Positions 1 through 64,000 of a DNA stretch of 64,000 bases are shown piece after piece. Under the pieces are notes generated by a model that saw nothing but the letters and a program-made list of their open reading frames with translations, made no database searches and was not told the DNA's origin. How positions within the stretch are numbered: position 1 is the stretch's first letter; each line of letters starts with the position of its first letter. Source of the DNA: Candidatus Nomurabacteria bacterium (GTDB lineage Bacteria > Patescibacteriota > Minisyncoccia > Phycocordibacterales > UBA9973); NCBI GenBank assembly GCA_026396065.1, contig JAPLXO010000008.1, forward strand, positions 1,056 through 65,055. The letters are read 5' to 3'. The translations under genes were made by a program, and so were the position numbers.

Positions 1-1300
1 ACAGACAGTCAAAACTTGGCTAACGAGAGACCAGCGTCAAGCGTCCCAACCTTCGGGTGGACGAAGATAGAGTCCTTCTTAGGTATAGAAGAGCGAAATA
101 CCTTGTCGGGTAAGTTCCGACGCGCACGAATGGTGTAATGACTGGAAAACTGTCTCGGAGATCAGCTCGGTGAAAATACAATGCCGGTGAAGATGCCGGC
201 TAAGTGCAGTTAGACGAAAAGACCCTAGAAGCTTTACTATAGCTTGATATTGAGCATGTTTTTTTATTGCGTAGAATATACGGGAGGATTTGAAGCAGCG
301 ATTTCGGTTTCTGTGGATCCGACAGTGCAATACCGTACTCTAAAAGGGCATGTTCTAACCAAAACGGCAAAAACGTTTTGAGACAGTATCTGGTGGGTAG
401 TTTTACTGGGGCTGTACCCTCCTAAAAAGTAAAGGAGGGGTTTAAAGGTCAGCTAGGCGCGAATGGAAACCGTGCCGATAGTGTAATGGCACAAGCTGGC
501 TTGACTGTAAGAGGTACATCTCAAGCAGGTGGGAAACCAGAACATAGTGATCCGACCATTCGCAGTCGGCTCACCTTATCCTGGCGGTGGAGAAGCTGCC
601 AAAGGTTTGGCTGTTCGCCAATTAAAAAGGTACGCGAGCTGGGTTCAGACCGTACAGAACCTCACCCGACCTCTCCGAATTTCGGAGAGGAGAAGTGAAT
701 TTTGTGCAATCTGAATCCTCAGAGGTAAATTTTTGTTTATGAAAAAAAATATTTTCGGGATTTTTTAAAATCCCAAAGTAAAGATAGAATCAATCACATC
801 ACGGCGGTCACGCGAAATTAATTCGAGTGATTAAAGTTGACTTATATCGGTGAAGTCCACCATTTGTCTTAATTGGCAAGCGACGGATAATACCGAGGGA
901 ACCCAAACGTAAAGTTTTGGACCCGTAGAGACTAATCGTCAACAGTTCTAACACATATCAGCTTCCGTTAGAATGAAGTTATAGTCCAATGCAACAAGTA
1001 ATTGTTGGTATCATGCGTGAGACAGGTTGGTCTCCTATCTACTGCACTCGTTGATTCTTGAGAAGATTTGTTCCTAGTACGAGAGGACCGGAATGAACTA
1101 ACCTCTGGTGTACGAGCTGTCCTGCCAAGGGCACTGCTCGGTAGCTATGTTGGGAATGGATAACCTCTGAAAGCATCTAAGAGGGAAGCCAGCTTCAAGA
1201 TTAGGAATCGTTAAGAACCCTGAGAGATGATCAGGTTGATAGGCTTTAAGTGTAAGCGCAGCAATGCGTTCAGCTGAGAAGTACTAATGTTTCGATTCCT
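1..1300 (+). rRNA. rrl: 23S rRNA, 3' portion (domains IV-VI equivalent), carrying internal insertion; 3' end near 1300
   Basis: Blocks collinear with E. coli 23S ~1900-2904: gtaagttccgac..cacgaatgg, gacgaaaagaccc..ctttactatagcttga, tctggtgggtagttt, gtaatggca..gcttgactg, catagtgatccg, ggtacgcgagctgggtt, gtgagacag, cctagtacgagaggaccgga, gaaagcatctaag, gtactaatg. Six-frame ORFs inside it are spurious. Confidence 0.85.
650..1012 (+). other. ~360-nt insertion inside 23S rRNA between the GGGTTYAGA and CGTGAGACAG blocks (E. coli ~2585-2593); putative ORF-less intron or intervening sequence
   Basis: Conserved 23S sequence stops after gctgggttcaga (649) and resumes at atgcgtgagacaggttggtctcctatc (~1013). 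Intervening sequence is AT-rich, unrelated to 23S, and holds local hairpins (cctctccgaatttcggagagg). Confidence 0.5.
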
Positions 1301-1613
1301 GTTAAGAAATTTGGAAATCACACTTCGATTTATTTCGAAGAAATTAAAAAAACAAAAACAAAAAATTTGAAATTCGAAAAGTGGAAAATAACAATTGTTG
1401 TTTTTTACAATTCATCCAAGGGGGATGAAGAATAATCAAGAAAGAATTAAAAAACTTTTGCAAGAACAACCTAACCCAAATCTACCCACTTGCTCTAGTA
1501 AATATTCTATTCTTTTGTATTATTTCTAACCCCTTACATTCGGAACGGTAAAAGAGTTAATCTACTTTCTTTACCTTCCACTTTCCGGATTTCAAATTGT
1601 TTCGAACCTTTTG

Positions 1614-1721
<108 letters not shown>

Positions 1722-1756
1722 CAAAATGTTTGAACATAAATATCCTTACTCACAAG

Positions 1757-1818
1757 CTGGAGTAGGCAGTCGCTAGGCGATTAGTAAATCGTACCGCGAG
1801 GAACAAAATGTTTGAAAG
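1757..1818 (+). repeat. partial direct duplicate of the 5S rRNA 3' tail
   Basis: agtaggcagtcgctagg plus acaaaatgtttgaa repeat the 5S 3' end and its immediate downstream 14 nt (1704-1737). Confidence 0.5.
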
Positions 1819-1831
1819 TCTCAATAAATAA

Positions 1832-1858
1832 AACCTAATTTATCAATCAGGTTTTTTG
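1832..1858 (+). terminator. rho-independent terminator of the rRNA operon
   Basis: aacctaatttatcaatcaggtt hairpin followed by a T-run. Confidence 0.5.
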
Positions 1859-1873
1859 TGCTAAAATTATTCA

Positions 1874-2281
1874 GTGCTTCAAATAAATATTGGAATTAAT
1901 ATAATAATTGTGCGGGATAATAAACTTTTGCTTGGTAAACGCAAGGGTGCTTTTGGTGCTGGGGATTGGGGTTTACCTGGAGGGCATTTAGAACAAAATG
2001 AAAAATTGCAAGATGCAGCAGCCAGGGAATTATTTGAAGAAACAGGAATGAAGGCGGATAAGTTTATTTTTGAAAATTTAGTAAATCAACCAAGAATAGA
2101 GAATCATTATATGCAAATAGGTTTTATAGCAGAAGGTGTTAAGGGTGAACCGCAACTTCTAGAACCAGATCGTTGTGAAGAGTGGCGTTGGTTTGATTTA
2201 GAAAACTTACCAGAAAATGTCTTTCGTTCACATAGAGATCAAATAAATCTATTCAAGAAAAGAGAAAATTTCACTGAATAG
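1874..2281 (+). CDS. NUDIX hydrolase
   Basis: Nudix box GGHLEQNEKLQDAAARELFEETG (Gx5Ex7REUxEExGU). Confidence 0.8.
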   Translation: MLQINIGINIIIVRDNKLLLGKRKGAFGAGDWGLPGGHLEQNEKLQDAAARELFEETGMKADKFIFENLVNQPRIENHYMQIGFIAEGVKGEPQLLEPDRCEEWRWFDLENLPENVFRSHRDQINLFKKRENFTE

Positions 2282-2335
2282 TATTCACACTATATTAGTC
2301 TTAGTATAAACAGATAAGTTAAAATTTTAGCTTTT

Positions 2336-3136
2336 TTGTGCTACAATAAAAAAATGACTTGGGCATTAAAAAGACAAATCATTTATTTTTTAATATTTAT
2401 ATGTATTATAGGTATCTTTGGTTTCTGGATTTTATATCCACATTTTACACAGGCACCTACATGTAAAGACAATAAACAAAATGGCACCGAGACTGGTGTC
2501 GATTGTGGAGGTTCGTGTATACTCGCATGTCCATTTCAAGTAGATAACGTAGCAGTGCTTTGGGCACGATCTTTCCGTGTAGTTCCTGGCAAATACAATG
2601 CTGTAGCATATTTAGAAAATAAAAATAAAAATAATGCTGTTTATAAATTACATTACAAATTTAGATTTGCAGATAAAGATAATATTTTTATTGGCAATCG
2701 TGAAGGGGATACATATATTCCAACACAAGGTAAATTTGCTATTTTAGAACCTGCTATAGATGTAGGTAATTCAATACCAGTCTTTACTTCTTTTGAATTT
2801 ACCGAGAAACCAATATGGATACAAATTCCAGAAGAAAAAGTAAAGGAACTTCAAATACTTATTGGAGATATTTCTCTTTCAGGAGAAGACACAAATCCAT
2901 CAATGTCTACAACACTTAAAAACAATTCTTTGTTTAAAATTCCATCTGTTAAAGCTGTAGCTATTTTATATGATTCATCTGGTAATGCAGTGAATGCTAG
3001 TAGCACATTTATAGATTCAATAAGTGGTGGTGTCACTGTACCTATAACTTTTACTTGGCCAGAAGCCTTCTCTCAAAAAATAGTAGCAAAAGAGATACTA
3101 CCAATATTCAATATTTTTTCAGTGAAGTTTAATTAA
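2336..3136 (+). CDS. hypothetical membrane-anchored protein (N-terminal TM, Cys-rich extracytoplasmic domain)
   Basis: Long ORF with N-terminal hydrophobic helix and coding-like composition; no recognised motif. Confidence 0.5.
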   Translation: MCYNKKMTWALKRQIIYFLIFICIIGIFGFWILYPHFTQAPTCKDNKQNGTETGVDCGGSCILACPFQVDNVAVLWARSFRVVPGKYNAVAYLENKNKNNAVYKLHYKFRFADKDNIFIGNREGDTYIPTQGKFAILEPAIDVGNSIPVFTSFEFTEKPIWIQIPEEKVKELQILIGDISLSGEDTNPSMSTTLKNNSLFKIPSVKAVAILYDSSGNAVNASSTFIDSISGGVTVPITFTWPEAFSQKIVAKEILPIFNIFSVKFN

Positions 3137-3137
3137 T

Positions 3138-4271
3138 ATGGTTCGAGCTTTTTTTCTTAAAAAAATAGATTGGTTGCTCGTAGCTTTTGTTTTACCAATA
3201 ACACTTGCCGGGCTTTTCACTATGAAGTCTTTTGTACCATCTGAGAGTGAGGGTAATTTTTTTGGAAAACAAATAATTTGGCTAATAATTGCTCTTGCTA
3301 TTTTTTTTATATTTTCCTTTGTTGATTTCAGATTTTTAAAACGTACGAATATACTAGTATATCTTTTTTTGTTTTTTTCTGGAATTCTTTTACTTCTTTT
3401 TATTTTAGGTCATGTATCGAATGGAGCAAAGAGCTGGTTTTCTCTTGGTGGCTTCTCTTTTCAACCATCAGACATGATGAAGCTTGTAGTTGTTTTAATT
3501 TTAGCTAAATATTTTTCTCGTCGTCATGTTGAAATAGCAAATATTAGACATATATTTATTTCAGCTCTTTATGCTCTAGTACCATTCCTTTTGGTTTTTT
3601 TTCAGCCAGATTTCGGTTCAGCTATCATTATATTTTTTATATGGCTAGGTATGACTTTAGTTTCTGGAATTTCTAAAAAACATCTTTTGATGGTATTTAT
3701 TGGTGGAGTTGTTGCACTCGGAATATTATGGCTTTTTGTTTTTGCTCCATATCAGAAAGCTCGTATTGTAAACTTTATAAATCCAATGACAAATATTCAT
3801 GGTTCAGGATATAATGCTTTGCAGTCTACAATAGCTGTCGGGTCTGGGCAAATTTTTGGTAAAGGTCTTGGTTTTGGAACACAATCTAGACTAAAGTTTT
3901 TACCTGAATATCAGACAGACTTTATTTTTGCTGCTTTTGCGGAAGAGTGGGGTTTTGTTGGATCATTGCTACTGTTACTCTTGTTTGCTCTAGTAATATG
4001 GAGGATTTTGCGGATTGCCTATCATGGTGAATCAAATTTCGAAATGCTTTTTGGTATGGGCATTGCTATTTATTTCATGAGTCATATACTGATAAATGTA
4101 GGAATGAATATTGGTGTAATGCCTGTAACTGGGATTACTCTTCCATTTATGAGTTATGGTGGCTCACATCTTGTGACAGAGTTTGCTGCTCTCGGAATTC
4201 TTATGAGTATGCGTGGATACGGACGCCCAGCACATAGAGATGATATGAAGAATGAATTTTTAGGATTATGA
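3138..4271 (+). CDS. SEDS-family peptidoglycan glycosyltransferase (RodA/FtsW)
   Basis: Multi-TM protein with FtsW/RodA motifs (GSGYNALQSTIAVGSGQIFGKGLG, PEYQTDFIFAAFAEEWGF, LPFMSYGGSHL); ends in TGA. Confidence 0.85.
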   Translation: MVRAFFLKKIDWLLVAFVLPITLAGLFTMKSFVPSESEGNFFGKQIIWLIIALAIFFIFSFVDFRFLKRTNILVYLFLFFSGILLLLFILGHVSNGAKSWFSLGGFSFQPSDMMKLVVVLILAKYFSRRHVEIANIRHIFISALYALVPFLLVFFQPDFGSAIIIFFIWLGMTLVSGISKKHLLMVFIGGVVALGILWLFVFAPYQKARIVNFINPMTNIHGSGYNALQSTIAVGSGQIFGKGLGFGTQSRLKFLPEYQTDFIFAAFAEEWGFVGSLLLLLLFALVIWRILRIAYHGESNFEMLFGMGIAIYFMSHILINVGMNIGVMPVTGITLPFMSYGGSHLVTEFAALGILMSMRGYGRPAHRDDMKNEFLGL

Positions 4272-4309
4272 CCTCACCCCCGACCCCTCTCCTTATGAAG
4301 GAGAGGGTA
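4271..4309 (+). repeat. GC-rich hairpin repeat, copy 1 (cctcaccccNNNcccctctcc..ggagaggg)
   Basis: acctcacccccgacccctctccttatgaaggagaggg; same motif at 43901-43948 and inverted at 44390-44438. Confidence 0.6.
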
Positions 4310-4320
4310 GGAATAAAAAT

Positions 4321-5154
4321 ATGAATATTATAGATGGAAAAAAAATAAGAGATGAAATATTATTCAAGATAAAATCTGAAGTAGAGGTTTTACCATTTCA
4401 GCCAGTTTTTTGTGACGTGTTGGTGGGGGAAGACCCTGTATCAATGCAGTATGTAAAAATGAAAGATAAGACAGCACAGTCTGTAGGTATTAAATTTCAC
4501 AATGCTGTTTTTCCTGCTGATATTTCGACTGAAAATTTAATAAAAGAAATTGAGAGTTTAAATAAGTTACCAAATATGTGTGGAATTATTGTTCAGCTTC
4601 CTTTACCAAAATCTTTTGATACAAAAATTATTTTAAATGCTATTGATCCAAAGCTAGACGTAGATTGTTTAGGAGAAACAACAAGAGAAAATTTTTATAA
4701 TCAAAAGTCTTCTTTGTGTTCTCCGGCAGCTTTGGCTTGTATTACTTTATTGGATTCTTTGAATTTAGATTTAAATAACAAAAAAATAGTTGTCTTAGGA
4801 CAAGGGGAACTCGTAGGTAAACCAGCTTCAGCTTTGTTAAATTTTAGAAATATAAAACATAAAATTCTAACAAGTAAAAGTGAGAATAAAGAACAAATTT
4901 TAAAACAAGCAGATATTATAATTTCTGGTATTGGTAATGGAAAATATATAACGGGTGGTATGATAAAAGAAGGGGTAGTCATAATAGATGCTGGAACGAC
5001 AGAAGAAAATGGCGGAGTGATAGGGGATGTAGACTTTGAGTCCGTAAAAAATATAGCGGGTTTCGTGTCTCCTGTACCGGGTGGCGTAGGCCCTGTGACA
5101 ATATCGATGCTTCTTAATAATGTATTAACTGTAGCTAAATCAAATGTTGAATAA
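4321..5154 (+). CDS. folD: bifunctional methylenetetrahydrofolate dehydrogenase/cyclohydrolase
   Basis: FolD-family motifs: PVFCDVLVGEDPVSMQYVKMK, DVDCLG, SPAALACITLL, VSPVPGGVGPVTISML. Confidence 0.85.
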   Translation: MNIIDGKKIRDEILFKIKSEVEVLPFQPVFCDVLVGEDPVSMQYVKMKDKTAQSVGIKFHNAVFPADISTENLIKEIESLNKLPNMCGIIVQLPLPKSFDTKIILNAIDPKLDVDCLGETTRENFYNQKSSLCSPAALACITLLDSLNLDLNNKKIVVLGQGELVGKPASALLNFRNIKHKILTSKSENKEQILKQADIIISGIGNGKYITGGMIKEGVVIIDAGTTEENGGVIGDVDFESVKNIAGFVSPVPGGVGPVTISMLLNNVLTVAKSNVE

Positions 5155-5701
5155 TCAAATATTTTTCTTTTTTTATAATTTTGCACATCAATCAAATACT
5201 TTTGACAAAGTCGTAGTTTTTTTTGCACAAACTTTTCCATATACAGTAATACTATTAGCTGTTTTGTTTTTGCTTTTTCATCACGACGCTTGGCCTAAAA
5301 AAGATGTTTTTGGAGAATTAAAAAGCTACTTAAGAAAGTGGAAAGAAATTATATTTGTATTTTTAGCTAGTGGTATTGGCTGGGTTTTAGCAGATATTTT
5401 AAAAATGATATTTAAGACACCTCGCCCTTTCAATGCTTTTCAAAATGTTTTCTCATTAATACCTGAAACTGGTTTTGCTTTTCCATCTCAGCATGCCGTC
5501 TTCTTTTCAGCACTCGCAGTTTCACTTTTCTTTTGTCATAAAAAAGTCGGTTATTGGTTTATCTTTTTTGCCCTCATAATCGGCATCACTCGCATTGTGG
5601 CCGGTGTTCATTTTCCTATAGATATTCTAGGGGGATTTATACTTGGAGCGCTTACAGCGATAGTGGTTAGAAAGTTTGCATTTTTTAGGAAAAATGTATA
5701 G
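5144..5701 (+). CDS. PAP2-family phosphatase (undecaprenyl-diphosphatase-like); true start probably an internal Met
   Basis: PAP2 motifs PSQHA and GVHFPIDILGG; multi-TM. Confidence 0.7.
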   Translation: MLNNQIFFFFYNFAHQSNTFDKVVVFFAQTFPYTVILLAVLFLLFHHDAWPKKDVFGELKSYLRKWKEIIFVFLASGIGWVLADILKMIFKTPRPFNAFQNVFSLIPETGFAFPSQHAVFFSALAVSLFFCHKKVGYWFIFFALIIGITRIVAGVHFPIDILGGFILGALTAIVVRKFAFFRKNV

Positions 5702-5719
5702 AATAAGCGTTATAAATAT

Positions 5720-7108
5720 ATGTGGAAAAAGAGAGTTTTAGCTTTAATAATACTTGCACTTGGCTTTGGAGTCGCTACTTTCGTCTACAAATCTGAATAC
5801 AAAACAAATAAAAATTTTGGGCAAGCTTCACATTTCTTACAAAATCATCAATTTCACCTCGGTTTAGATCTTTCTGGTGGTACTCATTTAATATACAAAG
5901 CTGATGTTTCAGGTGTTCCAGCAGGGCAAATTTCAGATGCCATGGATTCACTCCGTGATGTCATAGAACGTCGTGTGAATCTTTTTGGAGTTTCAGAACC
6001 AGTCGTTCAAGTCGAAGATGGTAGTATCGTCGCACGTGGAGAAGAAAAATTAATTATTGATTTACCAGGAGTCACAGATGTAGAGAAAGCGACAAAAATG
6101 ATTGGAGAGACACCTCTTCTAGAATTTAAAACAGAAGCACCAAAAGGAACAGCCCAAACTGCCACAGTTGGGAAAGATGGAAAAGTTCAGATAGATATAA
6201 ATTCACAATATGTTTCCACAGATCTTACTGGTAGATATTTAAGTAAAGCTACTTTAGAATTTGATCAAAATACTCGTGAACCAAAAGTAAGCCTACAATT
6301 TGACGACACAGGTACAGCACTCTTTGCAAAAATTACAAAAGAAAATGTAGGAAAAACAGTAGCAATCTTTTTAGATGGTTCACCAATTTCGACTCCTGTG
6401 GTTCGTGAAGAAATTCCAAATGGTCAGGCTGTTATTTCTGGAAGTTTCACTCCGACAGAAGCAAAGCAACTTGTAGGCCGCTTAAATTCAGGAGCTTTGC
6501 CTGTTCCAATTTCATTACTTTCAAAGCAAACAATCGGTGGTTCACTTGGTTCTAGTGCTGTAAATGCTGGAGTAAAAGCAGGAATGTTCGGTTTTCTTAT
6601 CATAGCTTTATTTTTAATACTTTGGTACCGTTTACCAGGAATTATTTCTGTAATTTCTCTTGGAATTTATATTTCAATAATGCTCGCTTTGTTTAAATTA
6701 ATTCCTGTTACTTTGACAGCTGCTGGTATCGCTGGATTTATTATTTCTATTGGTATTGCTGTGGATGCAAACGTTCTTATTTTCGAACGTGTAAAAGAAG
6801 AGCTTCGTTTGGGTCATAGTGTTGCAGACGCTGTGAAGGGTGGTTTTGCTCATGCTTGGTTTTCAATTCGTGATTCAAATATTTCAAGTATAATTACTTC
6901 TTTGATTTTATTCTGGTTTGGAACTTCACTTATCAAAGGTTTTGCTTTGACTCTTGGCATGGGTGTTTTAATTTCAATGTTTTCTGCTATCACTATCACT
7001 CGCATATTCCTTTCATCGATTGACTTTGTTGGTAATGGTAAAGTTGCAAGATTTTTATTTAGTTCAGGTTTTGGTTCTGGTGAAAGTAAGCACAGTATAA
7101 ATAATTAA
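5720..7108 (+). CDS. secD: protein translocase subunit SecD
   Basis: LGLDLSGGTHLIY motif, periplasmic domain and C-terminal 6-TM core. Confidence 0.85.
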   Translation: MWKKRVLALIILALGFGVATFVYKSEYKTNKNFGQASHFLQNHQFHLGLDLSGGTHLIYKADVSGVPAGQISDAMDSLRDVIERRVNLFGVSEPVVQVEDGSIVARGEEKLIIDLPGVTDVEKATKMIGETPLLEFKTEAPKGTAQTATVGKDGKVQIDINSQYVSTDLTGRYLSKATLEFDQNTREPKVSLQFDDTGTALFAKITKENVGKTVAIFLDGSPISTPVVREEIPNGQAVISGSFTPTEAKQLVGRLNSGALPVPISLLSKQTIGGSLGSSAVNAGVKAGMFGFLIIALFLILWYRLPGIISVISLGIYISIMLALFKLIPVTLTAAGIAGFIISIGIAVDANVLIFERVKEELRLGHSVADAVKGGFAHAWFSIRDSNISSIITSLILFWFGTSLIKGFALTLGMGVLISMFSAITITRIFLSSIDFVGNGKVARFLFSSGFGSGESKHSINN

Positions 7109-7114
7109 AATAAA

Positions 7115-8014
7115 ATGTTTATAATAAAATACAAAAAAATATTTATCAGTATATCAATAGCATTAGTTATTCTTTCTTTCGCATCTCTTTTTACTTTTGG
7201 TTTGAATTTTGGTATTGATTTCAAAGGTGGAGCTTTGATGGAAGTTACTTATAAAGATGTACGTCCAGCACAAACAGATTTAGATACTTCTTTAAAACCA
7301 CTTAATCTAGGTTCAATATTAATTCAGCCTACAGGTGATTTGGGTTATATAATAAAAACAAAAGATATCTCTGACATTGAACATTCTTCAATTCTTTCAG
7401 CTATTTCAGAAGGAGGTAAGAATGTTCCAGAAGAAAAGAGTTTTTCTTCTATAGGTCCATCAGTAGGAAAAGAACTTACACGTAAAGCAGTGCTAGCTAT
7501 TGTTTTAGTTTCTCTTGGGATTATTTTATTTATAGCTTATGCTTTTCGCAAGGTTTCCAAACCTGTTTCATCTTGGAGATATGGATTTATTGCTATTGTT
7601 ACACTTCTTCACGATGTGATGATTCCAGTTGGTTTATTTACAATTCTTTCACATTATTATGGTGCAGAAGTAGACACTTTATTTGTGGTAGCAATTTTGA
7701 CCGTGCTTGGTCTTTCTGTTTCTGACACTATTGTTGTGTTTGATCGTATTCGTGAAAATATAAAAAATAGAGCTTCTACTGATTTTCATGAAACTGTAGG
7801 TAAAAGTTTAGAGCAAGTTTATCCTCGATCAATCAATACTTCTCTTACTGTTATTTTAGTATTGCTTTGTCTTTTCTTCTTTGGTCCTAGTGCTACAAAA
7901 TACTTTTCTTTAATGATGATTGCCGGAATGTTTTTCGGAACTTATTCCTCAATTTTCCTAGCTTCACCATTACTCGTTTGGATTGAAGAATTTCAAAATA
8001 GAAATAAAAAATAG
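7115..8014 (+). CDS. secF: protein translocase subunit SecF
   Basis: FGIDFKGG motif, TM core, adjacent to secD. Confidence 0.85.
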   Translation: MFIIKYKKIFISISIALVILSFASLFTFGLNFGIDFKGGALMEVTYKDVRPAQTDLDTSLKPLNLGSILIQPTGDLGYIIKTKDISDIEHSSILSAISEGGKNVPEEKSFSSIGPSVGKELTRKAVLAIVLVSLGIILFIAYAFRKVSKPVSSWRYGFIAIVTLLHDVMIPVGLFTILSHYYGAEVDTLFVVAILTVLGLSVSDTIVVFDRIRENIKNRASTDFHETVGKSLEQVYPRSINTSLTVILVLLCLFFFGPSATKYFSLMMIAGMFFGTYSSIFLASPLLVWIEEFQNRNKK

Positions 8015-8086
8015 ACTTAATAAAATCCGCTTTATAGCGGATTTTATGTTATAATTAGTTTATTAATAAATAAACACAATAATCAT

Positions 8087-8638
8087 ATGATGTATCTACT
8101 TATCATTTTAGCCATTATCATTTTATGGGCCATTGTAGCTTTCAACAGTTTTGTTTCATTAAGAAATCGTGCGAAAGAAGCTTGGTCTGATATAGAAGTG
8201 CAATTAAAGCGCCGTTATGACCTTATACCAAATTTGGTGAATACAGTGAAAGGTTATGCTACTCACGAATCTAGCGCCTTTGAAAAGGTGACAGAAGCTC
8301 GTGCAAAGGCAATGAGTGGAGGTGGCACAAGTGAAGCTCATGCCCAAGCAGAAAATATGCTCACAGGAGCATTGAAATCAGTATTCGCTATTGCTGAAGC
8401 TTATCCAGAATTAAAAGCTAATACAAACTTTTTATCATTACAAGCTGAACTTTCAGATACAGAAAATAAAATCCAAGCATCACGAAGATTTTACAATGCC
8501 AATGTTCGTGAACTTAATACAAAGATAGAAATGTTTCCTAGTAGTATTATTGCAAAGATAGGTAATTTCTCTAAAATAGAATTCTTTGATATACCAGATG
8601 ATGGTGTCGAATCAAAGCCAGTGGAAGTTAAGTTTTAA
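8087..8638 (+). CDS. LemA family protein
   Basis: N-terminal TM plus LemA signature (NSFVSLRNRAKEAWSDIEVQLKRRYDLIPNLV). Confidence 0.75.
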   Translation: MMYLLIILAIIILWAIVAFNSFVSLRNRAKEAWSDIEVQLKRRYDLIPNLVNTVKGYATHESSAFEKVTEARAKAMSGGGTSEAHAQAENMLTGALKSVFAIAEAYPELKANTNFLSLQAELSDTENKIQASRRFYNANVRELNTKIEMFPSSIIAKIGNFSKIEFFDIPDDGVESKPVEVKF

Positions 8639-8645
8639 AAAATAT

Positions 8646-9146
8646 ATGCAAAATAATTCAAAAATAAATATTATTTTATTAGTTTTTATTCTAGCATTGA
8701 GTCTTTTTGTTTTGTTTATGGAAAATAAAAACTCAAATATGCTAATGTCTATTTTAGATAAACAGACAGAGAGTTATGTGAAGCCTCAAAAAGCTACTGT
8801 AACAGAAAATCCACTACAAACAGCCAGTTCTGATTTAGTTTCTTTCTCTATTTCACCTAATACAAAAGTCCATGGGATATTATCATATCGTGGTGTTTTG
8901 CAAGGTGGATATTTTTTTGAGGGAAATGTATTAGTAAATATCTTAGATATAAATAAAAAAGTTTTAAAGTCTAGTAATGCTGTAGCAAAAAGTGAGTGGA
9001 TGACTTCTGGTCCCGTGAACTTCGAAGGAAATATTGATTTTACTGGTCTTCCTAAAGGTTCTGCATATTTTGAAATTCATAATGATAACCCTTCCGGTGA
9101 AGCTTCAAAAGATAAAAGTATTTTAATTCCTATAATCATTGAATAA
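8646..9146 (+). CDS. hypothetical exported/membrane-anchored protein
   Basis: ORF with N-terminal TM. Start taken at the internal Met (MQNNSK), since the track start overlaps lemA. Confidence 0.5.
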   Translation: MQNNSKINIILLVFILALSLFVLFMENKNSNMLMSILDKQTESYVKPQKATVTENPLQTASSDLVSFSISPNTKVHGILSYRGVLQGGYFFEGNVLVNILDINKKVLKSSNAVAKSEWMTSGPVNFEGNIDFTGLPKGSAYFEIHNDNPSGEASKDKSILIPIIIE

Positions 9147-9149
9147 AAT

Positions 9150-9284
9150 ATGGACAAGAATAAATTTTGGTTTTTCGGTTCAAAATTAAATACTGCTCTA
9201 CTTCTTATTTTAATTGTGCTTACTGTAATTGCTATTAAAATAATGCTTCAAAATAAAGAAGTCTACTTACCATTTATTAAATAA
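9150..9284 (+). CDS. small single-TM protein (44 aa), unannotated in ORF track
   Basis: ATG-initiated 44-codon ORF ending 2 nt before htpX; hydrophobic core LLLILIVLTVIAI. Confidence 0.3.
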   Translation: MDKNKFWFFGSKLNTALLLILIVLTVIAIKIMLQNKEVYLPFIK

Positions 9285-9286
9285 TA

Positions 9287-10174
9287 ATGGCAACGCTATA
9301 TACACAACAATCAAAAAATATAGAAAAGACATGGCTACTCATGGCTGTGTTTTTGGCTGTGGTTATTGGTGTGGGATATTTTCTTTCTTATTATTATCAA
9401 AATTCTGTGATACTTTATTTTGCAATTATTTTTGCAGTCGTGATGAACTTCGTTTCATATTTGTTTTCAGATAAAATCGTCACGAAGCTCGCCGGCGCAA
9501 AAGAAGTGAAAAGGGAAGAGTATTTTGATCTATATAATATTGTAGAAAATCTAGCTATCACTGCTGGGCTTCCAAAGCCGAAAATTTATATAATTACTGA
9601 TCCTGCACCAAACGCCTTTGCGACTGGGCGCAATCCTGCACACGCTGTGGTGTGTGTGACGACCGGTTTACTTTCAATTTTGGACAAGGCAGAGCTCGAA
9701 GGGGTCATTAGTCACGAGATTTCTCACATTGGGAATAACGACATTTTGCTTTCGACTGTCGCTGCTGTGCTCGTCGGTTTTATTTCTATTTTAGCAAATA
9801 TGTTTACCCATAGTTTATTTTTTGGTGGACGAAGAAGTAACGATCGAGAAGGGAATGGTAATGGAATAATCATGGCGATAGGAATTATTTTAATGATTTT
9901 GTCACCGATAATTGCGACACTTATTCAACTCGCTATTTCTCGCAAGCGTGAATATCTCGCTGATGCTTCGGGTGCACTGCTCACTCGTTATCCAGAAGGC
10001 CTAGCAAGTGCTCTACAAAAAATAGGTAATTATGCACAACCACTTGCTCATCAATCCGAAGCTATCGCTCATCTTTATATTGCTGACCCAAAAGGAAAAA
10101 CTTCTCGAATTAAAAATCTTTTCATGACACATCCACCGATTACAGACAGAATAAAAGCACTTTTAAATAAATAA
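9287..10174 (+). CDS. htpX: M48 family zinc metalloprotease HtpX
   Basis: HEISHIGNND (HExxH) motif, 4 TM, HtpX-like C-terminus. Confidence 0.8.
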   Translation: MATLYTQQSKNIEKTWLLMAVFLAVVIGVGYFLSYYYQNSVILYFAIIFAVVMNFVSYLFSDKIVTKLAGAKEVKREEYFDLYNIVENLAITAGLPKPKIYIITDPAPNAFATGRNPAHAVVCVTTGLLSILDKAELEGVISHEISHIGNNDILLSTVAAVLVGFISILANMFTHSLFFGGRRSNDREGNGNGIIMAIGIILMILSPIIATLIQLAISRKREYLADASGALLTRYPEGLASALQKIGNYAQPLAHQSEAIAHLYIADPKGKTSRIKNLFMTHPPITDRIKALLNK

Positions 10175-10194
10175 GTTTATAGTTTGAAAAATTG

Positions 10195-10281
10195 CGGAGG
10201 GTGAGAGATTCGAACTCTCGGTGGGAGTAACCCCACACAGACTTTCCAGGTCTGCGCACTAGACCGCTATGCGAACCCTCC
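10195..10281 (-). tRNA. tRNA-Ser (anticodon GGA)
   Basis: Reverse complement folds as GGAGGGT acceptor, anticodon stem-loop CAGAC-CTGGAAA-GTCTG, long variable arm, T-arm GAGAG-TTCGAATC-CTCTC. Confidence 0.8.
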
Positions 10282-10344
10282 AATAAAAGAGATACTAGCA
10301 GAAAAAGTCTTTAATTACTAGTAATTTTTTGTTATAATAAAAAT

Positions 10345-10776
10345 ATGAAAAAAACAATTATAGTTATCATAGTTTTAGTAGTTATTATTGGAGTTTATTA
10401 TTTTGTTTCAAATAAAAAGTCGTATGATGTTCCTACTTTGATGGATAATTCACAAGTACAAACACAAACAAATCCAGAACCTGTTGTAAACACAAATACA
10501 ATCACTACTAATGTCGCTCCTTTAAATGCTAGTGTAAGTATAAAGAATTTCTCATTTAGTCCAGCAACTTTGAATGTTAAAACAGGTACAAAGGTAACTT
10601 GGGTTAACAATGATAGTGTGGGTCATACAGTCACTTCCGACACAAATGGTATTTTTGACTCAGGTATTATTTCTCCAGGGCAGTCTTTTAGTTTCACTTT
10701 TGTTAATGCTGGTTCAATTGGTTACCATTGCACTCCTCATCCTATGATGAAGGGTAATGTGGTTGTAGAAAATTAA
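10345..10776 (+). CDS. cupredoxin (plastocyanin/azurin-like blue copper protein), membrane-anchored
   Basis: Type-1 copper ligands H..C..H..M (GHTVTSD ... YHCTPHPMMKG); N-terminal TM. Confidence 0.7.
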   Translation: MKKTIIVIIVLVVIIGVYYFVSNKKSYDVPTLMDNSQVQTQTNPEPVVNTNTITTNVAPLNASVSIKNFSFSPATLNVKTGTKVTWVNNDSVGHTVTSDTNGIFDSGIISPGQSFSFTFVNAGSIGYHCTPHPMMKGNVVVEN

Positions 10777-10827
10777 AGAATTAGTTTGAGTTTAACAAAA
10801 AGTCCCTTGTAAGGGACTTTTTGTTTT

Positions 10828-11241
10828 TTATTCTATTTTGTTACTCATTGTACCTTGAACCATCGCTCGTAGAGTTTTTATAGAAAGGTAAGTCGCAAAG
10901 AAAAACAATAATGCTAGAGCTTGATTTGTCCAAAAGAAGGCTACATTTAAAGGATTATAACTTGGTAAATTTTGGTAAGTATTAAATGCATAATATTCAA
11001 ACATTGCTAATGCGAGTGGTGGAATGATAGATCCTATTATAAAAACTGATTTTGATAATGGGTTGATAAGTCCACCCACTATTACAAAAAGAATAATTAT
11101 AAAAATTGGAACATATATTGGTAGATTAATTAGATTATTAAAAAAAGGAAAAGAGACGAGCATTACAAGACCACCTACTATAAAGATGTTTCTAATAATT
11201 TTCCCATAATAATGTCCTTGATAGTGAATTTTTTGATCCAT
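10828..11241 (-). CDS. hypothetical polytopic membrane protein
   Basis: Long ORF, 4 predicted TM helices; the overlapping + strand ORFs are low complexity. Confidence 0.45.
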   Translation of the reverse strand: MDQKIHYQGHYYGKIIRNIFIVGGLVMLVSFPFFNNLINLPIYVPIFIIILFVIVGGLINPLSKSVFIIGSIIPPLALAMFEYYAFNTYQNLPSYNPLNVAFFWTNQALALLFFFATYLSIKTLRAMVQGTMSNKIE

Positions 11242-11264
11242 ACCTTAAGTATATCAAACCTCTT

Positions 11265-12035
11265 TTATAGGGCAAGACTTTTTAAAAATTCTGCTAGTTC
11301 TTTACCTAAAATAGGCCTAAATACTCCTGTTTTCAGGTCTAAAAGTTTAATATTCATAACACTAATTCTCTTTAAGTCTTCAACTTCGTTGAAGACTGCT
11401 GAAACCATTCTACGGATTTGGTGTGTTTTTCCTTCGATAATAGTAATAGAAAATTTATTTTCACTTAATACTTTTATTTTTGCTGGTTTAGTGACATATC
11501 CTTCTATATTTATTCCTCCTTCCATCTTTTCTTTAAAATTATCTCGAAGCTTTCTAGCGACTACGACCTCGTATTCTTTTTGGTGTTCATATTTTGGATT
11601 GAGTAATCTGTCTGTCACACGTCCATCATTTGTAAGTAAAATTAATCCATGAGAATTTCTATCTAGTCGTCCTAGAGGAAATAAATTTATTTTTTTGAGT
11701 TCAGCTGGAAGGGAAGATATTATATCCTCCTCTTCTTTTTCTTGAGAACTAGTGATCATACCTACTGGTTTGTTGAATGCATAATATGAGTATTTAGGAA
11801 TTTCTTCTTTTCCATATTTTACTTCAATCATATCAGTTTCTTTTATTTTATCTCCAATCTTTGCTAAAACACCGTTTATCGTAACTTTTTTAGATGTAAT
11901 TAATTCGTCCGCATTGCGACGTGTAGCATAATTTTTTAATGCAAGGTATTTATTGATACGCATTGGGTAAGGCTCTTTGTTGGGAATTGGGCTTCTAGAA
12001 GTCAGCTTTTTCTTTTTTGGTTTATATTGTTGCAT
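11265..12035 (-). CDS. RluB/RsuA-family pseudouridine synthase (S4 domain + catalytic domain)
   Basis: S4 domain (INKYLALKNYATRRNADELI), catalytic motif PLGRLDRNSHGLILLTNDG; basic N-terminal extension. Confidence 0.8.
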   Translation of the reverse strand: MQQYKPKKKKLTSRSPIPNKEPYPMRINKYLALKNYATRRNADELITSKKVTINGVLAKIGDKIKETDMIEVKYGKEEIPKYSYYAFNKPVGMITSSQEKEEEDIISSLPAELKKINLFPLGRLDRNSHGLILLTNDGRVTDRLLNPKYEHQKEYEVVVARKLRDNFKEKMEGGINIEGYVTKPAKIKVLSENKFSITIIEGKTHQIRRMVSAVFNEVEDLKRISVMNIKLLDLKTGVFRPILGKELAEFLKSLAL

Positions 12036-12081
12036 CTATAGAGTCTAACATATTTATGATACAATTATAATTGTAGAATTT

Positions 12082-12288
12082 ATGCCAACAAGAATACAGA
12101 TTTTATTAATAGTTATTACTATCTGGGAAATGATCTGGAAGGGTTTTGCTCTTTGGAAAGCTGCACAAAAATCTGAAAGAAATTGGTTTATTGCTCTTTT
12201 AGTTTTAAACACTATTGGTATTTTGCCAATATTCTACTTACTGATTCGAAAGGATAAAGAAGAAAAAAGGGTTGAAAAAAGCTCTTAA
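12082..12288 (+). CDS. PLDc_N-like small membrane protein
   Basis: 68 aa, 2 TM; WKGFALWKA...WFIALLVLNTIGILPIFYL resembles the cardiolipin-synthase N-terminal domain family. Confidence 0.5.
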   Translation: MPTRIQILLIVITIWEMIWKGFALWKAAQKSERNWFIALLVLNTIGILPIFYLLIRKDKEEKRVEKSS

Positions 12289-12454
12289 TTATGCTAGATT
12301 GTAAATGCTTAAAGTGACGGCTCGGATTAAAATCCTCGCACCGTCACAATGCTTTAGTTTGTGGTAATACCATCGACAAAAAGCAAAGCAGTTTGCTTTT
12401 TGTAGGCGTAGCTGTTTTGATAGATAACAGCAAAGTCGAAAGCAAGTAAATTTT

Positions 12455-12530
12455 GTCGGCGTAGCTCAGTTGGTAGAGCGGAGGACTCATAAGCCTCAGG
12501 TCACAGGTTCAATCCCTGTCGCCGACACCA
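12455..12530 (+). tRNA. tRNA-Met (anticodon CAT), CCA encoded
   Basis: gtcggcgtagctcagttggtagagc..actcataag..ggttcaatccctgtcgccgacacca. Confidence 0.8.
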
Positions 12531-12571
12531 CTTCGCTCTTATGAGAGGAGGATAAGTAATTTAAGAAATAC

Positions 12572-12645
12572 GCGATCGTAGCTCAATTGGTTAGAGCACC
12601 CGCCTGTCACGCGGGAGGTTGCCGGTTCAAATCCGGTCGGTCGCG
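12572..12645 (+). tRNA. tRNA-Asp (anticodon GTC)
   Basis: gcgatcgtagctcaattggttagagc acccgc-ctgtcac-gcggg ...ttcaaatccggtcggtcgcg. Confidence 0.8.
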
Positions 12646-12656
12646 CAGAAAAAAAT

Positions 12657-12694
12657 GACCTTGAGAAATCAGGGTCATTTTTGTGTACTAATTG
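12657..12694 (+). terminator. rho-independent terminator after tRNA pair
   Basis: atgaccttgagaaatcagggtcat hairpin followed by ttttt. Confidence 0.6.
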
Positions 12695-12719
12695 TAGGGA
12701 GAACTGGTATAATTAAATT

Positions 12720-13124
12720 ATGAACGAAACAACATTGTATTCACAATTGATTAAACCTACTTGGGCTCCACCTAGCTGGCTATTTGGTCCAGTGTGGACA
12801 GTGCTTTATGTAATAATTGCATTTTCGTTTGGTACAGTATTTTATAAAGTGTTTACCAAACAGATTCCGTGGATAGTGGCATTACCTTTTGTGCTCAATC
12901 TAATTTTCAACCTTGCTTTCCCACCAATACAATTTCGTTTGGTGAATAATTTTCTTGCATCAATAGATATTTTGCTCGTTGTCGGTACACTCGTCTGGGG
13001 ACTCTATATAGTCTGGCACAATGTGCCTGAGCTCCGCTGGGTCGTTTATGTTAACATTCCATACCTCATCTGGGGTGTATTTGCTACAACAGTACAATTA
13101 GCCATAACTTATTTAAATAGATAA
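12720..13124 (+). CDS. tspO: TspO/MBR tryptophan-rich sensory protein
   Basis: Five-TM protein with the TspO N-terminal signature IKPTWAPPSWLFGPVWTVLY. Confidence 0.75.
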   Translation: MNETTLYSQLIKPTWAPPSWLFGPVWTVLYVIIAFSFGTVFYKVFTKQIPWIVALPFVLNLIFNLAFPPIQFRLVNNFLASIDILLVVGTLVWGLYIVWHNVPELRWVVYVNIPYLIWGVFATTVQLAITYLNR

Positions 13125-13160
13125 TATCTTTATAAAACTTTAAGTTATAGTATTTCTTAT

Positions 13161-13523
13161 TTGTTTTGCTATACTTACTTTATGGAAAGATTAATGGGAG
13201 AATTCCCACAAAATATCACTACTGTAAAAGAAAAGATAATTCCTCAAGAATTAAGCTTGTTCGTAAAAGAAAAGAAGATCCTTTCGGATCAGTTTCTTTC
13301 TGTTGTTGTATTGAGAGATAATCTGTGGAATCAAGAGGCTGGTTTACTGGAAGAATATTCTAAAAATAAGAAAGACATAGAAAAGCAAAAAGAGATTAGT
13401 AGTCAATTAAATGATCTTAAAATTAAAATAAAAAATGCTAAACAAGAGTTTCTAAAAATAGAAAAGAAAATAGAAGAATTTGATCAAAAAGTAGAACTAC
13501 TAACTAATATTGGAAAAAATTAA
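13161..13523 (+). CDS. hypothetical coiled-coil protein
   Basis: ORF rich in K/E heptads; no motif recognised. Confidence 0.4.
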   Translation: MFCYTYFMERLMGEFPQNITTVKEKIIPQELSLFVKEKKILSDQFLSVVVLRDNLWNQEAGLLEEYSKNKKDIEKQKEISSQLNDLKIKIKNAKQEFLKIEKKIEEFDQKVELLTNIGKN

Positions 13524-13582
13524 AAGTTTAAATATTATTTTTTTAAGTTTTAATTTGTCGTTAGAACTGCTATAATTACTTT

Positions 13583-15364
13583 GTGAAAAATATTTTATTA
13601 AACAATCCAGTTGTTTATCTTTGGCGTAAGATGTATTTCTATGCTAAAGATAGACGTAAAAATATAAAAATAGCGACGACTTTATTTGTCTTTGCAAACA
13701 TAGCTGATGCGTCTCAGCCTCTTGTTTTTGGTTTACTTTTAAATTTTATTCAAAAAAATGGAATAACCAAAGAAAATTTAACACATTTATTTTTAATTTT
13801 GCTTCTTTTCCTAGCATCAGAAATTGTTTTCTGGGCTTTTTGGGCGCCAGCAAGAATCATAGAGCAAAAGACTGCTTTCATGGCCAAGAAAAACTATAAA
13901 GAATATTTGTTAAATGGAGTCATGGCTTTTCCTTTATCTTGGCACACCGATCATCATTCAGGAAATACAATAGATAAAATAGAAAAGGGTACAAATTCCT
14001 TATTTTCTTTTTCTGAAGATTCATTTATGTTTATTCAAGCAGTTGTGCGACTTGTGATTTCTCTTGGAGCTTTAATTTATTTAGACTTTTTTGCTTCTCT
14101 AGTCGTAATCGTAGTATCTTCTTTTATTTTTTATGTTATGTTTGTTTATGATAAGAAATTAATTCCTGGGTATAAAATAGTTAATCGCATGGAAAATGGA
14201 ATTTCTGCCAAAGTTTATGATGTGATAAGCAATATTACTACTGTAATAATTCTTCGTGTAGAGAATTTAGTTTTTAAAACTATTAGTAGTTCTATCGATA
14301 CACCATTTCCGCAGTTTAAAAAGAATATTGTAAACAACGAAATGAAATGGCTTTGGGCTGCAATATTGGGACAACTTTCCGTAATTATAACTATAAGTAT
14401 TTATCTTTTTTCTAATCTATCAAAAGGCAATATAATTTTAGTTGGATCTGTATATATTTTATATAGTTATGCTTTTAAAGTGAGAGAGACATTTTTTAGT
14501 TTTGCTCAACTTTACAATAACGCAGTGAGATGGAGGTCCAATATTGCAAATGCTGAAGAAATTTCAAAAGATTTCATAGATGCAAAATTATCAAAAAATA
14601 AACATTTACCTAAAAATTGGTCTACTCTTTCAATTAAAAATTTGTCTTTTTCTTATCACGATGAGTCTGATGCAGATTTACATTTAGATAATATAAATAT
14701 TAATTTAAAAAAAGGTGAAAAAATTGCAGTTATTGGCGAAAGTGGTGGAGGTAAGACAACATTCTTAAAACTTTTCCGTGGACTTTATTTGCCTAAAAAT
14801 ATCAATTTAGAAATTGATAATAAAGAATTTGCTGAAGATTTCAATCTTATTAGTGAATCAATTTCTTTGATACCACAAGATCCTGAAATTTTTTCTACTA
14901 CTATTAAAGAAAATATTACACTTGGTGTAAACTATAAAGAAAGTGAACTTAAAATTTTTACAGATATGGCTTCCTTGACTGAGGTGATTTCTAGATTACC
15001 TAAAGGTTTGGAATCAAGTATTGTAGAAAAGGGTGTAAATTTAAGTGGAGGTGAAAAGCAACGTCTGGCTTTGGCTCGTGGTCTTTTAGCCTCAAAAGAC
15101 AAAGATATAATTCTTCTTGATGAGCCTACAAGTAGTGTGGACTTTCATAATGAATTAAAAATTTATGAAAATATTTTCTCTGCTTTACCAGATAAAACAA
15201 TTATTTCTTCAATTCATAGGTTACATCTTTTGCCACTTTTTGATAATATATTCTTTTTTAAAGATGGCAAGATTGTAGCAGAAGGGAATATTGATGAATT
15301 GAAAGAAAAATCAAAAGACTTCAAAAAACTTTGGGCTAAATACTTAAAGACTCAAAATCAGTAA
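13583..15364 (+). CDS. ABC transporter, fused permease/ATP-binding exporter
   Basis: 6-TM N-terminal domain; Walker A GESGGGKTT, signature [15 protein letters not shown], Walker B ILLDEPTSSVD. Confidence 0.85.
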   Translation: MKNILLNNPVVYLWRKMYFYAKDRRKNIKIATTLFVFANIADASQPLVFGLLLNFIQKNGITKENLTHLFLILLLFLASEIVFWAFWAPARIIEQKTAFMAKKNYKEYLLNGVMAFPLSWHTDHHSGNTIDKIEKGTNSLFSFSEDSFMFIQAVVRLVISLGALIYLDFFASLVVIVVSSFIFYVMFVYDKKLIPGYKIVNRMENGISAKVYDVISNITTVIILRVENLVFKTISSSIDTPFPQFKKNIVNNEMKWLWAAILGQLSVIITISIYLFSNLSKGNIILVGSVYILYSYAFKVRETFFSFAQLYNNAVRWRSNIANAEEISKDFIDAKLSKNKHLPKNWSTLSIKNLSFSYHDESDADLHLDNININLKKGEKIAVIGESGGGKTTFLKLFRGLYLPKNINLEIDNKEFAEDFNLISESISLIPQDPEIFSTTIKENITLGVNYKESELKIFTDMASLTEVISRLPKGLESSIVEKGVNLSGGEKQRLALARGLLASKDKDIILLDEPTSSVDFHNELKIYENIFSALPDKTIISSIHRLHLLPLFDNIFFFKDGKIVAEGNIDELKEKSKDFKKLWAKYLKTQNQ

Positions 15365-15419
15365 AAACAAAAACAGTCAGCTAAAATAGCTGACTGCCTG
15401 TTAAATATTTTTTTGAAAA

Positions 15420-16118
15420 TTAAAATTTGTTGTTGAAAAATTCAATGAATCGTTCAACAACAGGAATACTTTCAAGTATGTTGTCTACGTGGTCTCCACG
15501 ACGTAGCTCATACGTAATAGTTGGTATTTTTCTCTCATAACCAGCATATGTGCCAAGGCATCCAGGAGTAGGGTAGCCCATTTCGTCCCCCCTAGTTATC
15601 TTTTTGTAAGGTGATACTTCAAAAAGATAATTTGCTAAATCCATAACTCCAGTATCATCATCTCCGTTTGCATTAATTTGTGGATCTTTAAATGAGTGTA
15701 AAGTCAGGATTCCTTTTGGTTTGTAAAGATCAATAAGTTCCATCAAGGCCTTATTTTCTGGCTCACTACCAGCAAATGGTCCAGGAGGATAGCGATCATT
15801 GAATTTTTCTGCACTCCAGTCTAAGGTTGGGAGATTTCTGTTTAAATCAACCTTATTTCCATTCGTGCGTTGCTTTAAAGCCACACCATCGGGGTTTGCC
15901 TGAGGTATAACTAATACGTTCACATTTGAATATGGAAATTTAACTCTCCAAGGTATTTCAAAGTGATCTAATAACCAAAGCCCTTCTACTTCGTCACCAT
16001 GAATGGTAGCTAAGATTAGGATTAGTGGCAAGTTCTGTTTTTTGTTGTTTTTAAAGAAAAGGTAACCAATTAGGTCATTCTTTAGTGCGGATTTACCGTA
16101 AATAATTCTTCTTATCAT
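15420..16118 (-). CDS. M14-family zinc carboxypeptidase-like (MpaA-like murein peptide amidase)
   Basis: HGDEVEG zinc-binding motif, NPDG, DLNRN and LHS motifs typical of M14 / gamma-D-Glu-DAP amidases. Confidence 0.55.
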   Translation of the reverse strand: MIRRIIYGKSALKNDLIGYLFFKNNKKQNLPLILILATIHGDEVEGLWLLDHFEIPWRVKFPYSNVNVLVIPQANPDGVALKQRTNGNKVDLNRNLPTLDWSAEKFNDRYPPGPFAGSEPENKALMELIDLYKPKGILTLHSFKDPQINANGDDDTGVMDLANYLFEVSPYKKITRGDEMGYPTPGCLGTYAGYERKIPTITYELRRGDHVDNILESIPVVERFIEFFNNKF

Positions 16119-16219
16119 GTTATTTGGTTTTAGTTTATTTGTCTCAAAATAGCATTTATTTTTGACAAAGTCAATTTTAAAGTTTTTATATTCAATAAAT
16201 AGTTGCTATAATAGCAACT

Positions 16220-17041
16220 ATGAATAGTCATGAAGGTTTTAATCCTTTAAAAGTAGAGACAGTAAAAACTCCTGAAGGGGGGCAGGTTTCTTTTTGTCCT
16301 GAGCGGGGTGGAATTATTACTTCAATAAAATTACACGGTCAAGAAATTTTATATTTAGACCAAGCAACGTTTCAAGATAAGACAGTGAATGTAAAAGGTG
16401 GTATTCCAATACTTTTCCCAAATGCTGGGCCAGTTGAAAGTTCAGAGTTCCCAAATTTAAAACAACATGGTTTTGCTCGAGAGTCTTCTAAGTGGAATGT
16501 TATTAAAACTCACGACGGTTTTAAGGAAACTTTGATACAAGAAAAAGAAAACTCAGCTTCATATCCTTATAATTTTAAATTATCTATAGAGGGGCAATTT
16601 AAAAACAATGGATCATTCACAGTAAAACAAAAAGTAGAAAATTTAGAAGAAAATAAGGAACTTCCAATTTCTATGGGTCTGCATCCTTATTTTAGAGTTT
16701 CGAATGATGATAAAAAAAATATCAAATTTAACTTTGAAGGTGGAAAGACAGTAGAAGAAGATTTTGAAACTTGGGCAAATGGAAAAGCTGTCAAAATAGA
16801 CAATCCAAAAGTAAAAGATTCCTTTGCTGTTATGGAGGTAGTTATTCCAAATATAGGGACACTTGTAATTGATGCATCTCCAGAGTATCAAAAAATCTGG
16901 GTGTGGTCTATGCAAGATAAGGACTTTTTTTGCGTTGAACCAGTCATGAGAAATAGCGGTGGTCTCGTTAATGATCCAGAAAAAGTTAAGTCAAAGGGAA
17001 GTTTTACTGCGAGTGTAAATTTTAAGTTAAAAAGAGATTAG
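16220..17041 (+). CDS. aldose 1-epimerase family protein (mutarotase-like)
   Basis: GGIPILFPNAGP and HGFARES motifs of the galactose-mutarotase-like fold. Confidence 0.55.
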   Translation: MNSHEGFNPLKVETVKTPEGGQVSFCPERGGIITSIKLHGQEILYLDQATFQDKTVNVKGGIPILFPNAGPVESSEFPNLKQHGFARESSKWNVIKTHDGFKETLIQEKENSASYPYNFKLSIEGQFKNNGSFTVKQKVENLEENKELPISMGLHPYFRVSNDDKKNIKFNFEGGKTVEEDFETWANGKAVKIDNPKVKDSFAVMEVVIPNIGTLVIDASPEYQKIWVWSMQDKDFFCVEPVMRNSGGLVNDPEKVKSKGSFTASVNFKLKRD

Positions 17042-17045
17042 TTTT

Positions 17046-19394
17046 ATGCGGAAATTTGAACTTTATCGACGTGTTTTACCTAGTATTACTCCAATACTTT
17101 TTCGTAATATAGTAATTTTAGTAAATGGAATTATTTTTGGAGTTGTAATTTTACTTTCTATTTTTGGCAATAAACAAGCAGCGCTTTTTATTGGAATAGT
17201 TTTTATTGTAAATATCTTACTAGGTGTAATTCAGGATATTCGTGCGCGAGTAATGCTAGAGCGTTTACAAATGCTCACAGCACTTAAAGCAATTAGATTA
17301 AATAAAGATGGTAGCGAAAAGGAAATTTTTGCTGAAGAAATAATACTTGGAGATGAAATAAAATTAAAACTTGGTGATCAGGTTCCTTGTGATGGTTTAT
17401 TGTTCTCCGCAAATAATTTGGAAGTGAGTGAGGCCTTGCTCACTGGTGAATCAGATTCTTTTCCCAAAAAAGAAGGTGAGAAGCTTGTTGCTGGAAGTAT
17501 TATTACTTCTGGTGTAGGAATAATAAGAGTAGATAATATTTTTAAAGAAAGTAGAATTTCAAGAATCACTGATGATGCAAAAAAATATGCTTTAAATCCT
17601 AGCTCCATTCAGCGTTCGATGGATACTGTAATAAAATATTCTGGATATATTTTAATTTTAAGTTTAATTTTTGTTGTCATACGTGGTTTTATAGCTCACG
17701 AATCATATATAGATATAGTGATGCATATTGGGGCCTTGGCTAGTATTATCGTGCCACAAGGTTTAATGGTCATTACAACATTACTTTTCACTATTGGAGC
17801 ATCTAGTTATTCTCGTCACAATGTTTTATTTCAAGAAATAAATGCTACAGAAAAACTTGGACGTATTAAAAATCTTTGTATGGATAAGACTGGTACTTTG
17901 ACTGATAATATTTTAGTGGTCGAAAATGTATTTATGCCAGAAGGAATTTCAAAAGAATTAGTTTTCGACTTAACTTCTATTTATATAAATGGATCAGGTG
18001 ATTCGTCACAGACAATCCTTGCAATAGAAAAATATATTGGATCAGAAGTAACAAAAAGAAATGAATCCATTAATGCATTACCATTTTCTTCATGGCGACA
18101 ATATGGTGCAGTTTCAATTGGAGAAAAGCTTGGTCATGGAGCAGTTTTTGTGGGTACTGCTAGTGTTTTTCTTCCTCAAATTTCAAATAGTGTAGAAAAA
18201 AAATGGCTTGAAGATATTTTGCAAAAAAATGCTCACACTGGAAAAAGAATTTTATGCGTTGTTAGGTCTGAAGTAAACGAATTACCTAGAGAGCTTTCAA
18301 AAACAAATCTTTCTGTAGTAGCAGTTTTTATATTCACAAATACTTTGCGTTTAGGCGTAAAAGAAGCAATCAAATTTTTCCAAGATAGAGATATAAAAAT
18401 AAGAATTATTTCTGGAGATAATCCAGATACAGTCCGCGCAGTTACTACTTCTGTGGGTATAAAAAATAGTGAAAATGTTATTTCTGGAAATGAAATTTCT
18501 AAATGGAAAGATGAAGATTTTGAAAAGAAGGTTCACGATTACACAGTTTTTGCACAAATTTTACCTGAACAAAAATTAAAGCTTATTGAAGCGTTTAAAA
18601 AAGATGGTTTTACTGCAATGGTTGGTGATGGAGTAAATGATGCTCTTGCAATAAAACGAGCAGATTTGGGTATTGCAATGTTTGATGGAGCACCTGTCAC
18701 ACGCCAAGTTGCTGGAGTAATTTTAACTAATAGCACATTTACAGATTTACCAGGTGCTGTAGAATTGTCGGATAATTTTATTCGTAGTATTGGAATGAAC
18801 GCTGGAATTTTTATAAATCAAAGTTTGATCGGTTTGTTCTTTTTTATTATCATAAGTTTATTTGGTTATGCATTTACACTTACACCACTAAATATAACCG
18901 CCATAAATTACTTCACTGTTGGAATTCCAGGGATGCTTATTGGTTATTGGGCTATTCAACCATCTAGGAAAAATTTTCCATCAAATGGAAAATCTTTTCT
19001 TCGACAGATTATGCCTTTTGTTTTATGTTCTGCTATTTTTGAATCAATAGCTATTGCTTTAGTATTTTTCTTTAGTCCAGAATATTTGAAAATGGCGCAA
19101 TCTAATACTCTAGTGATACTCGGCTTTATTGTTTCTGGTTTTATCTTTTTAGCTTTAGCACCAAATGTATATTCCGCCTCTCTTACTAAAAAAGAAAAAT
19201 TTCACTTATTTATACTTGCTATAGTTGAAATTATTTTAATGATGTTAATCTTAAGAAGTTCTATTCTCGTTCATTTCTTTAATATAACTACTCCATATCC
19301 TCCTATCAATTTTGTAGCTCAATCATTACTTATTTTATTAGCTTTTGGCATTGTTCAGTATTTTATAATGAAAAAGTTTTTTATTAAAAGATAA
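17046..19394 (+). CDS. P-type cation-transporting ATPase
   Basis: Phosphorylation motif CMDKTGTLT, hinge GDGVNDA, TGES-like motif, N- and C-terminal TM bundles. Confidence 0.85.
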   Translation: MRKFELYRRVLPSITPILFRNIVILVNGIIFGVVILLSIFGNKQAALFIGIVFIVNILLGVIQDIRARVMLERLQMLTALKAIRLNKDGSEKEIFAEEIILGDEIKLKLGDQVPCDGLLFSANNLEVSEALLTGESDSFPKKEGEKLVAGSIITSGVGIIRVDNIFKESRISRITDDAKKYALNPSSIQRSMDTVIKYSGYILILSLIFVVIRGFIAHESYIDIVMHIGALASIIVPQGLMVITTLLFTIGASSYSRHNVLFQEINATEKLGRIKNLCMDKTGTLTDNILVVENVFMPEGISKELVFDLTSIYINGSGDSSQTILAIEKYIGSEVTKRNESINALPFSSWRQYGAVSIGEKLGHGAVFVGTASVFLPQISNSVEKKWLEDILQKNAHTGKRILCVVRSEVNELPRELSKTNLSVVAVFIFTNTLRLGVKEAIKFFQDRDIKIRIISGDNPDTVRAVTTSVGIKNSENVISGNEISKWKDEDFEKKVHDYTVFAQILPEQKLKLIEAFKKDGFTAMVGDGVNDALAIKRADLGIAMFDGAPVTRQVAGVILTNSTFTDLPGAVELSDNFIRSIGMNAGIFINQSLIGLFFFIIISLFGYAFTLTPLNITAINYFTVGIPGMLIGYWAIQPSRKNFPSNGKSFLRQIMPFVLCSAIFESIAIALVFFFSPEYLKMAQSNTLVILGFIVSGFIFLALAPNVYSASLTKKEKFHLFILAIVEIILMMLILRSSILVHFFNITTPYPPINFVAQSLLILLAFGIVQYFIMKKFFIKR

Positions 19395-19416
19395 TAAAGT
19401 ATGCTAAAGTACATTT

Positions 19417-20160
19417 ATGCAAAATACAGAACAAATTAATACTAAAGGCGAGAAAAAGTTGTTTTTTTCTATTGTTATTCCAGCTCACAATGAAGCCTTG
19501 TATATAGAAAACACTTTGAATAAAATAGAATTATTGGAATACACAAAAGAGTTGTATGAAGTGATTGTCATTGAAAATGGTTCAAAAGATGATACTTATA
19601 ATATTGCAAAAAAGTTTGAAATAGGGAATATACATATTTTCACTTCTCCTAAAAAAGGAATATCACCAGCAAAAAATCTAGGTATAGAAAAAATAAATAC
19701 TAAAAGTGATTGGACTGTTTTTTTAGATGCTGACACGGTGCTCGAAAAAAACTTTTTAATAGACTTAAATAATTTTTTAATTAAAGACCTTGGTGAAATT
19801 TATTCAGTTGGCACAACAAAAATAAAACCTTTTCCTGCAAGTAAAAAAGCAAATCGCTGGTTTGCTTTTTATGATTTGGGACATAAGTTCACTAAGACTT
19901 CATATGCAATACAGATAATAAAGAGTAAGTTATTATCCAAGGTTCATTTTCGCGAAGACTTGGATATGGGAGAAGATCTGAAATTTATTGATGAGGCGCG
20001 AAAGTTTGGAAAATTTTTCTTTTTAGAAACAGATGAAGTTTACACATCTATTCGCAGATTTGAAAAAGAAGGTTGGTGGCATATATTTATTTATTGGAAC
20101 TTTGTCGCATTATTACCTGATAAATTAAAAAGAAAGTTTATATATAAAGTAGTAAGATGA
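19417..20160 (+). CDS. family 2 glycosyltransferase
   Basis: GT-A fold N-terminus SIVIPAHNEA, DAD motif. Confidence 0.7.
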   Translation: MQNTEQINTKGEKKLFFSIVIPAHNEALYIENTLNKIELLEYTKELYEVIVIENGSKDDTYNIAKKFEIGNIHIFTSPKKGISPAKNLGIEKINTKSDWTVFLDADTVLEKNFLIDLNNFLIKDLGEIYSVGTTKIKPFPASKKANRWFAFYDLGHKFTKTSYAIQIIKSKLLSKVHFREDLDMGEDLKFIDEARKFGKFFFLETDEVYTSIRRFEKEGWWHIFIYWNFVALLPDKLKRKFIYKVVR

Positions 20161-20164
20161 ATTT

Positions 20165-20878
20165 ATGAAAATTAGTTTAGTAATCCCAGCTTATAATGAA
20201 GAGAAATATATTGGCATTTGTCTCGAAAGTGTATTTAAAAATGCGCCAGATTTTTTTCATGAAATAATCGTGATAGATAATGCTAGTACAGACAAAACAA
20301 AAGAAGTAGTAGAAAAATTTCAAGGTGTAAAAGTAATACATGAATCACAAAAAGGATTGACCAGTGCAAGACAAAAAGGCCTAGAATCTGCATCCGGAGA
20401 TTTAATTGCGTACATCGATGCTGATACAAAAATGCCAAAAGGTTGGAGAGATAAAGTTATTAAAGCATTTTTTGAAAATCAAAATTTTGTTTGTGTCAGT
20501 GGTCCTTATATTTATCATGATGTTTCTTTTTTAAAGAGTATTTCTGTGTGGATATATTGGCATCTCTTTGCTTATCCTACTTATTTGTTAACAGGTTACA
20601 TGACTGTCGGAGGAAATTTTGTCGCTAAAAAAAGTGCTTTAGAAAAAATAAATGGTTTTGATAAAAGTATTAGTTTTTACGGAGAAGATACAGATATAGC
20701 CAAGAGATTACATAAAGTTGGTAAAGTAAAATTTATGCCAAGTTTGTTTATGTATACTTCTGCACGACGTTTTACAGGACAGGGAACACTTAAAACAGCT
20801 TTTATTTATATGTTAAATTTCCTTTCAGTCGCTATAAAAGGAAAGCCAATTTCAAAAGAGTATAAAGATATACGTTAA
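20165..20878 (+). CDS. family 2 glycosyltransferase
   Basis: ISLVIPAYNEEKYI, DNASTD, YIDADT motifs. Confidence 0.75.
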   Translation: MKISLVIPAYNEEKYIGICLESVFKNAPDFFHEIIVIDNASTDKTKEVVEKFQGVKVIHESQKGLTSARQKGLESASGDLIAYIDADTKMPKGWRDKVIKAFFENQNFVCVSGPYIYHDVSFLKSISVWIYWHLFAYPTYLLTGYMTVGGNFVAKKSALEKINGFDKSISFYGEDTDIAKRLHKVGKVKFMPSLFMYTSARRFTGQGTLKTAFIYMLNFLSVAIKGKPISKEYKDIR

Positions 20879-20912
20879 AGGTGTTTTATGTTAATATATA
20901 TATAGATTAATT

Positions 20913-21554
20913 ATGAAGAAGATTTTCGATTCTTACAAAGTTCACTTTTCTGAGAAAAAGTTTGTTTTTTCGGTGGTATCAGCGCTTATGCTTTTCGTTG
21001 TAAGTTTATTTGTCAATTTTTATGCTGGTATGTATGCCACCGAGAGGGCGAGTAACTCTGTAACCGATATTGTATTAAGTAATATTAGAAGTTTTGATGT
21101 TGATTCTTTGTTTATTTATGGTGGTTTTATTATTTTTATTGTTATTACACTTTTTTGTTTATTTGAACCAAAAAAACTTCCATTTATTATAAAATCTGTA
21201 AGTCTTTTTGTTTTGATTCGATCTTTATTTATCACTCTTACTCATATTGGACCTTTTCCTTCACAAATAGATATTACTTCAGAAAATTTTCTAACTAACT
21301 TTATCTTTGGTGGTGATTTATTTTTCTCTGGTCATACTGGTTTACCATTTTTAATGGCGCTTATTTATTGGGATAATAAAATAGTTCGTTTTTTCTTTAT
21401 AGTGATGTCTTTATTTTTTGGTACAATAGTTTTGCTCGGGCATTTACACTATACGATTGACGTATTGTCTGCGTTTTTTATTACTTATACTATTTATCAT
21501 ATGGCTAGATATTTATTTAAAAATGATTACGAATTTTTTAAAAAAAGTTTATAA
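20913..21554 (+). CDS. polytopic membrane protein, PAP2-like/sphingomyelin-synthase-like motifs
   Basis: FSGHTG and HYTIDV motifs in TM context; downstream of GT genes. Confidence 0.4.
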   Translation: MKKIFDSYKVHFSEKKFVFSVVSALMLFVVSLFVNFYAGMYATERASNSVTDIVLSNIRSFDVDSLFIYGGFIIFIVITLFCLFEPKKLPFIIKSVSLFVLIRSLFITLTHIGPFPSQIDITSENFLTNFIFGGDLFFSGHTGLPFLMALIYWDNKIVRFFFIVMSLFFGTIVLLGHLHYTIDVLSAFFITYTIYHMARYLFKNDYEFFKKSL

Positions 21555-21569
21555 ATTTATTAAATTATT

Positions 21570-22094
21570 ATGATATACAATATTCATCCAATCTTTGTTC
21601 ATTTTCCCATAGCTTTGCTTTTTCTCTATTCATTTGTAAAAATTCTTCCATTTAAAAGATGGTTACCAGGAGTTGCTTGGAATCATATAGAAAGAGCTTT
21701 GTTATTTTTTGGTGTACTAGGAGCTTTCACTGCTTTGGGAACAGGGGAGATTGCTGAAAAATTATATCAATCAGAACATAAACTTATTGAAATTCATTCT
21801 ACTTTTGCTGGTATTGCCACTTGGATTTATGTAGCACTTTTATTTGGAGAAATCATTTCAGTTTTAAATAATTCATATCAAAATTTAATTCAAGAAATAA
21901 AAATAGATAAAATAAAGACTTTTCTAGTTAAGTTAGAAAACATATTATGTAGTGGAACATTTTCTAAAATTTTATCTATTTTAGGTTTGATAGCTATTAG
22001 CGTAACAGGTATTTTAGGTGGAGCAATAGTATATGGAGCTTCTGCTGATCCATTTGCTGGTTTTATTTTAAAATTATTTGGTATTAATTTGTAA
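21570..22094 (+). CDS. DUF2231-like membrane protein
   Basis: N-terminal HPIFVHFPIALL motif, 4 TM. Confidence 0.4.
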   Translation: MIYNIHPIFVHFPIALLFLYSFVKILPFKRWLPGVAWNHIERALLFFGVLGAFTALGTGEIAEKLYQSEHKLIEIHSTFAGIATWIYVALLFGEIISVLNNSYQNLIQEIKIDKIKTFLVKLENILCSGTFSKILSILGLIAISVTGILGGAIVYGASADPFAGFILKLFGINL

Positions 22095-22748
22095 TTAATA
22101 AGTTACTCCAGGTATTACAAAAAATCCATAAAGTACTACTGCAAAATTTATTATTGAATGGCTTATTATTATAAGTAGTAAGCTCGGGTATCTCATATAC
22201 ATTATTGCAAAACCAAGTCCTCCAATAAAAGCTAGCGGTAGTCCAATCATTGGATTTGGAAATATAGAATGCAGAAACATAAAAATTAAAGCATTTACTA
22301 TTACTACAAGCCAAGGCCTCGATATTAATTTACTAAGTGCCGGTATTAGATATGCCCTATAGCCCACTTCTTGAAAAATAGAAACTAATAAAAATCCATA
22401 AATAAAATGGCTATATTTCCACCATTTATTTAATTCTTCATAACCAATTTTTTCACCAAATAAAGAAATAGTGGCCACTGTAACTAATGTAAATATTGTA
22501 TATGGAATTATATATTTTTTTATTCTGTATTTTGTAATACCGAGCATCAATAGTGTCCATTTTTCTTCTACTAGTATAACTACTAATAGACTAATAAGAG
22601 CAACTAATAAATATACTCTTTGTCCAGATGAAATAATACTAAGATCTATCAATAGTATTGGTAATATAAAAATTAGTAAAATTTGAAGCAGAAGCTCTTT
22701 TTTACTTGTTTGTATATTTTCAACAATGTATTTGATTTGCTCGTCCAT
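22095..22748 (-). CDS. CPBP family intramembrane glutamic endopeptidase (CAAX protease-like)
   Basis: EVGYRAYLIPAL (EExxxR-type) and FLHS motifs in TM helices. Confidence 0.7.
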   Translation of the reverse strand: MDEQIKYIVENIQTSKKELLLQILLIFILPILLIDLSIISSGQRVYLLVALISLLVVILVEEKWTLLMLGITKYRIKKYIIPYTIFTLVTVATISLFGEKIGYEELNKWWKYSHFIYGFLLVSIFQEVGYRAYLIPALSKLISRPWLVVIVNALIFMFLHSIFPNPMIGLPLAFIGGLGFAIMYMRYPSLLLIIISHSIINFAVVLYGFFVIPGVTY

Positions 22749-22813
22749 AATGTTATATTAACATAATATCGTTTGCCGTTGTAGTTGTTTTAGTAGGTCG
22801 ATACGTCAATATT

Positions 22814-22886
22814 GCCGTTATAGCTCAGGTAGTAGAGCACGTTCTTGGTAAGAACGAGGTCATCAGTGCAAATCTGATTAACGGCT
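22814..22886 (+). tRNA. tRNA-Thr (anticodon GGT)
   Basis: gccgttatagctcaggtagtagagc a cgttc-ttggtaa-gaacg ... ctgattaacggct. Confidence 0.75.
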
Positions 22887-22892
22887 CAGTAC

Positions 22893-22965
22893 GCCATCCT
22901 AGCTCATCTGGTAGAGCAACCCCTTCGTAAGGGGTAGGTGCCGAGTTCAAGTCTCGGGGATGGCT
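22893..22965 (+). tRNA. tRNA-Thr (anticodon CGT)
   Basis: gccatcctagctcatctggtagagc a acccc-ttcgtaa-ggggt ... ccgagttcaagtctcgg ggatggct. Confidence 0.75.
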
Positions 22966-22995
22966 CCTTTAAAACTAATATAGTATCATGACTAT

Positions 22996-23790
22996 ATGAA
23001 TATTGAATTTACAAAAATGCATGGCCTAGGTAATGACTTTATTGTTATTAACAATATGAATGGCAGAATAAAACTTTCCACTGAGCAAGTAGTTTTTTTA
23101 TGTAATCGTTTTATTGGTGTCGGTGCTGATGGAGTTATTTTAGTGGAAAAGTCCGATAAAGCACATTGTTTTATGAATTATATAAATGCAGATGGAACAT
23201 ACGCAGAAATGTGTGGCAATGGTGTACGTTGTACGGCAAAATTTTTGCGAGATGATTTTTTTAAAGATCAAAATGATTTTAAAATAGATACAAGAGCAGG
23301 AATAAAAGAAGTTAAATATTATAGTAAAGATAAAACTTTTTCTGTAAATATGGGTAAGCCAATTTTTAAGCATTCTGATTTTCCAGAAAATTCTTTGGAC
23401 TTGGAAGGATTATCTTTAGACTTTGTTTCAGTCGGCAATCCTCACGCTGTAGCTTTTGTTGAAAATTTAAATAATTATAATATTTCATTTATCGGACCTC
23501 GTATTGAAAATGATAAACACTTTCCAAATAAAATAAATTTTCATATAGTTCAAAAGAAAAGTGAAAAAGAATTTGATGTTTTGACATGGGAGCGTGGTTG
23601 CGGAGCGACCCTTGCTTGCGGTACTGGTGCTTGCGCCGTGTATGCTATTTTAAGAAAATATAAAAATACTTCCACTCCGTTGATCATAGGTTTACCTGGA
23701 GGCAAACTTTTTATTTCAGAGAATGAAGAAGGGGTTATTATTATGAGTGGTCCCGCAGAGAGTGTTTTTAGTGCTATTATATCTTTATAG
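22996..23790 (+). CDS. dapF: diaminopimelate epimerase
   Basis: MHGLGNDF, catalytic Cys motifs CGNGVRC and ERGCGATLACGTGACA. Confidence 0.85.
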   Translation: MNIEFTKMHGLGNDFIVINNMNGRIKLSTEQVVFLCNRFIGVGADGVILVEKSDKAHCFMNYINADGTYAEMCGNGVRCTAKFLRDDFFKDQNDFKIDTRAGIKEVKYYSKDKTFSVNMGKPIFKHSDFPENSLDLEGLSLDFVSVGNPHAVAFVENLNNYNISFIGPRIENDKHFPNKINFHIVQKKSEKEFDVLTWERGCGATLACGTGACAVYAILRKYKNTSTPLIIGLPGGKLFISENEEGVIIMSGPAESVFSAIISL

Positions 23791-23793
23791 ACT

Positions 23794-24681
23794 ATGAACG
23801 AAGATACAAATCAAATTGAAGAAAAAATCAGGACTCTAGAAGAATCAATGGTGAAGCCAGATTTTTGGAATGATAAAGTAAATGCTCAAACAGTATTGAA
23901 AGAACTTGCTGAACTTAAAGATAAAAAAGAAGGATTGGGAAAATATGATAAAGGCTCGGCAATAATAAATATTTTTTCTGGTGCTGGAGGGGATGATGCA
24001 GAAGATTTTTCTAGTATTCTTTTTGGAATGTATATGAAATATGCAAAGAGAACTGGCTATGGTATCAGCTTTATGGATGAACATAAAAATGATCATGGAG
24101 GATATAGAAATGTATCTTTTGAAATTTCTGGAAAGGGTGCGTATGGAAAATTAAAAAATGAATCAGGTGTGCATCGTCTCGTGCGTATTTCACCATTCAA
24201 TGCAAAAAAAATGCGTCATACTTCTTTTTCTCTTGTAGAAGTTTTACCAAAGTTTTCTAAAATGGATGAAAAAGATTTTATAATACCAGAAGCTGATTTG
24301 AAAATAGAATTTTCTCGTGCAGGTGGGCCTGGTGGGCAGAATGTAAACAAGCGCGAGACAGCAGTGCGAATAGTCCACACACCGACAGGAATATCGGTGC
24401 ATGCCAATGGAGAGCGAAGCCAAGAACAAAATCGCGAACAAGCTATGAGTATTCTTCGCGCAAAGATTTTTAAGAAAGCCCAAGATGAGAAAAAAACTTT
24501 TGAAGAAAGTATGAAGATTTCTAAAGGTACAGAAATAGAATGGGGAAGTCAGATTCGCTCATATGTCCTCCATCCATACAAAATGGTAAAAGACCACCGC
24601 ACAGATGCTGAAACCTCAAATGTAGACGCTGTGCTTAATGGCGATCTTGACCTTTTTATTAAAGCTGAGAAAAGCTTATAG
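23794..24681 (+). CDS. prfB: peptide chain release factor 2 (short form, no frameshift site)
   Basis: SPF tripeptide (RISPFNAKK), GGQ motif ([24 protein letters not shown]), [12 protein letters not shown]-terminal block. Confidence 0.8.
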
Positions 24682-24933
24682 CTCTTGACTTTTTTATACA
24701 ATATGCTAGTATAGAAGCCAGTTTCAGCTCTTTGACAGAAGCTTTGTTTTATTGTAATAAGAGCAACATTTAGTGAATTTAATATCACTAAGTTCTTTAA
24801 ATGTTGCTCTTTTAAATATATTTAATTAGAAACAACCGTTGCTGTAACCAATCAGCCATTCCGTTACGAAAGGACCAGATGAAAAGACTCTGGAGATTTT
24901 TTTAAATGTATCTAAACAAAAAACAAATTAAAA

Positions 24934-27105
24934 ATGAAGAAAATAGTTCTTTTGCTATTAGTAGCACTCTTATTCATTGGAGCGACAATGAAAGTAAACG
25001 CACAACAAATTATTCACCCGAGTTTCACGATAAGCGCAGATACTACTTGTACAGGAGTATATTTATTCCCTACAAGTACAACAACAGTGGATTTTCCAAG
25101 TGACACTTCATATTTGAAATATGAATGGTCAACAAATGGAAATGCTACAACGCAGTACTGGCAAGGGCGTTATTTTTACCAGGGAGTTGCTTATAATTGG
25201 GGAAGTAATACTTACTTTCTTACATTAACGGTAACAGATACTGTTAATAACATTGGAAACAGCTTTTCCCAGCCTATACATGTATATGACAGGCCGGGTT
25301 GGACATTAATAAGTCCGCAAAGTCCTACTATTGATTGTATTGATTCGGTGATTGTAACTGCTACAAATAACGACCCAAATACAACTTTTATTTAGGAAGA
25401 CAATACTGGAGCAATCATTGGTTCAGGACAACAACAGAGTTTTAATTTAGGTGGAAATTATTCAGTTACTGCGGTAAGTACGATTTCCGGCTGTGTTTCA
25501 AATGGCACAAATTTCTTCAATGTCCAAAATAATGGGCAAACCACGATTACTATATTCGCTGGTTACCCAAACATAAACTTTGGATACATAAATGTATTTG
25601 GTGATAGCGTAGAAGTCTGCGGCTCAAATGCAACACTCGGGTTCAATACCTCGGGACCATTCAATAATAACTTCACTTGGGACAATGGATCTAATCAGTA
25701 CAACCGAACTATCACAAGTTCAGGACTGTACTCTCTGACTTACATCAGTCCTAGTGGTTGCACAATCACGTCTACAATATATGTGACGATGCGTCCACTA
25801 CCTGTACTTCCTATAACTTCATCAGGGTCAACTACTTTTTGTAACGGAGGAAGTACAACACTTCAAACTACTCCAAACTTACAAAATTATAATTGGCAAG
25901 GAGCTTGGGGTCAGGGTAATACAGCTGTAGTTTCTTGGAATGGAAATGTAACTGTCATAGCAACCGATTCTTTCGGTTGTACTGGACAATCACAACCAGT
26001 TACAATTACTGTTTTAAATACATCAGTCACACCAATCATAAGTCAGGTTGGATGCAACACTTTTTCAAATGTAGCACCTGACTCGACTACGACTTTGAGT
26101 TGGACCTTGTATGGCACATCAGCTGTATTAGGAACTACTCAATTGTTTCAACCTCCGCATTATGGGATGTATGTTTGTACAGCTACAAATATAAATGGTT
26201 GTGCAAATGCATCGGTACCTTTTGCCTTTACCAACTTAATTATTCCACCTGTATTGAATACAACCGGAATGACTGAAGGTTGCCAAGGACAAAACATTAA
26301 TCTTGTAGTGCTAAATGCAGCAAGTTATTCTTCATTGATTTGGAGTAATGGTGCAAATACATCAAATATTGTTGTAAACAATTCTGGATTATTTTCAGTA
26401 ACTGGTTACAATAATGGATGCCAACAAACCTCAGTCGTGGATACTGTAATTTTCCATCCAAACCCTACAGCAACGATTAGTGGAAACTCACAGTTTTGTG
26501 AGGGCTCCACTGATACTCTTTCTGTAAGTGCTGGAGCTAGTACTTATTGCTGGAATACCAATCAAAATACTGCAAGTATTTCTGTGACAAATTCCGGTAC
26601 TTATTCTGTGACAACGACTAATACTTTTGGTTGTACAGGTAGTGCAAGTATTACGGTAACAGCAAATCCATTACCTATACCGGTAATTGCTGTAAATGGT
26701 TGTGTTGTTTACATTACAAATTCACAACCAGGTGATACACAGGAATGGTATATAAACGGAATATTAGTATCTGGTTCTGGAGATTATATCTCTACTGGTG
26801 ATATCGGAATGTATCAGGTTTTCGTTACTAACAGTAGCGGATGCAGTAATGGTTCAAACAGTATATTTATAAACTGTACCGCTGGTATTGAAGAAGCAAT
26901 TTTAAATAATGCTTCAATTTATCAGACGGACCATGAAATAACTATTAAATTTACCGAGAACAAAGATCATACGATAAATATTTTTGATGTACTAGGTAAA
27001 AAAGTGTTTGAAAAAACAGCACACGGAACTATGGTTATTCAAACCGAAAATTTTAACTCAGGGATGTACTTTATCCAGGGATTAAAAAGAATTTTAATAA
27101 AGTAA
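24934..27105 (+). pseudogene. large secreted surface protein with Cys-containing ~90-aa repeats (SprB-like) and T9SS-type C-terminal sorting-domain-like tail; 724 codons interrupted by one in-frame TAG at 25393-25395
   Basis: ORFs 24934-25395 and 25783-27105 are in the same frame, with no other stop in 25396-25782. Signal peptide MKKIVLLLLVALLFIGATMKVNAQQ. Repeated ..GCTGS.. / ..NGCQQTS.. / ..SGCSN.. modules. C-terminal ~70 aa resemble a Por/T9SS CTD beta-sandwich. Confidence 0.5.
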
Positions 27106-27252
27106 TTGTGGAATAAAGTTTTCGCTCTTAATAAAAAACTCTTTGTGACTTAATTGTTTGCAGGGAGTTTTTTCTTGCTATTTTACAAAAAATGTGATAA
27201 TATAATTCTATAATTTAAATATAGTTCTTAATCATTTAAAACAAAAGCAGTT

Positions 27253-27636
27253 ATGAAAAAAACAAAATTTTTACTGGTGCTTGGCACCTTAGTTATTTTG
27301 TCTGTGTTATTTGCTAATATAGCAAAAGCACAAACAGGTTATTATATTGAAAGTACAAAGTTTCAAAAGTATGCAAGAGAACATCCAAATTCAATGCAGT
27401 ATCGTTACGATAAGTTAAATCGTATGGTGCTTTGGATGACTCCTTGTAACAGGGATAGCATTAATACAACATCTTACACTTATGATGCTGCAGGTAATCG
27501 TTTGAGTAAGACAGTCCTTTTATTTTACAAGGACAAAGAAAACAACGAAAAATATATCTGCCAAACAACAATGGACCCAAAACAGTTTTCCACCTTTCTG
27601 GAAACTATTTTTAACCAATTGGATGGAAAACAGTAA
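27253..27636 (+). CDS. small secreted protein containing a single YD (RHS-type) repeat
   Basis: Signal peptide ending AKAQ; YTYDAAGNRLSK matches the YD-repeat consensus. Confidence 0.5.
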   Translation: MKKTKFLLVLGTLVILSVLFANIAKAQTGYYIESTKFQKYAREHPNSMQYRYDKLNRMVLWMTPCNRDSINTTSYTYDAAGNRLSKTVLLFYKDKENNEKYICQTTMDPKQFSTFLETIFNQLDGKQ

Positions 27637-27678
27637 ACTTTTAAAAATTTTGAAAATCCATAGTGAGCCTAGCTCATT

Positions 27679-28401
27679 ATGGATTTTTGTTTGTTTATCT
27701 TTTCTGATATAATAAGATTCGTGATCTACTTTAATAATGTTTCAAAAATTTACAATAAAGATTCAGTAGCATTAGATGATATTAATCTTACTATTTCTGC
27801 AGGGGAATTGGTCTCAATTGTAGGCCATTCTGGTGCCGGAAAGACTACTTTGATTAAAATGATACTTTCCGATGAAAAGCCTACAGGAGGTAGTGTTTTT
27901 TTTGAGTCTTTAGATATTCAAAATTTAAAAAATAAAGATCTCACGAAGCTCCGCCGACGTATCGGGGCTGTTTTTCAAGATTTTAAACTTTTAACAAATA
28001 AGACTGCTTACGAAAATATAGCTTTTGCAATGGAAGCGGCTGGAAAGACAGATGAAGAAATGCTCAGCGATATTCCACATGTTTTAGAATTGGTTAATTT
28101 ATCACACAAGACAAATCATTTTCCTCATCAAATGTCTGGAGGTGAAAAGCAACGTCTTGCTATAGCTCGCGCTATCATCAACCAACCAGAATTAATCATT
28201 GCTGATGAGCCTACTGGTAATTTGGACCCAGTAAATACTTTTGAAGTAATTCAGATTTTAAAAAAGATTAATGATTTGGGTACGACTGTTATTTTGACTA
28301 CACACAATAGAGGCGTAATAGATTCGATAGGTAAGCGTGTAATCACTATGGACAAAGGAAAGATTACTAGGGATGATAAAGACGGTAAATATACAATATA
28401 G
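27679..28401 (+). CDS. ftsE: cell division ATP-binding protein FtsE (true start probably GTG at 27722)
   Basis: [10 protein letters not shown]-terminus, Walker [35 protein letters not shown]; followed by ftsX. Confidence 0.85.
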
Positions 28402-28413
28402 TATAATAATATT

Positions 28414-29331
28414 ATGAGAGAATTAAAAAGAATTATAAAAGCAGGTTTTCTAAATTTTCGTAGAAATGGAATAATTTCTTGGGCAGCTGTTTTAATAGTC
28501 ACTATTACTCTTTCTGTAATTACTTCACTTATTTTTCTTCAAGCAGTTTTGCATTTTTCACTTGATCAAATAAAAGATAAAGTAGACGTTACTATTTATT
28601 TCACTACAGGTGCGTCAGAAGAAAAAATTCTTACTTTAGAATCTTCTATAAAAAAGTTACCAGAAGTATCCAGTGTGAGCTATGTATCATCTGGTGACGC
28701 ATTAAAAACTTTCCGTGATAGACATAGCAATGATTATCCTACTATTCAAGCACTAGATGAAATTGGAATAAACCCACTTGGTGCATATTTAAATATTAAA
28801 GCAAAAGAAATTTCTCAATACGGTGCCATTTCTGATTTCTTAGGATCTGACAATACTCTTATGAAAGACTCGGCTTCTATTATAGATAAAGTAAATTATA
28901 ATCAAAATAAAAGTGTGATAGATCGGTTGAATGCGATTATTAGTGGAGCTCAAAAATTAGGTTTTCTAATTACTCTTGTTTTAGTCGGCATCTCAATTAT
29001 TATTGCTTTTAATACCATTCGTTTAACTATATTTATGTCTCGTGAGGAGATATCTGTGATGCGTCTAGTAGGGGGTAGTAATATGCGTATTAGAGGCCCA
29101 TTTATGGTGGAAGGAGCGATTTATGGAGTAGTAGCGACAGTTATAACCTTGTTAATTTTCTGGCCATGGACAGCATGGCTCGGTAAAAATATGACTTCAT
29201 TTCTGGGTATGAATTTATATGATTATTATCTTTCCAATATATTTGAAATTTTTATGATTGTATTATTATCAGGTGTCTTGCTAGGAGTTATTTCTAGTTC
29301 TCTTGCAATACGTAAATATTTAAGAAAGTAG
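28414..29331 (+). CDS. ftsX: cell division permease FtsX
   Basis: TM1, large periplasmic loop, C-terminal 3 TM, FtsX family order after ftsE. Confidence 0.8.
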   Translation: MRELKRIIKAGFLNFRRNGIISWAAVLIVTITLSVITSLIFLQAVLHFSLDQIKDKVDVTIYFTTGASEEKILTLESSIKKLPEVSSVSYVSSGDALKTFRDRHSNDYPTIQALDEIGINPLGAYLNIKAKEISQYGAISDFLGSDNTLMKDSASIIDKVNYNQNKSVIDRLNAIISGAQKLGFLITLVLVGISIIIAFNTIRLTIFMSREEISVMRLVGGSNMRIRGPFMVEGAIYGVVATVITLLIFWPWTAWLGKNMTSFLGMNLYDYYLSNIFEIFMIVLLSGVLLGVISSSLAIRKYLRK

Positions 29332-29332
29332 T

Positions 29333-30985
29333 ATGGCTAAGGAAAATACAAAATATATTTTTGTGGTAGGTGGTGTTATTTCTGGAGTCGGAAAGGGTAT
29401 TACTTCTTCTTCAATTGGACTTATATTAAAAAATCGTGGACTCAATGTAACAGCAATAAAAATTGATCCATATATCAATGTGGATGCAGGTACAATGAAT
29501 CCTACAGAGCACGGAGAAGTTTTTGTACTTGGTGATAAAGATGAGACAGATCAAGATATGGGTAATTATGAAAGATTTTTAGATATTAATCTTACCCGTA
29601 CCAATTATATGACTACAGGACGAGTGTATCAAACAGTTATTGAAAAAGAACGTAATTTAGAATACAAAGGGAAGTGCGTCGAAGTTGTCCCACATATTCC
29701 TCTTGAGGTTGTTCGTCGTATAAAAAAAGCTGGAGTAGATGCTAAGGCCGATGTAGTGATTGTAGAAGTCGGTGGTACTGTCGGTGAATATCAAAATATG
29801 CTTTTTCTTGAAGCAGCTAGAATGTTGAAAATTGAGCAACCACACAATGTATTTTTCATTATGGTTTCATATTTACCGACTCCATCAAAAGTAGGAGAGA
29901 TGAAAACAAAACCCACACAGCATGCCTCACGTCTCCTTAATGGTTCTGGAATTCAGGCTGATATTTTAATTGCTCGCGCTGATACACCACTAGATGAAAA
30001 AAGAAAAGAAAAACTTGCAATGTTTTGCAATATCCCTGCTGATAAAATAATTTCTGCGCCAGACGTAGATAGTGTATATGATATACCAATAAATTTTGAA
30101 AAAGAAAAATTGTCTGAAAAACTTTGTGAAATAATGAATGTAGTTTGCAAAAAACCAGATGAAAAAAGATGGCTCGCTTGGAAAAATTTTACAAAGAAAG
30201 TTCATAATTCAAAAGATACCTTAAAGATTGCAATGATTGGTAAATATTTTGAGACTGGAGATTTTATTCTTTCCGATTCTTATCTTTCAGTAATTGAAGC
30301 TGTGAAATATTCTGCATATAGTCAAAATAAAAAACCTATAATTTCTTGGTTAAATGCTACTGACTTTGAAAAATCACCAGCAAAACTTAAAGAATTAAAA
30401 AATTATGATGGCATCATAGTCCCAGGAGGTTTTGGATCTCGTGGTATAGAAGGAATAATTAGTACTATAAAATTTGCTCGTGAAAATAAAATTCCATATT
30501 TTGGTCTTTGCTATGGTATGCAATTACTAGTGATAGAATATGCACGAAATATTTTAGGATTAAAAGATGCAAATACTCGTGAGGTAAATCCAAATTCAAA
30601 GAATATGGTAATCGATGTAATGGAAGAGCAAAAAGAACTTTTAAAAAATAATCTTTATGGAGGGTCTATGCGTTTGGGAAATTATGAATGTGTATTGGGA
30701 AAGGGTACAGTGGCCGAAAACTCTTATGGATCAAAAGAAATAATAGAGCGTCATAGACATCGCTACGAAGTAAACAATTCTTTTGTAGAAAGTTTAGAAA
30801 AGAAAGGTTTGGTTTTTTCCGGTAAATCTCCAAATGGAAAACTTATGGAGATAGCTGAACTTCCTAAAAAAGACCATCCATTTTTCCTGGGTACTCAATT
30901 TCATCCTGAGTTTTTAGCTCGTCCACTCACACCGCATCCACTTTTTACAGCTTTTATCAAAGCTTGCATAAATAAGAAAAAATAA
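29333..30985 (+). CDS. pyrG: CTP synthase
   Basis: N-terminal GGVISGVGKGI, glutamine amidotransferase GLCYGMQ ... H..E catalytic block. Confidence 0.9.
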   Translation: MAKENTKYIFVVGGVISGVGKGITSSSIGLILKNRGLNVTAIKIDPYINVDAGTMNPTEHGEVFVLGDKDETDQDMGNYERFLDINLTRTNYMTTGRVYQTVIEKERNLEYKGKCVEVVPHIPLEVVRRIKKAGVDAKADVVIVEVGGTVGEYQNMLFLEAARMLKIEQPHNVFFIMVSYLPTPSKVGEMKTKPTQHASRLLNGSGIQADILIARADTPLDEKRKEKLAMFCNIPADKIISAPDVDSVYDIPINFEKEKLSEKLCEIMNVVCKKPDEKRWLAWKNFTKKVHNSKDTLKIAMIGKYFETGDFILSDSYLSVIEAVKYSAYSQNKKPIISWLNATDFEKSPAKLKELKNYDGIIVPGGFGSRGIEGIISTIKFARENKIPYFGLCYGMQLLVIEYARNILGLKDANTREVNPNSKNMVIDVMEEQKELLKNNLYGGSMRLGNYECVLGKGTVAENSYGSKEIIERHRHRYEVNNSFVESLEKKGLVFSGKSPNGKLMEIAELPKKDHPFFLGTQFHPEFLARPLTPHPLFTAFIKACINKKK

Positions 30986-31049
30986 ATATTCTCTTGAGTA
31001 ATTGGTATTTTTAAGCTAATCTTTAGAAGTAGGGTTATTTTTGTTTATA

Positions 31050-31073
31050 AAGCTGGGAGATCGTCTAATGGTG
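31050..31073 (+). repeat. partial direct copy of tRNA-Gln 5' end (aaagc + first 19 nt)
   Basis: aaagctgggagatcgtctaatggt is identical to 31141-31164. Confidence 0.7.
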
Positions 31074-31145
31074 GGAATAAAAAATAAACTTCTTTATTTT
31101 TTATCTGGTTCTGAAAGAAATTATCGTTATTTTTGTTGTGAAAGC

Positions 31146-31216
31146 TGGGAGATCGTCTAATGGTAGGACACCTCCCTCTGGAGGAGGTTATCTTGGTTCG
31201 AGTCCAAGTCTCCCAG
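31146..31216 (+). tRNA. tRNA-Gln (anticodon CTG)
   Basis: U1:A72 acceptor tgggaga/tctccca, anticodon arm cctcc-ctctgga-ggagg, T-arm cttgg-ttcgagt-ccaag, discriminator g. Confidence 0.75.
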
Positions 31217-31242
31217 CTTTCATAAGAAAAATAGATAATAAG

Positions 31243-31283
31243 CCCTCTGGGAGTTATCTTATTCGAGTCCAAGTCTCCCAGCT
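31243..31283 (+). repeat. partial direct copy of tRNA-Gln 3' half
   Basis: ccctctgggagttatcttattcgagtccaagtctcccagcttt. The last 28 nt are identical to the tRNA 3' end plus 4 nt downstream. Confidence 0.7.
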
Positions 31284-31312
31284 TTGGAAAGAAAAATAAT
31301 ATCAATTTTAAT

Positions 31313-32059
31313 ATGAATTTTGAAATACAAAAAAATAATTCTAATCAAGAAAAAGAAAAGGTTGTTTCTGTGCATCAGGAGCATATTGGTATTTTGAATT
31401 ATAAATTTGAAGTTGGTGAAAAAGAATTAGAAAAGTGGAATACGCAAGTAGAGGCAATACATACAGCCATCGAAGAAAAAGATTTTGAAAGTTTAAAAAA
31501 ACTTTTAGAAAATCAAAAACTTATTGAACGTACACAAAAAACGTTACAACGTAGTGAATTTCTTTCACTTGAAAAACAAAAACACATAAAAGATTTGTTG
31601 GCTATTAGTGTTTGGGTAATTGATAATCAAAATAAATGGCCTGGGAATTTTAAAACTCAGTTTCGTTTAGTAGTGGGCGGTTTAAAACATTTAGAAGATT
31701 TTACAAAAAAAGATGGACGGGTTGGTCCAAATTGCTTGGATATGTGTGCTATTACACAAGCACTTGCCAATAAACGTGGTATTTTGGGTCAAATTGAAAG
31801 AGTTGGCGTTAAAGGTACTGGTAGTCGTTTTGGACACAGATATTGGCGTAGCAAAGAAGGTTTCGTTGTAGATACTCTTTGGGGTATTGATATAGGTGGT
31901 GTTTACTTAACTGACGAAGAATATGAGAAACGTCGTATTCGTAGACAAAAGGAACGATTGGGTGGTTTATTTATCGGATCATTCAATCCAAGTAGTCCTG
32001 AAGATTGTACAGAAAATTATCTTGATAAAGATGAAACTTTTAGAAAGTCTGCTTCGTAA
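31313..32059 (+). CDS. hypothetical protein
   Basis: 248-aa ORF immediately downstream of the tRNA-Gln repeat cluster; no motif recognised. Confidence 0.45.
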   Translation: MNFEIQKNNSNQEKEKVVSVHQEHIGILNYKFEVGEKELEKWNTQVEAIHTAIEEKDFESLKKLLENQKLIERTQKTLQRSEFLSLEKQKHIKDLLAISVWVIDNQNKWPGNFKTQFRLVVGGLKHLEDFTKKDGRVGPNCLDMCAITQALANKRGILGQIERVGVKGTGSRFGHRYWRSKEGFVVDTLWGIDIGGVYLTDEEYEKRRIRRQKERLGGLFIGSFNPSSPEDCTENYLDKDETFRKSAS

Positions 32060-32077
32060 TCTTAGTATTTTTGGTTT

Positions 32078-32611
32078 ATGAAAAAAATTTGGATTTTTAT
32101 TTTAATAACATTATTTATTCAAGAACCAGCTTCTACGGATGCGGCAATTTTTCAAATTCGTACTTTGCATATTAATATTTTTTTAATTAATTTTATTTGG
32201 ATTATTGCGACTGTTTTCGACATTTGGTTTGGGTATAAAGTAGGAAAGTTTGTTCAAAAGAAATTTAAAGATACAAGGTTTGAATTGTGGTCTTTCAGGT
32301 GGGCTGGAAGAATTGAAAATTTTATTGGTCAAAAAGGAAAAAAATTTGTTTTAATATTACTCGGTATTATAAACTTTCCGTACGCAAATTCTTTTCTTGC
32401 TTCTTGGCTGACACTTTCTTTTAAAGATATTTTCACTTATCTTTTTATCGGTGATGTCTTGTATTGGGCTATTGAGTGGGGGATTAATATAGGAGTTCGT
32501 AGTTTTGTAATTGATCCACATTTAGCCTTGTATATAGTAATAGGTGCCGGTTTGCTCCTTTTAGTAATTTCAAAAATTATTTTGAGTAAAGTTTTAAAAA
32601 ATAAGAACTAA
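32078..32611 (+). CDS. hypothetical membrane protein
   Basis: 4-5 TM ORF. Confidence 0.45.
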   Translation: MKKIWIFILITLFIQEPASTDAAIFQIRTLHINIFLINFIWIIATVFDIWFGYKVGKFVQKKFKDTRFELWSFRWAGRIENFIGQKGKKFVLILLGIINFPYANSFLASWLTLSFKDIFTYLFIGDVLYWAIEWGINIGVRSFVIDPHLALYIVIGAGLLLLVISKIILSKVLKNKN

Positions 32612-32638
32612 AAGAAATATTTTTTGTATTTTTAATTT

Positions 32639-34237
32639 TTACTCGAAATTACAGTTATTTTCTATTGGTAATGAAAGGGTAGTAAATACATTTTTACATA
32701 TTCCATTAATACTACTATTTTTCTTGAATACGTGGTCTTCATCAGCGTATGGATAAAATTCCACATTTTTATTTTGGTTTTTTAATTCTGAATATAATAA
32801 GTCAGCTTGAGCTGGAGGGACTGTCTTGTCGGCTTGTGCTTGTATAAGAACTATTTTTTGATTATCAAGATTTGGAATTCTAGAAATTATAGATGCTTTA
32901 TTGTATATTTTTTTATTTTTTTTACTTGGTTTGCCGTTAAAATCTACGTTAAAAATAGAATTATTTAAATTACTTAGCATACTTGCCCAATCTGTGACTC
33001 CGTTGATTGATATTGCCCCTGTGAATTGTTTTGGATAGGCCACAATACTTCGTAATGCCAAGTAACCACCATAGCTATTTCCCATTAAATATGTGTCTCC
33101 GATTTTGAAATCTTTTTTTATTGAAGTGAGAGCTGTCTCTACGTCTGCTACGTCACCTTTGCCCACATTTTCCTTAATTGCTTCTGCAAATTTTTTCCCA
33201 TAACCATAGCTACCTCGATAGTCGAGTTTTAGAACCATAACATTATTTTTTGCTAATTCATCCAATATTAAGTCGTAAACCGCATAGCTAGCATAAGGGT
33301 GGTATGCAAGAGCTGTTTGTCGATATGGGCCACCATGAAGCCATATTAAAAGTGTATGTTGTGTATCGTTATTAAAATTTTCTGGAGTCAATAGTGCCCC
33401 ATGCATATTTCCACCAAATGATATTTCCTTTCTATTAATTGTTGATACTGTTTCGTTTATATTTATACCAGTAAAGTTTTTTATCGTATTTGTTTGTTCA
33501 TCATAAAATACAGGATAGGATGAACTTCCTTTTACTACAAAAAATACAAAACCATTATCAAATTTTCTTATTCTGAAAGCATATGAAGCATTTGTAGCAA
33601 TTAGAGATATTTCTTTTGTTGTAAAATTATATTTATAAAGATTCCACTCATAAGCATTTTTTTTATTTGAAACAAAATATAAATCATTTTGTGAAGTTAA
33701 TATAAAACTACTCGTTGTAAAAGATTCAGTAAAAATCTTTTTACCCTTAAAAGTGTTTCCTTTTAGAGTAGATAAATCCAATTGATAAAGTGTAGGGTAG
33801 CCACTTTCATCATCTAGATAAACTAGTTTTTTTCCATCAGGTGAAAAAGATGATAGCATTCCTTCTTCACCAATTAAGTCCCAAAAAGAAACTTTATAAC
33901 TTCTTTTATAAATTTTCCCTGTTTTATTATTTTTTAAGAAAAAATTTCTAGTATGTATATTTTTTTTCCAAGTAGAACTAGTAGAAAAAGTAAAAGGTTT
34001 AAGATCCGTCTGTATTGTTTCTGCTGTAGTTTGTTCTGGAGTATTTTTTCCTAGATCAATACAAGAAAGATTACTTATTATGCAATTATAATAAGTAGGA
34101 TTTTCAGTGTTTCCATATCTTAATAAAATAGTGTCCTTTGTCTGAGAAAGGATCCTTCCGTAATTAATACCAGAAGCAGATGAACATATTGGAGATAGTA
34201 ATAAAATCCCAAAAACTATAAAAAGATATTTTTTCAT
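32639..34237 (-). CDS. S9 family serine peptidase (prolyl oligopeptidase/dipeptidyl-peptidase-like) with N-terminal beta-propeller
   Basis: Nucleophile elbow GNSYGGYLAL, LIWLHGGPY, catalytic D and H blocks near the C-terminus; signal peptide. Confidence 0.75.
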   Translation of the reverse strand: MKKYLFIVFGILLLSPICSSASGINYGRILSQTKDTILLRYGNTENPTYYNCIISNLSCIDLGKNTPEQTTAETIQTDLKPFTFSTSSTWKKNIHTRNFFLKNNKTGKIYKRSYKVSFWDLIGEEGMLSSFSPDGKKLVYLDDESGYPTLYQLDLSTLKGNTFKGKKIFTESFTTSSFILTSQNDLYFVSNKKNAYEWNLYKYNFTTKEISLIATNASYAFRIRKFDNGFVFFVVKGSSSYPVFYDEQTNTIKNFTGININETVSTINRKEISFGGNMHGALLTPENFNNDTQHTLLIWLHGGPYRQTALAYHPYASYAVYDLILDELAKNNVMVLKLDYRGSYGYGKKFAEAIKENVGKGDVADVETALTSIKKDFKIGDTYLMGNSYGGYLALRSIVAYPKQFTGAISINGVTDWASMLSNLNNSIFNVDFNGKPSKKNKKIYNKASIISRIPNLDNQKIVLIQAQADKTVPPAQADLLYSELKNQNKNVEFYPYADEDHVFKKNSSINGICKNVFTTLSLPIENNCNFE

Positions 34238-34240
34238 TTC

Positions 34241-35167
34241 TTAATCAAAAATATTAGCTAAATAAGTGTCTATTATTCTTTGATCCAAATTATAAAAATA
34301 AGTATTATCGTCATGGATCTTTGTAGCAAGTGCTATTCCTACAAAACGCCAATGCCATGGTTCAAATTTGTAATAAATATTACTTTTTGGATATGAAATA
34401 ATAAAACCATATTTATATGCATTTTCGAGAAGCCAACTATACTCTGGTGTTTTGTCAAAACCTTCCAATTTTCCTCCAATTTTTTGAGTTGTAAAATCTA
34501 CAGTTGTTCCTAGCTGATGTTCAGAATATCCTTGTTCAGCAGAAAATGAATTTGCTGTTCCAGCTCCATATCTAATACGATATTCAGATTTTAATATTGC
34601 TTGAGTCTCAAAACTACGATAAGCAGATGCAATTTGCAGAGTCATACCATTACCGTTTGCATTATCTAGTATATTCTTTAGGTCTTGATAAACATTACTA
34701 TGTATTTGCAGTGTCCTTGTTTTATTATTTAAATATTTTGTTTCAATATCTATTAAAGATAATGGAATATAGTGTTCATTCAAAAAATAATTTTTTGAAT
34801 ATTTTTTTAGTAATTCTGAATCTGTTTTACTGAGTCTCTCTAAATCGCTAACATTGTTTGAAATTTCTCCAAGATTGTTATTAATTTGATCTATTATGGT
34901 ACTAATAGAACCAGTTTTTGTTTTTTCTGAATCTATTGTTTGAAAAATTAAATCATTTTGTTCTTTTAATTTTAGTATATTTCTTTCAAGATCATTTATT
35001 CTTTTCTCAGAATTTATTTTTGTTGTTTCAAAATTATTTACAGCATATAAAAATTTTTTTATATTTTTTATATATCCATAAGAAATATAAGTAAAAAGAC
35101 AAAAAACCACAAAAAGTAGTGGAAAAAATATTTTTTTAGATATTTCATTCTTTAAAAAATTCTGCAT
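34241..35167 (-). CDS. M15 family D-Ala-D-Ala carboxypeptidase (VanY-like), membrane-anchored with coiled coil
   Basis: SAYRSFETQ, SEHQLGTTVDF, EPWHWRF motifs (zinc ligands H-D-H). Confidence 0.7.
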   Translation of the reverse strand: MQNFLKNEISKKIFFPLLFVVFCLFTYISYGYIKNIKKFLYAVNNFETTKINSEKRINDLERNILKLKEQNDLIFQTIDSEKTKTGSISTIIDQINNNLGEISNNVSDLERLSKTDSELLKKYSKNYFLNEHYIPLSLIDIETKYLNNKTRTLQIHSNVYQDLKNILDNANGNGMTLQIASAYRSFETQAILKSEYRIRYGAGTANSFSAEQGYSEHQLGTTVDFTTQKIGGKLEGFDKTPEYSWLLENAYKYGFIISYPKSNIYYKFEPWHWRFVGIALATKIHDDNTYFYNLDQRIIDTYLANIFD

Positions 35168-35202
35168 ACTTGTATTCTAGCATATTATAGTATAATAATA
35201 GT

Positions 35203-35598
35203 ATGGAAAAAATGTCAGAAAAAAAGAGGTTTTCTATTGTTGCTAGGGTTAAAAGTGTAAACCATGCATTTAGAGGCTTTATTATATTATTAAAAACTGG
35301 GCATAATTTTTGGACGCATATCTTTTTTGGTTTTTTTGCTATATATTTAGGTTTTATTTTAAAAATTTCAAGTATTGAATGGGCTATTATTGTTTTTACT
35401 GTAGGATTAGTTCTTATTGTTGAGTCAATTAATACTGCTATTGAAATAGATATAGATCTAACTAGCCCAAATTATCATCCATACGCTAGAGACACAAAAG
35501 ATGTTTCAGCTGCAGCGGTAGCCCTTTCTGTTTTAGTGGCTGGTATTATTGGACTTATTATTTTTTTACCAAAAATTTTAGTTCTTTTGATTAAATAA
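35203..35598 (+). CDS. dgkA: diacylglycerol kinase / undecaprenol kinase family
   Basis: ~120-aa 3-TM protein with DgkA N-terminal amphipathic helix (NHAFRGF). Confidence 0.65.
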   Translation: MEKMSEKKRFSIVARVKSVNHAFRGFIILLKTGHNFWTHIFFGFFAIYLGFILKISSIEWAIIVFTVGLVLIVESINTAIEIDIDLTSPNYHPYARDTKDVSAAAVALSVLVAGIIGLIIFLPKILVLLIK

Positions 35599-35624
35599 TC
35601 AAGATTTAGTATAATGAAAAGATT

Positions 35625-36026
35625 ATGACAAATATAAAAATTTTCTTTTCAGTAATAGGGTTATTAATCTTAGGTACAGTTTTTGCAGTAGTTATTAAAT
35701 CAAAACCCGAAGTCAGTGCATTTCCAGGAAAATATGATACTTTCGCACAGTGTTTAAAAGAAAAAGGTGTTACATTTTATGGAGCATTTTGGTGTCCTCA
35801 TTGTAAAAAACAAAAAGAACTCTTTGGAACTTCTGTAAAATTTTTGAAATATGTAGAATGTTCTTTGCCTGATGCTTCTGGTCAAACACAAGAATGTAAA
35901 GATAAAAAAATAGAAGGGTATCCTACTTGGGAGCTTGCTGATGGAACACGTTTACCAGTAGAAAATGCTAGTGGAGTTTCTCTTGAGACATTATCAGCAA
36001 AGACTAGCTGTGCATTGCCGCAATAA
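35625..36026 (+). CDS. membrane-anchored thioredoxin-fold protein (DsbA-like partner of DsbB)
   Basis: CPHC active site (GAFWCPHCKKQKELFG), N-terminal TM. Confidence 0.7.
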   Translation: MTNIKIFFSVIGLLILGTVFAVVIKSKPEVSAFPGKYDTFAQCLKEKGVTFYGAFWCPHCKKQKELFGTSVKFLKYVECSLPDASGQTQECKDKKIEGYPTWELADGTRLPVENASGVSLETLSAKTSCALPQ

Positions 36027-36027
36027 T

Positions 36028-36579
36028 ATGAATTCAATCACTGTGCATTATCTAAATATGTTTCTAGGGATAGGGGCTATTTTACTTCAGTTGTTTTCTT
36101 TTGTTGCTCTCGCTACACTTTTTTTTGGAGATAAAAAAGCAAAGTTTTTAGAATATATTGATAAACATTTTTTAGTTATAGGACTATTAATATCTCTTTT
36201 TGCTTTGTTTTTTTCTTTAGTATATTCAGAAGTTATTAATTTTGCACCATGTTATCTTTGTTGGTGGCAAAGAGTTTTTGTTTACCCATTGGTTTTTATG
36301 TTTGCTGTTGCCCTTTGGCATAAAGATAAAAAAGTCTTGCGTTATTCTTTACCACTAGTCGCTATTGGTTTTTGTATTTCTGCTTATCACAATTTAAGAT
36401 ATTATTTTGGTGAAAATACAAATGCACCTTGTGATTCTTCTGGAGTTTCTTGTTATCAACAACTCGTCAGTGAATTTCACAATTATATTTCAATTCCAAT
36501 GTTAGCCCTTACAGGATTATTTGCTTTACTTACACTTTGTCTAGTTGTGCACTTTCGATCAAAACATATTGAAAAATAA
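36028..36579 (+). CDS. disulfide bond formation protein DsbB/BdbC family
   Basis: 4 TM; CYLCWWQR motif in the first loop, second Cys pair downstream; start set at the internal Met. Confidence 0.65.
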   Translation: MNSITVHYLNMFLGIGAILLQLFSFVALATLFFGDKKAKFLEYIDKHFLVIGLLISLFALFFSLVYSEVINFAPCYLCWWQRVFVYPLVFMFAVALWHKDKKVLRYSLPLVAIGFCISAYHNLRYYFGENTNAPCDSSGVSCYQQLVSEFHNYISIPMLALTGLFALLTLCLVVHFRSKHIEK

Positions 36580-36686
36580 ATTTGCTCTATTTTTTCTAAA
36601 TATGATATAATTAATTTATTATTAGTTTAATGTAGTTAGATATTTTTATACTTTCTTTCGACACTGTATAAAAATATCCAAAATCT

Positions 36687-36752
36687 ATGTCAAAAGGAGA
36701 TACACATCAACACCGAGAAAAAAAGAAGCCAAAGAAAGTAAAGGCAAAATAA
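36687..36752 (+). CDS. 21-aa Lys-rich peptide ORF (MSKGDTHQHREKKKPKKVKAK) with own terminator
   Basis: ATG ORF followed 10 nt later by the perfect hairpin acaccccaatatggggtgt plus T-run. Confidence 0.3.
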   Translation: MSKGDTHQHREKKKPKKVKAK

Positions 36753-36762
36753 TTTATCAAAA

Positions 36763-36788
36763 AACACCCCAATATGGGGTGTTTTTTG
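36763..36788 (+). terminator. rho-independent terminator
   Basis: acaccccaatatggggtgttttttg. Confidence 0.7.
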
Positions 36789-36853
36789 ATATTGCTTAAA
36801 GGGGTGAAAGGTATATAATAAGGGTATATCAGTTAAATTAATTTTAGAAAATT

Positions 36854-37219
36854 ATGCAATATATATTTATTTTAGGTAGAATTTTAATGGGAGGGTTTTT
36901 TTTGAATAGTGGTTTTAATCATCTTAAAAATTTAAAAGACACAGCTGGATACGCAGCATCAAAGGGTATTCCTATGCCAAAGTTGGCTGTTTTTATAACT
37001 GGATTGATGCTTATATTAGGAGGCCTTGGTATTATTTTTCTATTTCACATGGCATTAGCTCTTATGCTCATAATTTTGTTTTTAATTCCTACTACTATAA
37101 TGATGCATCAATACTGGAGAGCTACTGATCCAATGCAAAAAATGGGTGAGATGATTAATTTTTATAAAAATCTGGGTTTATTGGGTGCAGCTTTAATGCT
37201 TTTTGCATTATTTTCTTAA
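36854..37219 (+). CDS. DoxX family membrane protein
   Basis: RILMGGFFLNSGFNHL N-terminal DoxX signature, 4 TM. Confidence 0.65.
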   Translation: MQYIFILGRILMGGFFLNSGFNHLKNLKDTAGYAASKGIPMPKLAVFITGLMLILGGLGIIFLFHMALALMLIILFLIPTTIMMHQYWRATDPMQKMGEMINFYKNLGLLGAALMLFALFS

Positions 37220-37238
37220 TTTCTAAAAAAATTTATTC

Positions 37239-37649
37239 ATGGCATCTTTTTTCTTGATATTTATACGTTTTGGTAGAGCTATAAAATCTGCTTGGAAAGA
37301 ATCAGAATTTAAAGGTCTTGTATTTATTGTAGTTGTTATTTTATTCGCTGGAACTATTGTATATCACTCTGTTGAGGGTTGGAATTATTTAGATTCTTTA
37401 TTTTTTAGTGTAACTACTTTGACTACTGTAGGCTATGGTGGAGAAGATTTAATTCCCCATAGTCCAATTAGTAAAATATTCACAATGGTTTATATTTTTG
37501 TTGGACTTGGAGTTATGTTTGCTTTTATAAATACTGTAGCTAAACATGCACAAAAGGAGCCATCTGTGATGAGTGGTCTCGCTAAAGATGGAAAAGAAAT
37601 ATTACGTAAAGTAAATATTTTAAATAGTGATGAAGAAACAAAAAACTAA
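37239..37649 (+). CDS. two-TM potassium channel (KcsA-like pore)
   Basis: Selectivity filter TTVGYGG flanked by two TM helices. Confidence 0.8.
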   Translation: MASFFLIFIRFGRAIKSAWKESEFKGLVFIVVVILFAGTIVYHSVEGWNYLDSLFFSVTTLTTVGYGGEDLIPHSPISKIFTMVYIFVGLGVMFAFINTVAKHAQKEPSVMSGLAKDGKEILRKVNILNSDEETKN

Positions 37650-38061
37650 AATAATGGTTTTTGGAACTTTCGATGGTTTACATCTCGGTCATTTAAATTT
37701 TTTTAAACAAGCTAGAAATTTAGCAATTAAAAATTGTTTACCATTTTTAATTATATCTATCGCTAGAGATAAAAATGTAAAAAAAATAAAAAATAAAAAG
37801 ACAATTTTTTCTGAAAAAGAAAGAATGTTCTTGGTTAAAAAAAGTAAACTCGCAGATAAAGTAGTTCTCTCTGGAATTAAAAATTATATTCCACATATTG
37901 TAAAAGAAAAACCAGAAATTATTGCCCTTGGCTATGATCAAAAAGCCTATGTGAAGAATCTTAGAGCTGAGCTGTTTAAAAAGGGGATTAACGTTAAAAT
38001 TGCTCGTTTAAAGCCATATAAAGAGCATATATACAAAAACTCTTTACTCAACAAGAGCTAA
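37627..38061 (+). CDS. cytidylyltransferase-like nucleotidyltransferase (HxGH; RibL/TagD-like)
   Basis: MVFGTFDGLHLGHLNF motif; ~140 aa. Confidence 0.55.
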   Translation: MMKKQKTKIMVFGTFDGLHLGHLNFFKQARNLAIKNCLPFLIISIARDKNVKKIKNKKTIFSEKERMFLVKKSKLADKVVLSGIKNYIPHIVKEKPEIIALGYDQKAYVKNLRAELFKKGINVKIARLKPYKEHIYKNSLLNKS

Positions 38062-38170
38062 AAATATACTTGCTTTTTAAGTGTTCATGTGTTATCCTGT
38101 AATTTAATCGGACGACAGTTTTTAGTTTTTCGAAAAAAAAATAAGTAAACCTTAAAAACATTAGAAAATC

Positions 38171-38581
38171 ATGTTTGTAACGAAAGAACAGTGCCCAGGA
38201 ACAATTTTTGTTTCTATGAGCGGAAAAGAACTTTCTGCTTTAGAAAAATCACAAACCTTATCATCAGTTATGGATGTCATTAAAAACGACAAAAAGACTG
38301 ATCGAATTAATTTCCAGGTATCATTATTGCCTGATTCTCCCTCTATCATAAAAAAGAAAAAGGAGAGTAAAAACAAAATTTTATTTTTTGGATGTCCAAT
38401 GATATTGGAATTCAATAAGATAAATAATGAGTATTGTTTAACGCTTAACGGTGATTGGGCTAAAGAGCACCTTTCACCTGAAGGGTTGGATGATATGGGT
38501 ATAAAAGAATTCCAATTTAACAAAAAGAAAATTTCCAGCATCATTTTCTCAGTAGGAGAGGAGTTGGAAACCCTTAATTAA
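38171..38581 (+). CDS. hypothetical protein
   Basis: ORF with upstream AT-rich region; the antisense ORF 38161-38544 was judged spurious. Confidence 0.4.
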   Translation: MFVTKEQCPGTIFVSMSGKELSALEKSQTLSSVMDVIKNDKKTDRINFQVSLLPDSPSIIKKKKESKNKILFFGCPMILEFNKINNEYCLTLNGDWAKEHLSPEGLDDMGIKEFQFNKKKISSIIFSVGEELETLN

Positions 38582-38625
38582 GGATTCATTTTTTAAAAAG
38601 GCTTCACAGCAATGTGGAGCTTTTT

Positions 38626-39777
38626 TTATTTTACTTCTTTTAGTCGAATAGAAATTAAAACCCCAGATAGTAATATTGCACCTAATACAAAGAAAAGATA
38701 TTTAAAAGATGGAATATATAAGAGTATTGGTATAGCAATTAATGGACCAATTATATAAGACAAAGAAGATGTATTTCTAAAGAAAACAATTACATCTGCT
38801 TTTTCTGCTGTCACTATTTTGAAAAAATAATTGTCTGACATTACTTCTATGGCTGCAGCTCCTACGCGCGTGCCAAATAAAATCATTGCCCAGATTTTCC
38901 AATCCATTGTTGTAACAAAAGGAATAATTAAAGTAAAAAAAGTAGTTATAAATAACCCAACAATAAGCATTTTCTTTTCACCAATTTTGTCAGATAGGCG
39001 GCCAAGTGGCATATCTAAAATTACGAATGGTATAAGCATTATTGTGAATATTAAACCAATTTTATCCCAACCAAAATGCAGGTATTGATGTAAATATATT
39101 GGTGTATAAATAACCATCCAAGCATAAAAGAATTTTAAAATAAAACTAATAATATATATTTTAGAAATATTTTTATCTTTTAAAAATAATTTTATTGTTT
39201 TTAACAACGATATTTTTTTATATAATGGATCTTCAAAATTTTTAAGAAATAATATAAATATTCCTGCCACAAGTCCCATAAATAAAGCAGAGAATAAATA
39301 GATTCCTTTATAAGAACTTTTAGCAATAATTGAACCAGAAATAGCTTGTGACAAAACCCATGCTAAATTTGCTATTACTAAATAAGTTCCACGAATTCTA
39401 CCTATCTCTCTTGCTTTTGAAAGTTCTTCAATAAAGATATCAAGTGAAACCATAATGAAACTCGCAGATACAAAATATAAAATAAAACAAATTACTATTA
39501 GTAATTGTTGTTTTAAAAATGCCATTCCAATTAATGAAAATAGAGTAACCAAGCTAAAAAGCATTGTAGCATTTCTATTTCCTATGTTTCTAAGAATTCT
39601 TGATATTTCAACAAGTCCAAATATCGTTATAATTGAGGCAATTATATAAACTAATCCAACATATTTTGTTTCCATATAAGACTCTAAAAAACTAGAGTTT
39701 ATATAAGAAGTCAATGCAAATGGAAGAGCAAATAAAAATCCTGCAAGATATATTATTCTTCTTTCTTTTTTTATCAC
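38626..39777 (-). CDS. MFS transporter
   Basis: 12-TM organisation with an MFS loop2-3 motif (GRLSDKIGEKKM). Confidence 0.75.
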   Translation of the reverse strand: MIKKERRIIYLAGFLFALPFALTSYINSSFLESYMETKYVGLVYIIASIITIFGLVEISRILRNIGNRNATMLFSLVTLFSLIGMAFLKQQLLIVICFILYFVSASFIMVSLDIFIEELSKAREIGRIRGTYLVIANLAWVLSQAISGSIIAKSSYKGIYLFSALFMGLVAGIFILFLKNFEDPLYKKISLLKTIKLFLKDKNISKIYIISFILKFFYAWMVIYTPIYLHQYLHFGWDKIGLIFTIMLIPFVILDMPLGRLSDKIGEKKMLIVGLFITTFFTLIIPFVTTMDWKIWAMILFGTRVGAAAIEVMSDNYFFKIVTAEKADVIVFFRNTSSLSYIIGPLIAIPILLYIPSFKYLFFVLGAILLSGVLISIRLKEVK

Positions 39778-39784
39778 TAATGAA

Positions 39785-41776
39785 TTATACGCTTAATATG
39801 ACAGGTATTACAAGTGGTCGTTTTGCTGTTTTTTGAAATAAAAATTTCGAAACACTATCACCAAGGTTATTTTTTATTAAGTCAAAATCCACCATTTGCA
39901 TATTTGTAGTATTATCTTCTATTGTTTTTTTAATAATTACACGGCAAGCACGAAGTAATTCCTGATTTTCTTTTAAATATACAAAACCACGAGATATTAA
40001 GTCTGGAGACTTTTTTAATTTACCAGTATTTTGATCTACAACAGCGATAATAACAAACATTCCATCCTGCGCGAGCATTTGACGGTCTTTTATTACTACA
40101 TCTTGCACATCACTTACAGAGCTACCATCCACCATCATTGGAGAAGAAGGCGCTTTTTCTTTTCGAGCAAAAATTTTATCTCCTTCAGCAGAAATTTCTA
40201 TAATAGATCCATTGTCTGGTACAACTATATGATCTTCAGACATACCCATATCAGTAGCTAAGAGTTTATGAAGTTCAAGCATGAAATGATTTCCGTGTAT
40301 TGGAACAAAGAATTTTGGATGAGTTTTTGCATGAAGCCACTTTATATCTTCTTTGTTTCCATGACCTGTGGCGTGAACAAAATCTTCTCCTGGTGTTCTA
40401 TAACTAATTATTTTTACTCCTTGACGAGACAATGCGTCCTTCATTTTTTGCATTTGTCTTTCATTACCAGGAACAATAGATGCAGAAATAATAATCGTGT
40501 CTCCAGCTTTTAGAATAAATTTTTTGTCTGTTTTATTTGCAGCACGATTTAATCCTGAAAATTCCTCTCCTTGTCCACCTGTTGTTAAAATAACAATTTT
40601 ACTAGATGGATAATTATCTACTTCTTCCATTCCAATAATTGTTCCTTTTTTTGGTTTATAAAGTCCAGCTTCAAAGGCTACTTCCATGTTTGTCTTCATA
40701 CTTCGTCCATTTAGAACTATTTTCTTACCTAGATTTTCAGCTATTTGAATAACTTTGATTAAACGACTAATATGTGAAGCAAAAGCAGCAATAATAATTT
40801 TTCCAGAGATTTTTTTTATCAAATTTTCTAAACCTTGATGTACTTTTATTTCAGGAAGAGCAAAACCTTCGTTTTCTATATTTGTAGAGTCTGTCATTAA
40901 AAGCAAAACTTTTGCTTTATCAAAAATACTATATTCTTTTTCTTCTTCATCAGATACTATTCCGTCGACTTGGTCGAGTTTATAGTCACCAGGATTTACA
41001 ATCCAACCATGTTGAGTTTCGATTATTATACCCATAGAATCTGGAATAGTATGAGTGACACCAAAGAACCTTATTCGCATGTTTCCAAGAGTGACTACTT
41101 CATCTGTTTCCACTGTCACTGTTTTCATTTCTGGTAGGTGAGGGAATTCAGTCGCTCTTTTTTTCATCATTAAGATTGAAAGATTACGAGAGTAGACTGG
41201 TGGATTACCGATACGAGATAATACTAAAGGTACACCACCAATGTGGTCTAAGTGCCCGTGAGTGATAAATAAAGCACGAATTTTATCTTTTCTTTCTTCT
41301 AAATATGTAGTATTTGGAATAACATAATCTACTCCTGGTGTTTCTTCTGTCGAGAAGTGCATACCAGCATCGATGACGATAATATCATTACCGATCTCGA
41401 TTGCTGTCATATTTTTTCCAATTTCTTCTACACCACCTAGAGGAATAATACGAATATTTCCTGTTGGTAATTCTGGAATTTTTGTAATTGTATTTCTTGA
41501 TACAAAAGGTTTACTATTGTTTACACTTCCAATAGGGGAACGTCGTCCTTTTCCAAATTTTGAATATTGAAAAGTTGAGCTTTTTGTAGTTCTTTTTTCA
41601 TTGTGATGTGTAGTGTGGGCATGTTGACGAATTGGCGCATGAGCTCCATGCGTGTGTGTGATTTGTATATTTGAACGCTGATGGTGTACTGTATTTGTAG
41701 TTTTTGCTGATTGATTTTCTTCTTTTTTCTTTTCTATACTTATTTCGCTAAAAGATAGTCTGTTTTTTCTTTTCAT
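39785..41776 (-). CDS. rnj: ribonuclease J with His-rich low-complexity N-terminal extension
   Basis: Metallo-beta-lactamase motif FITHGHLDHIGG, beta-CASP and C-terminal domains; N-terminal ~100 aa His/Thr-rich. Confidence 0.8.
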   Translation of the reverse strand: MKRKNRLSFSEISIEKKKEENQSAKTTNTVHHQRSNIQITHTHGAHAPIRQHAHTTHHNEKRTTKSSTFQYSKFGKGRRSPIGSVNNSKPFVSRNTITKIPELPTGNIRIIPLGGVEEIGKNMTAIEIGNDIIVIDAGMHFSTEETPGVDYVIPNTTYLEERKDKIRALFITHGHLDHIGGVPLVLSRIGNPPVYSRNLSILMMKKRATEFPHLPEMKTVTVETDEVVTLGNMRIRFFGVTHTIPDSMGIIIETQHGWIVNPGDYKLDQVDGIVSDEEEKEYSIFDKAKVLLLMTDSTNIENEGFALPEIKVHQGLENLIKKISGKIIIAAFASHISRLIKVIQIAENLGKKIVLNGRSMKTNMEVAFEAGLYKPKKGTIIGMEEVDNYPSSKIVILTTGGQGEEFSGLNRAANKTDKKFILKAGDTIIISASIVPGNERQMQKMKDALSRQGVKIISYRTPGEDFVHATGHGNKEDIKWLHAKTHPKFFVPIHGNHFMLELHKLLATDMGMSEDHIVVPDNGSIIEISAEGDKIFARKEKAPSSPMMVDGSSVSDVQDVVIKDRQMLAQDGMFVIIAVVDQNTGKLKKSPDLISRGFVYLKENQELLRACRVIIKKTIEDNTTNMQMVDFDLIKNNLGDSVSKFLFQKTAKRPLVIPVILSV

Positions 41777-41788
41777 AGTTTTTTGTTT

Positions 41789-43564
41789 TTATTTAATAAA
41801 AATTCTCCATATTTTGTCTTTTAAGATTGACCAATTATATACATTAAGAAAACGATCTCCAGGTGAAGTGATATGGTCAATATTTAAACCATATAAATTT
41901 TTATCTACTACATAAATAAAATTTGGGCTATAAATAAAAACTGCTGGCATATCTTGTCTTATTTGATCTTCAAATTGGGCATATTTTTTTATTCTACTTT
42001 TTTCATCTACTGTGACCAATGCATCTTCTAAGATTTTATCTACTTTTGGATTTGTATATATTGCTACATTTAGTCCTGGGTCTTTTCTTTGTGAAGAGTG
42101 CCAAAAAGCAAATAGGTCAGATTCGTGAGAAATAATTTCTCCAAATAAAAGAGCGTCATATTTTCTTGGGCGAATTACTGCTTGGTTTAAGTTTCCAATT
42201 TCAAAAGTTTTTACATCTATTTTCATACCTATGCTTTCCAAATCATTTTTAATTAAATTTGCTGTTTCAGATAATGCTGGAGCATTTCCAGTAGAAATAG
42301 AAAATTCTAATTTAGCTGTCGTTTTATTATTTTTCTTCTTTTTTTTATCTATAGATACTTTTTCTAAAATACCATCAGCTCCTTTTGTCCAGCCACCATT
42401 TTTTAATATTTGATATGCTTTTTCTAAATTGTCCTCATGTGATGTTTTTGTATCAGACAATATTCTTTGATAAGCTACCATGTTTGGTGGTATTGGATCA
42501 TCTATAACTAAGCCATATCCTTTCAATACTTCTTTAATTATAAATTCTTTATTTATTGCCTGATCTATCGCTTTTATTACATTTTTATCAGTAAAAATAT
42601 TATTTTGATTTTGATTAAAAAATAATCCAAACACTCTAGGTAATACTGAAGTTTCTATATTATAACCTTCATTTTTTAATTTTTCTGCATTTTCTGGAGT
42701 GATAGAACTCATTTGGTCAATTTCATTATTTTGCAATGCATTTAAAAGATCTTCCTCGTTTGGATAAAAGTGCATAGTAATTTTATCTAAATACGGTTTA
42801 CCTAAAGCAAATTTTTTAAAAGATATAAGATCATAGTAATTTATAATTCCAGAAGTTCCTTTTTTAGTACCAGACACTTGGTATGGGCCAGATCCAATAG
42901 GATTTATGTTATAGCTTGAAAGTTCTATTGGGCCATTTCCCCACAAAGAAGCTGGCATTATTCCGATCGTAGCATTTTCTAAAAAAGAAGCGTAAGGTTG
43001 TTTTAAAGTAAACACTAAAGTTTTTTCATCTTGTTTTTCTACGTTTACACCATCCCAATTTCCTTTAATTGGACTTTTTATTATTGGGTCTTTTGCTTCT
43101 TTTATTGTAAAAATAATATCGTCTGCTGTTACTGGTGTGCCATTTGAAAAATAAATATTATCTTTTAGTATAAATGTATAACTAAGCCCATCTTCAGAAA
43201 TTTGAAAACTTTTTGCTAAATCGGGTATTAGTGTACCATCTCCAGATTTTCTCATGAGCCCAGAATAAACAAGTGAAGTTAAATCACGATCTGCATCAGA
43301 TAGAGCTAAAATAGGATTTATAAATCTTGGTGTGCCTACTACGCCTTCAGAAAGACTTCCTCCACGCATAGGTACCTCTACCATAAATTGCTGATTTATG
43401 TTTTCTAAAATTACTATTGTTGTTAGTAAAAGAACAAAACAAAATCCAAAAAAGATTAAACGTTCCTTTTTTTCGAATGAAGAAATTGCCATCATTGTTT
43501 CTTTTTTGGATGGCAATTTAGCGGTATTTATTAGCTGGCGTATACGCCTATAAAGATTTTCCAT
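41789..43564 (-). CDS. ABC transporter substrate-binding protein, family 5 (oligopeptide-binding-like), membrane-anchored
   Basis: SBP_bac_5-like length and blocks (LVYSGLMR, GTPVTADDI); N-terminal TM. Confidence 0.65.
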   Translation of the reverse strand: MENLYRRIRQLINTAKLPSKKETMMAISSFEKKERLIFFGFCFVLLLTTIVILENINQQFMVEVPMRGGSLSEGVVGTPRFINPILALSDADRDLTSLVYSGLMRKSGDGTLIPDLAKSFQISEDGLSYTFILKDNIYFSNGTPVTADDIIFTIKEAKDPIIKSPIKGNWDGVNVEKQDEKTLVFTLKQPYASFLENATIGIMPASLWGNGPIELSSYNINPIGSGPYQVSGTKKGTSGIINYYDLISFKKFALGKPYLDKITMHFYPNEEDLLNALQNNEIDQMSSITPENAEKLKNEGYNIETSVLPRVFGLFFNQNQNNIFTDKNVIKAIDQAINKEFIIKEVLKGYGLVIDDPIPPNMVAYQRILSDTKTSHEDNLEKAYQILKNGGWTKGADGILEKVSIDKKKKKNNKTTAKLEFSISTGNAPALSETANLIKNDLESIGMKIDVKTFEIGNLNQAVIRPRKYDALLFGEIISHESDLFAFWHSSQRKDPGLNVAIYTNPKVDKILEDALVTVDEKSRIKKYAQFEDQIRQDMPAVFIYSPNFIYVVDKNLYGLNIDHITSPGDRFLNVYNWSILKDKIWRIFIK

Positions 43565-43623
43565 AAATTAAAAAATAGAATACAAAAACAAAATAATAGC
43601 AAAAGACAATAGCGTAAAAAGAA

Positions 43624-43866
43624 TTAACTCTTTGCTTTTATAATTATAGCGAGTAGAGCTAAAACTGCAAGTAAAATTCCAAGTACAATTGAAAGGATAA
43701 AAAGAAACTTTTCGAAACCTCGGCGAGTGTGATGGAAGCTTCCTCCTTCTCCACCTCCAAGTGCACCACCAACACCAGCATCTGATTGCTGTAGTAATAT
43801 TGCTGTAATTAATACTATTGAGACTATTATCTCCGCGTAGGGAAGAATCTTAGTTATTGTCTGCAT
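43624..43866 (-). CDS. secG: preprotein translocase subunit SecG
   Basis: 80 aa, 2 TM, LLQQSDAGVGGALGGG glycine-rich loop. Confidence 0.7.
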   Translation of the reverse strand: MQTITKILPYAEIIVSIVLITAILLQQSDAGVGGALGGGEGGSFHHTRRGFEKFLFILSIVLGILLAVLALLAIIIKAKS

Positions 43867-43900
43867 TTAGCTATTATTGCATAAAGAAGCTCCAAATGCA

Positions 43901-43948
43901 ACCTCACCCCTAGCCCCTCTCCAAAATTTGGGGATTTTAGAGAGGGGA
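43901..43948 (+). repeat. GC-rich hairpin repeat, copy 2
   Basis: acctcacccctagcccctctcc...agagggg. Confidence 0.6.
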
Positions 43949-44015
43949 ATATGGTACTTGACGTCTAAAGAGAGAGAGTATTATTTGTGTATTAACAATA
44001 ATATAATAAAAATAT

Positions 44016-44261
44016 ATGGCTGATCCAAAACCAAATTTTAGCGAAGATCATATTTCCGGAGAGGAGCAAATACAAAAATGCTTATTAGAAAAGAGAATAG
44101 GGTTTGATGAAATTTCTATAATTACACTACAAAATTTAATTCAGAAAGCGCCAAAAGGAGAAACTTTCATTGTTCCTAGTGATATGAAAAAGCATCTTTA
44201 TACAGATTGTGCTCAAAGAACAGAAAGAAAAGACTTAAAATTTGTTGTTGAGAGTAAGTAA
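44016..44261 (+). CDS. hypothetical small protein
   Basis: 81-aa ORF followed by terminator hairpin ggacactcggtgtcc. Confidence 0.4.
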   Translation: MADPKPNFSEDHISGEEQIQKCLLEKRIGFDEISIITLQNLIQKAPKGETFIVPSDMKKHLYTDCAQRTERKDLKFVVESK

Positions 44262-44389
44262 TAATTTAGATTACTTTGAAAATAGTGGACACTCGGTGTC
44301 CGCTATTTAGTTTTTACTTTTTTTGCGATACTGTCTTTCATAAATTTCTTATGTCCATTTCCTTTGAATTGTTCCTAATTATTTTATGT

Positions 44390-44438
44390 TCCCCTCTCTA
44401 TTTTCGTAAAATGGAGAGGGGATTAAGGGGTGAGGGGA
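44390..44438 (-). repeat. GC-rich hairpin repeat, copy 3 (inverted)
   Basis: Reverse complement reads cccctcaccccttaatcccctctcc....gagagggg. Confidence 0.6.
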
Positions 44439-44452
44439 ATTATTGGAATTAA

Positions 44453-45502
44453 TTGGAGGGGCGGGTTTTGTATTGCATTTATCTACACAGGGTTTATAAT
44501 AAAAAAATGAAAAATCAAACAACAATGTTGGGCTTGTTCGAAAAATTATTCCATAACTTTAACGCTCGCGCTATGAAAGACGCGACACTATCTTATAAGA
44601 AGCATTTAGATGAAGGAGGCAAAATGATGCTCGCGATGGGAGGCGCTATGTCTTCTGCACAAATGGGTATCACTCTCGCTCCGATGATAAAGAATGAAAA
44701 AATTCATGCTGTATCTTGCACAGGTGCAAACCTAGAAGAATCAGTTTTTCGTCTCGTAGCTCACGATAGTTACAAAGATTATCCTGACTACAGATATTTT
44801 ACAAAAGAAGATGATGAAGCAATTTTAAATAGAGGAGAAAGAAGAGTTACAGACACTAGTATTCCAGAAGAAGAAGCTTTCCGTGTCATGGAACCTATCA
44901 TATTGAAATATTGGAAAGAAGCACAAGAAAAAGGTGAGAGATATTTCCCTCATGAATATTTTTATAAAGTTCTTTTATCGGATGAATTAAATGGAAAATA
45001 CGAAGGCAATCCAGAAGCTTGCTGGCTTCTCGAAGCTGCAAAGAAAAATTTACCAATAGTTGTACCAGGATGGGAAGACTCAACACTCGGAAATATTTTC
45101 GCTGGTTACTGTAAAGCAGGAGAACTCAATCCTTCTATTATGAAGTCTGGAGTAGAATACATGATGTATCTCTACGATCAATACAAAGAATTATCTAAAG
45201 GTGGTCCTGGAATTGGATTCTTCCAAATCGGTGGAGGTATCTCCGGAGATTTCCCTATATGCGTAGTGCCATCTATAAAATACGATCTAAAAGAAGAAGT
45301 TCGCCCTTGGGGATATTTCTGCCAAATCTCAGACTCTACTACTTCATATGGTTCATATTCAGGTGCGACACCAAATGAAAAAATAACTTGGGACAAACTC
45401 ACAAAACACACACCAATGTTCGTAATAGAATCAGACGCTACAATCGTCGCTCCATTTATTTTTGAAGCGATACTTAATAGATACGATATTTCTGAAAAAT
45501 AA
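44453..45502 (+). CDS. deoxyhypusine synthase-like protein
   Basis: DHS-like NAD-binding blocks (MLAMGGAMSSAQ, HAVSCTGANLEE, VPGWEDSTLGN, QIGGGISGDFP). Confidence 0.55.
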   Translation: MEGRVLYCIYLHRVYNKKMKNQTTMLGLFEKLFHNFNARAMKDATLSYKKHLDEGGKMMLAMGGAMSSAQMGITLAPMIKNEKIHAVSCTGANLEESVFRLVAHDSYKDYPDYRYFTKEDDEAILNRGERRVTDTSIPEEEAFRVMEPIILKYWKEAQEKGERYFPHEYFYKVLLSDELNGKYEGNPEACWLLEAAKKNLPIVVPGWEDSTLGNIFAGYCKAGELNPSIMKSGVEYMMYLYDQYKELSKGGPGIGFFQIGGGISGDFPICVVPSIKYDLKEEVRPWGYFCQISDSTTSYGSYSGATPNEKITWDKLTKHTPMFVIESDATIVAPFIFEAILNRYDISEK

Positions 45503-45504
45503 TA

Positions 45505-46446
45505 ATGTCTAATATAAAAACAGCTGAATTTGTGAGTCCGAAACATCCGGATAAGATTTGCGACTTTATCGCAGATAGTATTTTAGATGCTTATTTAGCA
45601 GGTGACATAGAAAGCCGCGTTGCTATTGAAGTGATGGGTGGACATAAATTAATTACAATAAATGGAGAAGTCACATCTATCGCAAAACCAGATATAGAGA
45701 GTTTAGTAAAAAATATTGTAGGTAGCGATTATAAAGTAATTATAAATATTGCACTTCAAAGTAATGAAATTGCACAAGGTGTAGATACCGGTGGAGCAGG
45801 TGATCAGGGAATAATGAAAGGTTATGCTACTGATGAGACGCCAGAATTTTTACCACTTGAATATACTCTTGCCAGACATCTTTGTGAAAAGATTTATGCT
45901 GTTTATCCTTTTGATGGAAAAACTCAAGTGACTATAGAAGATGGTGTTGTCACTACAGTAGTCGTAAGTTTTCAAAATTCAAAAAATATTGATTTATTAC
46001 CTTTTGTAAAAAATCTAATTACAGCCAAAGAATACCTGATCAATCCAGCAGGTGAATGGGTTCAAGGTGGTTTTGATGCTGATACAGGACTTTCTGGAAG
46101 AAAATTAATTGTGGATAATTATGGTCCCGAAATTCCAATTGGTGGAGGATCTTTTTCTGGAAAAGATTATACAAAAGTAGATCGCTCTGGTGCATATATG
46201 GCAAGACGAATAGCAGTAGATCTTTTAAAAAATAGAAATGCAAAAACAGTTTATACAAAACTCGCTTATGCTATTGGTAAAAAAGAACCAGTCATGGCTG
46301 TATCAGTAATTGATGGTAAAGAAGAAGATATTATTGATTATGATCTTACTCCAAAAGGTATTCGAGAATTTCTAAAATTAGATAAAGTAAAATATTCAGA
46401 TACTTGCACTTGGGGCCACTTTGGGCACGATTTTCCTTGGATGTAA
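45505..46446 (+). CDS. metK: S-adenosylmethionine synthetase (short form)
   Basis: EFVSPKHPDKICD, GAGDQG, GRKLIVDNYG, GGGSFSGKDYTKVDRSGAY. Confidence 0.8.
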   Translation: MSNIKTAEFVSPKHPDKICDFIADSILDAYLAGDIESRVAIEVMGGHKLITINGEVTSIAKPDIESLVKNIVGSDYKVIINIALQSNEIAQGVDTGGAGDQGIMKGYATDETPEFLPLEYTLARHLCEKIYAVYPFDGKTQVTIEDGVVTTVVVSFQNSKNIDLLPFVKNLITAKEYLINPAGEWVQGGFDADTGLSGRKLIVDNYGPEIPIGGGSFSGKDYTKVDRSGAYMARRIAVDLLKNRNAKTVYTKLAYAIGKKEPVMAVSVIDGKEEDIIDYDLTPKGIREFLKLDKVKYSDTCTWGHFGHDFPWM

Positions 46447-46476
46447 ATTTTCTAAAAAATTTGTTATAATATCGTT

Positions 46477-47013
46477 ATGCGAATGACTATAGAAAACGAG
46501 GAAATAGATAATATTTTAAGTGAGGTTTATACTGAACATAAAGAACAGCATGCTGATAGATATATTGATCATTATTTAGAACAGTATCGTATTTATTTAC
46601 ACATTTTCAATGGTTTGAGTGAACGTAGACAAAAAGCCAATGAATTTTTTCTTGGGCTAAATACAGCTATTATGGCTATCATGGGTTATATAGAAACCAA
46701 AGAAGTTGTGCATATTTCAGCTATTTTTATACTCGTACCATTTGTAGGTATTGCTATTTGTTATTGTTGGTATCAAATGATACTTTCTTTTCGTCAGCTC
46801 AATCGTGCAAAATTCAAAGTAATTCATTCGATGGAAAAAAAATTACCAGCTTCACTCTTTGGTGCTGAATGGAAACTCCTAGGTGAAGGGAAAGATGATA
46901 CTAAATATATTCCTCTTTCAAGACTAGAGAAAAGAATTCCAATTATTTTTATAATTTTATATTTAATACTTTTCTTTATTAATTCTCCAATAGCTTCTTT
47001 CTTTCATTTTTAA
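46477..47013 (+). CDS. hypothetical membrane protein
   Basis: ORF with 3 TM helices. Confidence 0.45.
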   Translation: MRMTIENEEIDNILSEVYTEHKEQHADRYIDHYLEQYRIYLHIFNGLSERRQKANEFFLGLNTAIMAIMGYIETKEVVHISAIFILVPFVGIAICYCWYQMILSFRQLNRAKFKVIHSMEKKLPASLFGAEWKLLGEGKDDTKYIPLSRLEKRIPIIFIILYLILFFINSPIASFFHF

Positions 47014-47019
47014 TTTGTT

Positions 47020-48393
47020 ATGACTCAAAATGAAGCACTTAATATTTTAAAGACTGGTGCTAGTGTTTTTCTTACGGGTGAACCTGGGGCAGGAAAGAGT
47101 TATACCATAAATAGTTTCGTTTCATATTTACGTGAGCATGAGATTGAGCCAGCCATCACAGCGTCAACAGGTATAGCTGCCACACATATAGGTGGTATGA
47201 CGATACATTCTTGGAGTGGTATTGGTATTAAAGATGTTTTGACTCCGTATGATTTAGATAAAATTGCTAGTAGTGAATACGTGCACCGCAGAATTAAAAA
47301 AACAAAAGTTCTCATTATTGATGAAATTTCAATGCTTCGTGCAGATACACTAGACATGGTAGATGCGGTTTGTAGGGAAATAAAGCAGACCAGCGAAGCT
47401 TTTGGTGGAATACAGGTCATCCTCGTCGGAGATTTTTTTCAGCTTCCACCAATTTTTAAAAGGGAAATAAAAGAAAAACAAACACAATTAATAGAAGAAC
47501 AAAAAGCGCATTTTGCTTATCAATCAAACTCTTGGAAAAGATTGAAACCAGTCGTGTGTTATATTTCAGAGCAACACCGCCAAGATGACAGCGCCTTTCT
47601 AGAATTACTTTCTGCAATTCGCACAGACACGGTAGAAGAAGAACATTATGAATATATGAAAGAGCGATTCATAGAGCCTACGGAGATTCCAGAAAATACT
47701 ACGAAATTATATTCGCACAATTTAAATGTCGATAAAGTGAATGAAGAAATGCTCGGCAAAATTGTAGACGAAGAAGAAATACCATTCCTTATGGATAGTG
47801 ATGGCAATGAAGCACTCGTGACAATGCTAAAGAAGGGATGCCTTTCACCAGAGACTTTGCTTTTAAAAAAAGGTGCAGTAGTGATGTGTACAAAAAATAA
47901 TCCAAAAGAAAGATTTGTAAATGGCACGCTCGGTATTGTAGAAGATTTCGATTCTTATACAGGAAATCCGATTATTAGAACTAGGAGTGGTAAGACTATA
48001 GAAGTCGCTCCGATGGAATGGGTGGTAGAAGAAAATGGAAAAGTAAAAGCCATGATCGCCCAAATTCCACTTCGCCTAGCTTGGGCTGTGACTATACACA
48101 AAAGCCAAGGGATGAGTATGGATGCTGCTGTAATGGATCTATCAAATGTATTTGAATATGGGCAAGGGTACGTGGCACTATCTCGCGTGCGCAGGCTTTC
48201 AGGATTATACCTTCTCGGTATCAATCATCAAGCATTAAAAGTGCATCCGCTTATTTTAGAGCAAGATAAAATTTTCAGAAAAGAATCCGACAGTGCTGAA
48301 AAGACCTTTGGTAAATTATCAAAAACCGAGCTTAATAAAATGCATAAAAACTTCGTCGTTGCATTGGGCGGGGAGTGGAAAGACAAGAAATAA
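47020..48393 (+). CDS. PIF1/RecD-family SF1 DNA helicase
   Basis: Walker A TGEPGAGKSY, LIIDEISM, ILVGDFFQLPP, C-terminal QGMS...ALSRV block. Confidence 0.8.
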   Translation: MTQNEALNILKTGASVFLTGEPGAGKSYTINSFVSYLREHEIEPAITASTGIAATHIGGMTIHSWSGIGIKDVLTPYDLDKIASSEYVHRRIKKTKVLIIDEISMLRADTLDMVDAVCREIKQTSEAFGGIQVILVGDFFQLPPIFKREIKEKQTQLIEEQKAHFAYQSNSWKRLKPVVCYISEQHRQDDSAFLELLSAIRTDTVEEEHYEYMKERFIEPTEIPENTTKLYSHNLNVDKVNEEMLGKIVDEEEIPFLMDSDGNEALVTMLKKGCLSPETLLLKKGAVVMCTKNNPKERFVNGTLGIVEDFDSYTGNPIIRTRSGKTIEVAPMEWVVEENGKVKAMIAQIPLRLAWAVTIHKSQGMSMDAAVMDLSNVFEYGQGYVALSRVRRLSGLYLLGINHQALKVHPLILEQDKIFRKESDSAEKTFGKLSKTELNKMHKNFVVALGGEWKDKK

Positions 48394-48413
48394 AAAAATG
48401 CTATAATGTGCAT

Positions 48414-49226
48414 ATGGATGAATCAAAACAATTTTCATATTCTAGAGAAGATAAACGCCCAGATTTATCTCTCGAGCAAAAATATGTAAAAAATAAAGTA
48501 AAAGAATTGGGTGAAATCTTAAGCAAAAATAGTGTTATTGCTGTTGCTTGGGATTCACAAAAAAGTTTTTCTTACAGAGTCTTTGAAAGACAACGAACAA
48601 GAGAAATAAGTAAACTTGAAAAATTTAAAGCAGAATGGAAAAACGAAAACATTTTTGATCAAGACGGAGACCTTGTTTTTTCTGGAACTGATTCTGAAAA
48701 AGAGAGGACTAAAAAACAAAAAGAAATAAATCGATATCAAAGATTTTTAGAAAGAGAAAAAGAAGAATTAAAGAATATTGCTATTGCAGATAATGGTGAG
48801 AACTCATTAAAAAATAATGAAATAGTATATGCTTCATACATAAATGATGCTTTTGTATTTTCTCCTCCAAAAAAATTAGTAGATGGCAAATTATCTGAAA
48901 AAAACAAAGAAGATAGTATTGGTAATATACCTATAGATGGTGGAATACAAAGCCAACACAGAATATATGATAATAAATTTAATCTTATTTACGATAGTAC
49001 TGATCCAGTAAATTTCTTAATTTCAGATGAAATTGATAGATTTATTCCAAAAATAATTCCTGAAGACTTTGATGAATTTAGTGATTTTGAATTGGAAGAC
49101 AAACTAGAGGAAGATTTAGTAAATGGATCAGTCGAAGATTATGAAGAAGCGGCTAAAATTAGAGATGAATTAACCTCACGAAAAGTCTTAAAAACAGCAG
49201 AGAAGCTTTTAAATAAAAAACAATAA
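48414..49226 (+). CDS. hypothetical acidic protein with C-terminal UVR motif
   Basis: EDYEEAAKIRDEL UvrB/UvrC-type motif; TATAAT box at 48402-48407. Confidence 0.5.
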   Translation: MDESKQFSYSREDKRPDLSLEQKYVKNKVKELGEILSKNSVIAVAWDSQKSFSYRVFERQRTREISKLEKFKAEWKNENIFDQDGDLVFSGTDSEKERTKKQKEINRYQRFLEREKEELKNIAIADNGENSLKNNEIVYASYINDAFVFSPPKKLVDGKLSEKNKEDSIGNIPIDGGIQSQHRIYDNKFNLIYDSTDPVNFLISDEIDRFIPKIIPEDFDEFSDFELEDKLEEDLVNGSVEDYEEAAKIRDELTSRKVLKTAEKLLNKKQ

Positions 49227-49292
49227 TATACAAAAAAATAAGGAGTCCTGAAAAAATCAGTACTCCTTATTTTGTAATTTTGATTTCCTACT

Positions 49293-49829
49293 TTAAGAAT
49301 AGTAGGTTTTTCCAGACGAAAAGTTATCTTCGATGCTTATCATTTGATAGCACCAACTGTAGGCACCTTCACCTTTGTTTTCATCGTCATCTTCAATTTT
49401 TTTGAAGTTGTTCACATTGTCTTGTATAAAACTCAACAAGTGTGCCATTTCAATGATTTCAGGTTGCTCGAATGGAATGTCCAACAGTACATTCGCAGCT
49501 AAATTCCCAATATTGTAGTCCAATTTTTTTTCCAAGTTTCCAGTACCGCTCAATTTTTGCTTTAAAATGTTTTTGAGAATTTCACTAGGACCAAATTCTG
49601 GTGATGTGATTATTCCCCAAACATTCATCTCTGGAACAATTGAATTTTCCAATTTGGAAAGCATAATGTCAACTTGATGACAAGTGCTATTTACTACTTT
49701 TTTGGCATTAAAAATACCAATTTCTACCGATAATACATTATCTGTTTTTCTTATTAAAGAGATAACGCATACATAATTACCAGCTCCCAAGTGTGTTAGG
49801 GATGCCAGAAGGGTTCTTACATTTTTCAT
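49293..49829 (-). CDS. hypothetical protein
   Basis: 178-aa ORF convergent with the previous gene; no motif recognised. Confidence 0.45.
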   Translation of the reverse strand: MKNVRTLLASLTHLGAGNYVCVISLIRKTDNVLSVEIGIFNAKKVVNSTCHQVDIMLSKLENSIVPEMNVWGIITSPEFGPSEILKNILKQKLSGTGNLEKKLDYNIGNLAANVLLDIPFEQPEIIEMAHLLSFIQDNVNNFKKIEDDDENKGEGAYSWCYQMISIEDNFSSGKTYYS

Positions 49830-49983
49830 TTTTCGAGTTATTTATTTAGTTAATGTTTAGAAAATCTCTTTAATTTTTAATATCAAAGAGCAATTATTAA
49901 TTACCTATAGCATACTACTTTTAAAAATCTAGTCAAGCTTAATAGTTTGTAATTTTTATTTAAAAATATGATAAAATAGATTT

Positions 49984-50379
49984 ATGAAAACATATGAATC
50001 ATATCAAGCATTAATAAAGCCGTCTTGGGCACCACCGTCTTATGTCTTTGGTCCGGTGTGAACTTTTCTTTATATTTTAATTTTCATTTCTTTCGGGAAA
50101 GTTTTTATGATGACTTATGAGAAAACTATTCCATTTATCGTAGCTTTGCCATTTATTTTAAATTTAATTTTTAATATTCTTTATACACCTATTATGTTTG
50201 GTTTGAAGAATACTACACTCGCATCACTCGATATTCTCCTCGTCCTCTGCACACTCATTTGGGCTATCATTGCCATTTTCCCTCATGTTCGATGGATTGC
50301 TTATATCCAAATCCCATACTTGGTTTGGGTATGTATTGCGACAACATTGCAGCTCTCTATATATTGGCTAAACAAATAA
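49984..50379 (+). pseudogene. TspO/MBR paralogue with in-frame TGA at the conserved Trp position
   Basis: ATG at 49984 encodes MKTYESYQALIKPSWAPPSYVFGPV-TGA-TFLY; the intact copy at 12720 has GPVWTVLY. Frame continues into ORF 50107-50379. Confidence 0.6.
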
Positions 50380-50392
50380 TTTTTTAGTAAAT

Positions 50393-51037
50393 ATGAAAAA
50401 ATTTCAAAAAATGCTAATAGTTTCTTTTTTAGCACTTTTTCTAGTGCCCGCTTTTACTTTTGCGCATCAACCTCGTATTGTCGAAAGTAGGCAAAATATC
50501 GTGCCAAACCCAGAAATTTCAAAAGCATATTATGCTACTTTGGCTGGTGAGCCAGACGTGTATATTATCAACGCAGATACAGCTTTTGATTTGTATGTAA
50601 ATATTCTCGTGCCAGATATTGCTGGTCAAAAGAAAGATGTCTCTGTCGAGATTTTAAAAGACGGGGATAAAAGCCCGCTCGCTACGCTCGCGGGCCAACC
50701 CTCCGACTGGAAAAAATTCTACGAACCTTTCGGTGCGGATACTTACTGGATGGGTCCTGAATACAAGGCTCGAGCCGAGGCTGGCACATACGAGATTCGT
50801 GTATCGAGCCCAAACAATGATACAAAATATTCACTCGCTATTGGTGAGCTAGAAAAGTTTGATTCTAAAGAGGGGATGAATGCACTCATCTCGATTCCAC
50901 AAATCAAGATGCACTTTTTCAATAAATCATTTTTCAGTATTTTCAAATCACCATTTATCTATGGACCATCTTTGGTTTTGGTAGTAGTAATTATCTTAGT
51001 GATTTTTATTATTAGAAGAATTAAGCATAGGAAATAA
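50393..51037 (+). CDS. hypothetical secreted protein with C-terminal TM anchor
   Basis: Signal peptide MKKFQKMLIVSFLALFLVPAFTFA, C-terminal hydrophobic helix + RRIKHRK. Confidence 0.5.
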   Translation: MKKFQKMLIVSFLALFLVPAFTFAHQPRIVESRQNIVPNPEISKAYYATLAGEPDVYIINADTAFDLYVNILVPDIAGQKKDVSVEILKDGDKSPLATLAGQPSDWKKFYEPFGADTYWMGPEYKARAEAGTYEIRVSSPNNDTKYSLAIGELEKFDSKEGMNALISIPQIKMHFFNKSFFSIFKSPFIYGPSLVLVVVIILVIFIIRRIKHRK

Positions 51038-51038
51038 C

Positions 51039-51479
51039 ATGCAAACAATATCTTTATTTATACTTTTAGCTGGTTTTATTATCGGCCTCGGTGCAGTGAC
51101 TGTGATAGATCTGCATGGATTCCTAGGCCGTAAATCAGCGTATTGGACTGAAGCAACGACTCGCACACACAAAGTCACCAAGCCTTTGATTTGGATTGGA
51201 ATGCTACTCGTAATTATCGGTGGAATATTTTTCTATCGCGGTGTGCCGTTTACAGGTATTTTACTTTTCCATGTCATCTCTGTACCTATTATGCTTTTGA
51301 ATGGCGTTTTCCTTTCTTTTTCTGTGAGTCCGTTCTTACTCAATCGTGAAAAGGAAGGCCGACAAGCCGAACTCTTGCCACAATCTTGGCAGAATAAAAT
51401 AATTTTTTCATTTATGCTTTCGTTTGTTTCATGGTGGGGGAATTTAGCAGTGTTGGTCTATTTCCTCACAATAAAATAA
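51039..51479 (+). CDS. hypothetical membrane protein
   Basis: 4 TM ORF. Confidence 0.45.
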   Translation: MQTISLFILLAGFIIGLGAVTVIDLHGFLGRKSAYWTEATTRTHKVTKPLIWIGMLLVIIGGIFFYRGVPFTGILLFHVISVPIMLLNGVFLSFSVSPFLLNREKEGRQAELLPQSWQNKIIFSFMLSFVSWWGNLAVLVYFLTIK

Positions 51480-51480
51480 A

Positions 51481-51996
51481 ATGTCTTTCAAAAAGAAAAA
51501 AGTAATAGTGAATGATGAAATGCAGAAAAAGTATGTATACTTTTTGACTGAGCCTGTGGGTAAACATTTCGATCCTGATTTCAAGCCAGATCTGACGCCC
51601 AAGGAAATGCTTTCCTTGGGCGTCTTCGGTGGCCGCTACCTCACCGATTGTAAAAAAGAATTTCCAAAAGACTGGTTCACTCGTGCGAAACTTTCTCCAC
51701 ATCATCATGATAAAAAATTAAATTATTTCGGTGTCGATGCGAGCCAGTCCTTATCAACCTGGAAGAAAAATGGATGGATTCACCCTATGGACCCGCGTGG
51801 CTGGTTTCAATGGTATTGCCGGTATTATATGGGACGAAGAATTCCCGATGAAGATGCACGACAAATAAAACGCTGGCGGATGATGCGACGACATGTCGCC
51901 CAAATACACAACAATTGCCGAGTAGGGGATATTTTCTGTCGCCCCCGCCAACGCCAAGCCCTCCTCCACTGGGCGTATGATAGTAGAAAGATTTGA
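51481..51996 (+). CDS. hypothetical protein, compositional outlier (GC-rich, Arg/Trp-rich)
   Basis: 171-aa ORF whose GC content is visibly higher than flanking genes. Confidence 0.5.
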   Translation: MSFKKKKVIVNDEMQKKYVYFLTEPVGKHFDPDFKPDLTPKEMLSLGVFGGRYLTDCKKEFPKDWFTRAKLSPHHHDKKLNYFGVDASQSLSTWKKNGWIHPMDPRGWFQWYCRYYMGRRIPDEDARQIKRWRMMRRHVAQIHNNCRVGDIFCRPRQRQALLHWAYDSRKI

Positions 51997-52017
51997 TGTT
52001 TTTGGTATAATTTATAT

Positions 52018-52524
52018 ATGGAAAATAACTATGCCTTTATAGATGGTCAAAACCTGTATCTAGGAACACAAGCAGAGAATTTTGATTTAGATCTAGCTCG
52101 CTTTAGGATTTACTTAAAAGAGAAATATAAAGTAAGCGTAGCTTATTATTTTTTAGGTTGTATATTTGATGCAAATACAGAATTGTATGATGAAATACAG
52201 AAAGCTGGTTTTGTCCTAAAATTTAGAGAACATAATTCAAATATGATAGGCAATAAAAAGGGTAATGTCGATACGGATGTTGTTTTTGAAATGATGCGTA
52301 GTTTGATAAATGAAAACCAAATGTCTAAAATAGTTCTAGTGTCTGGTGATGGTGATTATAAAAAAGTTGTTGACTATTTGATTAAAAAAGATAAATTTTT
52401 AAAAATACTTTTTCCTAACAATCGCTACTCTTCTTTGTATAAAGAAATCACTGTAAAATATTTTGATAAATTGTGTGATGAACACGTAAGATCAAAAATT
52501 GAGCAAAAGAAAAAGCGAACTTAG
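52018..52524 (+). CDS. NYN domain protein (LabA-like PIN-fold nuclease family)
   Basis: AFIDGQNLYLG N-terminus and VLVSGDGDYKKVVDYL motif. Confidence 0.7.
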   Translation: MENNYAFIDGQNLYLGTQAENFDLDLARFRIYLKEKYKVSVAYYFLGCIFDANTELYDEIQKAGFVLKFREHNSNMIGNKKGNVDTDVVFEMMRSLINENQMSKIVLVSGDGDYKKVVDYLIKKDKFLKILFPNNRYSSLYKEITVKYFDKLCDEHVRSKIEQKKKRT

Positions 52525-52673
52525 GGATCGCCCCGTTCGCTTGCTTTTTCGTTGTTATAAATACATTATATACTGATGAACACGTAAGATCAAAAATTGA
52601 GCAAAAGAAAAAGCGAACTTAGGGATCGCCCCGTTCGCTTGCTTTTTCGTTGTTATAAATACATTATATACTG
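52478..52673 (+). repeat. perfect 98-bp tandem duplication (3' end of NYN gene + terminator)
   Basis: 52478-52575 and 52576-52673 are identical; each contains the hairpin aaagcgaac..gttcgcttgcttttt. Confidence 0.8.
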
Positions 52674-52798
52674 TTTACATTTGTAAGTAAAGTCAACTAT
52701 TTGTGAAAATAGTATTTGAGGTTATTTAATATTGAAAAATCCTTAAAAATAAGGTCAAATTTTGAAATTTCCTTAAAATGTGCTATAATTGTGAGGTT

Positions 52799-55180
52799 AT
52801 GGATAAAAAATCCCTTACAGAACAAGATATTTGTTCAAAATACGTTCTACCAGCAATTCTCGATTCAGGATGGGATTTACATACTCAAATACGTGAACAA
52901 TGGACATTCACTTCCGGCAGAATTATGGTTCATGGAAAAACTATTTCTCGCGGTGATAAAAAGCGTGCTGATTTTATTTTATATTACAAAAACAATTTCC
53001 CAATAGCTGTCGTTGAAGCAAAAGATAATACACATTCTGCTGGAGCAGGTCTCGAACAAGCAAAACAATATGCAGAAATTTTAAATATTCCATTTGCGTA
53101 TAGTACCAATGGTGATGAATTTGTAGAATATGATTTTTTAATTGGTACAGAAAAAACTTTTCCATTAAATGAATTTCCAGATCGAGAAGAATTAATGCGT
53201 CGTTTCTCAGAATCAAAAGATTACAATCAAGAACAAAAAGAAGTAATTCTTCAAGATTATTTTATAGATCCTTCAGGTAAGGGGCCTCGTTATTATCAAG
53301 AAAATGCTATAAACAAAGTTGTCGAAGCTGTAGCCAAAGGAAAAGATAGACTTCTTTTAGTAATGGCAACCGGAACAGGAAAGACATATACAGCATTTCA
53401 GATAATTTACAGACTTTGGAAATCAAAGAAAAAGAAAAGAATTTTATTTCTCGTAGATCGTACAGCTTTGGCTCAACAGACAATGCAAGGTGACTTTCGT
53501 CATTTTGGTGGAGCGATGACTCGTATTAAAAATGGTACAGTAGATAAAGCATATGAGATTTATGTTGCTTTATATCAAGGTCTCACTGGTGGTAGTAATT
53601 CTGAAAATGATATAGAAGCTGAAGAAGAAAAGAAAAAACTCTTTCAAGAATTTTCTCCTAATTTTTTTGATCTTATTGTTGTAGACGAGTGTCATCGTGG
53701 TAGTAGTAATGAAAATAGTGCATGGAGAGAAATTTTGAATCACTATACTAGTGCAACACAGATTGGTATGACTGCTACACCAAAAGAAACCACCGATATG
53801 AGTACTGAGGAATACTTTGGTAAGTCTGTATATACATATTCATTAAAACAAGGTATTGATGATGGATTCCTTGCACCATATAAGGTTATTCGTTATAGAT
53901 TCAATAACGACGAATGGCGTCCGATAGAAGGTTTTCGTGACGTAAATGGAGAAATTGTTCCTGATGAGATTTATACCGAAGGTATGTTTGACCGTACTAT
54001 CATTATAGATGAACGTAATAGAGCAGTAGCAAAATGTATTGCAGATTTTATGAGAGATACTGATGTGTATCAGAAAACAATTGTTTTCTGTGTTGATATC
54101 GCACATGCAGAGCGTATGCGTACTTGTTTGACGAATGAATTAAAAGAACAAACAAAAGAAAATTCTAGATTTATAGTAAAGATAACAGGGGATGATACTT
54201 TTGGAAAAATGGAAATTGAAAATTTTATTAATCCCGAATCTCGATATCCAGTTATCGCGACGACTTCAAAGCTTCTTTCTACTGGAGTTGATACAAAGAC
54301 AGTTAAACTCATTGTCCTTGATTCACCTATGAATTCAATGACAGAATTCAAGCAAATCATTGGTCGTGGTACACGTGTCGAAGAGCAATACGGAAAATAT
54401 TATTTTACTATTATGGATTTTAGAAATGTTACTCGTCTTTTTGCTGACAAAGATTTCGATGGTGATCCTGTGAAAGTCTATGATGTTGATGGAAAAGATC
54501 CTGTTGATATTGAGAGCTTGATGAACGAAGAAACAAGGTCTGAAGAAATGATAAAAGAATTAGATCCGTTGGCTGAAGTTTTGATTGATGGTACTCAAAC
54601 AGAAGAAAAACCAAAAAAGATTCGTATCAAAGACGGAGTTGATTTTTATCCTATTCATCAAGAAGTAAAATATATCGATCCGAAGACAGGTAAACTCATT
54701 ACTGAATCATTAAAAGATTTTTCAAAGAAAACAATTATTTCTGAGTATGCATCTATTGATGAATTTCTGACTCGTTGGAAAGAAATAGAAAGAAAAGACA
54801 TCATCGTAAATGAATTACTCGATCGCGGTGTTGCTTTTGAAGAGCTTCGTAAAGAATCCGGTAAAGACCTCGATGTGTTTGATTTGATTTTACATGTTGC
54901 CTATGGCAAGAAGCCGATGACTCGTAGTGAAAGAGTTAAAAAAGTTCACGCAAATGATTATTTTGGAAAATATGAAGGCAAAGCAAGGGAAATAATAGAC
55001 TTATTACTTACAAAATATACAGACCAAGGTATTACTGCTATTGATGGTATTGAAGATTTGATGGTTTCTCCATTTACCGACTATGGTACTCCTATAGAAA
55101 TAGTTGAGGATATTTTTGGAGGTAGAGAATCCTATATGGAAGTTATCAAAAACATAGAAAATAGTTTATACTCAGATTAA
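52799..55180 (+). CDS. hsdR: type I restriction enzyme R subunit
   Basis: N-terminal HsdR nuclease region, helicase motifs VMATGTGKTYTA and VVDECHRG (DEAH), motif VI QIIGRGTR. Confidence 0.85.
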   Translation: MDKKSLTEQDICSKYVLPAILDSGWDLHTQIREQWTFTSGRIMVHGKTISRGDKKRADFILYYKNNFPIAVVEAKDNTHSAGAGLEQAKQYAEILNIPFAYSTNGDEFVEYDFLIGTEKTFPLNEFPDREELMRRFSESKDYNQEQKEVILQDYFIDPSGKGPRYYQENAINKVVEAVAKGKDRLLLVMATGTGKTYTAFQIIYRLWKSKKKKRILFLVDRTALAQQTMQGDFRHFGGAMTRIKNGTVDKAYEIYVALYQGLTGGSNSENDIEAEEEKKKLFQEFSPNFFDLIVVDECHRGSSNENSAWREILNHYTSATQIGMTATPKETTDMSTEEYFGKSVYTYSLKQGIDDGFLAPYKVIRYRFNNDEWRPIEGFRDVNGEIVPDEIYTEGMFDRTIIIDERNRAVAKCIADFMRDTDVYQKTIVFCVDIAHAERMRTCLTNELKEQTKENSRFIVKITGDDTFGKMEIENFINPESRYPVIATTSKLLSTGVDTKTVKLIVLDSPMNSMTEFKQIIGRGTRVEEQYGKYYFTIMDFRNVTRLFADKDFDGDPVKVYDVDGKDPVDIESLMNEETRSEEMIKELDPLAEVLIDGTQTEEKPKKIRIKDGVDFYPIHQEVKYIDPKTGKLITESLKDFSKKTIISEYASIDEFLTRWKEIERKDIIVNELLDRGVAFEELRKESGKDLDVFDLILHVAYGKKPMTRSERVKKVHANDYFGKYEGKAREIIDLLLTKYTDQGITAIDGIEDLMVSPFTDYGTPIEIVEDIFGGRESYMEVIKNIENSLYSD

Positions 55181-55183
55181 TAT

Positions 55184-56605
55184 ATGTCATCCCAAATTCA
55201 ATCAATCATAAAAAATATTCAAGATGAAATGCGCAAAGACGCAGGGCTCGATGGTGATGCACAACGTATCTCACAGCTTGTATGGATGCTATTCTTGAAA
55301 ATTTTTGATGACCGTGAAAAGAACTTGGAACTCATTGATCCAAAATATGTTTCTCCAATTCCTGAAAAATTCCGTTATCGTAATTGGGCTGTTGATGATG
55401 AAGGCATCACTGGCCAAGATCTTGCAGACTTCATCGATAAAGAGCTTTTCCCTGCACTCAAAAATCTTTCCATTTCCGATACTGATACTCGTGGATTCTT
55501 GATAAAGAATATCTTTACTGATACGTATAACTATATGAAGAATGGTACGCTCATTCGTAAAGTTTTTAATAAAATAAATGAAATAAATTTCAATAAAAAA
55601 GACGACCGTCATGCATTCGGAGATTTGTATGAAAAGATTTTGAAAGATCTTCAAAATGCTGGAAATGCAGGGGAGTTCTATACACCACGCCCACTGACGA
55701 AATTCGTGGTAGATATGGTCGATCCAAAGTTTGGTGATACAATCCTCGATCCTGCATGTGGCACAGGAGGATTCCTCGTCAATGCACTCGAGCATATGCG
55801 TGCTGGTGTAAAAACTGCAAATGATGAAAAGAAACTACATTCATTCGTAAACGGTGTAGAGCTCAAACCACTTCCACACATGCTCGCTATTACAAATATG
55901 ATTCTCCATGGAGTTGAAGACCCCTCTACTATTCTTCGTGGCGATATGCTTTCTCGTCCATATACTGATTATGGTCCGAAAGATCGCGTCGATGTTATTC
56001 TTGCAAATCCACCTTTCGGGGGTACTGTTACTGATGGCACAGAATTAAATTTCCCATCACAATTCCGCACAAAAAGTACTGCAGAATTATTTCTTGTTTT
56101 ATTTGTTCACTTATTAAAAGATGGCGGTAGGGCTGGTATAGTTTTACCCGATGGGTCTTTATTTGGTGATGGAGTTATTGCAAAGGTTAGAGAATATCTT
56201 ATGACTGAATGTAACCTTCACACTATTGTCCGTCTTCCTCCGGGAGTTTTCAATCCATATGCAGGAGTAAATACAAACTTACTCTTTTTCACTAAAGGTG
56301 AGCCTACAAAAGAAGTTTGGTATTACCAGATGAAGCTTCCAGCTGGACTTCGTGCTTATACAAAGACCAAGCCTATTACAGATGCAGAATTTGATACAGT
56401 CAAAGAATGGTGGAAAAATCGTGCCGATTTTTCCACCGACAACGCATGGTGTGTTTCCATCGAAGACATAAAAGCTAAAAATTGGAATTTGGACTTCAAG
56501 AATCCAAAGGGTGGGGAAGTAGAGGAAGAATTCGGGTCGAAAGAATTGGTTGAGAGAATTTTTGGAAAAGAAGAGGAAATTAAAAAGATTTTGAAGAATA
56601 TATAA
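55184..56605 (+). CDS. hsdM: type I restriction-modification N6-adenine DNA methyltransferase subunit
   Basis: HsdM N-terminal domain, motif I DPACGTGGFL, motif IV ILANPPFGG. Confidence 0.85.
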   Translation: MSSQIQSIIKNIQDEMRKDAGLDGDAQRISQLVWMLFLKIFDDREKNLELIDPKYVSPIPEKFRYRNWAVDDEGITGQDLADFIDKELFPALKNLSISDTDTRGFLIKNIFTDTYNYMKNGTLIRKVFNKINEINFNKKDDRHAFGDLYEKILKDLQNAGNAGEFYTPRPLTKFVVDMVDPKFGDTILDPACGTGGFLVNALEHMRAGVKTANDEKKLHSFVNGVELKPLPHMLAITNMILHGVEDPSTILRGDMLSRPYTDYGPKDRVDVILANPPFGGTVTDGTELNFPSQFRTKSTAELFLVLFVHLLKDGGRAGIVLPDGSLFGDGVIAKVREYLMTECNLHTIVRLPPGVFNPYAGVNTNLLFFTKGEPTKEVWYYQMKLPAGLRAYTKTKPITDAEFDTVKEWWKNRADFSTDNAWCVSIEDIKAKNWNLDFKNPKGGEVEEEFGSKELVERIFGKEEEIKKILKNI

Positions 56606-56606
56606 T

Positions 56607-57062
56607 ATGGATGAGCAAATCATTAAAATTAAAACAATAATGACAGAAGTTTCTACTGGAGTTGCTAGAATTCAAGAGATGAATGACACTTATAAAGTTT
56701 TATATAAAGAAATTGCTAGTTATTGCAAAGAATATAGTATCAAAAATACTAACCCGTATTCTGATTTATGGGAATTTTATAGTTATTGGTCAAAAAAACT
56801 TCCTAAATATTCTGATAGAAGATCATATATTATTGAGTTATATAAAAAATTTGGTTTAGGAAAAGAACAAAAGAAGAATTTACGAATTACTACATTTTAT
56901 GTAAATAAAGATAGGATTAAAGAAATACAAAAAATTAAATCTTTGTCCTTTGATTTCAAAAAATTATCAAAACTTTGTGAAGAAATAAATATTTTGGGTA
57001 TAAAAATTTTTCAGATGTATGTGCACAATATGGTAAAAAAAGTTTTAAAGAAGTATCATTAA
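56607..57062 (+). CDS. hypothetical protein embedded in type I RM operon (gene A)
   Basis: 151-aa ORF starting 1 nt after hsdM stop; no motif recognised. Confidence 0.5.
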   Translation: MDEQIIKIKTIMTEVSTGVARIQEMNDTYKVLYKEIASYCKEYSIKNTNPYSDLWEFYSYWSKKLPKYSDRRSYIIELYKKFGLGKEQKKNLRITTFYVNKDRIKEIQKIKSLSFDFKKLSKLCEEINILGIKIFQMYVHNMVKKVLKKYH

Positions 57063-57208
57063 GGCTTAATGAATCTTCGAGGAAGATTGCTGATTCTTAT
57101 TTACATGATCCTATAAGAAAAAAAGAAACACTACCAAATAAAACACAAGTTAACTTTTCTCAAGAGCTCGATTATGTATTATCAGAAATGTTGTCTCTTA
57201 CTTAATAT

Positions 57209-58726
57209 ATGAAAGAAAATGAAGCAAAAATACACTTTTCAGATTTTTTTAAGGTAAGTCATGATTTAGTTGAGAATTATGGTGCTCTTGATATATCACT
57301 TCTATCAGATAATCCTGCTTTCGTGGATCCATTTTTAATTTTCTATAGTAAAAAAAGTGAATACGAAGTGTTGCATAAGCAGATTATTGAATATATTTTT
57401 TTCTTAAAAAGAAATAGTGATAATGGTAATTATTTAGAAACTAATTATAAATTTCCAGAAGTTAGCCAAACATGGTTAGGATATTCAAGACATGGAAATA
57501 AAGGGAGAGGTCTTGGTCCGAAGTTTGCTAAAGAGTTAGATAAAAATTTGACGGAAATATTTTTTGAATTACAAGATAGTAAAATTACTAAAAGTCCACA
57601 TTTAGAAAAACTTTGTCTAGTTGCTAAGGGTGTTGGGGTTGATAATATTAGTGATTTTACACTTAATCTTGTTAAAGGTTATTTAATTAAATATACAAAA
57701 AATTTTTGTAAGGAAAATGTCAATCCTAAATTTTTAAACGATTTTGGTATTTCTAGAATTGAATTTGATTTTGAAAAAGGAATTTGGATTGATGGAGTGG
57801 CAAGTTTGCCATTCATTTATAATGAAAAAGGATTGAAAGAATACGTATTATTAACTCCTAAGGATATTTTAGTAAAAGAAGAAGATTGGATTTCAAAAAG
57901 CGATTTTCTTAAACATGACAGTGTTATTTTAAATAGAATTGATAATCAGGATTTAAGAGATAAAATTAATCAATATTTTAATGCATTGATTCCAGTTAAA
58001 ATAAACAAAAAAGGTAAAAAAGTTCCGGATAATTCTCAAAAAAATAGAAAAGAAGCGTTAATAGAAACTGCTAAAAAATATACAATATTATTAGAGTATT
58101 ATATACGATATAAAGAAAATGAAGGATCTCCTGTTGTTAAAAGAAACTTAGAGGATGTTTCTTTGATTAAAGATATTTTTTACTCAGAAGCAAGAAAAAT
58201 TGTGTCTGAATTAAAAAATGACACAGAATTTTATAAAAAACCACTTTCTTCACTCGAAGAAAGTATCAAGAAAATAAAGATATTTAAACATTATCTAGAG
58301 GACAGGAATAACTGTAGAATCTTTTGGGATGGTGAAAAGTTAAAAAAAATAAAAGAAGATGATATTGGAATATTATTAGATCTTATTTTTAACGAATCTT
58401 TGTTTTCTGTCGATAATCAAGTAAATAATGGCAGAGGTCCTTCTGATGTAAAAGTTTCAATGGGTAGAAAAGATTGTACTATTATTGAAATAAAACTTGC
58501 GTCAAATCCGCAAATGCCTAAAAATCTAAAAAATCAATTAGATATTTATAAAAAAGCTAACGATACTTACAATGGTGTCTATCTCATTGTATATTTTACA
58601 AATGATGAAAAAGTTAAGATGGAAATTTTATTAAAAAAGTTAAATATGTTTATATATATTGATAAATATATATTTCTTATTGATTGTCGAAAAAAGATTT
58701 CTGCATCTAAAGTAAATGAACTATGA
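57209..58726 (+). CDS. hypothetical protein embedded in type I RM operon (gene B), C-terminal PD-(D/E)xK-like motif
   Basis: 505-aa ORF; C-terminal region has hydrophobic-D (IGILLDLIF) then TIIEIKLAS (ExK). Its stop overlaps the hsdS start (ATGA). Confidence 0.5.
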   Translation: MKENEAKIHFSDFFKVSHDLVENYGALDISLLSDNPAFVDPFLIFYSKKSEYEVLHKQIIEYIFFLKRNSDNGNYLETNYKFPEVSQTWLGYSRHGNKGRGLGPKFAKELDKNLTEIFFELQDSKITKSPHLEKLCLVAKGVGVDNISDFTLNLVKGYLIKYTKNFCKENVNPKFLNDFGISRIEFDFEKGIWIDGVASLPFIYNEKGLKEYVLLTPKDILVKEEDWISKSDFLKHDSVILNRIDNQDLRDKINQYFNALIPVKINKKGKKVPDNSQKNRKEALIETAKKYTILLEYYIRYKENEGSPVVKRNLEDVSLIKDIFYSEARKIVSELKNDTEFYKKPLSSLEESIKKIKIFKHYLEDRNNCRIFWDGEKLKKIKEDDIGILLDLIFNESLFSVDNQVNNGRGPSDVKVSMGRKDCTIIEIKLASNPQMPKNLKNQLDIYKKANDTYNGVYLIVYFTNDEKVKMEILLKKLNMFIYIDKYIFLIDCRKKISASKVNEL

Positions 58727-59910
58727 AAACTAATTGGCAAACAAAAAAACTAAGTGAAGTTTGTACTATTGTTGGTGGTGGTACACCAAAAACTGGAATT
58801 TTCGAATATTGGGATGGTGATTTATGTTGGGTAACTCCCAAAGATCTTGGAAGACTTGATGGTTTTGAAATTTCGGAAACAGAAAGAAAAATTTCTGAAA
58901 TAGGACTTAAAAATTCTTCAGCACAAAAATTACCAATTGGTTCAGTAATTCTTTCTTCTCGTGCACCAATTGGTTATGTTGTTATTAATACAGTACCAAT
59001 GGCAACAAATCAAGGTTGTCGTAGTTTTGTTTGTGGTGCTTATATTTTTAATAAATATTTATATTATTTTCTTATTTCAAATACAGAGTTATTAAATTCA
59101 TTAGGTAGTGGCTCAACATTTTTAGAGGTTTCTGGTTCAAGGTTAAAAGAAATTGAAATTCCACTCCCATCACTCGAAACTCAAAAGAAAATCGTGGAGA
59201 TTTTGGATGAGAAATTTGCAAAGATTCGTGAAGCGAAAAGTTTACGTGAACAATCCATCACCGACACAGAAAAAATCCTTTCCCAAACTCTTCGTGAAAT
59301 TTTTGAAGAGGGTAAAGAAAAAGGATGGGAAGAAGATATTTTAAATAATGTTGCTGCAAAAGTTGCAGATGGTACACATGATACACCAAAATATCAATCA
59401 AAAGGTTTTCCTCTAATCACTTCAAAAAATCTTCTAGAATCTGGTCTAGATTTTTCTAATATAAAGTATATTTCTGAAGAAGATTATATTCAGATTAAAC
59501 AAAGATCAGGAGTAAATAAAGGAGACTTGCTTATTGCAATGATTGGAACTATTGGAAATATAACGAGAGTAGAAACAGAACAAAAATTTAGTATTAAAAA
59601 TGTTGGACTTATTAAACCAGATGAAGATAAGGTTTTAGGTAAATATATAATGTATTTTTTACATAATTCTAGATTGATGTCTTTGATAGAAAGTAAGGGT
59701 GCTACACAGAAATTTATTGCACTTGGACCAATTAGAAATATAAAAATTAAATTTCCATCACTTACAGAACAGAAGAAAATTGTAGAAAGATTAGATGCAC
59801 TTTCAGAAAAAATTCGACAAATGGTAGATTTGCAAAAATCACAACTTGAAGATTTTAAAAAATTAGAAAAATCATATCTCCGCGAAGCCTTCAACGGGGA
59901 ATTGATATAA
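58723..59910 (+). CDS. hsdS: type I restriction-modification specificity subunit
   Basis: Two target-recognition domains separated and followed by the conserved repeats IPLPSLETQKKIVEILDEKFAKI and IKFPSLTEQKKIVERLDALSEKI. Confidence 0.85.
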   Translation: MKTNWQTKKLSEVCTIVGGGTPKTGIFEYWDGDLCWVTPKDLGRLDGFEISETERKISEIGLKNSSAQKLPIGSVILSSRAPIGYVVINTVPMATNQGCRSFVCGAYIFNKYLYYFLISNTELLNSLGSGSTFLEVSGSRLKEIEIPLPSLETQKKIVEILDEKFAKIREAKSLREQSITDTEKILSQTLREIFEEGKEKGWEEDILNNVAAKVADGTHDTPKYQSKGFPLITSKNLLESGLDFSNIKYISEEDYIQIKQRSGVNKGDLLIAMIGTIGNITRVETEQKFSIKNVGLIKPDEDKVLGKYIMYFLHNSRLMSLIESKGATQKFIALGPIRNIKIKFPSLTEQKKIVERLDALSEKIRQMVDLQKSQLEDFKKLEKSYLREAFNGELI

Positions 59911-59942
59911 CATCCTTACATACTGGAGTTTGTCAGTATGAC
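59911..59942 (+). repeat. hairpin repeat H1 (degenerate copy of gtcatccttacaaac-tggag-gtttgtaaggatgac family)
   Basis: catccttacatactggagtttgtcagtatgac immediately after hsdS stop. Confidence 0.7.
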
Positions 59943-59953
59943 AAAATAATTAA

Positions 59954-60067
59954 ATGAACAAATACGAACAAAAGGCGGAGGTGGAGATTGATCTGCATGG
60001 GCATACGATGCCCGAGGCGGGGGGAGGTCTTGGATATTTTATTATATTTACCCATTCGTACGAATAG
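59954..60067 (+). pseudogene. truncated smr 5' fragment (copy S1)
   Basis: Encodes MNKYEQKAEVEIDLHGHTMPEAG then diverges to GGLGYFIIFTHSYE-stop. The first 24 codons are homologous to the intact smr at 62675. Confidence 0.6.
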
Positions 60068-60077
60068 GTAAATAAAC

Positions 60078-60111
60078 GTCATCCTTACAAACTGGAGTTT
60101 GTAAGGATGAC
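60078..60111 (+). repeat. hairpin repeat H2 (perfect 15-bp stem)
   Basis: gtcatccttacaaac tgga gtttgtaaggatgac. Confidence 0.8.
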
Positions 60112-60167
60112 GGAATGTTTAATGTAAGGAAATTTTAATACTAATTTTGTAGGAATTGTTACGAAGT

Positions 60168-60197
60168 CCAGCGACTTTAGTATACTAAAGTCGCTGG
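60168..60197 (+). repeat. second palindromic element P (copy 1)
   Basis: ccagcgactttagtatactaaagtcgctgg; identical element at ~61624-61655. Part of a ~250-bp repeat unit (59954-60203 vs 61424-61664). Confidence 0.7.
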
Positions 60198-60251
60198 GCA
60201 GGAAAGTGTCAATATTTAAATTAAAAGTTTTCCATAGTTGATAGTGAACAA

Positions 60252-61292
60252 ATGTTCACATATAATATAAGTATGAAGAAAGTAATTAAAAAAATACAAA
60301 AGAATACAAAAAACGACTTAGTCATTTATCAAGCAAAGTCAGGGGCTATTGAGTTCCGTGGTGATTTTAATAAGGAGACTATTTGGGCTACACAGGCGCA
60401 AATCGCTGAGATTTTCGGTGTTAATTCACAAGCGATAACAAAACATATAACTAATATTTATAAAGAAAAAGAACTTAGTCAAAAGGCAACTTGTTCCAAA
60501 ATGGAACAAGTTCGAATGGAAGGTAACAGACAAATTAAAAGAAATTTAGATATATATAACTTAGATATTGTTATTGCAGTTGGATATAGAATTAATTCAA
60601 AAATTGCCACTCAATTTCGTATCTGGGCTACAAAGACTCTTCGTGAGCATATTGTAAAAGGTTATACCGTAAACGAAAAGAGATTGCTTCAAGTTACAGA
60701 TAAATTCAGAGAATTACAAAATACTGTTTTGTTCTTGCAGGAAAAATCTCAGAAAGAATTACTTTCAGGCCAAGAAAACGAAGTTTTGAATTTACTCGCA
60801 TCTTATGCAAAGACTCTCACTATCCTCGATGAATATGACAAGGGAGATTTAAAACAAGTCAAAGGAGAAAAAGCAAAATTTATTTTAACTTATGAAAAAT
60901 CCATAGAGATACTCGTCGAAGTTAAAAAAGAATTGATGGCAAAAGGCGAAGCAGGAGAACTTTTTGGAAATGAACGCGATGGATCTTTTGATGGAATAAT
61001 AAAAGGCTTGTATCAGACATTTGGTGGTAAAGAATTATATGCAACGCTTGAAACTAAAGCAGCGCATTTACTGTACCTCATCATCAAAGATCATCCGCTT
61101 TCAGATGGTAACAAGCGTACAGCGTCTTTCCTGTTTGTATATTTCTTGGACAAGAATAATGCACTTTATAGAAAAAATGGAGAAAAGAAAATAAACGACA
61201 ACGCGCTCGCTGCGCTCGCGCTCCTCATTGCCGAAAGTAATCCAAATGAAAAGGATATTATGGTGGCTCTTATAACGCAGTTATTAAATTAA
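60252..61292 (+). CDS. RhuM-family N-terminal domain fused to Doc/Fic-family toxin domain
   Basis: N-terminal RhuM-like blocks (IEFRGDFNKETIWATQAQIAEIFGV, IVIAVGYRINSKIATQFRIWATK); C-terminal Doc-type motif HPLSDGNKRTA. Confidence 0.7.
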   Translation: MFTYNISMKKVIKKIQKNTKNDLVIYQAKSGAIEFRGDFNKETIWATQAQIAEIFGVNSQAITKHITNIYKEKELSQKATCSKMEQVRMEGNRQIKRNLDIYNLDIVIAVGYRINSKIATQFRIWATKTLREHIVKGYTVNEKRLLQVTDKFRELQNTVLFLQEKSQKELLSGQENEVLNLLASYAKTLTILDEYDKGDLKQVKGEKAKFILTYEKSIEILVEVKKELMAKGEAGELFGNERDGSFDGIIKGLYQTFGGKELYATLETKAAHLLYLIIKDHPLSDGNKRTASFLFVYFLDKNNALYRKNGEKKINDNALAALALLIAESNPNEKDIMVALITQLLN

Positions 61293-61384
61293 TGCCAAAC
61301 AAATACGAACAAAAAGCCGAAATAGAAATAGATTTACATGGATATACGATGCTCGAGGCGGGGAATATTTCAGATTATAAATAG
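61292..61384 (+). pseudogene. truncated smr 5' fragment (copy S2), ATG overlapping the Doc gene stop (TAATG)
   Basis: MPNKYEQKAEIEIDLHGYTMLEAG identical to the intact Smr N-terminus, then NISDYK-stop. Confidence 0.6.
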
Positions 61385-61417
61385 TCATACTTACATACTG
61401 GAGTTTGTAAGTATGAT
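61384..61417 (+). repeat. hairpin repeat H3
   Basis: gtcatacttacatac tggag tttgtaagtatgat (one mismatch in stem). Confidence 0.7.
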
Positions 61418-61423
61418 AAAAAA

Positions 61424-61541
61424 TATGCCAAACAAATACGAACAAAAGGCCGAAATAGAAATAGATTTACATGGATATACAATGCTTGAGGCGGGGGGAG
61501 GTCTTGGATATTTTATTATATTTACCCATTCGTACGAATAG
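61424..61541 (+). pseudogene. truncated smr 5' fragment (copy S3)
   Basis: MPNKYEQKAEIEIDLHGYTMLEAGGGLGYFIIFTHSYE-stop; same divergent tail as S1. Followed by the half-hairpin gtcatccttacaaac (H4, right arm deleted). Confidence 0.6.
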
Positions 61542-61777
61542 GTAAATAAACGTCATCCTTACAAACACGGAATGTTTAATATAAGGAAAATTTTAATACA
61601 GGTTTTGTAGGAATTGTTACGAAGCCCAGCGACTTTAGTATACTAAAGTCGCTGGGCAGGAAAGGTTTTATTCTAATTTTACTTGTTTTAAAGTCCAAAA
61701 GCGTGAAAAAGGCTACTTTTTAGCATATTTTCACGCTTTTGTTGACAAAACAGTGAAAAAGACTATAATTAGTATAT

Positions 61778-62668
61778 ATGGCAAAAATACCAGCAGTATT
61801 TAATAAAATTAACTCTCTTAGGGAGAGATATTACAAAGCTTCTACTGGTAAAGAAGCGCTTATTAATCTTGTCAGTGAAGCCGAAGTCGCTGAACAAGTG
61901 TATAACTCAAATGCTATTGAAAATAGCACTCTAACACTCGAGGAAACAGAAAAAATTCTTTTGCAAATTGATCTCGATAGATATATCAACGAGCGCGAGA
62001 TTTTTGAAGCTAAAAATCTCGCGCGAGTGGTGTCATATATCGAAAAACGTTCGAAAGAACAAGATCTAACTCTCGAAGTAATATTGTCACTTCATAAAAT
62101 GTTGATTTCAAATATTCGCGATGATATCGCAGGTAGATTTCGAAAAGATAAAGAATTTGTACGAGTAGGTAGTCATATTGCTCCTTCTCCACAAGAAATA
62201 CTTGAGAGACTAGAGAACATGCTTGCAGAATACAATGCAAATAGCCACGAAAGTATTGTGAAGCGTATTGCGCGACTACATCTAGTATTTGAGCATACTC
62301 ATCCATTTGTCGATGGTAATGGACGTATCGGACGTGTATTAAACAATTATCTTTTAATTCGTGAAGGATTTGTCCCTATCAATATTAAATTTATAGATCG
62401 TAAGAAATATTATAATGCGTTTAAAGAATTTGATGAAAAAGGAAAAACAAAAATAATGGAAGAAATTGTCGCTAAAGCTTTGACCAATAGTTATCACAAA
62501 CGTTTAGCGTATTTAGAAAATAAAAAAATTGTTACATTAGTAGAATATGCAAAATCTAATAAGATTTCTCATTCAAATCTTATTAACAAAGCTACTCGTC
62601 AAACAATTGATGCTTTTTTAGAAAAAGGTATTTGGAAAATTGGTATTGAATATAATAAGACTAAATAA
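61778..62668 (+). CDS. Fic family protein (adenylyltransferase-type)
   Basis: Canonical Fic motif HPFVDGNGRIGR. Confidence 0.85.
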   Translation: MAKIPAVFNKINSLRERYYKASTGKEALINLVSEAEVAEQVYNSNAIENSTLTLEETEKILLQIDLDRYINEREIFEAKNLARVVSYIEKRSKEQDLTLEVILSLHKMLISNIRDDIAGRFRKDKEFVRVGSHIAPSPQEILERLENMLAEYNANSHESIVKRIARLHLVFEHTHPFVDGNGRIGRVLNNYLLIREGFVPINIKFIDRKKYYNAFKEFDEKGKTKIMEEIVAKALTNSYHKRLAYLENKKIVTLVEYAKSNKISHSNLINKATRQTIDAFLEKGIWKIGIEYNKTK

Positions 62669-62674
62669 AATCTA

Positions 62675-62941
62675 ATGCCAAACAAATACGAACAAAAAGC
62701 CGAAATAGAAATAGATTTACACGGATACACGATGCTTGAGGCGGGGAGTGTTTTAGACGATTTATTTCGTGAAGCAAAGTACAAACATGTCAGAATAATT
62801 ACAGGCAAAGGCAAGAATAGCGAGAATGGTCCCGTCTTGCCGAACTTTGTGCGAAACTATTTGAATTCCCGCGGGGTGCATTACAATCAATCCAAACTTC
62901 AATCCGGCGGCGAAGGCGCACTCGAGGTTTTTCTCCGTTAA
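62675..62941 (+). CDS. Smr domain protein (intact copy)
   Basis: 88 aa: IDLHGYTMLEA, VRIITGKGKNS, GGEGALEVFL Smr-domain blocks. Confidence 0.75.
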   Translation: MPNKYEQKAEIEIDLHGYTMLEAGSVLDDLFREAKYKHVRIITGKGKNSENGPVLPNFVRNYLNSRGVHYNQSKLQSGGEGALEVFLR

Positions 62942-62971
62942 AATTCTCTCCACCCCCCCCTCACTTTCGAC

Positions 62972-63010
62972 TTATCCACATACCAACATACTGGAGTTTG
63001 TAAGGATGAC
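62972..63010 (+). repeat. hairpin repeat H5 (degenerate left arm)
   Basis: atccacataccaacatactggagtttgtaaggatgac. Confidence 0.6.
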
Positions 63011-63317
63011 GTTTTGTAATATGACTATGGCAAAAATAAAAACAGCAAAACAAATGGAGCGACATTTGAAAGGCATGTCAAACCATCATCGTATCGAGAT
63101 TTTATTATTAGTGGGGAAGCAAAGTGGAATTACACTCGATCAGATTATCGGGTTACTCAACGCGAATCCGAAAACAATAGGTGAGCATACACGCCGACTG
63201 CATAATGCTGGTTTAATAAATAAAAAATACAAAGGCAAATTTGTACAACATTCATTATCTCCATACGGAAAAACTTTTTATAATTTTCTCAAAGCATTTC
63301 AAAACCTCACTCAATAA
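63006..63317 (+). CDS. ArsR/SmtB-like winged-helix transcriptional regulator (true start possibly MAKIK)
   Basis: HRIEILLLV...ITLDQIIGLL...TIGEHTRRLHNAGLI helix-turn-helix pattern. Confidence 0.55.
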   Translation: MTFCNMTMAKIKTAKQMERHLKGMSNHHRIEILLLVGKQSGITLDQIIGLLNANPKTIGEHTRRLHNAGLINKKYKGKFVQHSLSPYGKTFYNFLKAFQNLTQ

Positions 63318-63328
63318 TTTAAATACAT

Positions 63329-63362
63329 GTCATCCTTACATACTGGAGTTTGTAAGGATGAC
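63329..63362 (+). repeat. hairpin repeat H6
   Basis: gtcatccttacatac tggag tttgtaaggatgac. Confidence 0.8.
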
Positions 63363-63395
63363 AATATACATTTTTATATGTGGTATACTTAACCC

Positions 63396-63935
63396 ATGAT
63401 AAAAACTACACTTGTGTTCGTTTCGGTTATCGCTCTTTTTGCGGTAGGCTCTTTGGTTATTTCTCACAACAAAACTGTTGTTGTACAGAAACCGGTTATT
63501 ACCAACTTTGAAGAATGTGTCAGAGATGGTCGTCCTATCATGGAGACATATCCTCGTCAGTGTCGTGATGATAGTGGTCATGTATTTACTGAAGTTGTAG
63601 TATCGCCAGTGACTCCACCAGTATCAGATGTTCAAAATTTTAGTACAGAATATTTATTGAATATCGATGGACATATTACGTTGCCTGATGGGCTCACTGT
63701 TACATTGAAAAAAGTAAATGATTCACGTTGTCCAAAAGGTGTCACGTGTGTTTGGGCAGGAGAACTCGCACCAGTGTTGTCGGTAATGGGTGGATATTTT
63801 GGCACTGCGGTTCAAGAAGTAATTATTGGTACAGTCAGAAATCAAAGTGATACAACTGGTGGATATACATTTGCTATTCGATCTGCGACAATAGAAAGCG
63901 CAAACATTGTAGTATATAGAGGTGTTTCAAATTAG
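63396..63935 (+). CDS. hypothetical secreted/membrane-anchored protein
   Basis: N-terminal TM/signal; Cys-containing extracytoplasmic domain. Confidence 0.5.
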   Translation: MIKTTLVFVSVIALFAVGSLVISHNKTVVVQKPVITNFEECVRDGRPIMETYPRQCRDDSGHVFTEVVVSPVTPPVSDVQNFSTEYLLNIDGHITLPDGLTVTLKKVNDSRCPKGVTCVWAGELAPVLSVMGGYFGTAVQEVIIGTVRNQSDTTGGYTFAIRSATIESANIVVYRGVSN

Positions 63936-64000
63936 ATATTAAAACAATGTATTATATTTATATCGTACAATGCGCAGACAAGAGTTTATATACTGGTATC

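Follow-up and report, generated by a model that had tools for sequence, protein, structure and literature searches.

A contig-specific 99-nt gap in the peptidyl transferase region of a Candidatus Nomurabacteria 23S rRNA gene with an ordinary L2593 group I intron: a probable assembly artefact

Introduction

Naturally fragmented rRNAs, such as bacterial 23S rRNAs with RNase III-cleaved IVS and the scrambled or fragmented rRNAs of organelles, still encode every core segment. Interruptions by introns form a second described class. Position 2593 (E. coli numbering) is among the frequent insertion sites in the 23S genes of CPR bacteria, in which 222 ORF-less group I introns have been described, ORF-less versions being common in CPR (Tsurumaki et al. 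2024, PMC11270868). Cr.LSU-type group I introns also lie at L2593, the homing site of I-CreI, I-MsoI, and I-CvuI. Apparent anomalies may also arise during assembly. Local errors are frequent in MAG scaffolds; a single 1.13-Mb CPR genome contained 13 of them (Chen et al. 2020, PMC7111523).

Here we describe a 23S gene at the start of a 64,000-nt stretch of contig JAPLXO010000008.1 (the window) that lacks 99 nt of its peptidyl transferase center (PTC) and carries an intron at L2593. If uncorrected, a defective deposited 23S gene of this kind could be misread as an exotic ribosome or skew analyses built on rRNA.

Results and Discussion

Layout of the 23S rRNA locus

The window derives from a MAG of Candidatus Nomurabacteria bacterium (Parcubacteria/Patescibacteria group, CPR), with NCBI proteins MCX6757712-715 as neighbors. 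Alignment to the Rfam LSU model RF02541 placed the 3' part of a bacterial 23S gene at window positions 1-1308, with 630.9 bits over model positions 1905-2925 and extending to the 3' end of the gene. For comparison, metagenome contigs were scanned with the motif TGGGAAACCAGNNCNTAGTGATCC, which lies just upstream of the gap described below and is neutral to deletion status. Of the 120 contigs retrieved, five, all from other metagenomes, are close relatives of the window 23S. Their flank identities to the window are 98.6% (L112), 94.7% (L120), 93.6% (L109), 92.6% (L101), and 91.9% (L042). The features of the locus are as follows.

1-91, plus strand: 3' end of a first group I intron (BLAST alignments of the relatives begin at window position 92; LSU-model posterior probability is low over 1-91)
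92-564, plus strand: 23S rRNA exon, E. coli ~1932-2406, holding the intact H74 5' strand (223-233) and the H88 5' strand (555-564, accattcgca) (LSU model and BLAST against relatives)
564-565, plus strand: deletion junction, blunt and without microhomology, where the 99 nt TTAGATGCGGTGGAAGCTCAACGGATAAAAGCTACTCTAGGGATAACAGGCTAGTTCCGCCCAAGAGTTCATATCGACGGCGGAGTTCGGCACCTCGAT, present in all close relatives, are absent (alignment to L112, L120, L109, and L101; same continuation in L042)
565-653, plus strand: 23S rRNA exon, E. coli G2505-U2593, comprising H90, H91, the A-loop H92, and the H93 5' strand (local LSU match of 84.6 bits; 92-94% identity to relatives)
654-1015, plus strand: ORF-less group I intron at site L2593 (RF00028, 50.0 bits; helices compared with L112, L109, and L101)
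1016-1308, plus strand: last 23S rRNA exon, with the sarcin-ricin loop AGTACGAGAGGACC, running from E. coli C2594 to the end of the gene (sequence and LSU model)
1615-1721, plus strand: 5S rRNA, following 23S in the operon (RF00001, 66.9 bits)

Two group I introns split the 23S gene: a complete one at L2593 and one at L1931 that enters the window with its last 91 nt. The spacer between 23S and 5S (1309-1614) is unusually long at 306 nt, AT-rich, and without a called feature.

Extent of the missing segment

The conserved block catagtgatccg ends at position 554 and is followed by 11 nt (555-565) and then by tcggctcacc. The LSU alignment is normal up to UAGUGAU (window ~551) and restarts at GUCGGCUC (566), leaving model positions ~2420-2525 essentially without a match. 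The unmatched elements are part of H88 (its 3' half), the H74 3' strand, the central loop GGGAUAACAG, H89, and the A2497-U2504 strand. The positions that make up a complete PTC (the H74 3' strand, the central loop at G2447-C2452 and A2497-U2504, and H89) are absent from the model alignment. Measured against the relatives, the gap is exactly 99 nt and falls between positions 564 and 565, with CCATTCGCA before and GTCGGCTC after the junction. By our own count along the E. coli sequence, this corresponds to E. coli ~2407-2504. Strings diagnostic for the absent segment are CATTCGCATTAGATGCGG, CCTCGATGTCGGCTCACCTTATCCTGG, and GGGATAACAGG, with CCTCGATGTCGGCTCACCTTATCCTGG joining the segment to the window-specific H91 variant.

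A pattern search of the 64 kb with GGGATAACAGGCTGAT gave no match at ≤3 mismatches, and a permissive cmscan of the same 64 kb revealed no second LSU fragment. The initial annotation had reported only 11 nt between the two conserved blocks and the absence of the PTC motif; the LSU alignment and the pattern search agree on both points, coordinates included. It had also named, as a refutation, a covariance-model alignment placing the PTC segment within 540-1020. The alignment contains no such segment there, and the absence stands. As the PTC is required for an active large-subunit rRNA, the deposited gene, as written, cannot encode one.

The short sequence accattcgcag at the gap was considered as a mutated A2497-U2506 strand. 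This assignment was rejected, since the sequence is that of the H88 5' strand and is identical in L112 and L120. By alignment, accattcgca thus reads as the H88 5' strand and not as a remnant of the central loop.

The L2593 and L1931 introns

The initial annotation had placed a ~360-nt ORF-less insertion at 650-1012. The insertion is real and contains no ORF of ≥50 aa, while its boundaries are slightly offset from those given: it spans 654-1015 (362 nt), with exon 1 ending at U653 (E. coli U2593) and exon 2 restarting at C1016 (CGUGAGACAG). A group I intron model had been suggested as a check, and RF00028 indeed matched the insertion across the full model (positions 1-253; window 752-1008; E 8e-12), with a borderline score of 50.0 bits that lies exactly at the gathering threshold (50).

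Features read directly from the sequence agree with this match. P1 is formed by the exon sequence CAGACCGU653 (645-653) and ACAGAA (654-659), which pair with UUUUGUGCAAUCUGA (700-714) and place a U653·G706 pair at the 5' splice site. The 3' end reads AUCAUG1015, giving a terminal G before CGUGAGACAG. The following core helices, all on the plus strand, were assigned manually.

836-841/938-943, plus strand: P3
847-852/891-896, plus strand: P4
856-858/885-887, plus strand: P5
930-934/982-986, plus strand: P7
946-952/967-973, plus strand: P8
992-996/1003-1007, plus strand: P9

The core order P3-P4-P5-P5'-P4'-P7-P3'-P8-P8'-P7'-P9, with the P3/P7 pseudoknot, is present in the window and in L112, L109, and L101, all three of which carry an insertion at the same site. 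Across these four manually assigned sequences, both-sided compensatory changes occur in P3, P5, P7, P8, and P9. More distantly related insertions at this site are found in L001 and L051, whose introns encode a single-motif LAGLIDADG protein with I-CreI, I-MsoI, and I-CvuI as its best solved relatives. U2593 is the I-CreI site, and the I-CreI, I-MsoI, and I-CvuI family homes to L2593. The window copy shares with the Cr.LSU-type introns and the CPR 2593 insertion class its point of insertion, after U2593 in H93, and has the group I core. It differs in lacking the endonuclease ORF and, outside the Rfam consensus, in a long hairpin extending P1 (661-697) and an inserted P2.1-like hairpin.

The insertion at 654-1015 is therefore a standard ORF-less group I intron of a known kind at a known site. 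The initial annotation had raised an unusual intron architecture, which does not hold for an ORF-less group I intron at a frequent CPR site (PMC11270868). With the P1 U·G pair at U653, a guanosine-binding P7, and the terminal G1015, the intron would be expected to self-splice by the normal group I pathway, which would restore H93.

Stretches resembling the missing PTC segment had also been noted within the insertion. These stretches exist, and they are elements of the intron: atcacggcggt is the P2.1 region, and cgacggataataccgaggga forms P5'-P4'-P6. The homologous introns of L112, L109, and L101 conserve both TCACGGCGGTC and GGAyAAyACCGAG, and the genes that host them have an intact PTC segment. 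A permuted exon, in which the intron would carry the PTC piece, was rejected on these grounds.

The L1931 intron is represented by its tail. Window positions 1-91 are non-rRNA sequence and form the 3' end of a group I intron inserted between E. coli U1931 and A1932, with the exon restarting at A92 (A1932). The tail holds a J8/7-like GAAGATAGAGTCC and ends in G91. L120 and L109 have an uninterrupted exon in which CCTAAGGT is joined to AGCGAAAT; in the window, L042, and L101, the sequence before this join is foreign. The L1931 tail of L042 is 91% identical to window 1-91. Together, these sequences add one ORF-less group I intron at L2593 and the tail of a second group I intron at L1931 to a CPR pattern that is already well documented.

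State of the gene in close relatives

In contrast to the window, all five close relatives continue through the gap as GATCCGACCAT(T/A/G)(C/T)GCA TTAGA(T/C)GC(G/A)GTGGAAGCTCAACGGATAAA, with the segment in collinear position. Four of them (L112, L120, L109, and L101) reach the far side of the gap and have exactly 99 nt at the position equivalent to 564-565; the L042 contig stops inside the 99-nt segment. Judged from these sequences, the gap is not a property of the lineage. With the 99 nt in the normal place in every close relative, an assembly error is its most likely source. It is confined to a single assembly, and near-identical sequences elsewhere are normal.

Protein databases provided a further view of this lineage. 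A hypothetical "repaired" 103-aa ORF was used as query, sought as the intact allele of this organism. The search returned >100 "proteins" from spurious ORFs in the 23S genes of this lineage in other assemblies, and all 23 that were fetched carry the 33 codons of the segment. By protein search and exact ORF look-ups, the organism's own allele, intact or deleted, was found in no other assembly, the relatives being many and none identical. Exact look-up of the junction-spanning ORF products gave no database record.

The collinear relatives bear directly on the proposal, made in the initial annotation, of a fragmented or permuted 23S rRNA, in which the PTC piece, encoded elsewhere or within the intron, would be joined to the rest, or assembled with it, in trans. 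If true, this would be a split 23S rRNA with its catalytic core as a trans-acting fragment. The absence of the segment and the superficial look-alike stretches in the intron are all that speak for it. Set against these, the 64 kb hold no copy of the segment, the five closest relatives are collinear and intact, so that such an architecture is not common to them, and the look-alikes are conserved intron elements (P2.1 region and P5'-P4'-P6) that stand beside an intact PTC in L112, L109, and L101. Comparison with naturally fragmented rRNAs leads the same way. The likeness extends only to a missing or interrupted collinear piece of 23S; in the window the catalytic core is simply absent, and the relatives are unfragmented. 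We consider a fragmented or permuted 23S extremely improbable. A genuine 99-nt deletion in the dominant genome, with the PTC and H89 supplied from a locus outside the window, seems just as far-fetched.

The initial annotation had also listed a degraded rRNA copy beside an assembly artefact. Apart from the gap, no sign of decay is seen in the window 23S, because the H74 5' strand is intact, the upstream sequence is nearly identical to that of the relatives, and the one clustered downstream change is compensatory. Relatives have the same H74 5' strand (223-233), and their 3' strand AGCTACTCTAGGG is its complement. Over the 125 nt preceding the gap, the window differs from the four relatives at only 2 positions, both in the H88 stem. 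The sole clustered difference downstream is ATCCTGG...AAAGG in the window compared to AGCGCGG...AAGCG in the four relatives. This H91 difference includes a compensatory change from C-G to G-C and reads as ordinary species-level variation. The evidence favors either an artefact or a deletion that inactivated the gene recently.

The same H91 difference could be read as the mark of a chimeric join, a sub-type of assembly artefact in which the two sides of the junction would come from two related organisms in the sample: the downstream variant is set apart from all four relatives, while the upstream side is nearly identical to them. Overall identity to the relatives is nevertheless comparable upstream (93-99%) and downstream (92-96%) of the junction, and the change in H91 is cleanly compensatory and brings the window closer to the general bacterial consensus, as a sister species would be expected to do. 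A chimera of this kind is improbable.

Comparable deletions and the origin of the gap

Similar deletions occur in other assemblies. Species-representative genomes were screened for TAGTGATCCG within 5-35 nt of GTCGGCTCNNCNNATCCTGG, which yielded three unrelated MAGs with ~77-85 nt deletions in the same PTC/H89 region.

WPAF01000020, 6081-6141, minus strand: Saganbacteria MAG (L001), PTC/H89 region deletion; also has the L2593 intron with an I-CreI-like ORF
JARRJE010000131, 6290-6342, minus strand: Deltaproteobacteria MAG (L002), PTC/H89 region deletion
JAJTCH010000001, 2659-2711, minus strand: Rickettsiaceae MAG (L003), PTC/H89 region deletion

The gene of the Rickettsiaceae MAG is an otherwise full-scoring 23S (2423 bits). 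Among contigs retrieved regardless of deletions, roughly 2 of the ~105 that cover the region have internal deletions of essential domain V sequence, both being JGI/ENA contigs. L087 (JAEAMG010003159.1) is missing 54 nt of domain V, including GGGAUAACAG and most of H89, and L032 (Ga0316576_10023786) is missing 30 nt in H90/H91. The five deletion-bearing contigs come from differing lineages and differing studies, and none of these 23S genes can be functional as written. Because such domain V deletions recur in public MAGs and metagenome contigs, screens for unusual CPR rRNA architecture should first check close relatives and reads.

In principle, these five contigs could be real variants, and the window deletion is present in the deposited sequence. 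A deletion that is real in the DNA would make this a dead 23S allele, produced either by a recent inactivating deletion in a second copy or as a minor or non-viable variant followed by the assembler. This reading conflicts with the intact state of all relatives and with a remaining gene that has not decayed. Moreover, 23S is usually single-copy in CPR genomes (Tsurumaki et al. 2024, PMC11270868), such that a real PTC deletion would be lethal. We regard a real deletion as unlikely, though less so than a chimera.

An independent Logan assembly of run SRR20698644 contains window 1642-5545 at 100% identity on a 3.9-kb contig. The break of this contig inside the 5S gene suggests that co-occurring relatives tangle the assembly graph around the rRNA operon. 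Exact look-up of ORF products found this contig alone and no independent assembly across the junction or upstream of the window. A literature search found no mention of run SRR20698644.

Taken as a whole, the locus combines a contig-specific 99-nt deletion, probably of assembly-level origin, with an ordinary L2593 intron. The most likely cause would be a local misassembly where the rRNA operon is most conserved and the graph tangled, and the real gene would almost certainly carry the same 99 nt as its relatives. Comparison of sequences establishes the deletion, its exact extent, the intact relatives, and the identity and structure of the intron, and it points to the assembly, instead of the cell, as the probable source of the deletion. 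The case would resemble the local MAG errors described by Chen et al. (2020, PMC7111523) in being a short internal error within an otherwise correct scaffold, in a region common to co-occurring relatives, and from a MAG source. That study treats errors generally and not deletions of this type. Two features count against any precise assembler mechanism: the join is blunt, and the edges of the deletion do not coincide with those of the stretch that the relatives share identically.

Deletion size was also considered in light of commonly used assembler k-mers. The sizes of 99, 77, 54, and 30 nt equal k or k-1, a post hoc correspondence that the two 85-nt cases do not fit and that is at most a weak hint.

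Additional features of the operon and its relatives

Directly downstream of the 5S gene, its 3' end is partly duplicated (window 1700-1815), with AGTAGGCAGTCGC(C/T)AGG and ACAAAATGTTTGAA each present twice, ~65-85 nt apart. The duplication is also found in the independent Logan contig L004 and is absent from relatives L112 and L109.

Several relatives hold further insertions in 23S. L112 has an extra ~800-nt insertion (924-1724) in the sarcin-ricin region near E. coli A2657, another frequent CPR insertion site; the window is uninterrupted at the equivalent position, between 1079 and 1080. Translations of two spurious ORFs from relatives' 23S genes (P0110 and P0119) diverge directly after GCACCTCG(ATGTCGGCT), and therefore some relatives may hold insertions at ~2500-2511, adjoining the 3' edge of the window deletion. 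L042 carries an extra ~700-nt insertion (~449-1154) after E. coli U1951 (site L1951; equivalent to window 112), directly downstream of its L1931 intron. The L1931 and L1951 insertions leave a 20-nt mini-exon between them, a layout that resembles the Coxiella arrangement.

Follow-up and report, generated by a model that had tools for sequence, protein, structure and literature searches.

Closest described proteins

Type A cargo of the type IX secretion system (T9SS), represented by RemA, RemZ and NucA of F. johnsoniae and RgpB of P. gingivalis, comprises proteins with a Sec signal peptide, a Gln at position +1 and a C-terminal beta-sandwich of about 70 residues and seven strands, with a Gly between beta3 and beta4 and a Lys-rich last strand. 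The protein described here shares these elements and differs in its host, a CPR bacterium, and in the YQTD that replaces YPNP in its subfamily.

The grappling-hook protein GhpA of Aureispira (PDB 9flp, 9fly, 9flw and others) is a T9SS substrate of 5,898 aa with 52 Ig-like repeats. Common to both proteins is a string of Cys-containing Ig-like domains that ends in a T9SS sorting domain. The present protein, however, has only seven modules in 724 aa, an unrelated N-terminal domain and no sign of heptamer formation or of a hook domain. The gliding adhesin SprB is also a large repeat surface protein of Bacteroidota with a T9SS C-terminal signal, and some weaker homologues of the present protein carry the SprB repeat (PF13573). 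The signal in SprB is of type B (CHU_C), whereas the present protein reaches only 17 bits with CHU_C against a cut-off of 27.

Two intact orthologues of 724 aa, P0001 (ENA, ERZ1426853) and P0245 (contig L087 of Logan, ERR12084921), lie in the same gene order as in the window, which is the whole stretch of 64,000 nucleotides analysed. A more distant relative is MCX6752843.1 (P0266), from another Nomurabacteria MAG (GCA_026395955.1) and annotated as T9SS type A sorting domain-containing. It is colinear over the full length and comprises a VNA/Q signal peptide, an N-domain as in the window protein, seven modules and the C-terminal domain (CTD). It differs in its identity (33%), its location between efp and rpsR, its YPNPF motif, its Por_Secre_tail score of about 50 bits and its intact frame. 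The best match of P0266 is P0001, with 341 bits versus 119 for the best Bacteroidota protein, and at 33% identity it shows, at the level of sequence, a small family resident in Nomurabacteria.

The features of the locus are collected in Table 1. The reading preferred here, with a probability of roughly 0.8, is that of a single gene of Bacteroidota ancestry, with Ig repeats and a T9SS CTD, in an insert of a Nomurabacteria genome and recently broken by a TGG to TAG change.

Table 1. Features of the insert and its flanks in the window (aa positions refer to the uninterrupted 724-codon frame)
Feature	Position	Strand	Evidence or remark
prfB, encoding release factor 2 (295 aa), conserved gene to the left of the insert	23794..24681	+	PCRF and RF-1 domains; best NCBIfam model prfB
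Promoter-like site TTGACT-16-TAGTAT, TG ahead of the -10 box	24685..24712	+	Consensus scan; presumptive function
Leader hairpin, 22 bp, followed by a U-rich run	24759..24811	+	Inverted repeat
Ig-repeat secreted-protein gene with T9SS-type C-terminal domain	24934..27105	+	724 codons, one internal stop; pseudogene here
Sec signal peptide, aa 1-24, ...KVNA/QQ, Q-rule junction	24934..25005	+	Read from the sequence; heuristic comparison
N-terminal domain, aa 25-122, no assigned fold	25006..25299	+	Restricted to the Nomurabacteria family
Seven tandem Ig-like modules, aa 121-651	25294..26886	+	Alignment; seven copies by module HMM
Premature TAG, codon 154, in place of a conserved Trp of Ig module 1	25393..25395	+	TGG in L087
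High-identity tract within the gene	26080..26740	+	92-98% nt identity to L087 versus 68-88% elsewhere
T9SS type A C-terminal domain, aa 650-723, plus TAA stop	26881..27105	+	HMM, fold, motifs
127-aa secreted protein, AKA/QT, one YD motif (YTYDAAGNRL), second insert gene	27253..27636	+	ORF, HMMs
Terminator-like hairpin, 18 pairs then T run, right end of the insert	27651..27689	+	Inverted repeat; scan
ftsE, right flank, likely start GTG 27721	27721..28401	+	Start agrees with the L087 protein

Domain architecture and the sorting domain

The predicted signal peptides of the two insert genes end in VNA/QQ and AKA/QT, where a Gln directly follows the predicted signal-peptidase I site. This is the junction of the Q-rule, described as Bacteroidetes-specific (PMC5837995). 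As scored by a home-made heuristic, not a trained predictor, an [ASG]Q junction was identified in 68 of 77 Bacteroidota-like homologues (88%) versus 11 of the 218 signal-peptide-like ORFs of related Paceibacteria loci (5%). By the same heuristic, only the two insert genes have it among the 24 ORFs of the window. These frequencies bear out the Bacteroidota style assigned to the signal peptides in the preliminary description.

The N-domain gave just four weak matches in a set of 1.84 billion representatives, including P0264/P0266 of Nomurabacteria, and no counterpart was found among the Bacteroidota homologues. Its AlphaFold pLDDT is below 55.

The core of the protein is formed by the Ig-like modules, modelled with a pLDDT of 80-93. 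In every one of them a Cys lies close to the start and the pattern ...GxYxVT...GC close to the end. The modules had been described as SprB-like repeats of about 90 aa with a conserved G-C-x-G core. In the module alignment they measure 72-87 aa and the invariant part is G-C only. PF13573 was unmatched at E<=1 with the whole protein and at E<=10 with each of the seven modules, and membership in the SprB repeat was dropped in favour of Ig-like domains, probably of the Ig_7/CHU_C-associated kind. With Ig_7 (PF19081, cut-off 27.3 bits) the scores stayed below the threshold, at 16.8 bits for module 3 (E 0.0086) and 18.4 bits for module 6 (E 0.0028), both with near-full coverage of the profile. The homologues in Bacteroidota carry PF19081, and the module consensus of the window protein matches theirs. 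The best Foldseek matches of the modules were the stalk repeats of GhpA (E 1e-25 at the top), fragments of this protein being 8 of the 10 top matches (E 1e-25 to 6e-11, 18-23% identity). On profiles and models, the modules are Ig-like domains that resemble Ig_7 and GhpA, with GhpA as the closest solved structure.

The part of the protein after the TAG scored 28.3 bits with Por_Secre_tail (Pfam PF18962, cut-off 27) and 26.3 bits with TIGR04183 (cut-off 23), and the CTD by itself reached 34.3 bits with the former. The CTDs of the orthologues were slightly under the Pfam cut-off of 27 (25.3-25.4 bits) and P0264, identical to P0266 bar four N-terminal residues, scored 50.1 bits. In the AlphaFold model aa 650-723 form a 7-strand sandwich (pLDDT 83.4). 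Foldseek against the PDB matched it to the CTDs of RgpB (7pq4), RemZ (8gl8_D), RemA (8gl6_D), NucA (8glk_D) and mirolase (8qb1), with TM of 0.56-0.68 and modest E values (1e-2 to 5e-2), and the top phmmer matches in the PDB were 8glj_D and 8glk_D, which are SprA-bound CTDs.

Two motifs have been shown to matter in T9SS CTDs, a Gly in the loop that joins beta3 to beta4 and a Lys in the strand at the C-terminus (PMC11285876). Residue G39 of the domain (FDVLGKK), located between strands 30-35 and 41-47, does not vary in 45 aligned sequences, and the domain ends in KRILIK; G39 and the Lys-rich end are both kept in L087. The exception is the YPNP motif at the first strand, which is YQTD in the window copy, P0001 and P0245, and canonical (YPNPF) in the distant relative P0266. 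By HMM, predicted fold and motifs, the domain is a real T9SS type A CTD. The tail had been called T9SS-CTD-like, and this stands, both curated HMM cut-offs being passed and the fold matching solved CTDs.

Components of the T9SS were identified neither among the ten largest ORFs of the window, all of them housekeeping or R-M genes, nor, by family names, among the Pfam labels of the neighbourhood genes of related contigs. The literature proposes that CPR bacteria have no outer membrane, and in the literature searched T9SS is placed in Bacteroidota with no report from the CPR. CTD-dependent export is not to be assumed. With, presumably, neither an outer membrane nor a T9SS in Nomurabacteria, the CTD would not act as a T9SS signal there and would persist as a folded domain at the C-terminus in another role.

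The intact gene product would be a Sec-exported surface protein of the bead-on-a-string type, comprising an Ala/Gln signal peptide, an orphan N-domain of about 100 aa, the seven Ig modules and the CTD. It would leave the Nomurabacteria cell through Sec alone, and its architecture suggests an adhesin or spacer. It is distinctly unlikely that the sorting domain, kept under purifying selection in a Nomurabacteria family that has diverged to 33% identity, is still a signal or anchor, either recognised by a CPR surface-attachment machinery or engaging a Bacteroidota host cell through its T9SS or its surface at the episymbiont interface. The locus raises the question of the role of a T9SS sorting domain in a cell presumably without the sorting apparatus. 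Should Bacteroidota be the hosts of these Nomurabacteria, the protein would be a candidate for an attachment factor.

The in-frame TAG at codon 154

The lone in-frame stop in 24934-27105 is the TAG at 25393-25395, and the ORFs 24934-25395 and 25783-27105 share one frame. After the TAG the frame of the gene has 0 stops in 569 codons, versus 23-48 stops in each of the five other frames, so the open frame is not due to chance. The window translation and the shared frame agree with the proposal of one gene of about 724 codons split by a single TAG. The NCBI calls on the deposited contig are likewise split, and MCX6757740.1 and MCX6757741.1 are candidates for merging and for annotation as a pseudogene.

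At codon 154 the DNA of L087 reads TGG instead of TAG, and the residue is W in P0001, P0245 and P0266. The Trp of this column is also kept in all six remaining Ig modules. P0001 is 83% identical and its locus order is dapF-prfB-X-126aa-ftsE-ftsX. These alignments identify the TAG as an ordinary nonsense mutation of a conserved Trp codon, TGG to TAG, and not recoding. Of the three options offered for it in the preliminary description, a pseudogenising mutation is the one that fits, the orthologues keeping Trp and TGG. One G-to-A transition in the Trp codon of Ig module 1 placed the stop at codon 154. The expected remnants are a secreted stub of 129 aa and a downstream frame that lacks a signal peptide and, over 130 codons, any in-frame start. 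The pseudogene itself is ordinary, its host mildly interesting.

The dN/dS of the window copy, computed against the L087 DNA, was 0.175 for the whole gene, 0.145 for the part ahead of the stop, 0.183 for the part behind it and 0.159 for the CTD. As these values are about equal on both sides of the TAG and low in the CTD, the break is recent; the gene, including its sorting domain, was under purifying selection until very recently. Between the same two copies dS is 0.13 for aa 438-581 versus 0.5-1.2 in the rest of the gene, and the high-identity tract of Table 1 is probably a recent recombination tract.

A non-biological TAG, due to a sequencing or assembly error or to a minority allele in the MAG consensus, with the gene intact in the population, is unlikely. 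The absence of a second lesion across the 569 codons after the TAG, a dN/dS after the stop similar to that before it, as in an intact gene, and the intact copies in two other assemblies are all in agreement with such an error; a very recent real mutation, however, gives the identical pattern, and the NCBI gene calls split at the same place. Single-base consensus errors are also uncommon in short-read assemblies.

Read-through or reassignment of the TAG, by a suppressor tRNA or altered release factors and with the full-length protein still produced, is very improbable. TAG terminates at least 10 other long ORFs of the window, including dapF, prfB, ftsE and ftsX, and the stops of the last two are TAG in the window and TAA in the L087 orthologues. 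None of the six tRNAs of the window has a CUA anticodon, treating TAG as a non-stop fuses few window ORFs, and the ancestral codon is a plain TGG. In favour of read-through there are a perfectly preserved downstream frame and the presence of RF2, which does not recognise UAG, as the only release factor of the window. The TAG of the gene is the sole in-gene TAG found in the window. Reassignment of TAG to a sense codon was rejected on the TAG terminators, the TAG/TAA interchange at orthologous stops and the lack of a tRNA-CUA in the window. Suppression had been the last of the earlier options and is not supported for a codon used as a regular stop in this genome; the in-frame TAG lends no support to stop-codon recoding in the Nomurabacteria lineage.

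The remaining option was a reversible phase-variation switch of the surface protein, which is barely credible. Phase variation is frequent among surface adhesins, but here one base of a TGG codon was substituted with no change in length, the site (ACAACTTTTATTTAGGAAGAC) contains no homopolymer or short tandem repeat, and no repeats of an invertible segment flank it.

The prfB-ftsE insert and its second gene

The Ig-repeat gene and the 127-aa gene form an insert of about 3 kb. In about 70 related loci prfB directly precedes ftsE, and neither insert gene was identified in any of 80 related prfB-ftsE loci. This absence supports the horizontally acquired gene pair of the preliminary description. 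The CPR-like host is equally confirmed, NCBI naming the proteins as Candidatus Nomurabacteria. The named homologues of the Ig-repeat protein in the protein search were nearly all from Bacteroidota and this, together with the Q-rule frequencies given above (88% versus 5%), points to a Bacteroidota ancestry of the insert, which would reside at the prfB-ftsE site of a small Nomurabacteria clade. The GC3 of the insert agrees with that of the host genes flanking it, so the transfer is not fresh.

The promoter-like site is part of a stretch nearly identical to L087. The 116-nt leader segment with the hairpin (24715-24830) has an MFE of -28.4 kcal/mol (z -3.6) and is 93% identical to L087; it was not found in the other 86 loci. 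Rfam gave no credible match to the leader, all five hits being far below their gathering scores. At the right end, the N-terminus of ftsE reads VIYFNNVSK in the window and MIYFNNVSK in L087. Direct or inverted repeats bounding the insert were represented by weak, chance-level matches only.

No further T9SS CTD or Ig module was identified in 988 kb of related DNA. A scan of genome contigs with P0001 gave no match, nor did two scans of JGI metagenomes, one with the N-terminal and one with the full-length family alignment. The FtsX of the ERZ1426853 neighbour is only 70% identical, which accounts for its absence from the matches listed in an FtsX search.

That the insert is Bacteroidota DNA misjoined to a CPR contig (chimera or contamination) has a probability close to nil: the non-CPR homologues are nearly all Bacteroidota and both genes have Bacteroidota-type signal peptides, but three independent assemblies (NCBI MAG, ENA ERZ1426853 and Logan ERR12084921) place the insert between the same CPR genes, its GC3 is that of the flanking genes, identity to the nearest Bacteroidota protein is only about 36% across half the length, and another Nomurabacteria MAG has a colinear relative surrounded by ribosomal genes and recA.

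With the insert read as part of the Nomurabacteria genome, the T9SS cargo architecture of Bacteroidota (Q-rule signal and CTD motifs) resides in CPR genomes at conserved housekeeping loci. It would be a clean case of transfer of a surface protein across phyla into a host-dependent bacterium of ultra-small size.

The second gene of the insert encodes the secreted protein with an AKAQ-style signal and a lone YD repeat that had been described earlier, and both elements were recovered, the repeat scoring 23.9 bits with PF05593 (cut-off 22) and 22.2 bits with TIGR01643 (cut-off 15.8). Toxin cargo, also suggested at that time, found no counterpart, since neither gene contains a toxin or enzymatic domain and one YD motif is too few for an RHS shell. 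Membership in the RHS/YD shells requires tandem repeats and was rejected for this protein, its 127 aa and single motif making such a shell impossible. A search of 5.8 billion proteins returned only the protein itself, and no homologue was found beyond the one in L087. The YD repeat HMMs gave no match in this orthologue, which is 54% identical and keeps the motif.

Frame, domain architecture and sorting domain of gene X

Gene X encodes a secreted Ig-repeat protein and was translated as 724 codons with a TAG as the sole internal stop; the two ORFs listed for it are in the same frame. Downstream of the TAG this frame contains no stop in 569 codons, against 23-48 in each of the remaining five frames of the same stretch, so the split frame is real and not due to chance. 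The first homologue search identified an intact protein of 724 aa, P0001 (ENA ERZ1426853), with 83% identity and 100% coverage, whose contig shares the gene order of the window: dapF, prfB, X, a 126-aa gene, ftsE and ftsX. The single gene split by an in-frame TAG of the preliminary description is borne out by this frame and this orthologue. The pieces of X and all of their neighbours matched exactly proteins of a "Candidatus Nomurabacteria bacterium" MAG in a 67.6-kb contig, in agreement with the CPR host proposed there. The rest of the window is CPR-style housekeeping (23S/5S rRNA end, dapF, short RF2, ftsEX, pyrG, SecD and RNase J) and a type I R-M system.

Features of the window and their coordinates
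Feature	Coordinates	Accession	Description
23S rRNA, 3' part	1-1308		1,021 model positions (1905-2925) in 1,308 nt
RF2 gene (prfB)	23794-24681		295 aa
Insert	24682-27720		~3 kb
Leader	24685-24830		upstream of X
Gene X	24934-27105 (+)		724 codons
X, 5' piece	24934-25395	MCX6757740.1	153 aa; hypothetical
Internal TAG	25393-25395		
X, 3' piece	25783-27105	MCX6757741.1	ORF of 440 aa; NCBI protein of 438 aa, "T9SS type A sorting domain-containing protein"
Tract inside X	26080-26740		~650 bp
Spacer	27106-27200		X to 127-aa gene
127-aa gene	27253-27636	MCX6757742.1	neighbour of X
Hairpin	27651-27689		18 pairs, terminator-like
ftsE, longest-ORF start	27679		ATG
ftsE, likelier start	27721		GTG
Type I R-M genes	52778-56605		HsdR (800 aa), HsdM (473 aa)
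ORF after R-M genes	57209-58726		505 aa

The X protein is formed by a signal peptide (MKKIVLLLLVALLFIGATMKVNA|QQ), an N-domain (aa 25-122), seven modules of 72-87 aa each (aa 121-651) and a C-terminal domain (CTD, last 74 residues). The N-domain has no family match, a poor AlphaFold model and only four weak matches among 1.84 billion representatives. Every module contains a Cys near its start and GxYxVT...GC near its end. In AlphaFold the modules are all-beta beads (pLDDT 80-93), and their likeness in fold is to GhpA, fragments of which were the best Foldseek matches (E 1e-25 to 6e-11); this grappling-hook protein of Aureispira is a substrate of the type IX secretion system (T9SS), and its stalk consists of Ig-like repeats with disulfides. 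Single modules match the whole Pfam Ig_7 profile (PF19081) at 16.8-18.4 bits, below its cut-off of 27.3, and none matches the SprB repeat; the modules are thus Ig-like and GhpA-like instead of SprB-like as first described.

The CTD scored 34.3 bits with Por_Secre_tail and only 17 bits with the type B CHU_C model. Among solved structures it is closest in sequence to 8glj_D and 8glk_D, CTDs bound to the SprA translocon. Modelled separately in AlphaFold it has seven strands (pLDDT 83) and matches DUF3244 and the CTDs of RgpB, RemZ, RemA, NucA and mirolase (TM 0.56-0.68). Two motifs of demonstrated importance in T9SS function (PMC11285876) are retained, the Gly of the beta3-beta4 loop and a C-terminal strand with Lys (KRILIK). 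Score, fold and these motifs are shared with T9SS type A CTDs, as had been suspected from the tail, whereas YQTD replaces the usual YPNP motif. The NCBI label of the 3' half was already correct.

The insert and the resident Nomurabacteria family

With the Nomurabacteria copies set aside, the named homologues of X are nearly all from Bacteroidota, the sole named exception being a Thermoanaerobaculia MAG protein; outside Nomurabacteria identity is at most 36%, and that over about half of the length. Both X and the 127-aa gene present a Gln directly after the predicted cleavage site, the "Q-rule" specific to Bacteroidetes according to Bochtler et al. (PMC5837995). Counted with a simple heuristic for signal-peptide-like ORFs, this junction was identified in 68 of 77 Bacteroidota-like homologues against 11 of 218 such ORFs from 80 related Paceibacteria loci, which upholds the Bacteroidota style ascribed to the signal peptide. 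In the window it was present in two of 24, exactly X and the 127-aa gene.

A prfB scan of species-representative genomes yielded 80 loci from Paceibacteria and Nomurabacteria. The order prfB, ftsE, ftsX, pyrG is uninterrupted in about 70 of these, and relatives of X and the 127-aa protein are absent from all 80; the region between prfB and ftsE is therefore an insert. The CTD and Ig-module HMMs gave no further match in 988 kb of prfB-locus DNA. The insert junctions are the same in three independent assemblies (NCBI MAG, ENA and Logan), which excludes a chimeric assembly. The horizontal acquisition proposed in the preliminary description agrees with the absence of the insert from these loci and with the Bacteroidota homologues. 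The transfer is not fresh, since X and the flanking genes have similar GC3 values (0.25-0.28 and 0.19-0.26, respectively).

In the 127-aa protein the signal peptide is accompanied by a single YD motif (YTYDAAGNRL), which passes the RHS and YD cut-offs; the lone YD repeat and the similar signal style had been correctly recognized. The only homologue found was its orthologue, 54% identical, with the YD motif kept and below both cut-offs. The suggestion of toxin cargo finds no support, because an RHS shell cannot be built from a single repeat in a protein of 127 aa.

Two nearly identical relatives, P0264 and P0266, were identified through a search of representatives with the X N-domain. P0266 (MCX6752843.1; 721 aa, intact) belongs to the Nomurabacteria MAG GCA_026395955.1 and is located between efp and rpsR-ssb-rpsF (locus L088, 8001-10166, JAPLXR010000004.1). 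Its 33% identity to X extends colinearly from end to end and is even among domains (28-38%; CTD 37%). The VNA|Q signal peptide, the N-domain, seven modules and the CTD are common to both; the CTD of P0266 has a canonical YPNPF in place of the YQTD of X and scores 50 bits with Por_Secre_tail. Of all the homologues, P0001 matched P0266 best (341 bits versus 119 for the top Bacteroidota protein), and the CTD and N-domain of P0266 are each closest to P0001. The simplest reading of these comparisons would be one old acquisition followed by divergence within Nomurabacteria, the sorting domain being kept throughout. The family is rare; two JGI metagenome scans gave no match.

In Bacteroidota such proteins cross the inner membrane by Sec, their N-terminal Gln is cyclised, and they then pass SprA via the CTD to be displayed on the surface (PMC5837995; PMC11285876). 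The outer membrane has been proposed to be absent from CPR bacteria. The literature searched contained no report of a T9SS in CPR, and no T9SS parts were identified among the ten largest ORFs of the window or, by Pfam family names, in the neighbourhood gene lists. For the intact X protein in Nomurabacteria, Sec alone would suffice to reach the cell exterior; X would be an adhesin-like surface or extracellular protein that exposes its N-domain on a stalk of seven Ig modules, and the CTD may persist as a folded end domain with a role other than T9SS targeting. The point of interest is that a cargo architecture of T9SS type has been retained under selection over the long term in a phylum from which no T9SS is known.

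Nature and age of the internal stop

The TAG falls in the middle of module 1 according to the module HMM, at a conserved Trp present in the six remaining modules and in P0266. P0001 has Trp opposite the stop (FIW-KD versus FI*-ED in the window) and a second intact copy, locus L087 (Logan ERR12084921), carries the codon TGG, from which the TAG of the window is one G-to-A transition away. The break in X is a nonsense mutation or perhaps an artefact of the consensus. Elsewhere in this genome TAG serves as a normal stop codon: dapF, prfB, ftsE, ftsX and no fewer than five further long ORFs end with it, it occupies the same positions in ftsE and ftsX as TAA in L087, and few ORFs of the window merge when it is removed from the stop set. 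Recoding is rejected on these grounds and because none of the six tRNAs of the window has a CUA anticodon; phase variation is rejected because no homopolymer or repeat was found at the site. Among the options first listed for the TAG, the pseudogenising mutation stands with the TGG of L087, and phase switch and suppression fall. The next in-frame start is 130 codons 3' of the TAG and its product would have no signal peptide. In the window genome the X product would be a secreted stub of 129 aa, its function lost.

Nei-Gojobori estimates from codon alignments of the window and L087
Region	dN/dS	Other values
X, whole	0.175	dN 0.10, dS 0.57
X, 5' of TAG	0.145	
X, 3' of TAG	0.183	
X, C-terminal domain	0.159	
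prfB (C-terminal part)	0.05	95% aa identity
ftsE	0.04	92% aa identity
ftsX	0.22	70% aa identity

Purifying selection acted on X over its full length throughout practically the entire divergence of the window and L087 lineages. No second lesion was identified in X, and its inactivation is very recent. X encodes a known kind of protein, and its split copy is an ordinary pseudogene of recent date, or perhaps the outcome of a consensus error. The tract inside X is 92-98% identical to L087 (dS 0.13) versus 68-88% elsewhere; such an excess over the rest of X suggests recent homologous recombination between Nomurabacteria populations.

Leader, flanking genes and the prfB/ftsE junction

The leader is 93-97% identical to L087, the adjacent coding DNA 57-89%. 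Its elements are a promoter-like TTGACT-16-TAGTAT, the -10 box of which is preceded by TG, and a hairpin of 22 bp with a U-rich run behind it. This segment was found only in insert-bearing genomes, with no credible Rfam match; it could act in regulation, encode a small RNA or be just another recombination tract. The spacer is about 90% identical to L087 and contains TGTGATAATAT, an extended -10-like box, so the 127-aa gene may have its own promoter.

The RF2 gene is a short single ORF starting 4 nt past dapF and lacking much of the N-terminal domain: only 48 residues fit 5' of the profile match, and the score with NCBIfam prfB is 347.6, below the cut-off of 370. The window contains no RF1 gene. 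For ftsE the GTG start is likelier than the ATG, because it matches the orthologue start MIYFNNVSK and the ATG falls inside the hairpin. The 23S rRNA part has about 290 bases beyond the model positions, possibly one of the rRNA insertions that are common in CPR. The ORF next to the R-M genes had no Pfam match at E<=1e-5.

The prfB/ftsE junction is a variable spot in Paceibacteria, with unrelated inserts in L002, L012, L044, L048, L057, L077, L079 and L081: sigma-factor-like, type IV pilin-like, PaaX-like and transposase-like genes, secreted proteins and Inhibitor_I42. Just upstream of prfB, L081 presents a 623-aa protein with DUF5018 and Fib_succ_major domains, the latter a family named after Fibrobacter succinogenes.

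Follow-up and report, generated by a model that had tools for sequence, protein, structure and literature searches.

In the window, the 64,000-nucleotide stretch of Candidatus Nomurabacteria DNA analysed here, an intact type I restriction-modification (R-M) operon has probably gathered unrelated, independently mobile cargo at its hsdM-hsdS junction, a reading to which we assign a probability of roughly 0.6. The cargo would be of two kinds: gene A, a dead copy of a gene for a HEPN-fold predicted RNase, of a kind known to ride in R-M operons, and gene B, an intact gene for an autonomous nuclease effector. Gene B would be co-transcribed with the methyltransferase genes, with translational coupling in its close relatives, and its product would serve as a self-contained DNA nuclease effector, backing up restriction with a further defence. 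Its DUF8370-type domain at the N-terminus would sense or bind a trigger or target, and the C-terminal PD-(D/E)xK nuclease domain, to which a long helix joins it, would do the cutting. Such a protein would act without gene A, and probably without the Hsd proteins too.

The ORFs at the R-M locus all lie on the + strand, as judged from ORF calling and reading of the sequence in the window (Table 1), and Pfam confirms each of the three type I subunits. The HsdR ORF contains both the SF2 helicase/translocase core and the N-terminal nuclease region (ResIII, Helicase_C, HSDR_N/HSDR_N_2, EcoEI_R_C), and its orthologue at locus L001 has 794 residues. The start of hsdR is at 52778; position 52799, given as the start in a preliminary description of the sequence, is the second ATG. 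HsdS has two target-recognition domains. The gene order hsdR-hsdM-A-B-hsdS put forward in that description stands, and so do the two junctions by which the inserts are embedded in the operon: gene A begins 1 nt past the hsdM stop (TAA at 56603-56605, ATG at 56607), and an ATGA at 58723-58726 contains both the first codon of hsdS and the stop of gene B. Gene A and gene B are real genes and not chance ORFs; homologues of each fill over 2,000 protein clusters.

Table 1. Features of the R-M locus and its surroundings (window coordinates)
Feature	Position	Strand	Description	Evidence
hsdR	52778..55180	+	800 aa, type I restriction subunit, intact	ResIII 5.6e-43, EcoEI_R_C 1.4e-27, HSDR_N_2, Helicase_C (Pfam)
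hsdM	55184..56605	+	473 aa, N6-adenine methyltransferase subunit, intact	N6_Mtase 2.8e-68, HsdM_N 1.9e-10 (Pfam)
Gene A, annotated ORF	56607-57062	+	151 aa	ORF call
Gene A, predicted pseudogene, HEPN-like	56607..57206	+	frame 0 at 56607-56990, frame +2 at 56993-57206; annotated ORF ends at 57062	
Gene A, deletion/frameshift junction	56988..56993	+	HSP1 ends at 56990, HSP2 starts at 56993	
Gene B, ORF	57209-58726	+	505 aa	ORF call
Gene B, N-terminal part (residues 1-~375)	57209..58331	+	DUF8370-type domain and long helical linker	
Gene B, C-terminal PD-(D/E)xK nuclease domain, DUF8371-type	58334..58726	+	predicted catalytic residues	
hsdS	58723..59910	+	395 aa, specificity subunit, intact	Methylase_S 6.1e-45, 2 stretches (Pfam)
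RhuM-Fic/DOC fusion	60252..61292	+		Virulence_RhuM 2.6e-25, Fic 2.8e-10 (Pfam); PDC-S23 7.6e-122 (PADLOC)

Gene B is intact and keeps every residue that is invariant in its family. By the precomputed Pfam matches of a database protein identical to it (P0001), it is a member of DUF8370 (PF28123) and DUF8371 (PF28130), two families that lack an attached activity, structure or role and on which no paper was found; both domains stand on 120 of 120 gene B homologues among the matches listed. The C-terminus is a PD-(D/E)xK nuclease domain with a complete E...D...ExK site and putative nuclease activity: the alpha-beta-beta-beta-alpha-beta core of restriction-endonuclease-like folds is present, its second and third strands bearing the D ... 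(D/E)-x-K motif and helix 1 an acidic residue. The predicted catalytic residues E383 (58355), D413 (58445) and E427-x-K429 (58487-58495) are present in the window copy and invariant in 33 B-family sequences, nine of which match Pfam PDDEXK_9 weakly. For the N-terminal domain a sensor or target-binding role is suggested. Its many invariant residues in the family alignment, mostly D, H or E, include D34, D40, H56, E84, H131, E133, K134, D145 and D149, and it was not found in PDB sequences, NCBIfam or the local Pfam set (which is without the DUF8370 and DUF8371 models). Gene B as a whole had no match among PDB sequences, either as a single sequence or as a profile. The analysis shows the layout of the locus, the breakage of gene A, the folds, the conservation of the catalytic residues and how the families are distributed; from these we infer that the gene B protein is an active nuclease, that it serves defence and that it does so autonomously.

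The N-terminal half of gene B has a counterpart among candidate defence genes. In PADLOC, a check that the preliminary description had proposed, residues 12-253 of gene B match positions 10-241 of the 457-position PDC-M36A profile (2.1e-17), and the N-terminal ~240 residues of gene B and four other members match its first half with E-values of 2e-13 to 6e-22; none of these proteins gave a full-length match. Because only the first half of the profile is shared (positions ~8-248 of 457) and the C-terminal halves differ, the B family is, by profile comparison, a sister of PDC-M36A and not PDC-M36A itself. PDC-M36 is a multi-gene candidate system, and the context of gene B is likewise defence-island-like. 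The possible partners that were scanned in PADLOC, namely gene A, the RhuM-Fic ORF and five gene B neighbours at loci L003, L005, L174 and L175, gave no PDC-M36 match. PDC systems are themselves computational candidates for which no published validation was found, and the literature search on PDC-M36 was likewise blank.

With a putative sensor and a PD-(D/E)xK domain in one chain, gene B resembles Mrr/MspJI-type enzymes. The comparison with these type IV enzymes, and with Shedu SduA, concerns how gene B may work and not family membership: gene B is without DUF4263, Mrr_cat or any other match in the local Pfam set, and its N-terminal domain is, as far as tested, unrelated to known readers.

The B family occurs in at least 558 species from many phyla, its hosts including Patescibacteria, Proteobacteria, Firmicutes, Bacteroidota, Verrucomicrobiota and Acidobacteriota, and it is also found on plasmids. 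Gene B appears to be autonomous: a type I gene is found less than 10 kb away at just 20 of the 78 loci that represent species (24 of 82 in the set used for the tree). On S. meliloti plasmids it travels in a Tn3 transposon, and on a Paenarthrobacter plasmid it lies in an MTase-helicase-GIY-YIG operon; elsewhere its neighbours are other genes of defence or of mobile elements, among them a Schlafen-type helicase, type ISP, DUF499, an OLD/AriA-like ATPase, a resolvase and an integrase. Twelve IMG/VR contigs contain it and it matches two PHROGs without assigned function; there was no match among 50,697 records of cultured phages.

The strongest of the alternatives, although itself unlikely, is that the R-M enzyme stands guard over gene B: in R-M-embedded clades HsdM/HsdS or the HsdRMS complex would restrain the protein, and a phage anti-restriction protein, by disabling the R-M enzyme, would free it as a suicide or second-line nuclease. 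PrrC in EcoprrI provides the precedent (PMC3710099). In the window's own clade gene B is consistently R-M-embedded with overlapping stop and start codons, where functional coupling to HsdM/HsdS may exist, and in the close relatives at L001 and L173 it overlaps hsdM at one end and hsdS at the other, by 4 nt each. Linkage to type I genes, at ~26-29% of gene B loci, is far above that of a random gene and phylogenetically clustered (12 state changes on the tree of 82 loci vs 20.9 +/- 1.6 in permutations). However, at ~70% of the sampled loci no type I genes were detected within 10 kb, and among 82 B sequences the linkage must have been gained or lost 12 times or more, as inferred from the tree. 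Gene B is also found by itself on transposons or plasmids, and beside unrelated MTase/helicase systems, so it must be tolerated in the absence of the Hsd proteins, which argues against a guard.

A more ambitious composite is given equally low odds. Gene B would be a new, widespread single-protein anti-phage nuclease whose novel sensor is shared with PDC-M36A-type proteins bearing other C-termini; in CPR/Patescibacteria it would be translationally coupled to the M-S operon and restrained by the methyltransferase complex, in an arrangement that parallels the PrrC guard but with DNA as the target of cleavage. Separately, gene A would represent a large HEPN RNase family, of 2,100 clusters or more, for which Pfam has no entry.

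Gene A is, on tblastn evidence, a pseudogene: a single gene of ~223 aa that is broken in the window. Intact homologues searched against the window give two HSPs in different frames. Residues 1-128 of P0122, the window's closest homologue, align to 56607-56990 and residues 154-222 to 56993-57199 with 77% identity, leaving residues 129-153 of the query unmatched. The loss relative to intact homologues amounts to ~73 nt (25 codons + 1 nt) together with a frameshift. From 56981 on, the +2 frame meets no stop before the TAA at 57204-57206, which lies 2 nt upstream of the gene B ATG. The preliminary description had read a 151-aa gene followed by a 146-nt gap, and here it fails: because the two HSPs lie in different frames, the supposed gap is the 3' part of gene A, out of frame. 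The lost codons belong to the conserved core: they extend from the end of predicted helix 1 through all of helix 2 into the insert that follows, and the R-x4-H that is invariant in the family falls within them. The window copy has no intact HEPN domain, residues 129-153 being gone and the remainder frameshifted. Slippage at the A7 run (57035-57041), whether as programmed frameshifting or as phase variation, was considered and rejected, as comparison with homologues shows 25 codons absent at 56990/56993, which is not a 1-nt slip.

The out-of-frame part is still 77% identical to its homologues and has no further stops, so any inactivation must be very recent. The same observation would fit a gene A that is intact in the organism, with the 73-nt deletion and frameshift an artefact of metagenome assembly and two functional passengers at the locus; the sequence is carried by one MAG contig only. 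This is nevertheless unlikely, as a homopolymer indel error does not usually take the form of a 73-nt loss. The nearby TspO gene also has an in-frame stop, which fits real decay, although it fits a noisy consensus equally well. An alternative genetic code behind that TGA is unlikely, TGA being a stop elsewhere, gene B included.

The family to which gene A belongs fills no fewer than 2,100 protein clusters and is without a Pfam model. Structure models of intact homologues predict a HEPN-like up-down bundle of four helices, the second and third of which are separated by an insert, and the family is accordingly modelled as a HEPN-fold, predicted RNase. An invariant R144-x4-H149 closes predicted helix 2. 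The usual place of the HEPN motif, Rx4-6H, is the end of helix 3 (PMC3710099), where the A family has R183-x7-H191 instead. No HEPN model in Pfam, NCBIfam or PHROG was matched, and in Pfam, NCBIfam and PHROGs the sole local matches for gene A or gene B are PHROGs without functional annotation. PADLOC PDC-S35 is matched by 4 of 45 family members (best E 1.4e-8), and not by most members, P0122 included. Against PDB sequences nothing rose above threshold: the family profile matched the N-terminal helices of 9wx2 ('Dandelion-hepn') weakly, at an E of 0.13 that is below significance. No relevant paper was found on 'Dandelion' HEPN, 9wx2 or PDC-S35.

HEPN families are known inside R-M operons (Anantharaman et al. 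2013, PMC3710099), and the A family shares the HEPN-like fold, as modelled, and conserved Arg/His with AbiJ, Abi2/AbiD/AbiF, AbiU2, ApeA and PrrC/RloC (PMC3710099). Like AbiJ, it has variable N-terminal domains before a conserved C-terminal core, and like R-M-embedded HEPN proteins in general it recurs beside hsdR, hsdM and hsdS. It differs from them in the R-x7-H at the canonical position, and in that the window copy is a predicted pseudogene. In contrast with PrrC/RloC the family has no ABC ATPase. Homologues of ~223 aa are too short for the PrrC/RloC architecture of an N-terminal ABC/Rad50-like ATPase and a C-terminal HEPN domain, which found no match in gene A or gene B in Pfam, NCBIfam or PADLOC. 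AIPR, Abi_C (AbiJ) and DUF4145 from Pfam likewise had no match in the reconstructed gene A at E <= 10, in 45 A-family members at E <= 0.01 or in 33 B-family members at E <= 1; homology to these, to PrrC or to a housekeeping family was looked for and none was found. The earlier statement that neither insert has recognisable motifs of the known R-M passengers stands as regards AIPR, PrrC, Abi_C and DUF4145, but the inserts do belong to families, given the modelled HEPN fold of gene A and, in gene B, the DUF8370 and DUF8371 domains, the PD-(D/E)xK nuclease domain and the match to PDC-M36A. The suspicion of a defence character fared better: both families have nuclease folds and defence-type genomic contexts.

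Downstream of hsdS lies a RhuM-Fic/DOC fusion, the product of which matches PDC-S23 in PADLOC; nothing relevant was found in the literature on PDC-S23. RhuM-DOC is linked to R-M operons (PMC3710099), and the fusion is a further typical R-M-associated passenger.

A role outside defence, in which gene B would be a nuclease for a mobile element or for DNA repair (transposon or plasmid maintenance, homing) whose insertion into R-M operons is incidental, is quite unlikely. Its carriage by a Tn3-family transposon, its presence on conjugative plasmids and in viral contigs, and its PHROG matches fit such a role. In many phyla, nevertheless, it turns up repeatedly in one operon with genes of R-M or of other defences; homology links its N-terminal half to a defence candidate in PADLOC, and a non-systematic look noticed no consistent flanking repeats or integrase.

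The two inserts do not travel as a pair. Homologues of gene A are found at 0 of 78 sampled species-level gene B loci, and homologues of gene B at 0 of 80 sampled gene A loci. The closest relatives of gene B (78-80% identity) have the order hsdM-B-hsdS without gene A. The hsdM-hsdS slot holds gene B alone at L001, L003, L012, L172 and L173 and gene A alone at L007, L008 and L137; a fragment after gene A in L007, considered as a gene B homologue, is hsdS. The joint embedding of both genes in hsdMS loci, for the recurrence of which the preliminary description had proposed a survey, was seen only in the window and L011, and the literature on genes 'between hsdM and hsdS' yielded nothing relevant. 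That the two form one new R-M-linked module, as sensor and effector or as toxin and antitoxin, is therefore largely refuted by distribution and highly improbable, even though they adjoin in one operon here and intact gene A ends 4 nt before gene B in L011; gene A is, moreover, a predicted pseudogene in the window while gene B keeps all its invariant residues. The locus is an ordinary small defence island of stacked, independent defence-type cargo and not a new two-gene system.

As it stands, the locus has a typical defence-island composition and does not reveal a new principle. The interest lies mainly in gene B, which represents a widespread and uncharacterised family: if confirmed as defence nucleases, B-type proteins would add to the known defences a single-gene system of very wide distribution, along with a sensor domain yet to be characterised. 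If the cargo reading is true, the hsdM-hsdS junction would be a reusable docking slot for gene A, gene B or both. CPR bacteria have tiny genomes and few known defences, and cargo stacked in their R-M operons would provide a useful view of their immunity.

The type I operon has the order hsdR, hsdM, gene A, gene B, hsdS, as the preliminary description had it, and both the ORF map and the Pfam matches bear this out. The hsdR start used there (52799) corresponds to the second in-frame ATG of the ORF. The two tight junctions also stand when read in the sequence: the hsdM stop (TAA, 56603-56605) is followed by a single base and then the ATG of gene A at 56607, and the gene B stop and the hsdS start share an ATGA at 58723-58726. 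The G+C content across genes A and B (56500-58999) is ∼26%, against 33-39% in hsdR and hsdM, consistent with the two genes being cargo with an origin different from that of the Hsd genes.

Features of the type I operon and the genes that follow it (window coordinates)
Feature	Coordinates	Strand	Evidence or position
hsdR	52778-55180	+	ORF map; Pfam ResIII, HSDR_N, Helicase_C, EcoEI_R_C
hsdM	55184-56605	+	ORF map; Pfam N6_Mtase, HsdM_N
gene A, annotated ORF (151 aa)	56607-57062	+	ORF map
gene B (505 aa)	57209-58726	+	ORF map
hsdS	58723-59910	+	ORF map; Pfam Methylase_S, two stretches
RhuM-Fic/DOC fusion	60252-61292		directly after hsdS; PADLOC PDC-S23, E 8e-122
second Fic-domain protein	61778-62668		after RhuM-Fic fusion
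small Smr-domain protein	62675-62941		after second Fic-domain protein

Gene A had been described as a 151-aa ORF followed by a 146-nt gap, but the gap is the out-of-frame 3′ part of the gene. Frame +2 has no stop between 56981 and the TAA at 57204-57206, only two bases separating that stop from the start of gene B, and tblastn with intact homologues as queries gives two HSPs in different frames: residues 1-128 of P0122, the intact homologue closest to the window copy, match 56607-56990, and residues 154-222 match 56993-57199 with 77% identity. Because residues 129-153 are left unmatched, the loss amounts to 25 codons and one base (about 73 nt), with the 3′ third of the gene thrown out of frame. 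Joined over both frames, gene A matches homologues of ∼223 aa at full coverage and up to 55% identity, and the alignment leaves the window copy without the block that holds their nearly invariant R..H.PP segment. On its sequence, then, the window copy is a pseudogene, and the high identity that the out-of-frame part still retains shows the disruption to be a recent one. The alternative is that the deletion is an assembly artefact, the window gene A sequence being known from a single contig.

Gene A belongs to a large family (at least 2,123 clusters at E ≤ 1e-3), in which every homologue among the matches listed lacks a Pfam annotation; four of 45 members match the PADLOC candidate PDC-S35. Distant members have in common only the C-terminal ∼125 residues, with variable N-termini. 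The invariant residues (P0122 numbering) are R103, D116, E126, R144, H149, D187, H191, E198 and Q205, with an exact R144-x4-H149 at the end of helix 2 and R183-x7-H191 at the end of helix 3, where HEPN proteins canonically have their Rx4-6H motif (Anantharaman et al., PMC3710099). A HEPN fold is a reasonable prediction for the family, in which the catalytic pair would be either R183/H191 or R144/H149. The structures compared include Csm6 (8.3), AbiA (8.3), Csx1-Crn2 (8.2), the HEPN toxins 5yep, 7ae2 and 8xdj, sacsin HEPN, 1wol and 4nqf; Foldseek returns no significant match, and the sole match of the profile among PDB sequences, to 9wx2 ‘Dandelion-hepn’, is sub-threshold (E 0.13). The window pseudogene lacks the end of helix 1, helix 2 in full and the first part of the insert that follows it (residues 129-153), and helices 3 and 4 have lost their reading frame. 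R-M operons harbour many embedded HEPN families, along with RhuM and Fic/DOC companions (Anantharaman et al., PMC3710099), and gene A resembles the Abi-type HEPN proteins among them; its family falls outside existing Pfam models. At locus L009 (4764-7693) an intact homologue lies downstream of RhuM and Zeta-toxin proteins without any Hsd gene, so gene A is also found in the company of toxin-type genes away from R-M operons.

Gene B is a member of DUF8370/DUF8371. The same protein sequence is annotated as hypothetical in a Candidatus Nomurabacteria MAG, and that entry and all listed homologues carry precomputed Pfam DUF8370 (PF28123) and DUF8371 (PF28130); a scan with a local Pfam copy came back empty because it is missing these models. 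The PADLOC profile PDC-M36A matches the N-terminal half only (residues 12-253 on profile 10-241 of 457, E 2e-17), a partial match also seen in other family members, which makes gene B a sister of PDC-M36A. Two PHROGs of unknown function match as well. The N-terminal ∼375 residues hold many invariant Asp, His and Glu, and searches of PDB sequences, Pfam and NCBIfam detected no relative of this region. Gene B may work as the Shedu or Mrr-type ‘sensor + PD-(D/E)xK’ enzymes do, although it lies outside those families; the likeness is one of working mode. In profile scans, neither gene A nor gene B belongs to PrrC/RloC, AIPR, Abi_C or DUF4145.

The proposal that A and B form a two-gene module is not borne out by their distribution. 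With one genome taken per species, at least 558 species have gene B, and none of the 78 species-level B loci fetched has a gene A homologue; gene B is likewise absent from all 80 metagenomic A loci. The closest B relatives (78-80% identity) sit in hsdR-hsdM-B-hsdS (L001), hsdR-Fic-hsdM-B-hsdS (L172) and hsdM-B-hsdS (L173), with overlapping stops and starts and no gene A, and a further locus reads hsdM-B-hsdS...hsdR (L003). Type I genes adjoin gene A in 8/80 loci, of which seven belong to the close full-length subfamily; A follows hsdR or hsdM there, or precedes hsdS, and it occupies hsdM-A-hsdS alone in L007, L008 and L137. The A-B adjacency recurs only in L011, where an intact A ends 4 nt before B. 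A slot between hsdM and hsdS that holds A, B or both is the pattern expected of independent cargo. In the window, the frame loss in A leaves 146 untranslated nt before B, and translational coupling of the kind found in L011 may thereby be lost.

Gene B has type I genes within 10 kb in 20 of the 78 loci, directly adjacent in 10. Its upstream neighbours (Pfam, n=69) include Methylase_S (7), N6_Mtase (3) and HsdR (2), the remainder being other defence or mobile-element genes. The gene is absent from the cultured phages searched and rare in IMG/VR. Plasmid-borne copies are annotated ‘hypothetical protein’ throughout, and one lies inside a Tn3-family transposon of S. meliloti. There (pSmeSM11a; L174, 369-8790), B and a 453-aa hypothetical protein have a Tn3-family transposase/resolvase pair on one side and an IS256 element on the other, and resemble transposon cargo borne by a conjugative plasmid. 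On Paenarthrobacter ureafaciens plasmid pA (L175, 80-7455), B comes last of four overlapping genes in an operon, after DNA methyltransferase, DEAD/DEAH helicase and GIY-YIG nuclease, and so also attaches to non-type-I methyltransferase systems. L005 (6182-10241), another type I locus from a metagenome, may represent a different multi-gene arrangement, hsdM-hsdS-ATPase-B-247aa-hsdR; the ATPase next to B is an OLD/AriA/GajA-like ABC protein of 598 aa, and the 247-aa product on the other side of B matches no family.

Going beyond the operon anatomy, the pseudogene, the two folds, the conserved catalytic residues and the distributions, we infer that gene B would be a self-sufficient DNA nuclease, expressed off the M-S transcript as an extra layer of defence, in which sensing or binding of the trigger or target would fall to the N-terminal domain. 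Since B persists without Hsd genes at most of its loci, it is probably independent of them. The chief competing model, for the clades in which B is embedded in R-M operons, is a guard role like that of PrrC. When 82 B proteins are placed on a neighbour-joining tree, linkage to R-M genes requires 12 state changes, whereas 1,000 permutations give 20.9 ± 1.6, so the linkage is inherited within clades, that of the window included, though it has been gained or lost many times.

The RhuM-Fic, Fic and Smr genes past hsdS extend the defence/toxin island beyond the coordinates first reported. Directly ahead of hsdR and in the same orientation lies a 168-aa NYN-domain protein with a predicted RNase fold (52018-52524), preceded by three ORFs (50393-51996) with no Pfam match. 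Near the island, a TspO/MBR gene (49984-50379) is interrupted by an in-frame TGA (50059-50061) at exactly the codon that in the L001 orthologue encodes a conserved Trp (GPVW), so that ORF callers give just a 90-aa C-terminal fragment (50107-50379). Recoding of TGA is unlikely, as other genes of the window terminate with it; the gene appears to be a second pseudogene or a consensus error.

The combination of A, B and R-M genes is typical of defence islands. What is worth following is the B family, as a candidate nuclease, and the absence of the gene A family from Pfam.

Follow-up and report, generated by a model that had tools for sequence, protein, structure and literature searches.

A DUF8370 protein with a predicted PD-(D/E)xK nuclease domain, encoded within a type I restriction-modification operon of Candidatus Nomurabacteria, as a probable sensor-effector defence nuclease

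Gene B, a gene embedded in a complete type I restriction-modification (R-M) operon of a Candidatus Nomurabacteria genome, probably encodes an anti-phage defence nuclease in which sensor and effector are held on a single chain. The C-terminal part of the protein is modelled as a restriction-endonuclease fold with a fully conserved set of catalytic residues, and the N-terminal part is a conserved Pfam domain that in other proteins is fused to quite different effectors.

Gene B and its genomic setting

Gene B lies at positions 57209..58726 (stop codon included) on the + strand of the window, by which is meant the whole 64,000-nucleotide stretch of contig JAPLXO010000008.1 that was analysed. The ORF list and translation give an intact frame of 505 aa with an ATG start, exactly as called in the preliminary description of this DNA. 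An NCBI "hypothetical protein" assigned to a Candidatus Nomurabacteria MAG matches the product at 100% identity, and homologues of ~490–505 aa number more than 2,300, indicating that the gene is real; it is widely spread among bacteria but uncharacterised. The identical protein and all listed homologues carry PF28130.1 and PF28123.1 in the database's precomputed annotation, and the assignment of gene B to these two families is the one precomputed for the identical protein. Searches with the gene B protein gave no match at E ≤ 10 in the Pfam-A copy used, which lacks these two models, and none in NCBIfam. The family has at least 529 matches among 185,579 species genomes, with a patchy, accessory distribution and ~40% identity between members of unrelated phyla. 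Members are found on plasmids, one of them from Sinorhizobium, and on temperate-phage or satellite contigs, and relatives occur in two PHROG families of unknown function and on 10 IMG/VR contigs; a tblastn search against the INPHARED phages gave no match.

The operon around gene B, on which the preliminary description was silent, is ordered hsdR-hsdM-[frameshifted orf]-geneB-hsdS, with the three hsd genes intact and on the same strand. The restriction subunit hsdR (52778..55180, + strand, 800 aa) matches Pfam ResIII (5.6e-43), EcoEI_R_C (1.4e-27) and HSDR_N_2, the methyltransferase hsdM (55184..56605, + strand, 473 aa) matches N6_Mtase (2.8e-68) and HsdM_N, and the specificity subunit hsdS (58723..59910, + strand, 395 aa) matches Methylase_S in two stretches (6.1e-45). 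The start of hsdS overlaps the stop of gene B (ATGA), and the gene B product is itself not an Hsd subunit. A second embedded gene, orf151 (56607..57207, + strand), continues in another frame up to 57207 and would encode ~199 aa if one frameshift were repaired, as judged by frame analysis. No family match was found for it in Pfam, PADLOC, NCBIfam or PHROG searches, and it was rejected as a partner of gene B because it has no family match, looks frameshifted and is absent both from the locus of a 78%-identical relative and from 80 genome loci. The base composition of the operon does not mark it as a recent foreign island. In a promoter scan of the operon, promoter-like sites were not enriched and the best one on the + strand lay at the annotated hsdR start; a terminator scan found no strong + strand terminator within the operon.

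The 78%-identical relative is encoded in the order hsdR-hsdM-geneB-hsdS, with a 4-nt overlap on either side of the gene B homologue. Across the family, hsd genes stand within 4 ORFs, often with 4-nt overlaps, in 19 of 78 species-representative loci; about a quarter of the loci are thus associated with type I R-M. The relatives occupy at least four different operon positions among the hsd-linked loci, and on a neighbour-joining tree of the family the association must have been gained or lost at least 11 times. Away from hsd genes, the flanking genes include integrases, resolvases, Tn3 transposase, methylases, OLD/Gabija-type ATPases, MADS components, SLATT and HNH; other loci lie in prophages, plasmids or defence islands, and some of those outside R-M systems are adjoined by housekeeping genes. 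Apart from hsd genes, no recurrent neighbour was found in 79 loci. A classical type II R-M system with a cognate methylase was rejected on the grounds that no methyltransferase neighbour is conserved.

The C-terminal nuclease domain

The C-terminal domain comprises aa 373–505 (58325..58723, + strand) and corresponds to the C-terminal portion of Pfam DUF8371 (PF28130). In the AF2 model of the whole protein (pLDDT 83.4) the core consists, by DSSP, of helix 383–396, strands 400–403, 414–418 and 422–430, helix 436–450 and strand 455–462, which is the canonical alpha-beta-beta-beta-alpha-beta arrangement of the PD-(D/E)xK fold. Foldseek comparison with the PDB returns EndoMS/NucS as the best match, with SfsA, Can2, Cdn1 and PspGI among the others, and the matches of credible probability are PD-(D/E)xK nucleases throughout; the use of a multi-domain query accounts for their weak E-values (0.06 or worse). 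Against BFVD, probabilities of 0.97–1.00 were obtained to viral proteins annotated as restriction endonuclease, Mrr-domain or PD-(D/E)XK nuclease proteins, as exemplified by A0A6M3HZX7 (TMt 0.57, rmsd 4.3 Å, 119 columns). At the level of sequence, Pfam PDDEXK_9 is matched by 10 of 52 family members (best E 3.7e-5), the gene B protein itself shows no above-threshold match to PDDEXK_9 (PF08011) or Mrr_cat (PF04471), and an Mrr-like sister family of gene B matches Mrr_cat weakly (best 0.027). Sequence-profile searches of the PDB with the gene B family and with the sister family gave nothing meaningful. As judged from these profiles, relatedness to PDDEXK_9 and Mrr_cat is at the superfamily level only. 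The model nevertheless indicates that the C terminus is a restriction-endonuclease-fold PD-(D/E)xK domain and hence a predicted nuclease.

Five residues of this domain, Glu-383, Asp-413, Glu-427, Lys-429 and Gln-443, are invariant in 52 of 52 relatives, and all are encoded on the + strand. Glu-383 (codon 58355..58357) is positioned in the first helix. The catalytic aspartate of the "PD" motif is Asp-413, at the start of the second strand of the core (414–418) and inside the sequence GRGPSD (aa 408–413, 58430..58447), which aligns with GRKRID of the sister family. It is followed at a spacing of 14 residues by the (D/E)xK motif E427-I-K429 (58487..58495), located in strand 422–430. The helix after this strand carries Q443-x-x-x-Y447 (58535..58549), with Tyr-447 conserved in 51 of 52 relatives; this may correspond to the "QxxxY" motif of RecB and Cas4.

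These results bear out the preliminary description in its call of a C-terminal PD-(D/E)xK nuclease, which the canonical core of the model, the Foldseek matches and the 52/52 conservation of the catalytic residues all support; structure prediction, which it had proposed as a check with the absence of a restriction-endonuclease-like fold as the adverse outcome, yields that fold. The three strings on which the call was based are indeed present (IGILLDLIF at aa 386–394, GPSD at 410–413 and TIIEIKLAS at 424–432), but their arrangement is not significant by itself, since the protein is rich in Lys and Glu and 46% of its shuffled versions contain a loose pattern of a hydrophobic stretch with Asp followed by a hydrophobic stretch with [DE]xK. 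The motif is made real by conservation, Glu-427-x-Lys-429 being the only one of six [DE]xK sites in the protein that is 100% conserved. The assignment of the catalytic aspartate was incorrect. IGILLDLIF had been read as a strand ending in Asp, with ExK 37 residues further on; the model places the string in helix 383–396, and the distance from Asp-391 (58379..58381, + strand) to Glu-427 is 36 residues. Asp-391 was rejected as the catalytic residue on account of this helical position and of an unconserved alignment column (K24/D13/R13/G1), whereas Asp-413 of GPSD, which had been noted as lying in between, is the invariant one.

DUF8370 and its exchange of effectors

The N-terminal domain, DUF8370 (PF28123), spans aa 1–305 (57209..58123, + strand) and is the proposed sensor or switch. 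It is common to the sister family, which carries PF28123 without DUF8371, as indicated by hhalign probabilities of 98.7–99.5 over the DUF8370 region and by the PADLOC profile PDC-M36A. Twelve residues are invariant across the superfamily (Asp-34, Phe-38, Asp-40, Glu-84, Asp-145, Ser-148, Asp-149, Asn-153, Tyr-162, Thr-163, Trp-193 and Pro-217). A separate model of the domain is confident (pLDDT 87.8, pTM 0.86), and a Foldseek search of the PDB with this model gave no credible fold match (best E 1.6, probability 0.12). A Gly-rich loop, WLGYSxxGNxGxGLG, at aa 89–103 (57473..57517, + strand) has Gly-91, Ser-93, Gly-99, Gly-101 and Gly-103 at least 90% conserved in both families; it is the segment of lowest confidence in the model, is probably flexible and might bind phosphate or a ligand. 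Between the two domains lies a helical linker (aa 306–372, 58124..58324, + strand) with two long helices, 306–338 and 348–364. Columns conserved to at least 90% make up 27% of the N-terminal domain, 21% of the nuclease domain and 3% of the linker. The N-terminal 380 residues, previously described as having no recognisable features, include a Pfam domain whose conservation exceeds that of both the nuclease domain and the linker. Sensors of fast-evolving phage proteins do not usually combine an acidic, enzyme-like invariant site with very high conservation across phyla, and for this reason DUF8370 could have enzymatic activity or bind some universal ligand and not be a sensor of the usual kind.

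A profile search with DUF8370 retrieved 3,017 cluster representatives, in every one of which the domain is N-terminal. Most of these proteins end in a nuclease of the gene B type or in its Mrr-like sister version (the PADLOC candidate PDC-M36A). Among the top 150 representatives, 17 long members carry other domains, namely TIR (7), CHAT (4), caspase (2), EAD7 (2), SIR2 (1), PNP (1) and SEFIR (1). The D-E-K triad is intact in 74 of 96 representatives of standard length (430–530 aa) but in only 2 of the 17 long ones (Fisher p = 4e-7, with the long relatives scored by automated alignment), so that the Glu-427/Lys-429-type motif has been lost in 15 of 17 relatives with another effector or a C-terminal extension. 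The 22 representatives of standard length that were also scored as non-canonical may reflect misalignment or real decay. The effector-swapped forms keep the DUF8370 invariants, and a complete genome contains one TIR fusion (AP024152.1) as a clean ORF. Effector slots in conflict systems are characterised by mutual displacement of REase, TIR, SIR2, PNPase, caspase and EAD domains (PMC8195603). The fusion of the N-terminal domain to TIR, SIR2, caspase/CHAT and PNP, together with decay of the nuclease motif in these proteins, lends support to the earlier suggestion that this part of gene B is a sensor or regulatory domain.

The closest catalogued system is PDC-M36, a PADLOC candidate from a "guilt-by-embedding" study (Payne et al. 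2024, bioRxiv 10.1101/2024.01.29.577857). PDC-M36A shares the DUF8370 domain with gene B (E = 2.1e-17 over aa 12–253; hhalign 99.5 to the sister family), a PD-(D/E)xK nuclease forms the C terminus of each, with GRKRID...ECK as the motif on the sister-family side, and both are embedded in R-M/BREX/DISARM-type systems. In contrast to a true member from B. mycoides, which scores 150 bits, gene B matches the PDC-M36A profile only at positions 10–241 of 457, with 61 bits, and its C-terminal part belongs to the distinct Pfam family DUF8371 that the sister family lacks. PDC-M36 is moreover a three-gene cassette (FAM_01399>>FAM_00303>>FAM_00303), whereas gene B has no conserved partner, and the cassette was not found at this locus, where orf151 has no PADLOC match and the other neighbour is hsdS. 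Membership of gene B in PDC-M36 was rejected on the basis of this half-profile match and the missing cassette. A literature search on PDC-M36, PF28130/PF28123 and DUF8370/DUF8371 found no papers.

Proposed function and alternatives

In the mechanism that we favour, the ~305-aa DUF8370 domain, constant across a superfamily of ~3,000 clusters and carrying the invariant acidic/Ser/Asn constellation (Asp-34, Asp-40, Glu-84, Asp-145, Ser-148, Asp-149 and Asn-153) and the Gly-rich loop, would most likely serve as the sensor of infection or as a switch. The poorly conserved two-helix linker would join it to the Mrr/PDDEXK_9-like nuclease (Glu-383, Asp-413, Glu-427, Lys-429 and Gln-443), which as the effector would cut DNA once the N-terminal domain is triggered, leading either to direct restriction or to abortive infection. 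Transcribed together with a complete type I R-M system and coupled to it in translation, gene B would form a second, independent layer of defence and not one of the R-M subunits. Immune systems that combine sensor and effector in one protein are among the principal sources of new biology and tools, and most of those known use STAND/NLR-type or ABC-type switches. We tentatively extend the proposal to DUF8370 as a whole, which may represent a previously unrecognised, non-STAND class of immune sensor or switch, in which an acidic, metal-site-like pocket and the Gly loop perhaps bind or process a nucleotide-type ligand and control interchangeable C-terminal effectors (REase, TIR, SIR2, caspase/CHAT and PNP) in ~3,000 clusters from nearly all bacterial phyla, including Patescibacteria; gene B would represent the version armed with a nuclease, which type I R-M operons have taken up repeatedly. 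DUF8370 is a large, phylum-spanning family that has neither a known relative in fold nor any literature, yet it shows the exchange of effectors that marks an immune sensor. If the proposal holds, it would provide a new sensing module for bacterial innate immunity, assign a function to two Pfam DUFs and one PADLOC candidate, account for a gene that recurs as a passenger in type I R-M operons and add to the short list of defence functions attributed to Patescibacteria (CPR), in whose small genomes few defence systems are known.

The logic of a constant module combined with REase, TIR, SIR2, caspase or PNP resembles that of Avs and other bacterial NLR-like STAND proteins and of Shedu, a nuclease with variable N-terminal domains, and like these the gene B family consists of stand-alone genes found in defence islands and prophages. 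The constant module of gene B is an unrelated N-terminal domain of ~300 aa, however, with the effector at the C terminus, and Pfam and PADLOC searches of the protein found no P-loop/STAND NTPase, repeat sensor or Shedu DUF4263 nuclease.

An alternative that we regard as unlikely is a type IV-like or solitary restriction enzyme, in which DUF8370 would serve to recognise DNA, for instance by reading modifications on phage DNA, and the nuclease would cut the DNA so bound, complementing the type I system against escaping phages. Gene B shares with Mrr/type IV enzymes and PDDEXK_9 the catalytic fold and the motif order E...(P)D...ExK. In UniRef the automatic name given to the sister family is [quoted passage not shown]. 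As type IV enzymes predict, no conserved cognate methyltransferase adjoins this solitary nuclease, and its type I R-M neighbourhood is a shared trait also, type IV enzymes often adjoining type I loci (as in the hsd-mrr-mcrBC region of E. coli); a long beta-hairpin with the invariant Trp-193 could conceivably contact DNA. The N-terminal domain nevertheless differs from the winged helix of Mrr and has no solved relative: Foldseek against the PDB gave no match of DUF8370 to known modified-base readers or winged helices, and no recognisable modified-base reader domain was found in the protein by Pfam or by this fold search of the PDB. The DUF8370 invariants are mostly acidic, which is atypical of a DNA-binding surface. 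The domain is also fused to TIR, SIR2, caspase/CHAT and PNP, none of which acts on a bound DNA site, with the nuclease motif decayed in those proteins; a signalling sensor fits such fusions better than a targeting domain, although the trigger could still be DNA.

More doubtful is a PrrC-like guard, held inactive by HsdM, HsdS or HsdR and freed once the R-M enzyme comes under attack from an anti-restriction protein of a phage. PrrC and RloC, like gene B, are nucleases encoded between hsd genes and co-transcribed with them, gene B is tightly coupled in translation to hsd genes here and at 10 or more other loci, the order hsdM-geneB-hsdS is kept among Patescibacteria relatives of 55–80% identity, and linkage to type I R-M turns up time after time in the family. 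Unlike PrrC/RloC in type I R-M operons, however, most members of the gene B family are not R-M-embedded, and with about three quarters of the sampled loci lacking nearby hsd genes the protein must be able to work alone. The operon position of gene B varies, and its highly conserved N-terminal domain cannot co-evolve with the very variable HsdS. Searches of Pfam, NCBIfam and PADLOC found no ABC-ATPase, anticodon-nuclease motif or PrrC match, and those of Pfam and PADLOC showed nothing resembling PrrC or RloC.

A housekeeping or mobile-element nuclease, acting for instance in NucS/EndoMS-like repair, recombination or homing/transposition, is very improbable despite the best PDB fold match to EndoMS/NucS and the integrases, resolvases and Tn3 transposase among the neighbours, given the patchy accessory distribution at ~40% identity across unrelated phyla, plasmids and prophages, the lack of a conserved recombinase or repair partner and an exchange of TIR, SIR2 and caspase domains that is foreign to repair or transposition enzymes. 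Culturable hosts of the gene B family include Paenibacillus, with P. thailandensis as one example, and Sinorhizobium, and the sister family, of which WP_235713411 is a member, is present in Bacillus.

The C-terminal nuclease domain of gene B

Gene B extends from 57209 to 58726 on the + strand and, as the ORF list and translation confirm, encodes a protein of 505 aa from an ATG start. An identical "hypothetical protein" comes from a Candidatus Nomurabacteria MAG, and the database homologue listing contains more than 2,300 relatives, highly uniform in length, indicating that gene B is a real, intact gene. An AlphaFold2 model was built on A1, an alignment of 52 gene B relatives (mean pLDDT 83.4). 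Residues 383–462 are modeled as a canonical restriction-endonuclease core, comprised of a helix (383–396), strands 400–403, 414–418, and 422–430, a helix (436–450), and a strand (455–462). E383, D413, E427, K429, and Q443 are invariant in A1 (52/52). E383 begins the first helix and D413, with which GRGPSD ends, the second strand; E427 and K429 lie on the third strand, and Q443 and Y447 (51/52) in the helix that follows. N439, S417, and the C-terminal tail D492-x-R-x-K-x-S-A-S are conserved as well, and the spacing of 14 residues between D413 and E427 is usual for PD...(D/E)xK.

The preliminary description had proposed a C-terminal PD-(D/E)xK nuclease from the strings IGILLDLIF (aa 386–394), GPSD (aa 410–413), and TIIEIKLAS (aa 424–432), all of which are found in gene B. 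The pattern by itself carries little information, as 46% of shuffles of the Lys/Glu-rich gene B match a loose "hydrophobic-D ... hydrophobic-[DE]xK" pattern, but its ExK part is borne out by conservation: E427-x-K429 is the only one of six [DE]xK sites in gene B that is kept in every A1 sequence. IGILLDLIF, taken to be a strand ending in Asp, forms the first helix of the model, and D391 is not the catalytic Asp, as this position is occupied by Lys, Arg, and Asp in 24, 13, and 13 of the 52 sequences, respectively; that role falls to D413. The nuclease proposal itself is upheld by the modeled core fold, the invariant residues, and structural matches, and structure prediction, which had been named as the check, gave a restriction-endonuclease-like fold. 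The only PDB fold matches of meaningful probability for the whole model are PD-(D/E)xK nucleases, namely EndoMS/NucS (probability 0.92), SfsA, Can2, Cdn1, and PspGI, with weak E-values (0.06–1), as would be anticipated when the domain is small and the query large. Among predicted viral structures there are dozens of matches over ~110–135 columns (probability 0.97–1.00), named restriction endonuclease, type IV Mrr domain protein, or PD-(D/E)XK nuclease. The protein had no match in a Pfam-A copy without PF28123 and PF28130; PDDEXK_9 is matched by 10 of the 52 relatives (best E 3.7e-5), and gene B falls outside Mrr_cat and PDDEXK_9 at Pfam thresholds. With both fold and catalytic residues of the PD-(D/E)xK superfamily present, the C-terminal domain is very probably such a nuclease, its activity being predicted. 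This assignment is by itself ordinary.

DUF8370 and its interchangeable effectors

The N-terminal part, described earlier as having no recognisable features, is the most conserved part of gene B and corresponds to DUF8370. According to the precomputed Pfam annotation, on which the membership of gene B rests, every gene B relative carries PF28123 (DUF8370) and PF28130 (DUF8371), recent families of "unknown function." In PADLOC, the profile of PDC-M36A, subunit A of the candidate system PDC-M36, matches gene B at aa 12–253 only (E 2.1e-17), and a Bacillus mycoides plasmid protein is a true member (E 1.9e-44). With a half-profile match and no cassette, gene B is not a PDC-M36 system. The B. mycoides protein belongs to a sister family, which comprises more than 4,000 proteins of ~482 aa with DUF8370 but without DUF8371, some of them automatically named [quoted passage not shown] Homology between the gene B and sister families extends across gene B aa 17–431 (hhalign probability 99.5), a region that reaches the start of the nuclease domain, where GRGPxD and ExK correspond to GRKRID and ECK in the sister family. 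DUF8370 is therefore the N-domain (~aa 1–305) and DUF8371 the gene B version of the rest. Columns with at least 90% conservation make up 27% of the N-domain, 21% of the nuclease domain, and 3% of the helical linker (aa 306–372). D34, F38, D40, E84, D145, S148, D149, N153, Y162, T163, W193, and P217 are invariant across both families, and G91, S93, G99, G101, G103, E133, and P292 nearly so; this acidic constellation with a flexible Gly-rich loop suggests a site for a metal or ligand rather than a surface that binds DNA. A model of aa 1–372 alone is confident (pLDDT 87.8, pTM 0.86), but even its best PDB fold match is not credible (E 1.6, probability 0.12), and searching PDB sequences with profiles of both families likewise gave no match.

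In a search of 1.84 billion cluster representatives, a profile restricted to the N-domain matched 3,017 proteins at E≤1e-3, of which 2,060 reach E≤1e-10. DUF8370 is N-terminal in all of them, and most are 475–505 aa long. Of the best 150 matches, 17 are longer (548–1144 aa), and their C-terminal extensions, by our own grouping, contain TIR (7), CHAT (4), caspase (2, with EAD7), SIR2 (1), PNP/phosphorylase (1), and SEFIR (1) domains. A complete 7.4-Mb genome encodes one of the TIR fusions as a clean ORF, annotated DUF8370 and TIR_2; one caspase fusion is annotated DUF8370, a faint DUF8371, Peptidase_C14, and EAD7. When representatives were aligned automatically to the two nuclease-bearing families and the residues read at D413/E427/K429, the triad was intact in 74 of 96 standard-length (430–530 aa) and 2 of 17 long representatives (Fisher p=4e-7), and in none of the 15 long ones with an identifiable foreign effector. 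All long, effector-swapped representatives retain the DUF8370 invariants. The effector slot of counter-invader systems is recognised by REase, TIR, SIR2, PNPase, caspase, and effector-associated domains displacing one another (Kaur et al. 2021, PMC8195603). Taken with triad loss, this suggests that the nuclease is the effector in gene B and that DUF8370 is the constant module deciding when the effector fires.

Gene B would thus be a single-chain defence protein in which DUF8370 senses an infection-associated cue or serves as a ligand-dependent switch, the helical linker relays the signal, possibly through oligomerisation, and the Mrr-like nuclease then cuts DNA, leading to direct phage restriction or death of the infected cell. 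A defence role is likely, and sensor-effector logic is favored with moderate confidence. A type IV-like restriction enzyme with DUF8370 as reader of modified DNA would fit the relationship to Mrr and the absence of a methylase; fusions to TIR, SIR2, and caspase are difficult to explain by it unless DNA is only the trigger, making this reading unlikely. As a sensor-effector protein, gene B would work like the Avs/NLR-like and Shedu single-chain immunity proteins, judging from sequence and models, but its constant domain is unrelated to theirs. Gene B did not qualify as a member of Shedu or PrrC/RloC. A literature text search returned no paper mentioning DUF8370, DUF8371, or PDC-M36, the last being found solely as a candidate listed in a supplementary table to the preprint by Payne et al. 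(bioRxiv 10.1101/2024.01.29.577857). The N-domain, with its size, conservation, and effector repertoire, makes the family a good candidate for a new, directly testable immune sensor module.

Association with type I R-M operons

Gene B lies within a complete type I R-M operon whose genes are all + strand, with hsdR (52778–55180), hsdM (55184–56605), and hsdS (58723–59910) identified by family annotation; the hsdS start overlaps the gene B stop (CTATGAAA). In this genome, gene B would be expressed together with the R-M system as an extra layer. A small ORF of 151 aa (56607–57062, +) runs on in the +2 frame to 57207, just before the gene B ATG. Judged from the sequence, 56607–57207 is probably a frameshifted gene of ~199 aa, which a single frameshift in the A/T homopolymer region near 56985–57010 would restore, and is either a pseudogene or an assembly error. 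The ORF has no family match and is absent beside gene B homologues in every other locus compared. The annotated hsdR ATG (52778) falls within the best sigma-70-like promoter match of the operon region (52762–52789, TTGAAA-16-TATAAT with a TG extension, 11/12), so the true start may be the next in-frame ATG, 52799. Immediately upstream of hsdR, an exact 98-nt tandem duplication (52476–52671) spans a hairpin and the 3' end of an NYN-domain gene (52018–52524).

A 78%-identical relative in another Patescibacteria genome has the order hsdR-hsdM-geneB-hsdS, with 4-nt overlaps on both sides. Among 78 loci from species-representative genomes of most bacterial phyla, the recurrent neighbours are limited to hsdS (17 loci), hsdM (13), and hsdR (12). 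The hsd genes are at most 4 ORFs away in 19 of the 78 loci, nearly always on the same strand and often with a 4-nt overlap. Homologues occupy at least four different operon positions, and on a neighbour-joining tree at least 11 state changes are needed to explain the R-M association. The remaining loci contain integrases, resolvases, DNA methylases, OLD/Gabija-type ATPases, MADS components, HNH, SLATT, and a type II endonuclease, as well as housekeeping genes. Plasmids carry further relatives, as do 10 IMG/VR contigs with genes for integrase, terminase, capsid, tail, and Psu-like proteins in the flanks. Gene B therefore behaves like an accessory gene that is autonomous, moves horizontally, and has been recruited by type I R-M operons again and again. 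A PrrC-like guard of the R-M complex is improbable, as three quarters of the loci are without hsd genes, and a repair or mobile-element nuclease is more doubtful still, given that the family is accessory and patchily distributed and that its effectors are swapped.

Two viral contigs of IMG/VR carry the homologue as a pair of ORFs (L094:5956-7484, 259 and 215 aa; L095:4937-6194, 213 and 202 aa), which may be decayed copies or a split variant. Acinetobacter schindleri plasmid p3AsACE (L082:4992-6760) encodes a 304-aa DUF8370-only protein (PDC-M36A E 1.4e-21), followed by ORFs of 82 and 172 aa, the latter weakly matching membrane-protein families; the DUF8370-only gene adjoins MazF and ImmA/IrrE-HTH genes. 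This is possibly a split system with a separate small protein as effector.

Genes and repeats flanking the operon

The R-M operon is flanked by the NYN-domain nuclease gene, a RhuM+Fic gene (60252–61292; PADLOC PDC-S23, E 7.6e-122), and a second Fic/DOC gene (61778–62668; family annotation, as for the NYN gene). With these further defence/toxin-type genes, the 3' part of the window resembles a small defence island, here in the genome of a member of the Patescibacteria. Downstream of hsdS, 59900–63400 has a cassette-like repeat structure. An 85-nt segment is present in four copies, 66–93% identical, at 59949, 61290, 61423, and 62673; it is the 5' end of a small gene (MPNKYEQKAEIEIDLHGYTMLEAG...), and only the copy at 62673 is a full ORF (62675–62941). 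A 43-nt element with the palindrome GTCATCCTTACAAACTGGAGTTTGTAAGGATGAC is present in six copies, at 59900, 60069, 61375, 61543, 62968, and 63320. The repeat copies bracket the RhuM-Fic and second Fic genes, and the region looks like toxin-type cassettes inserted repeatedly into one target, or an integron/MITE-like array.
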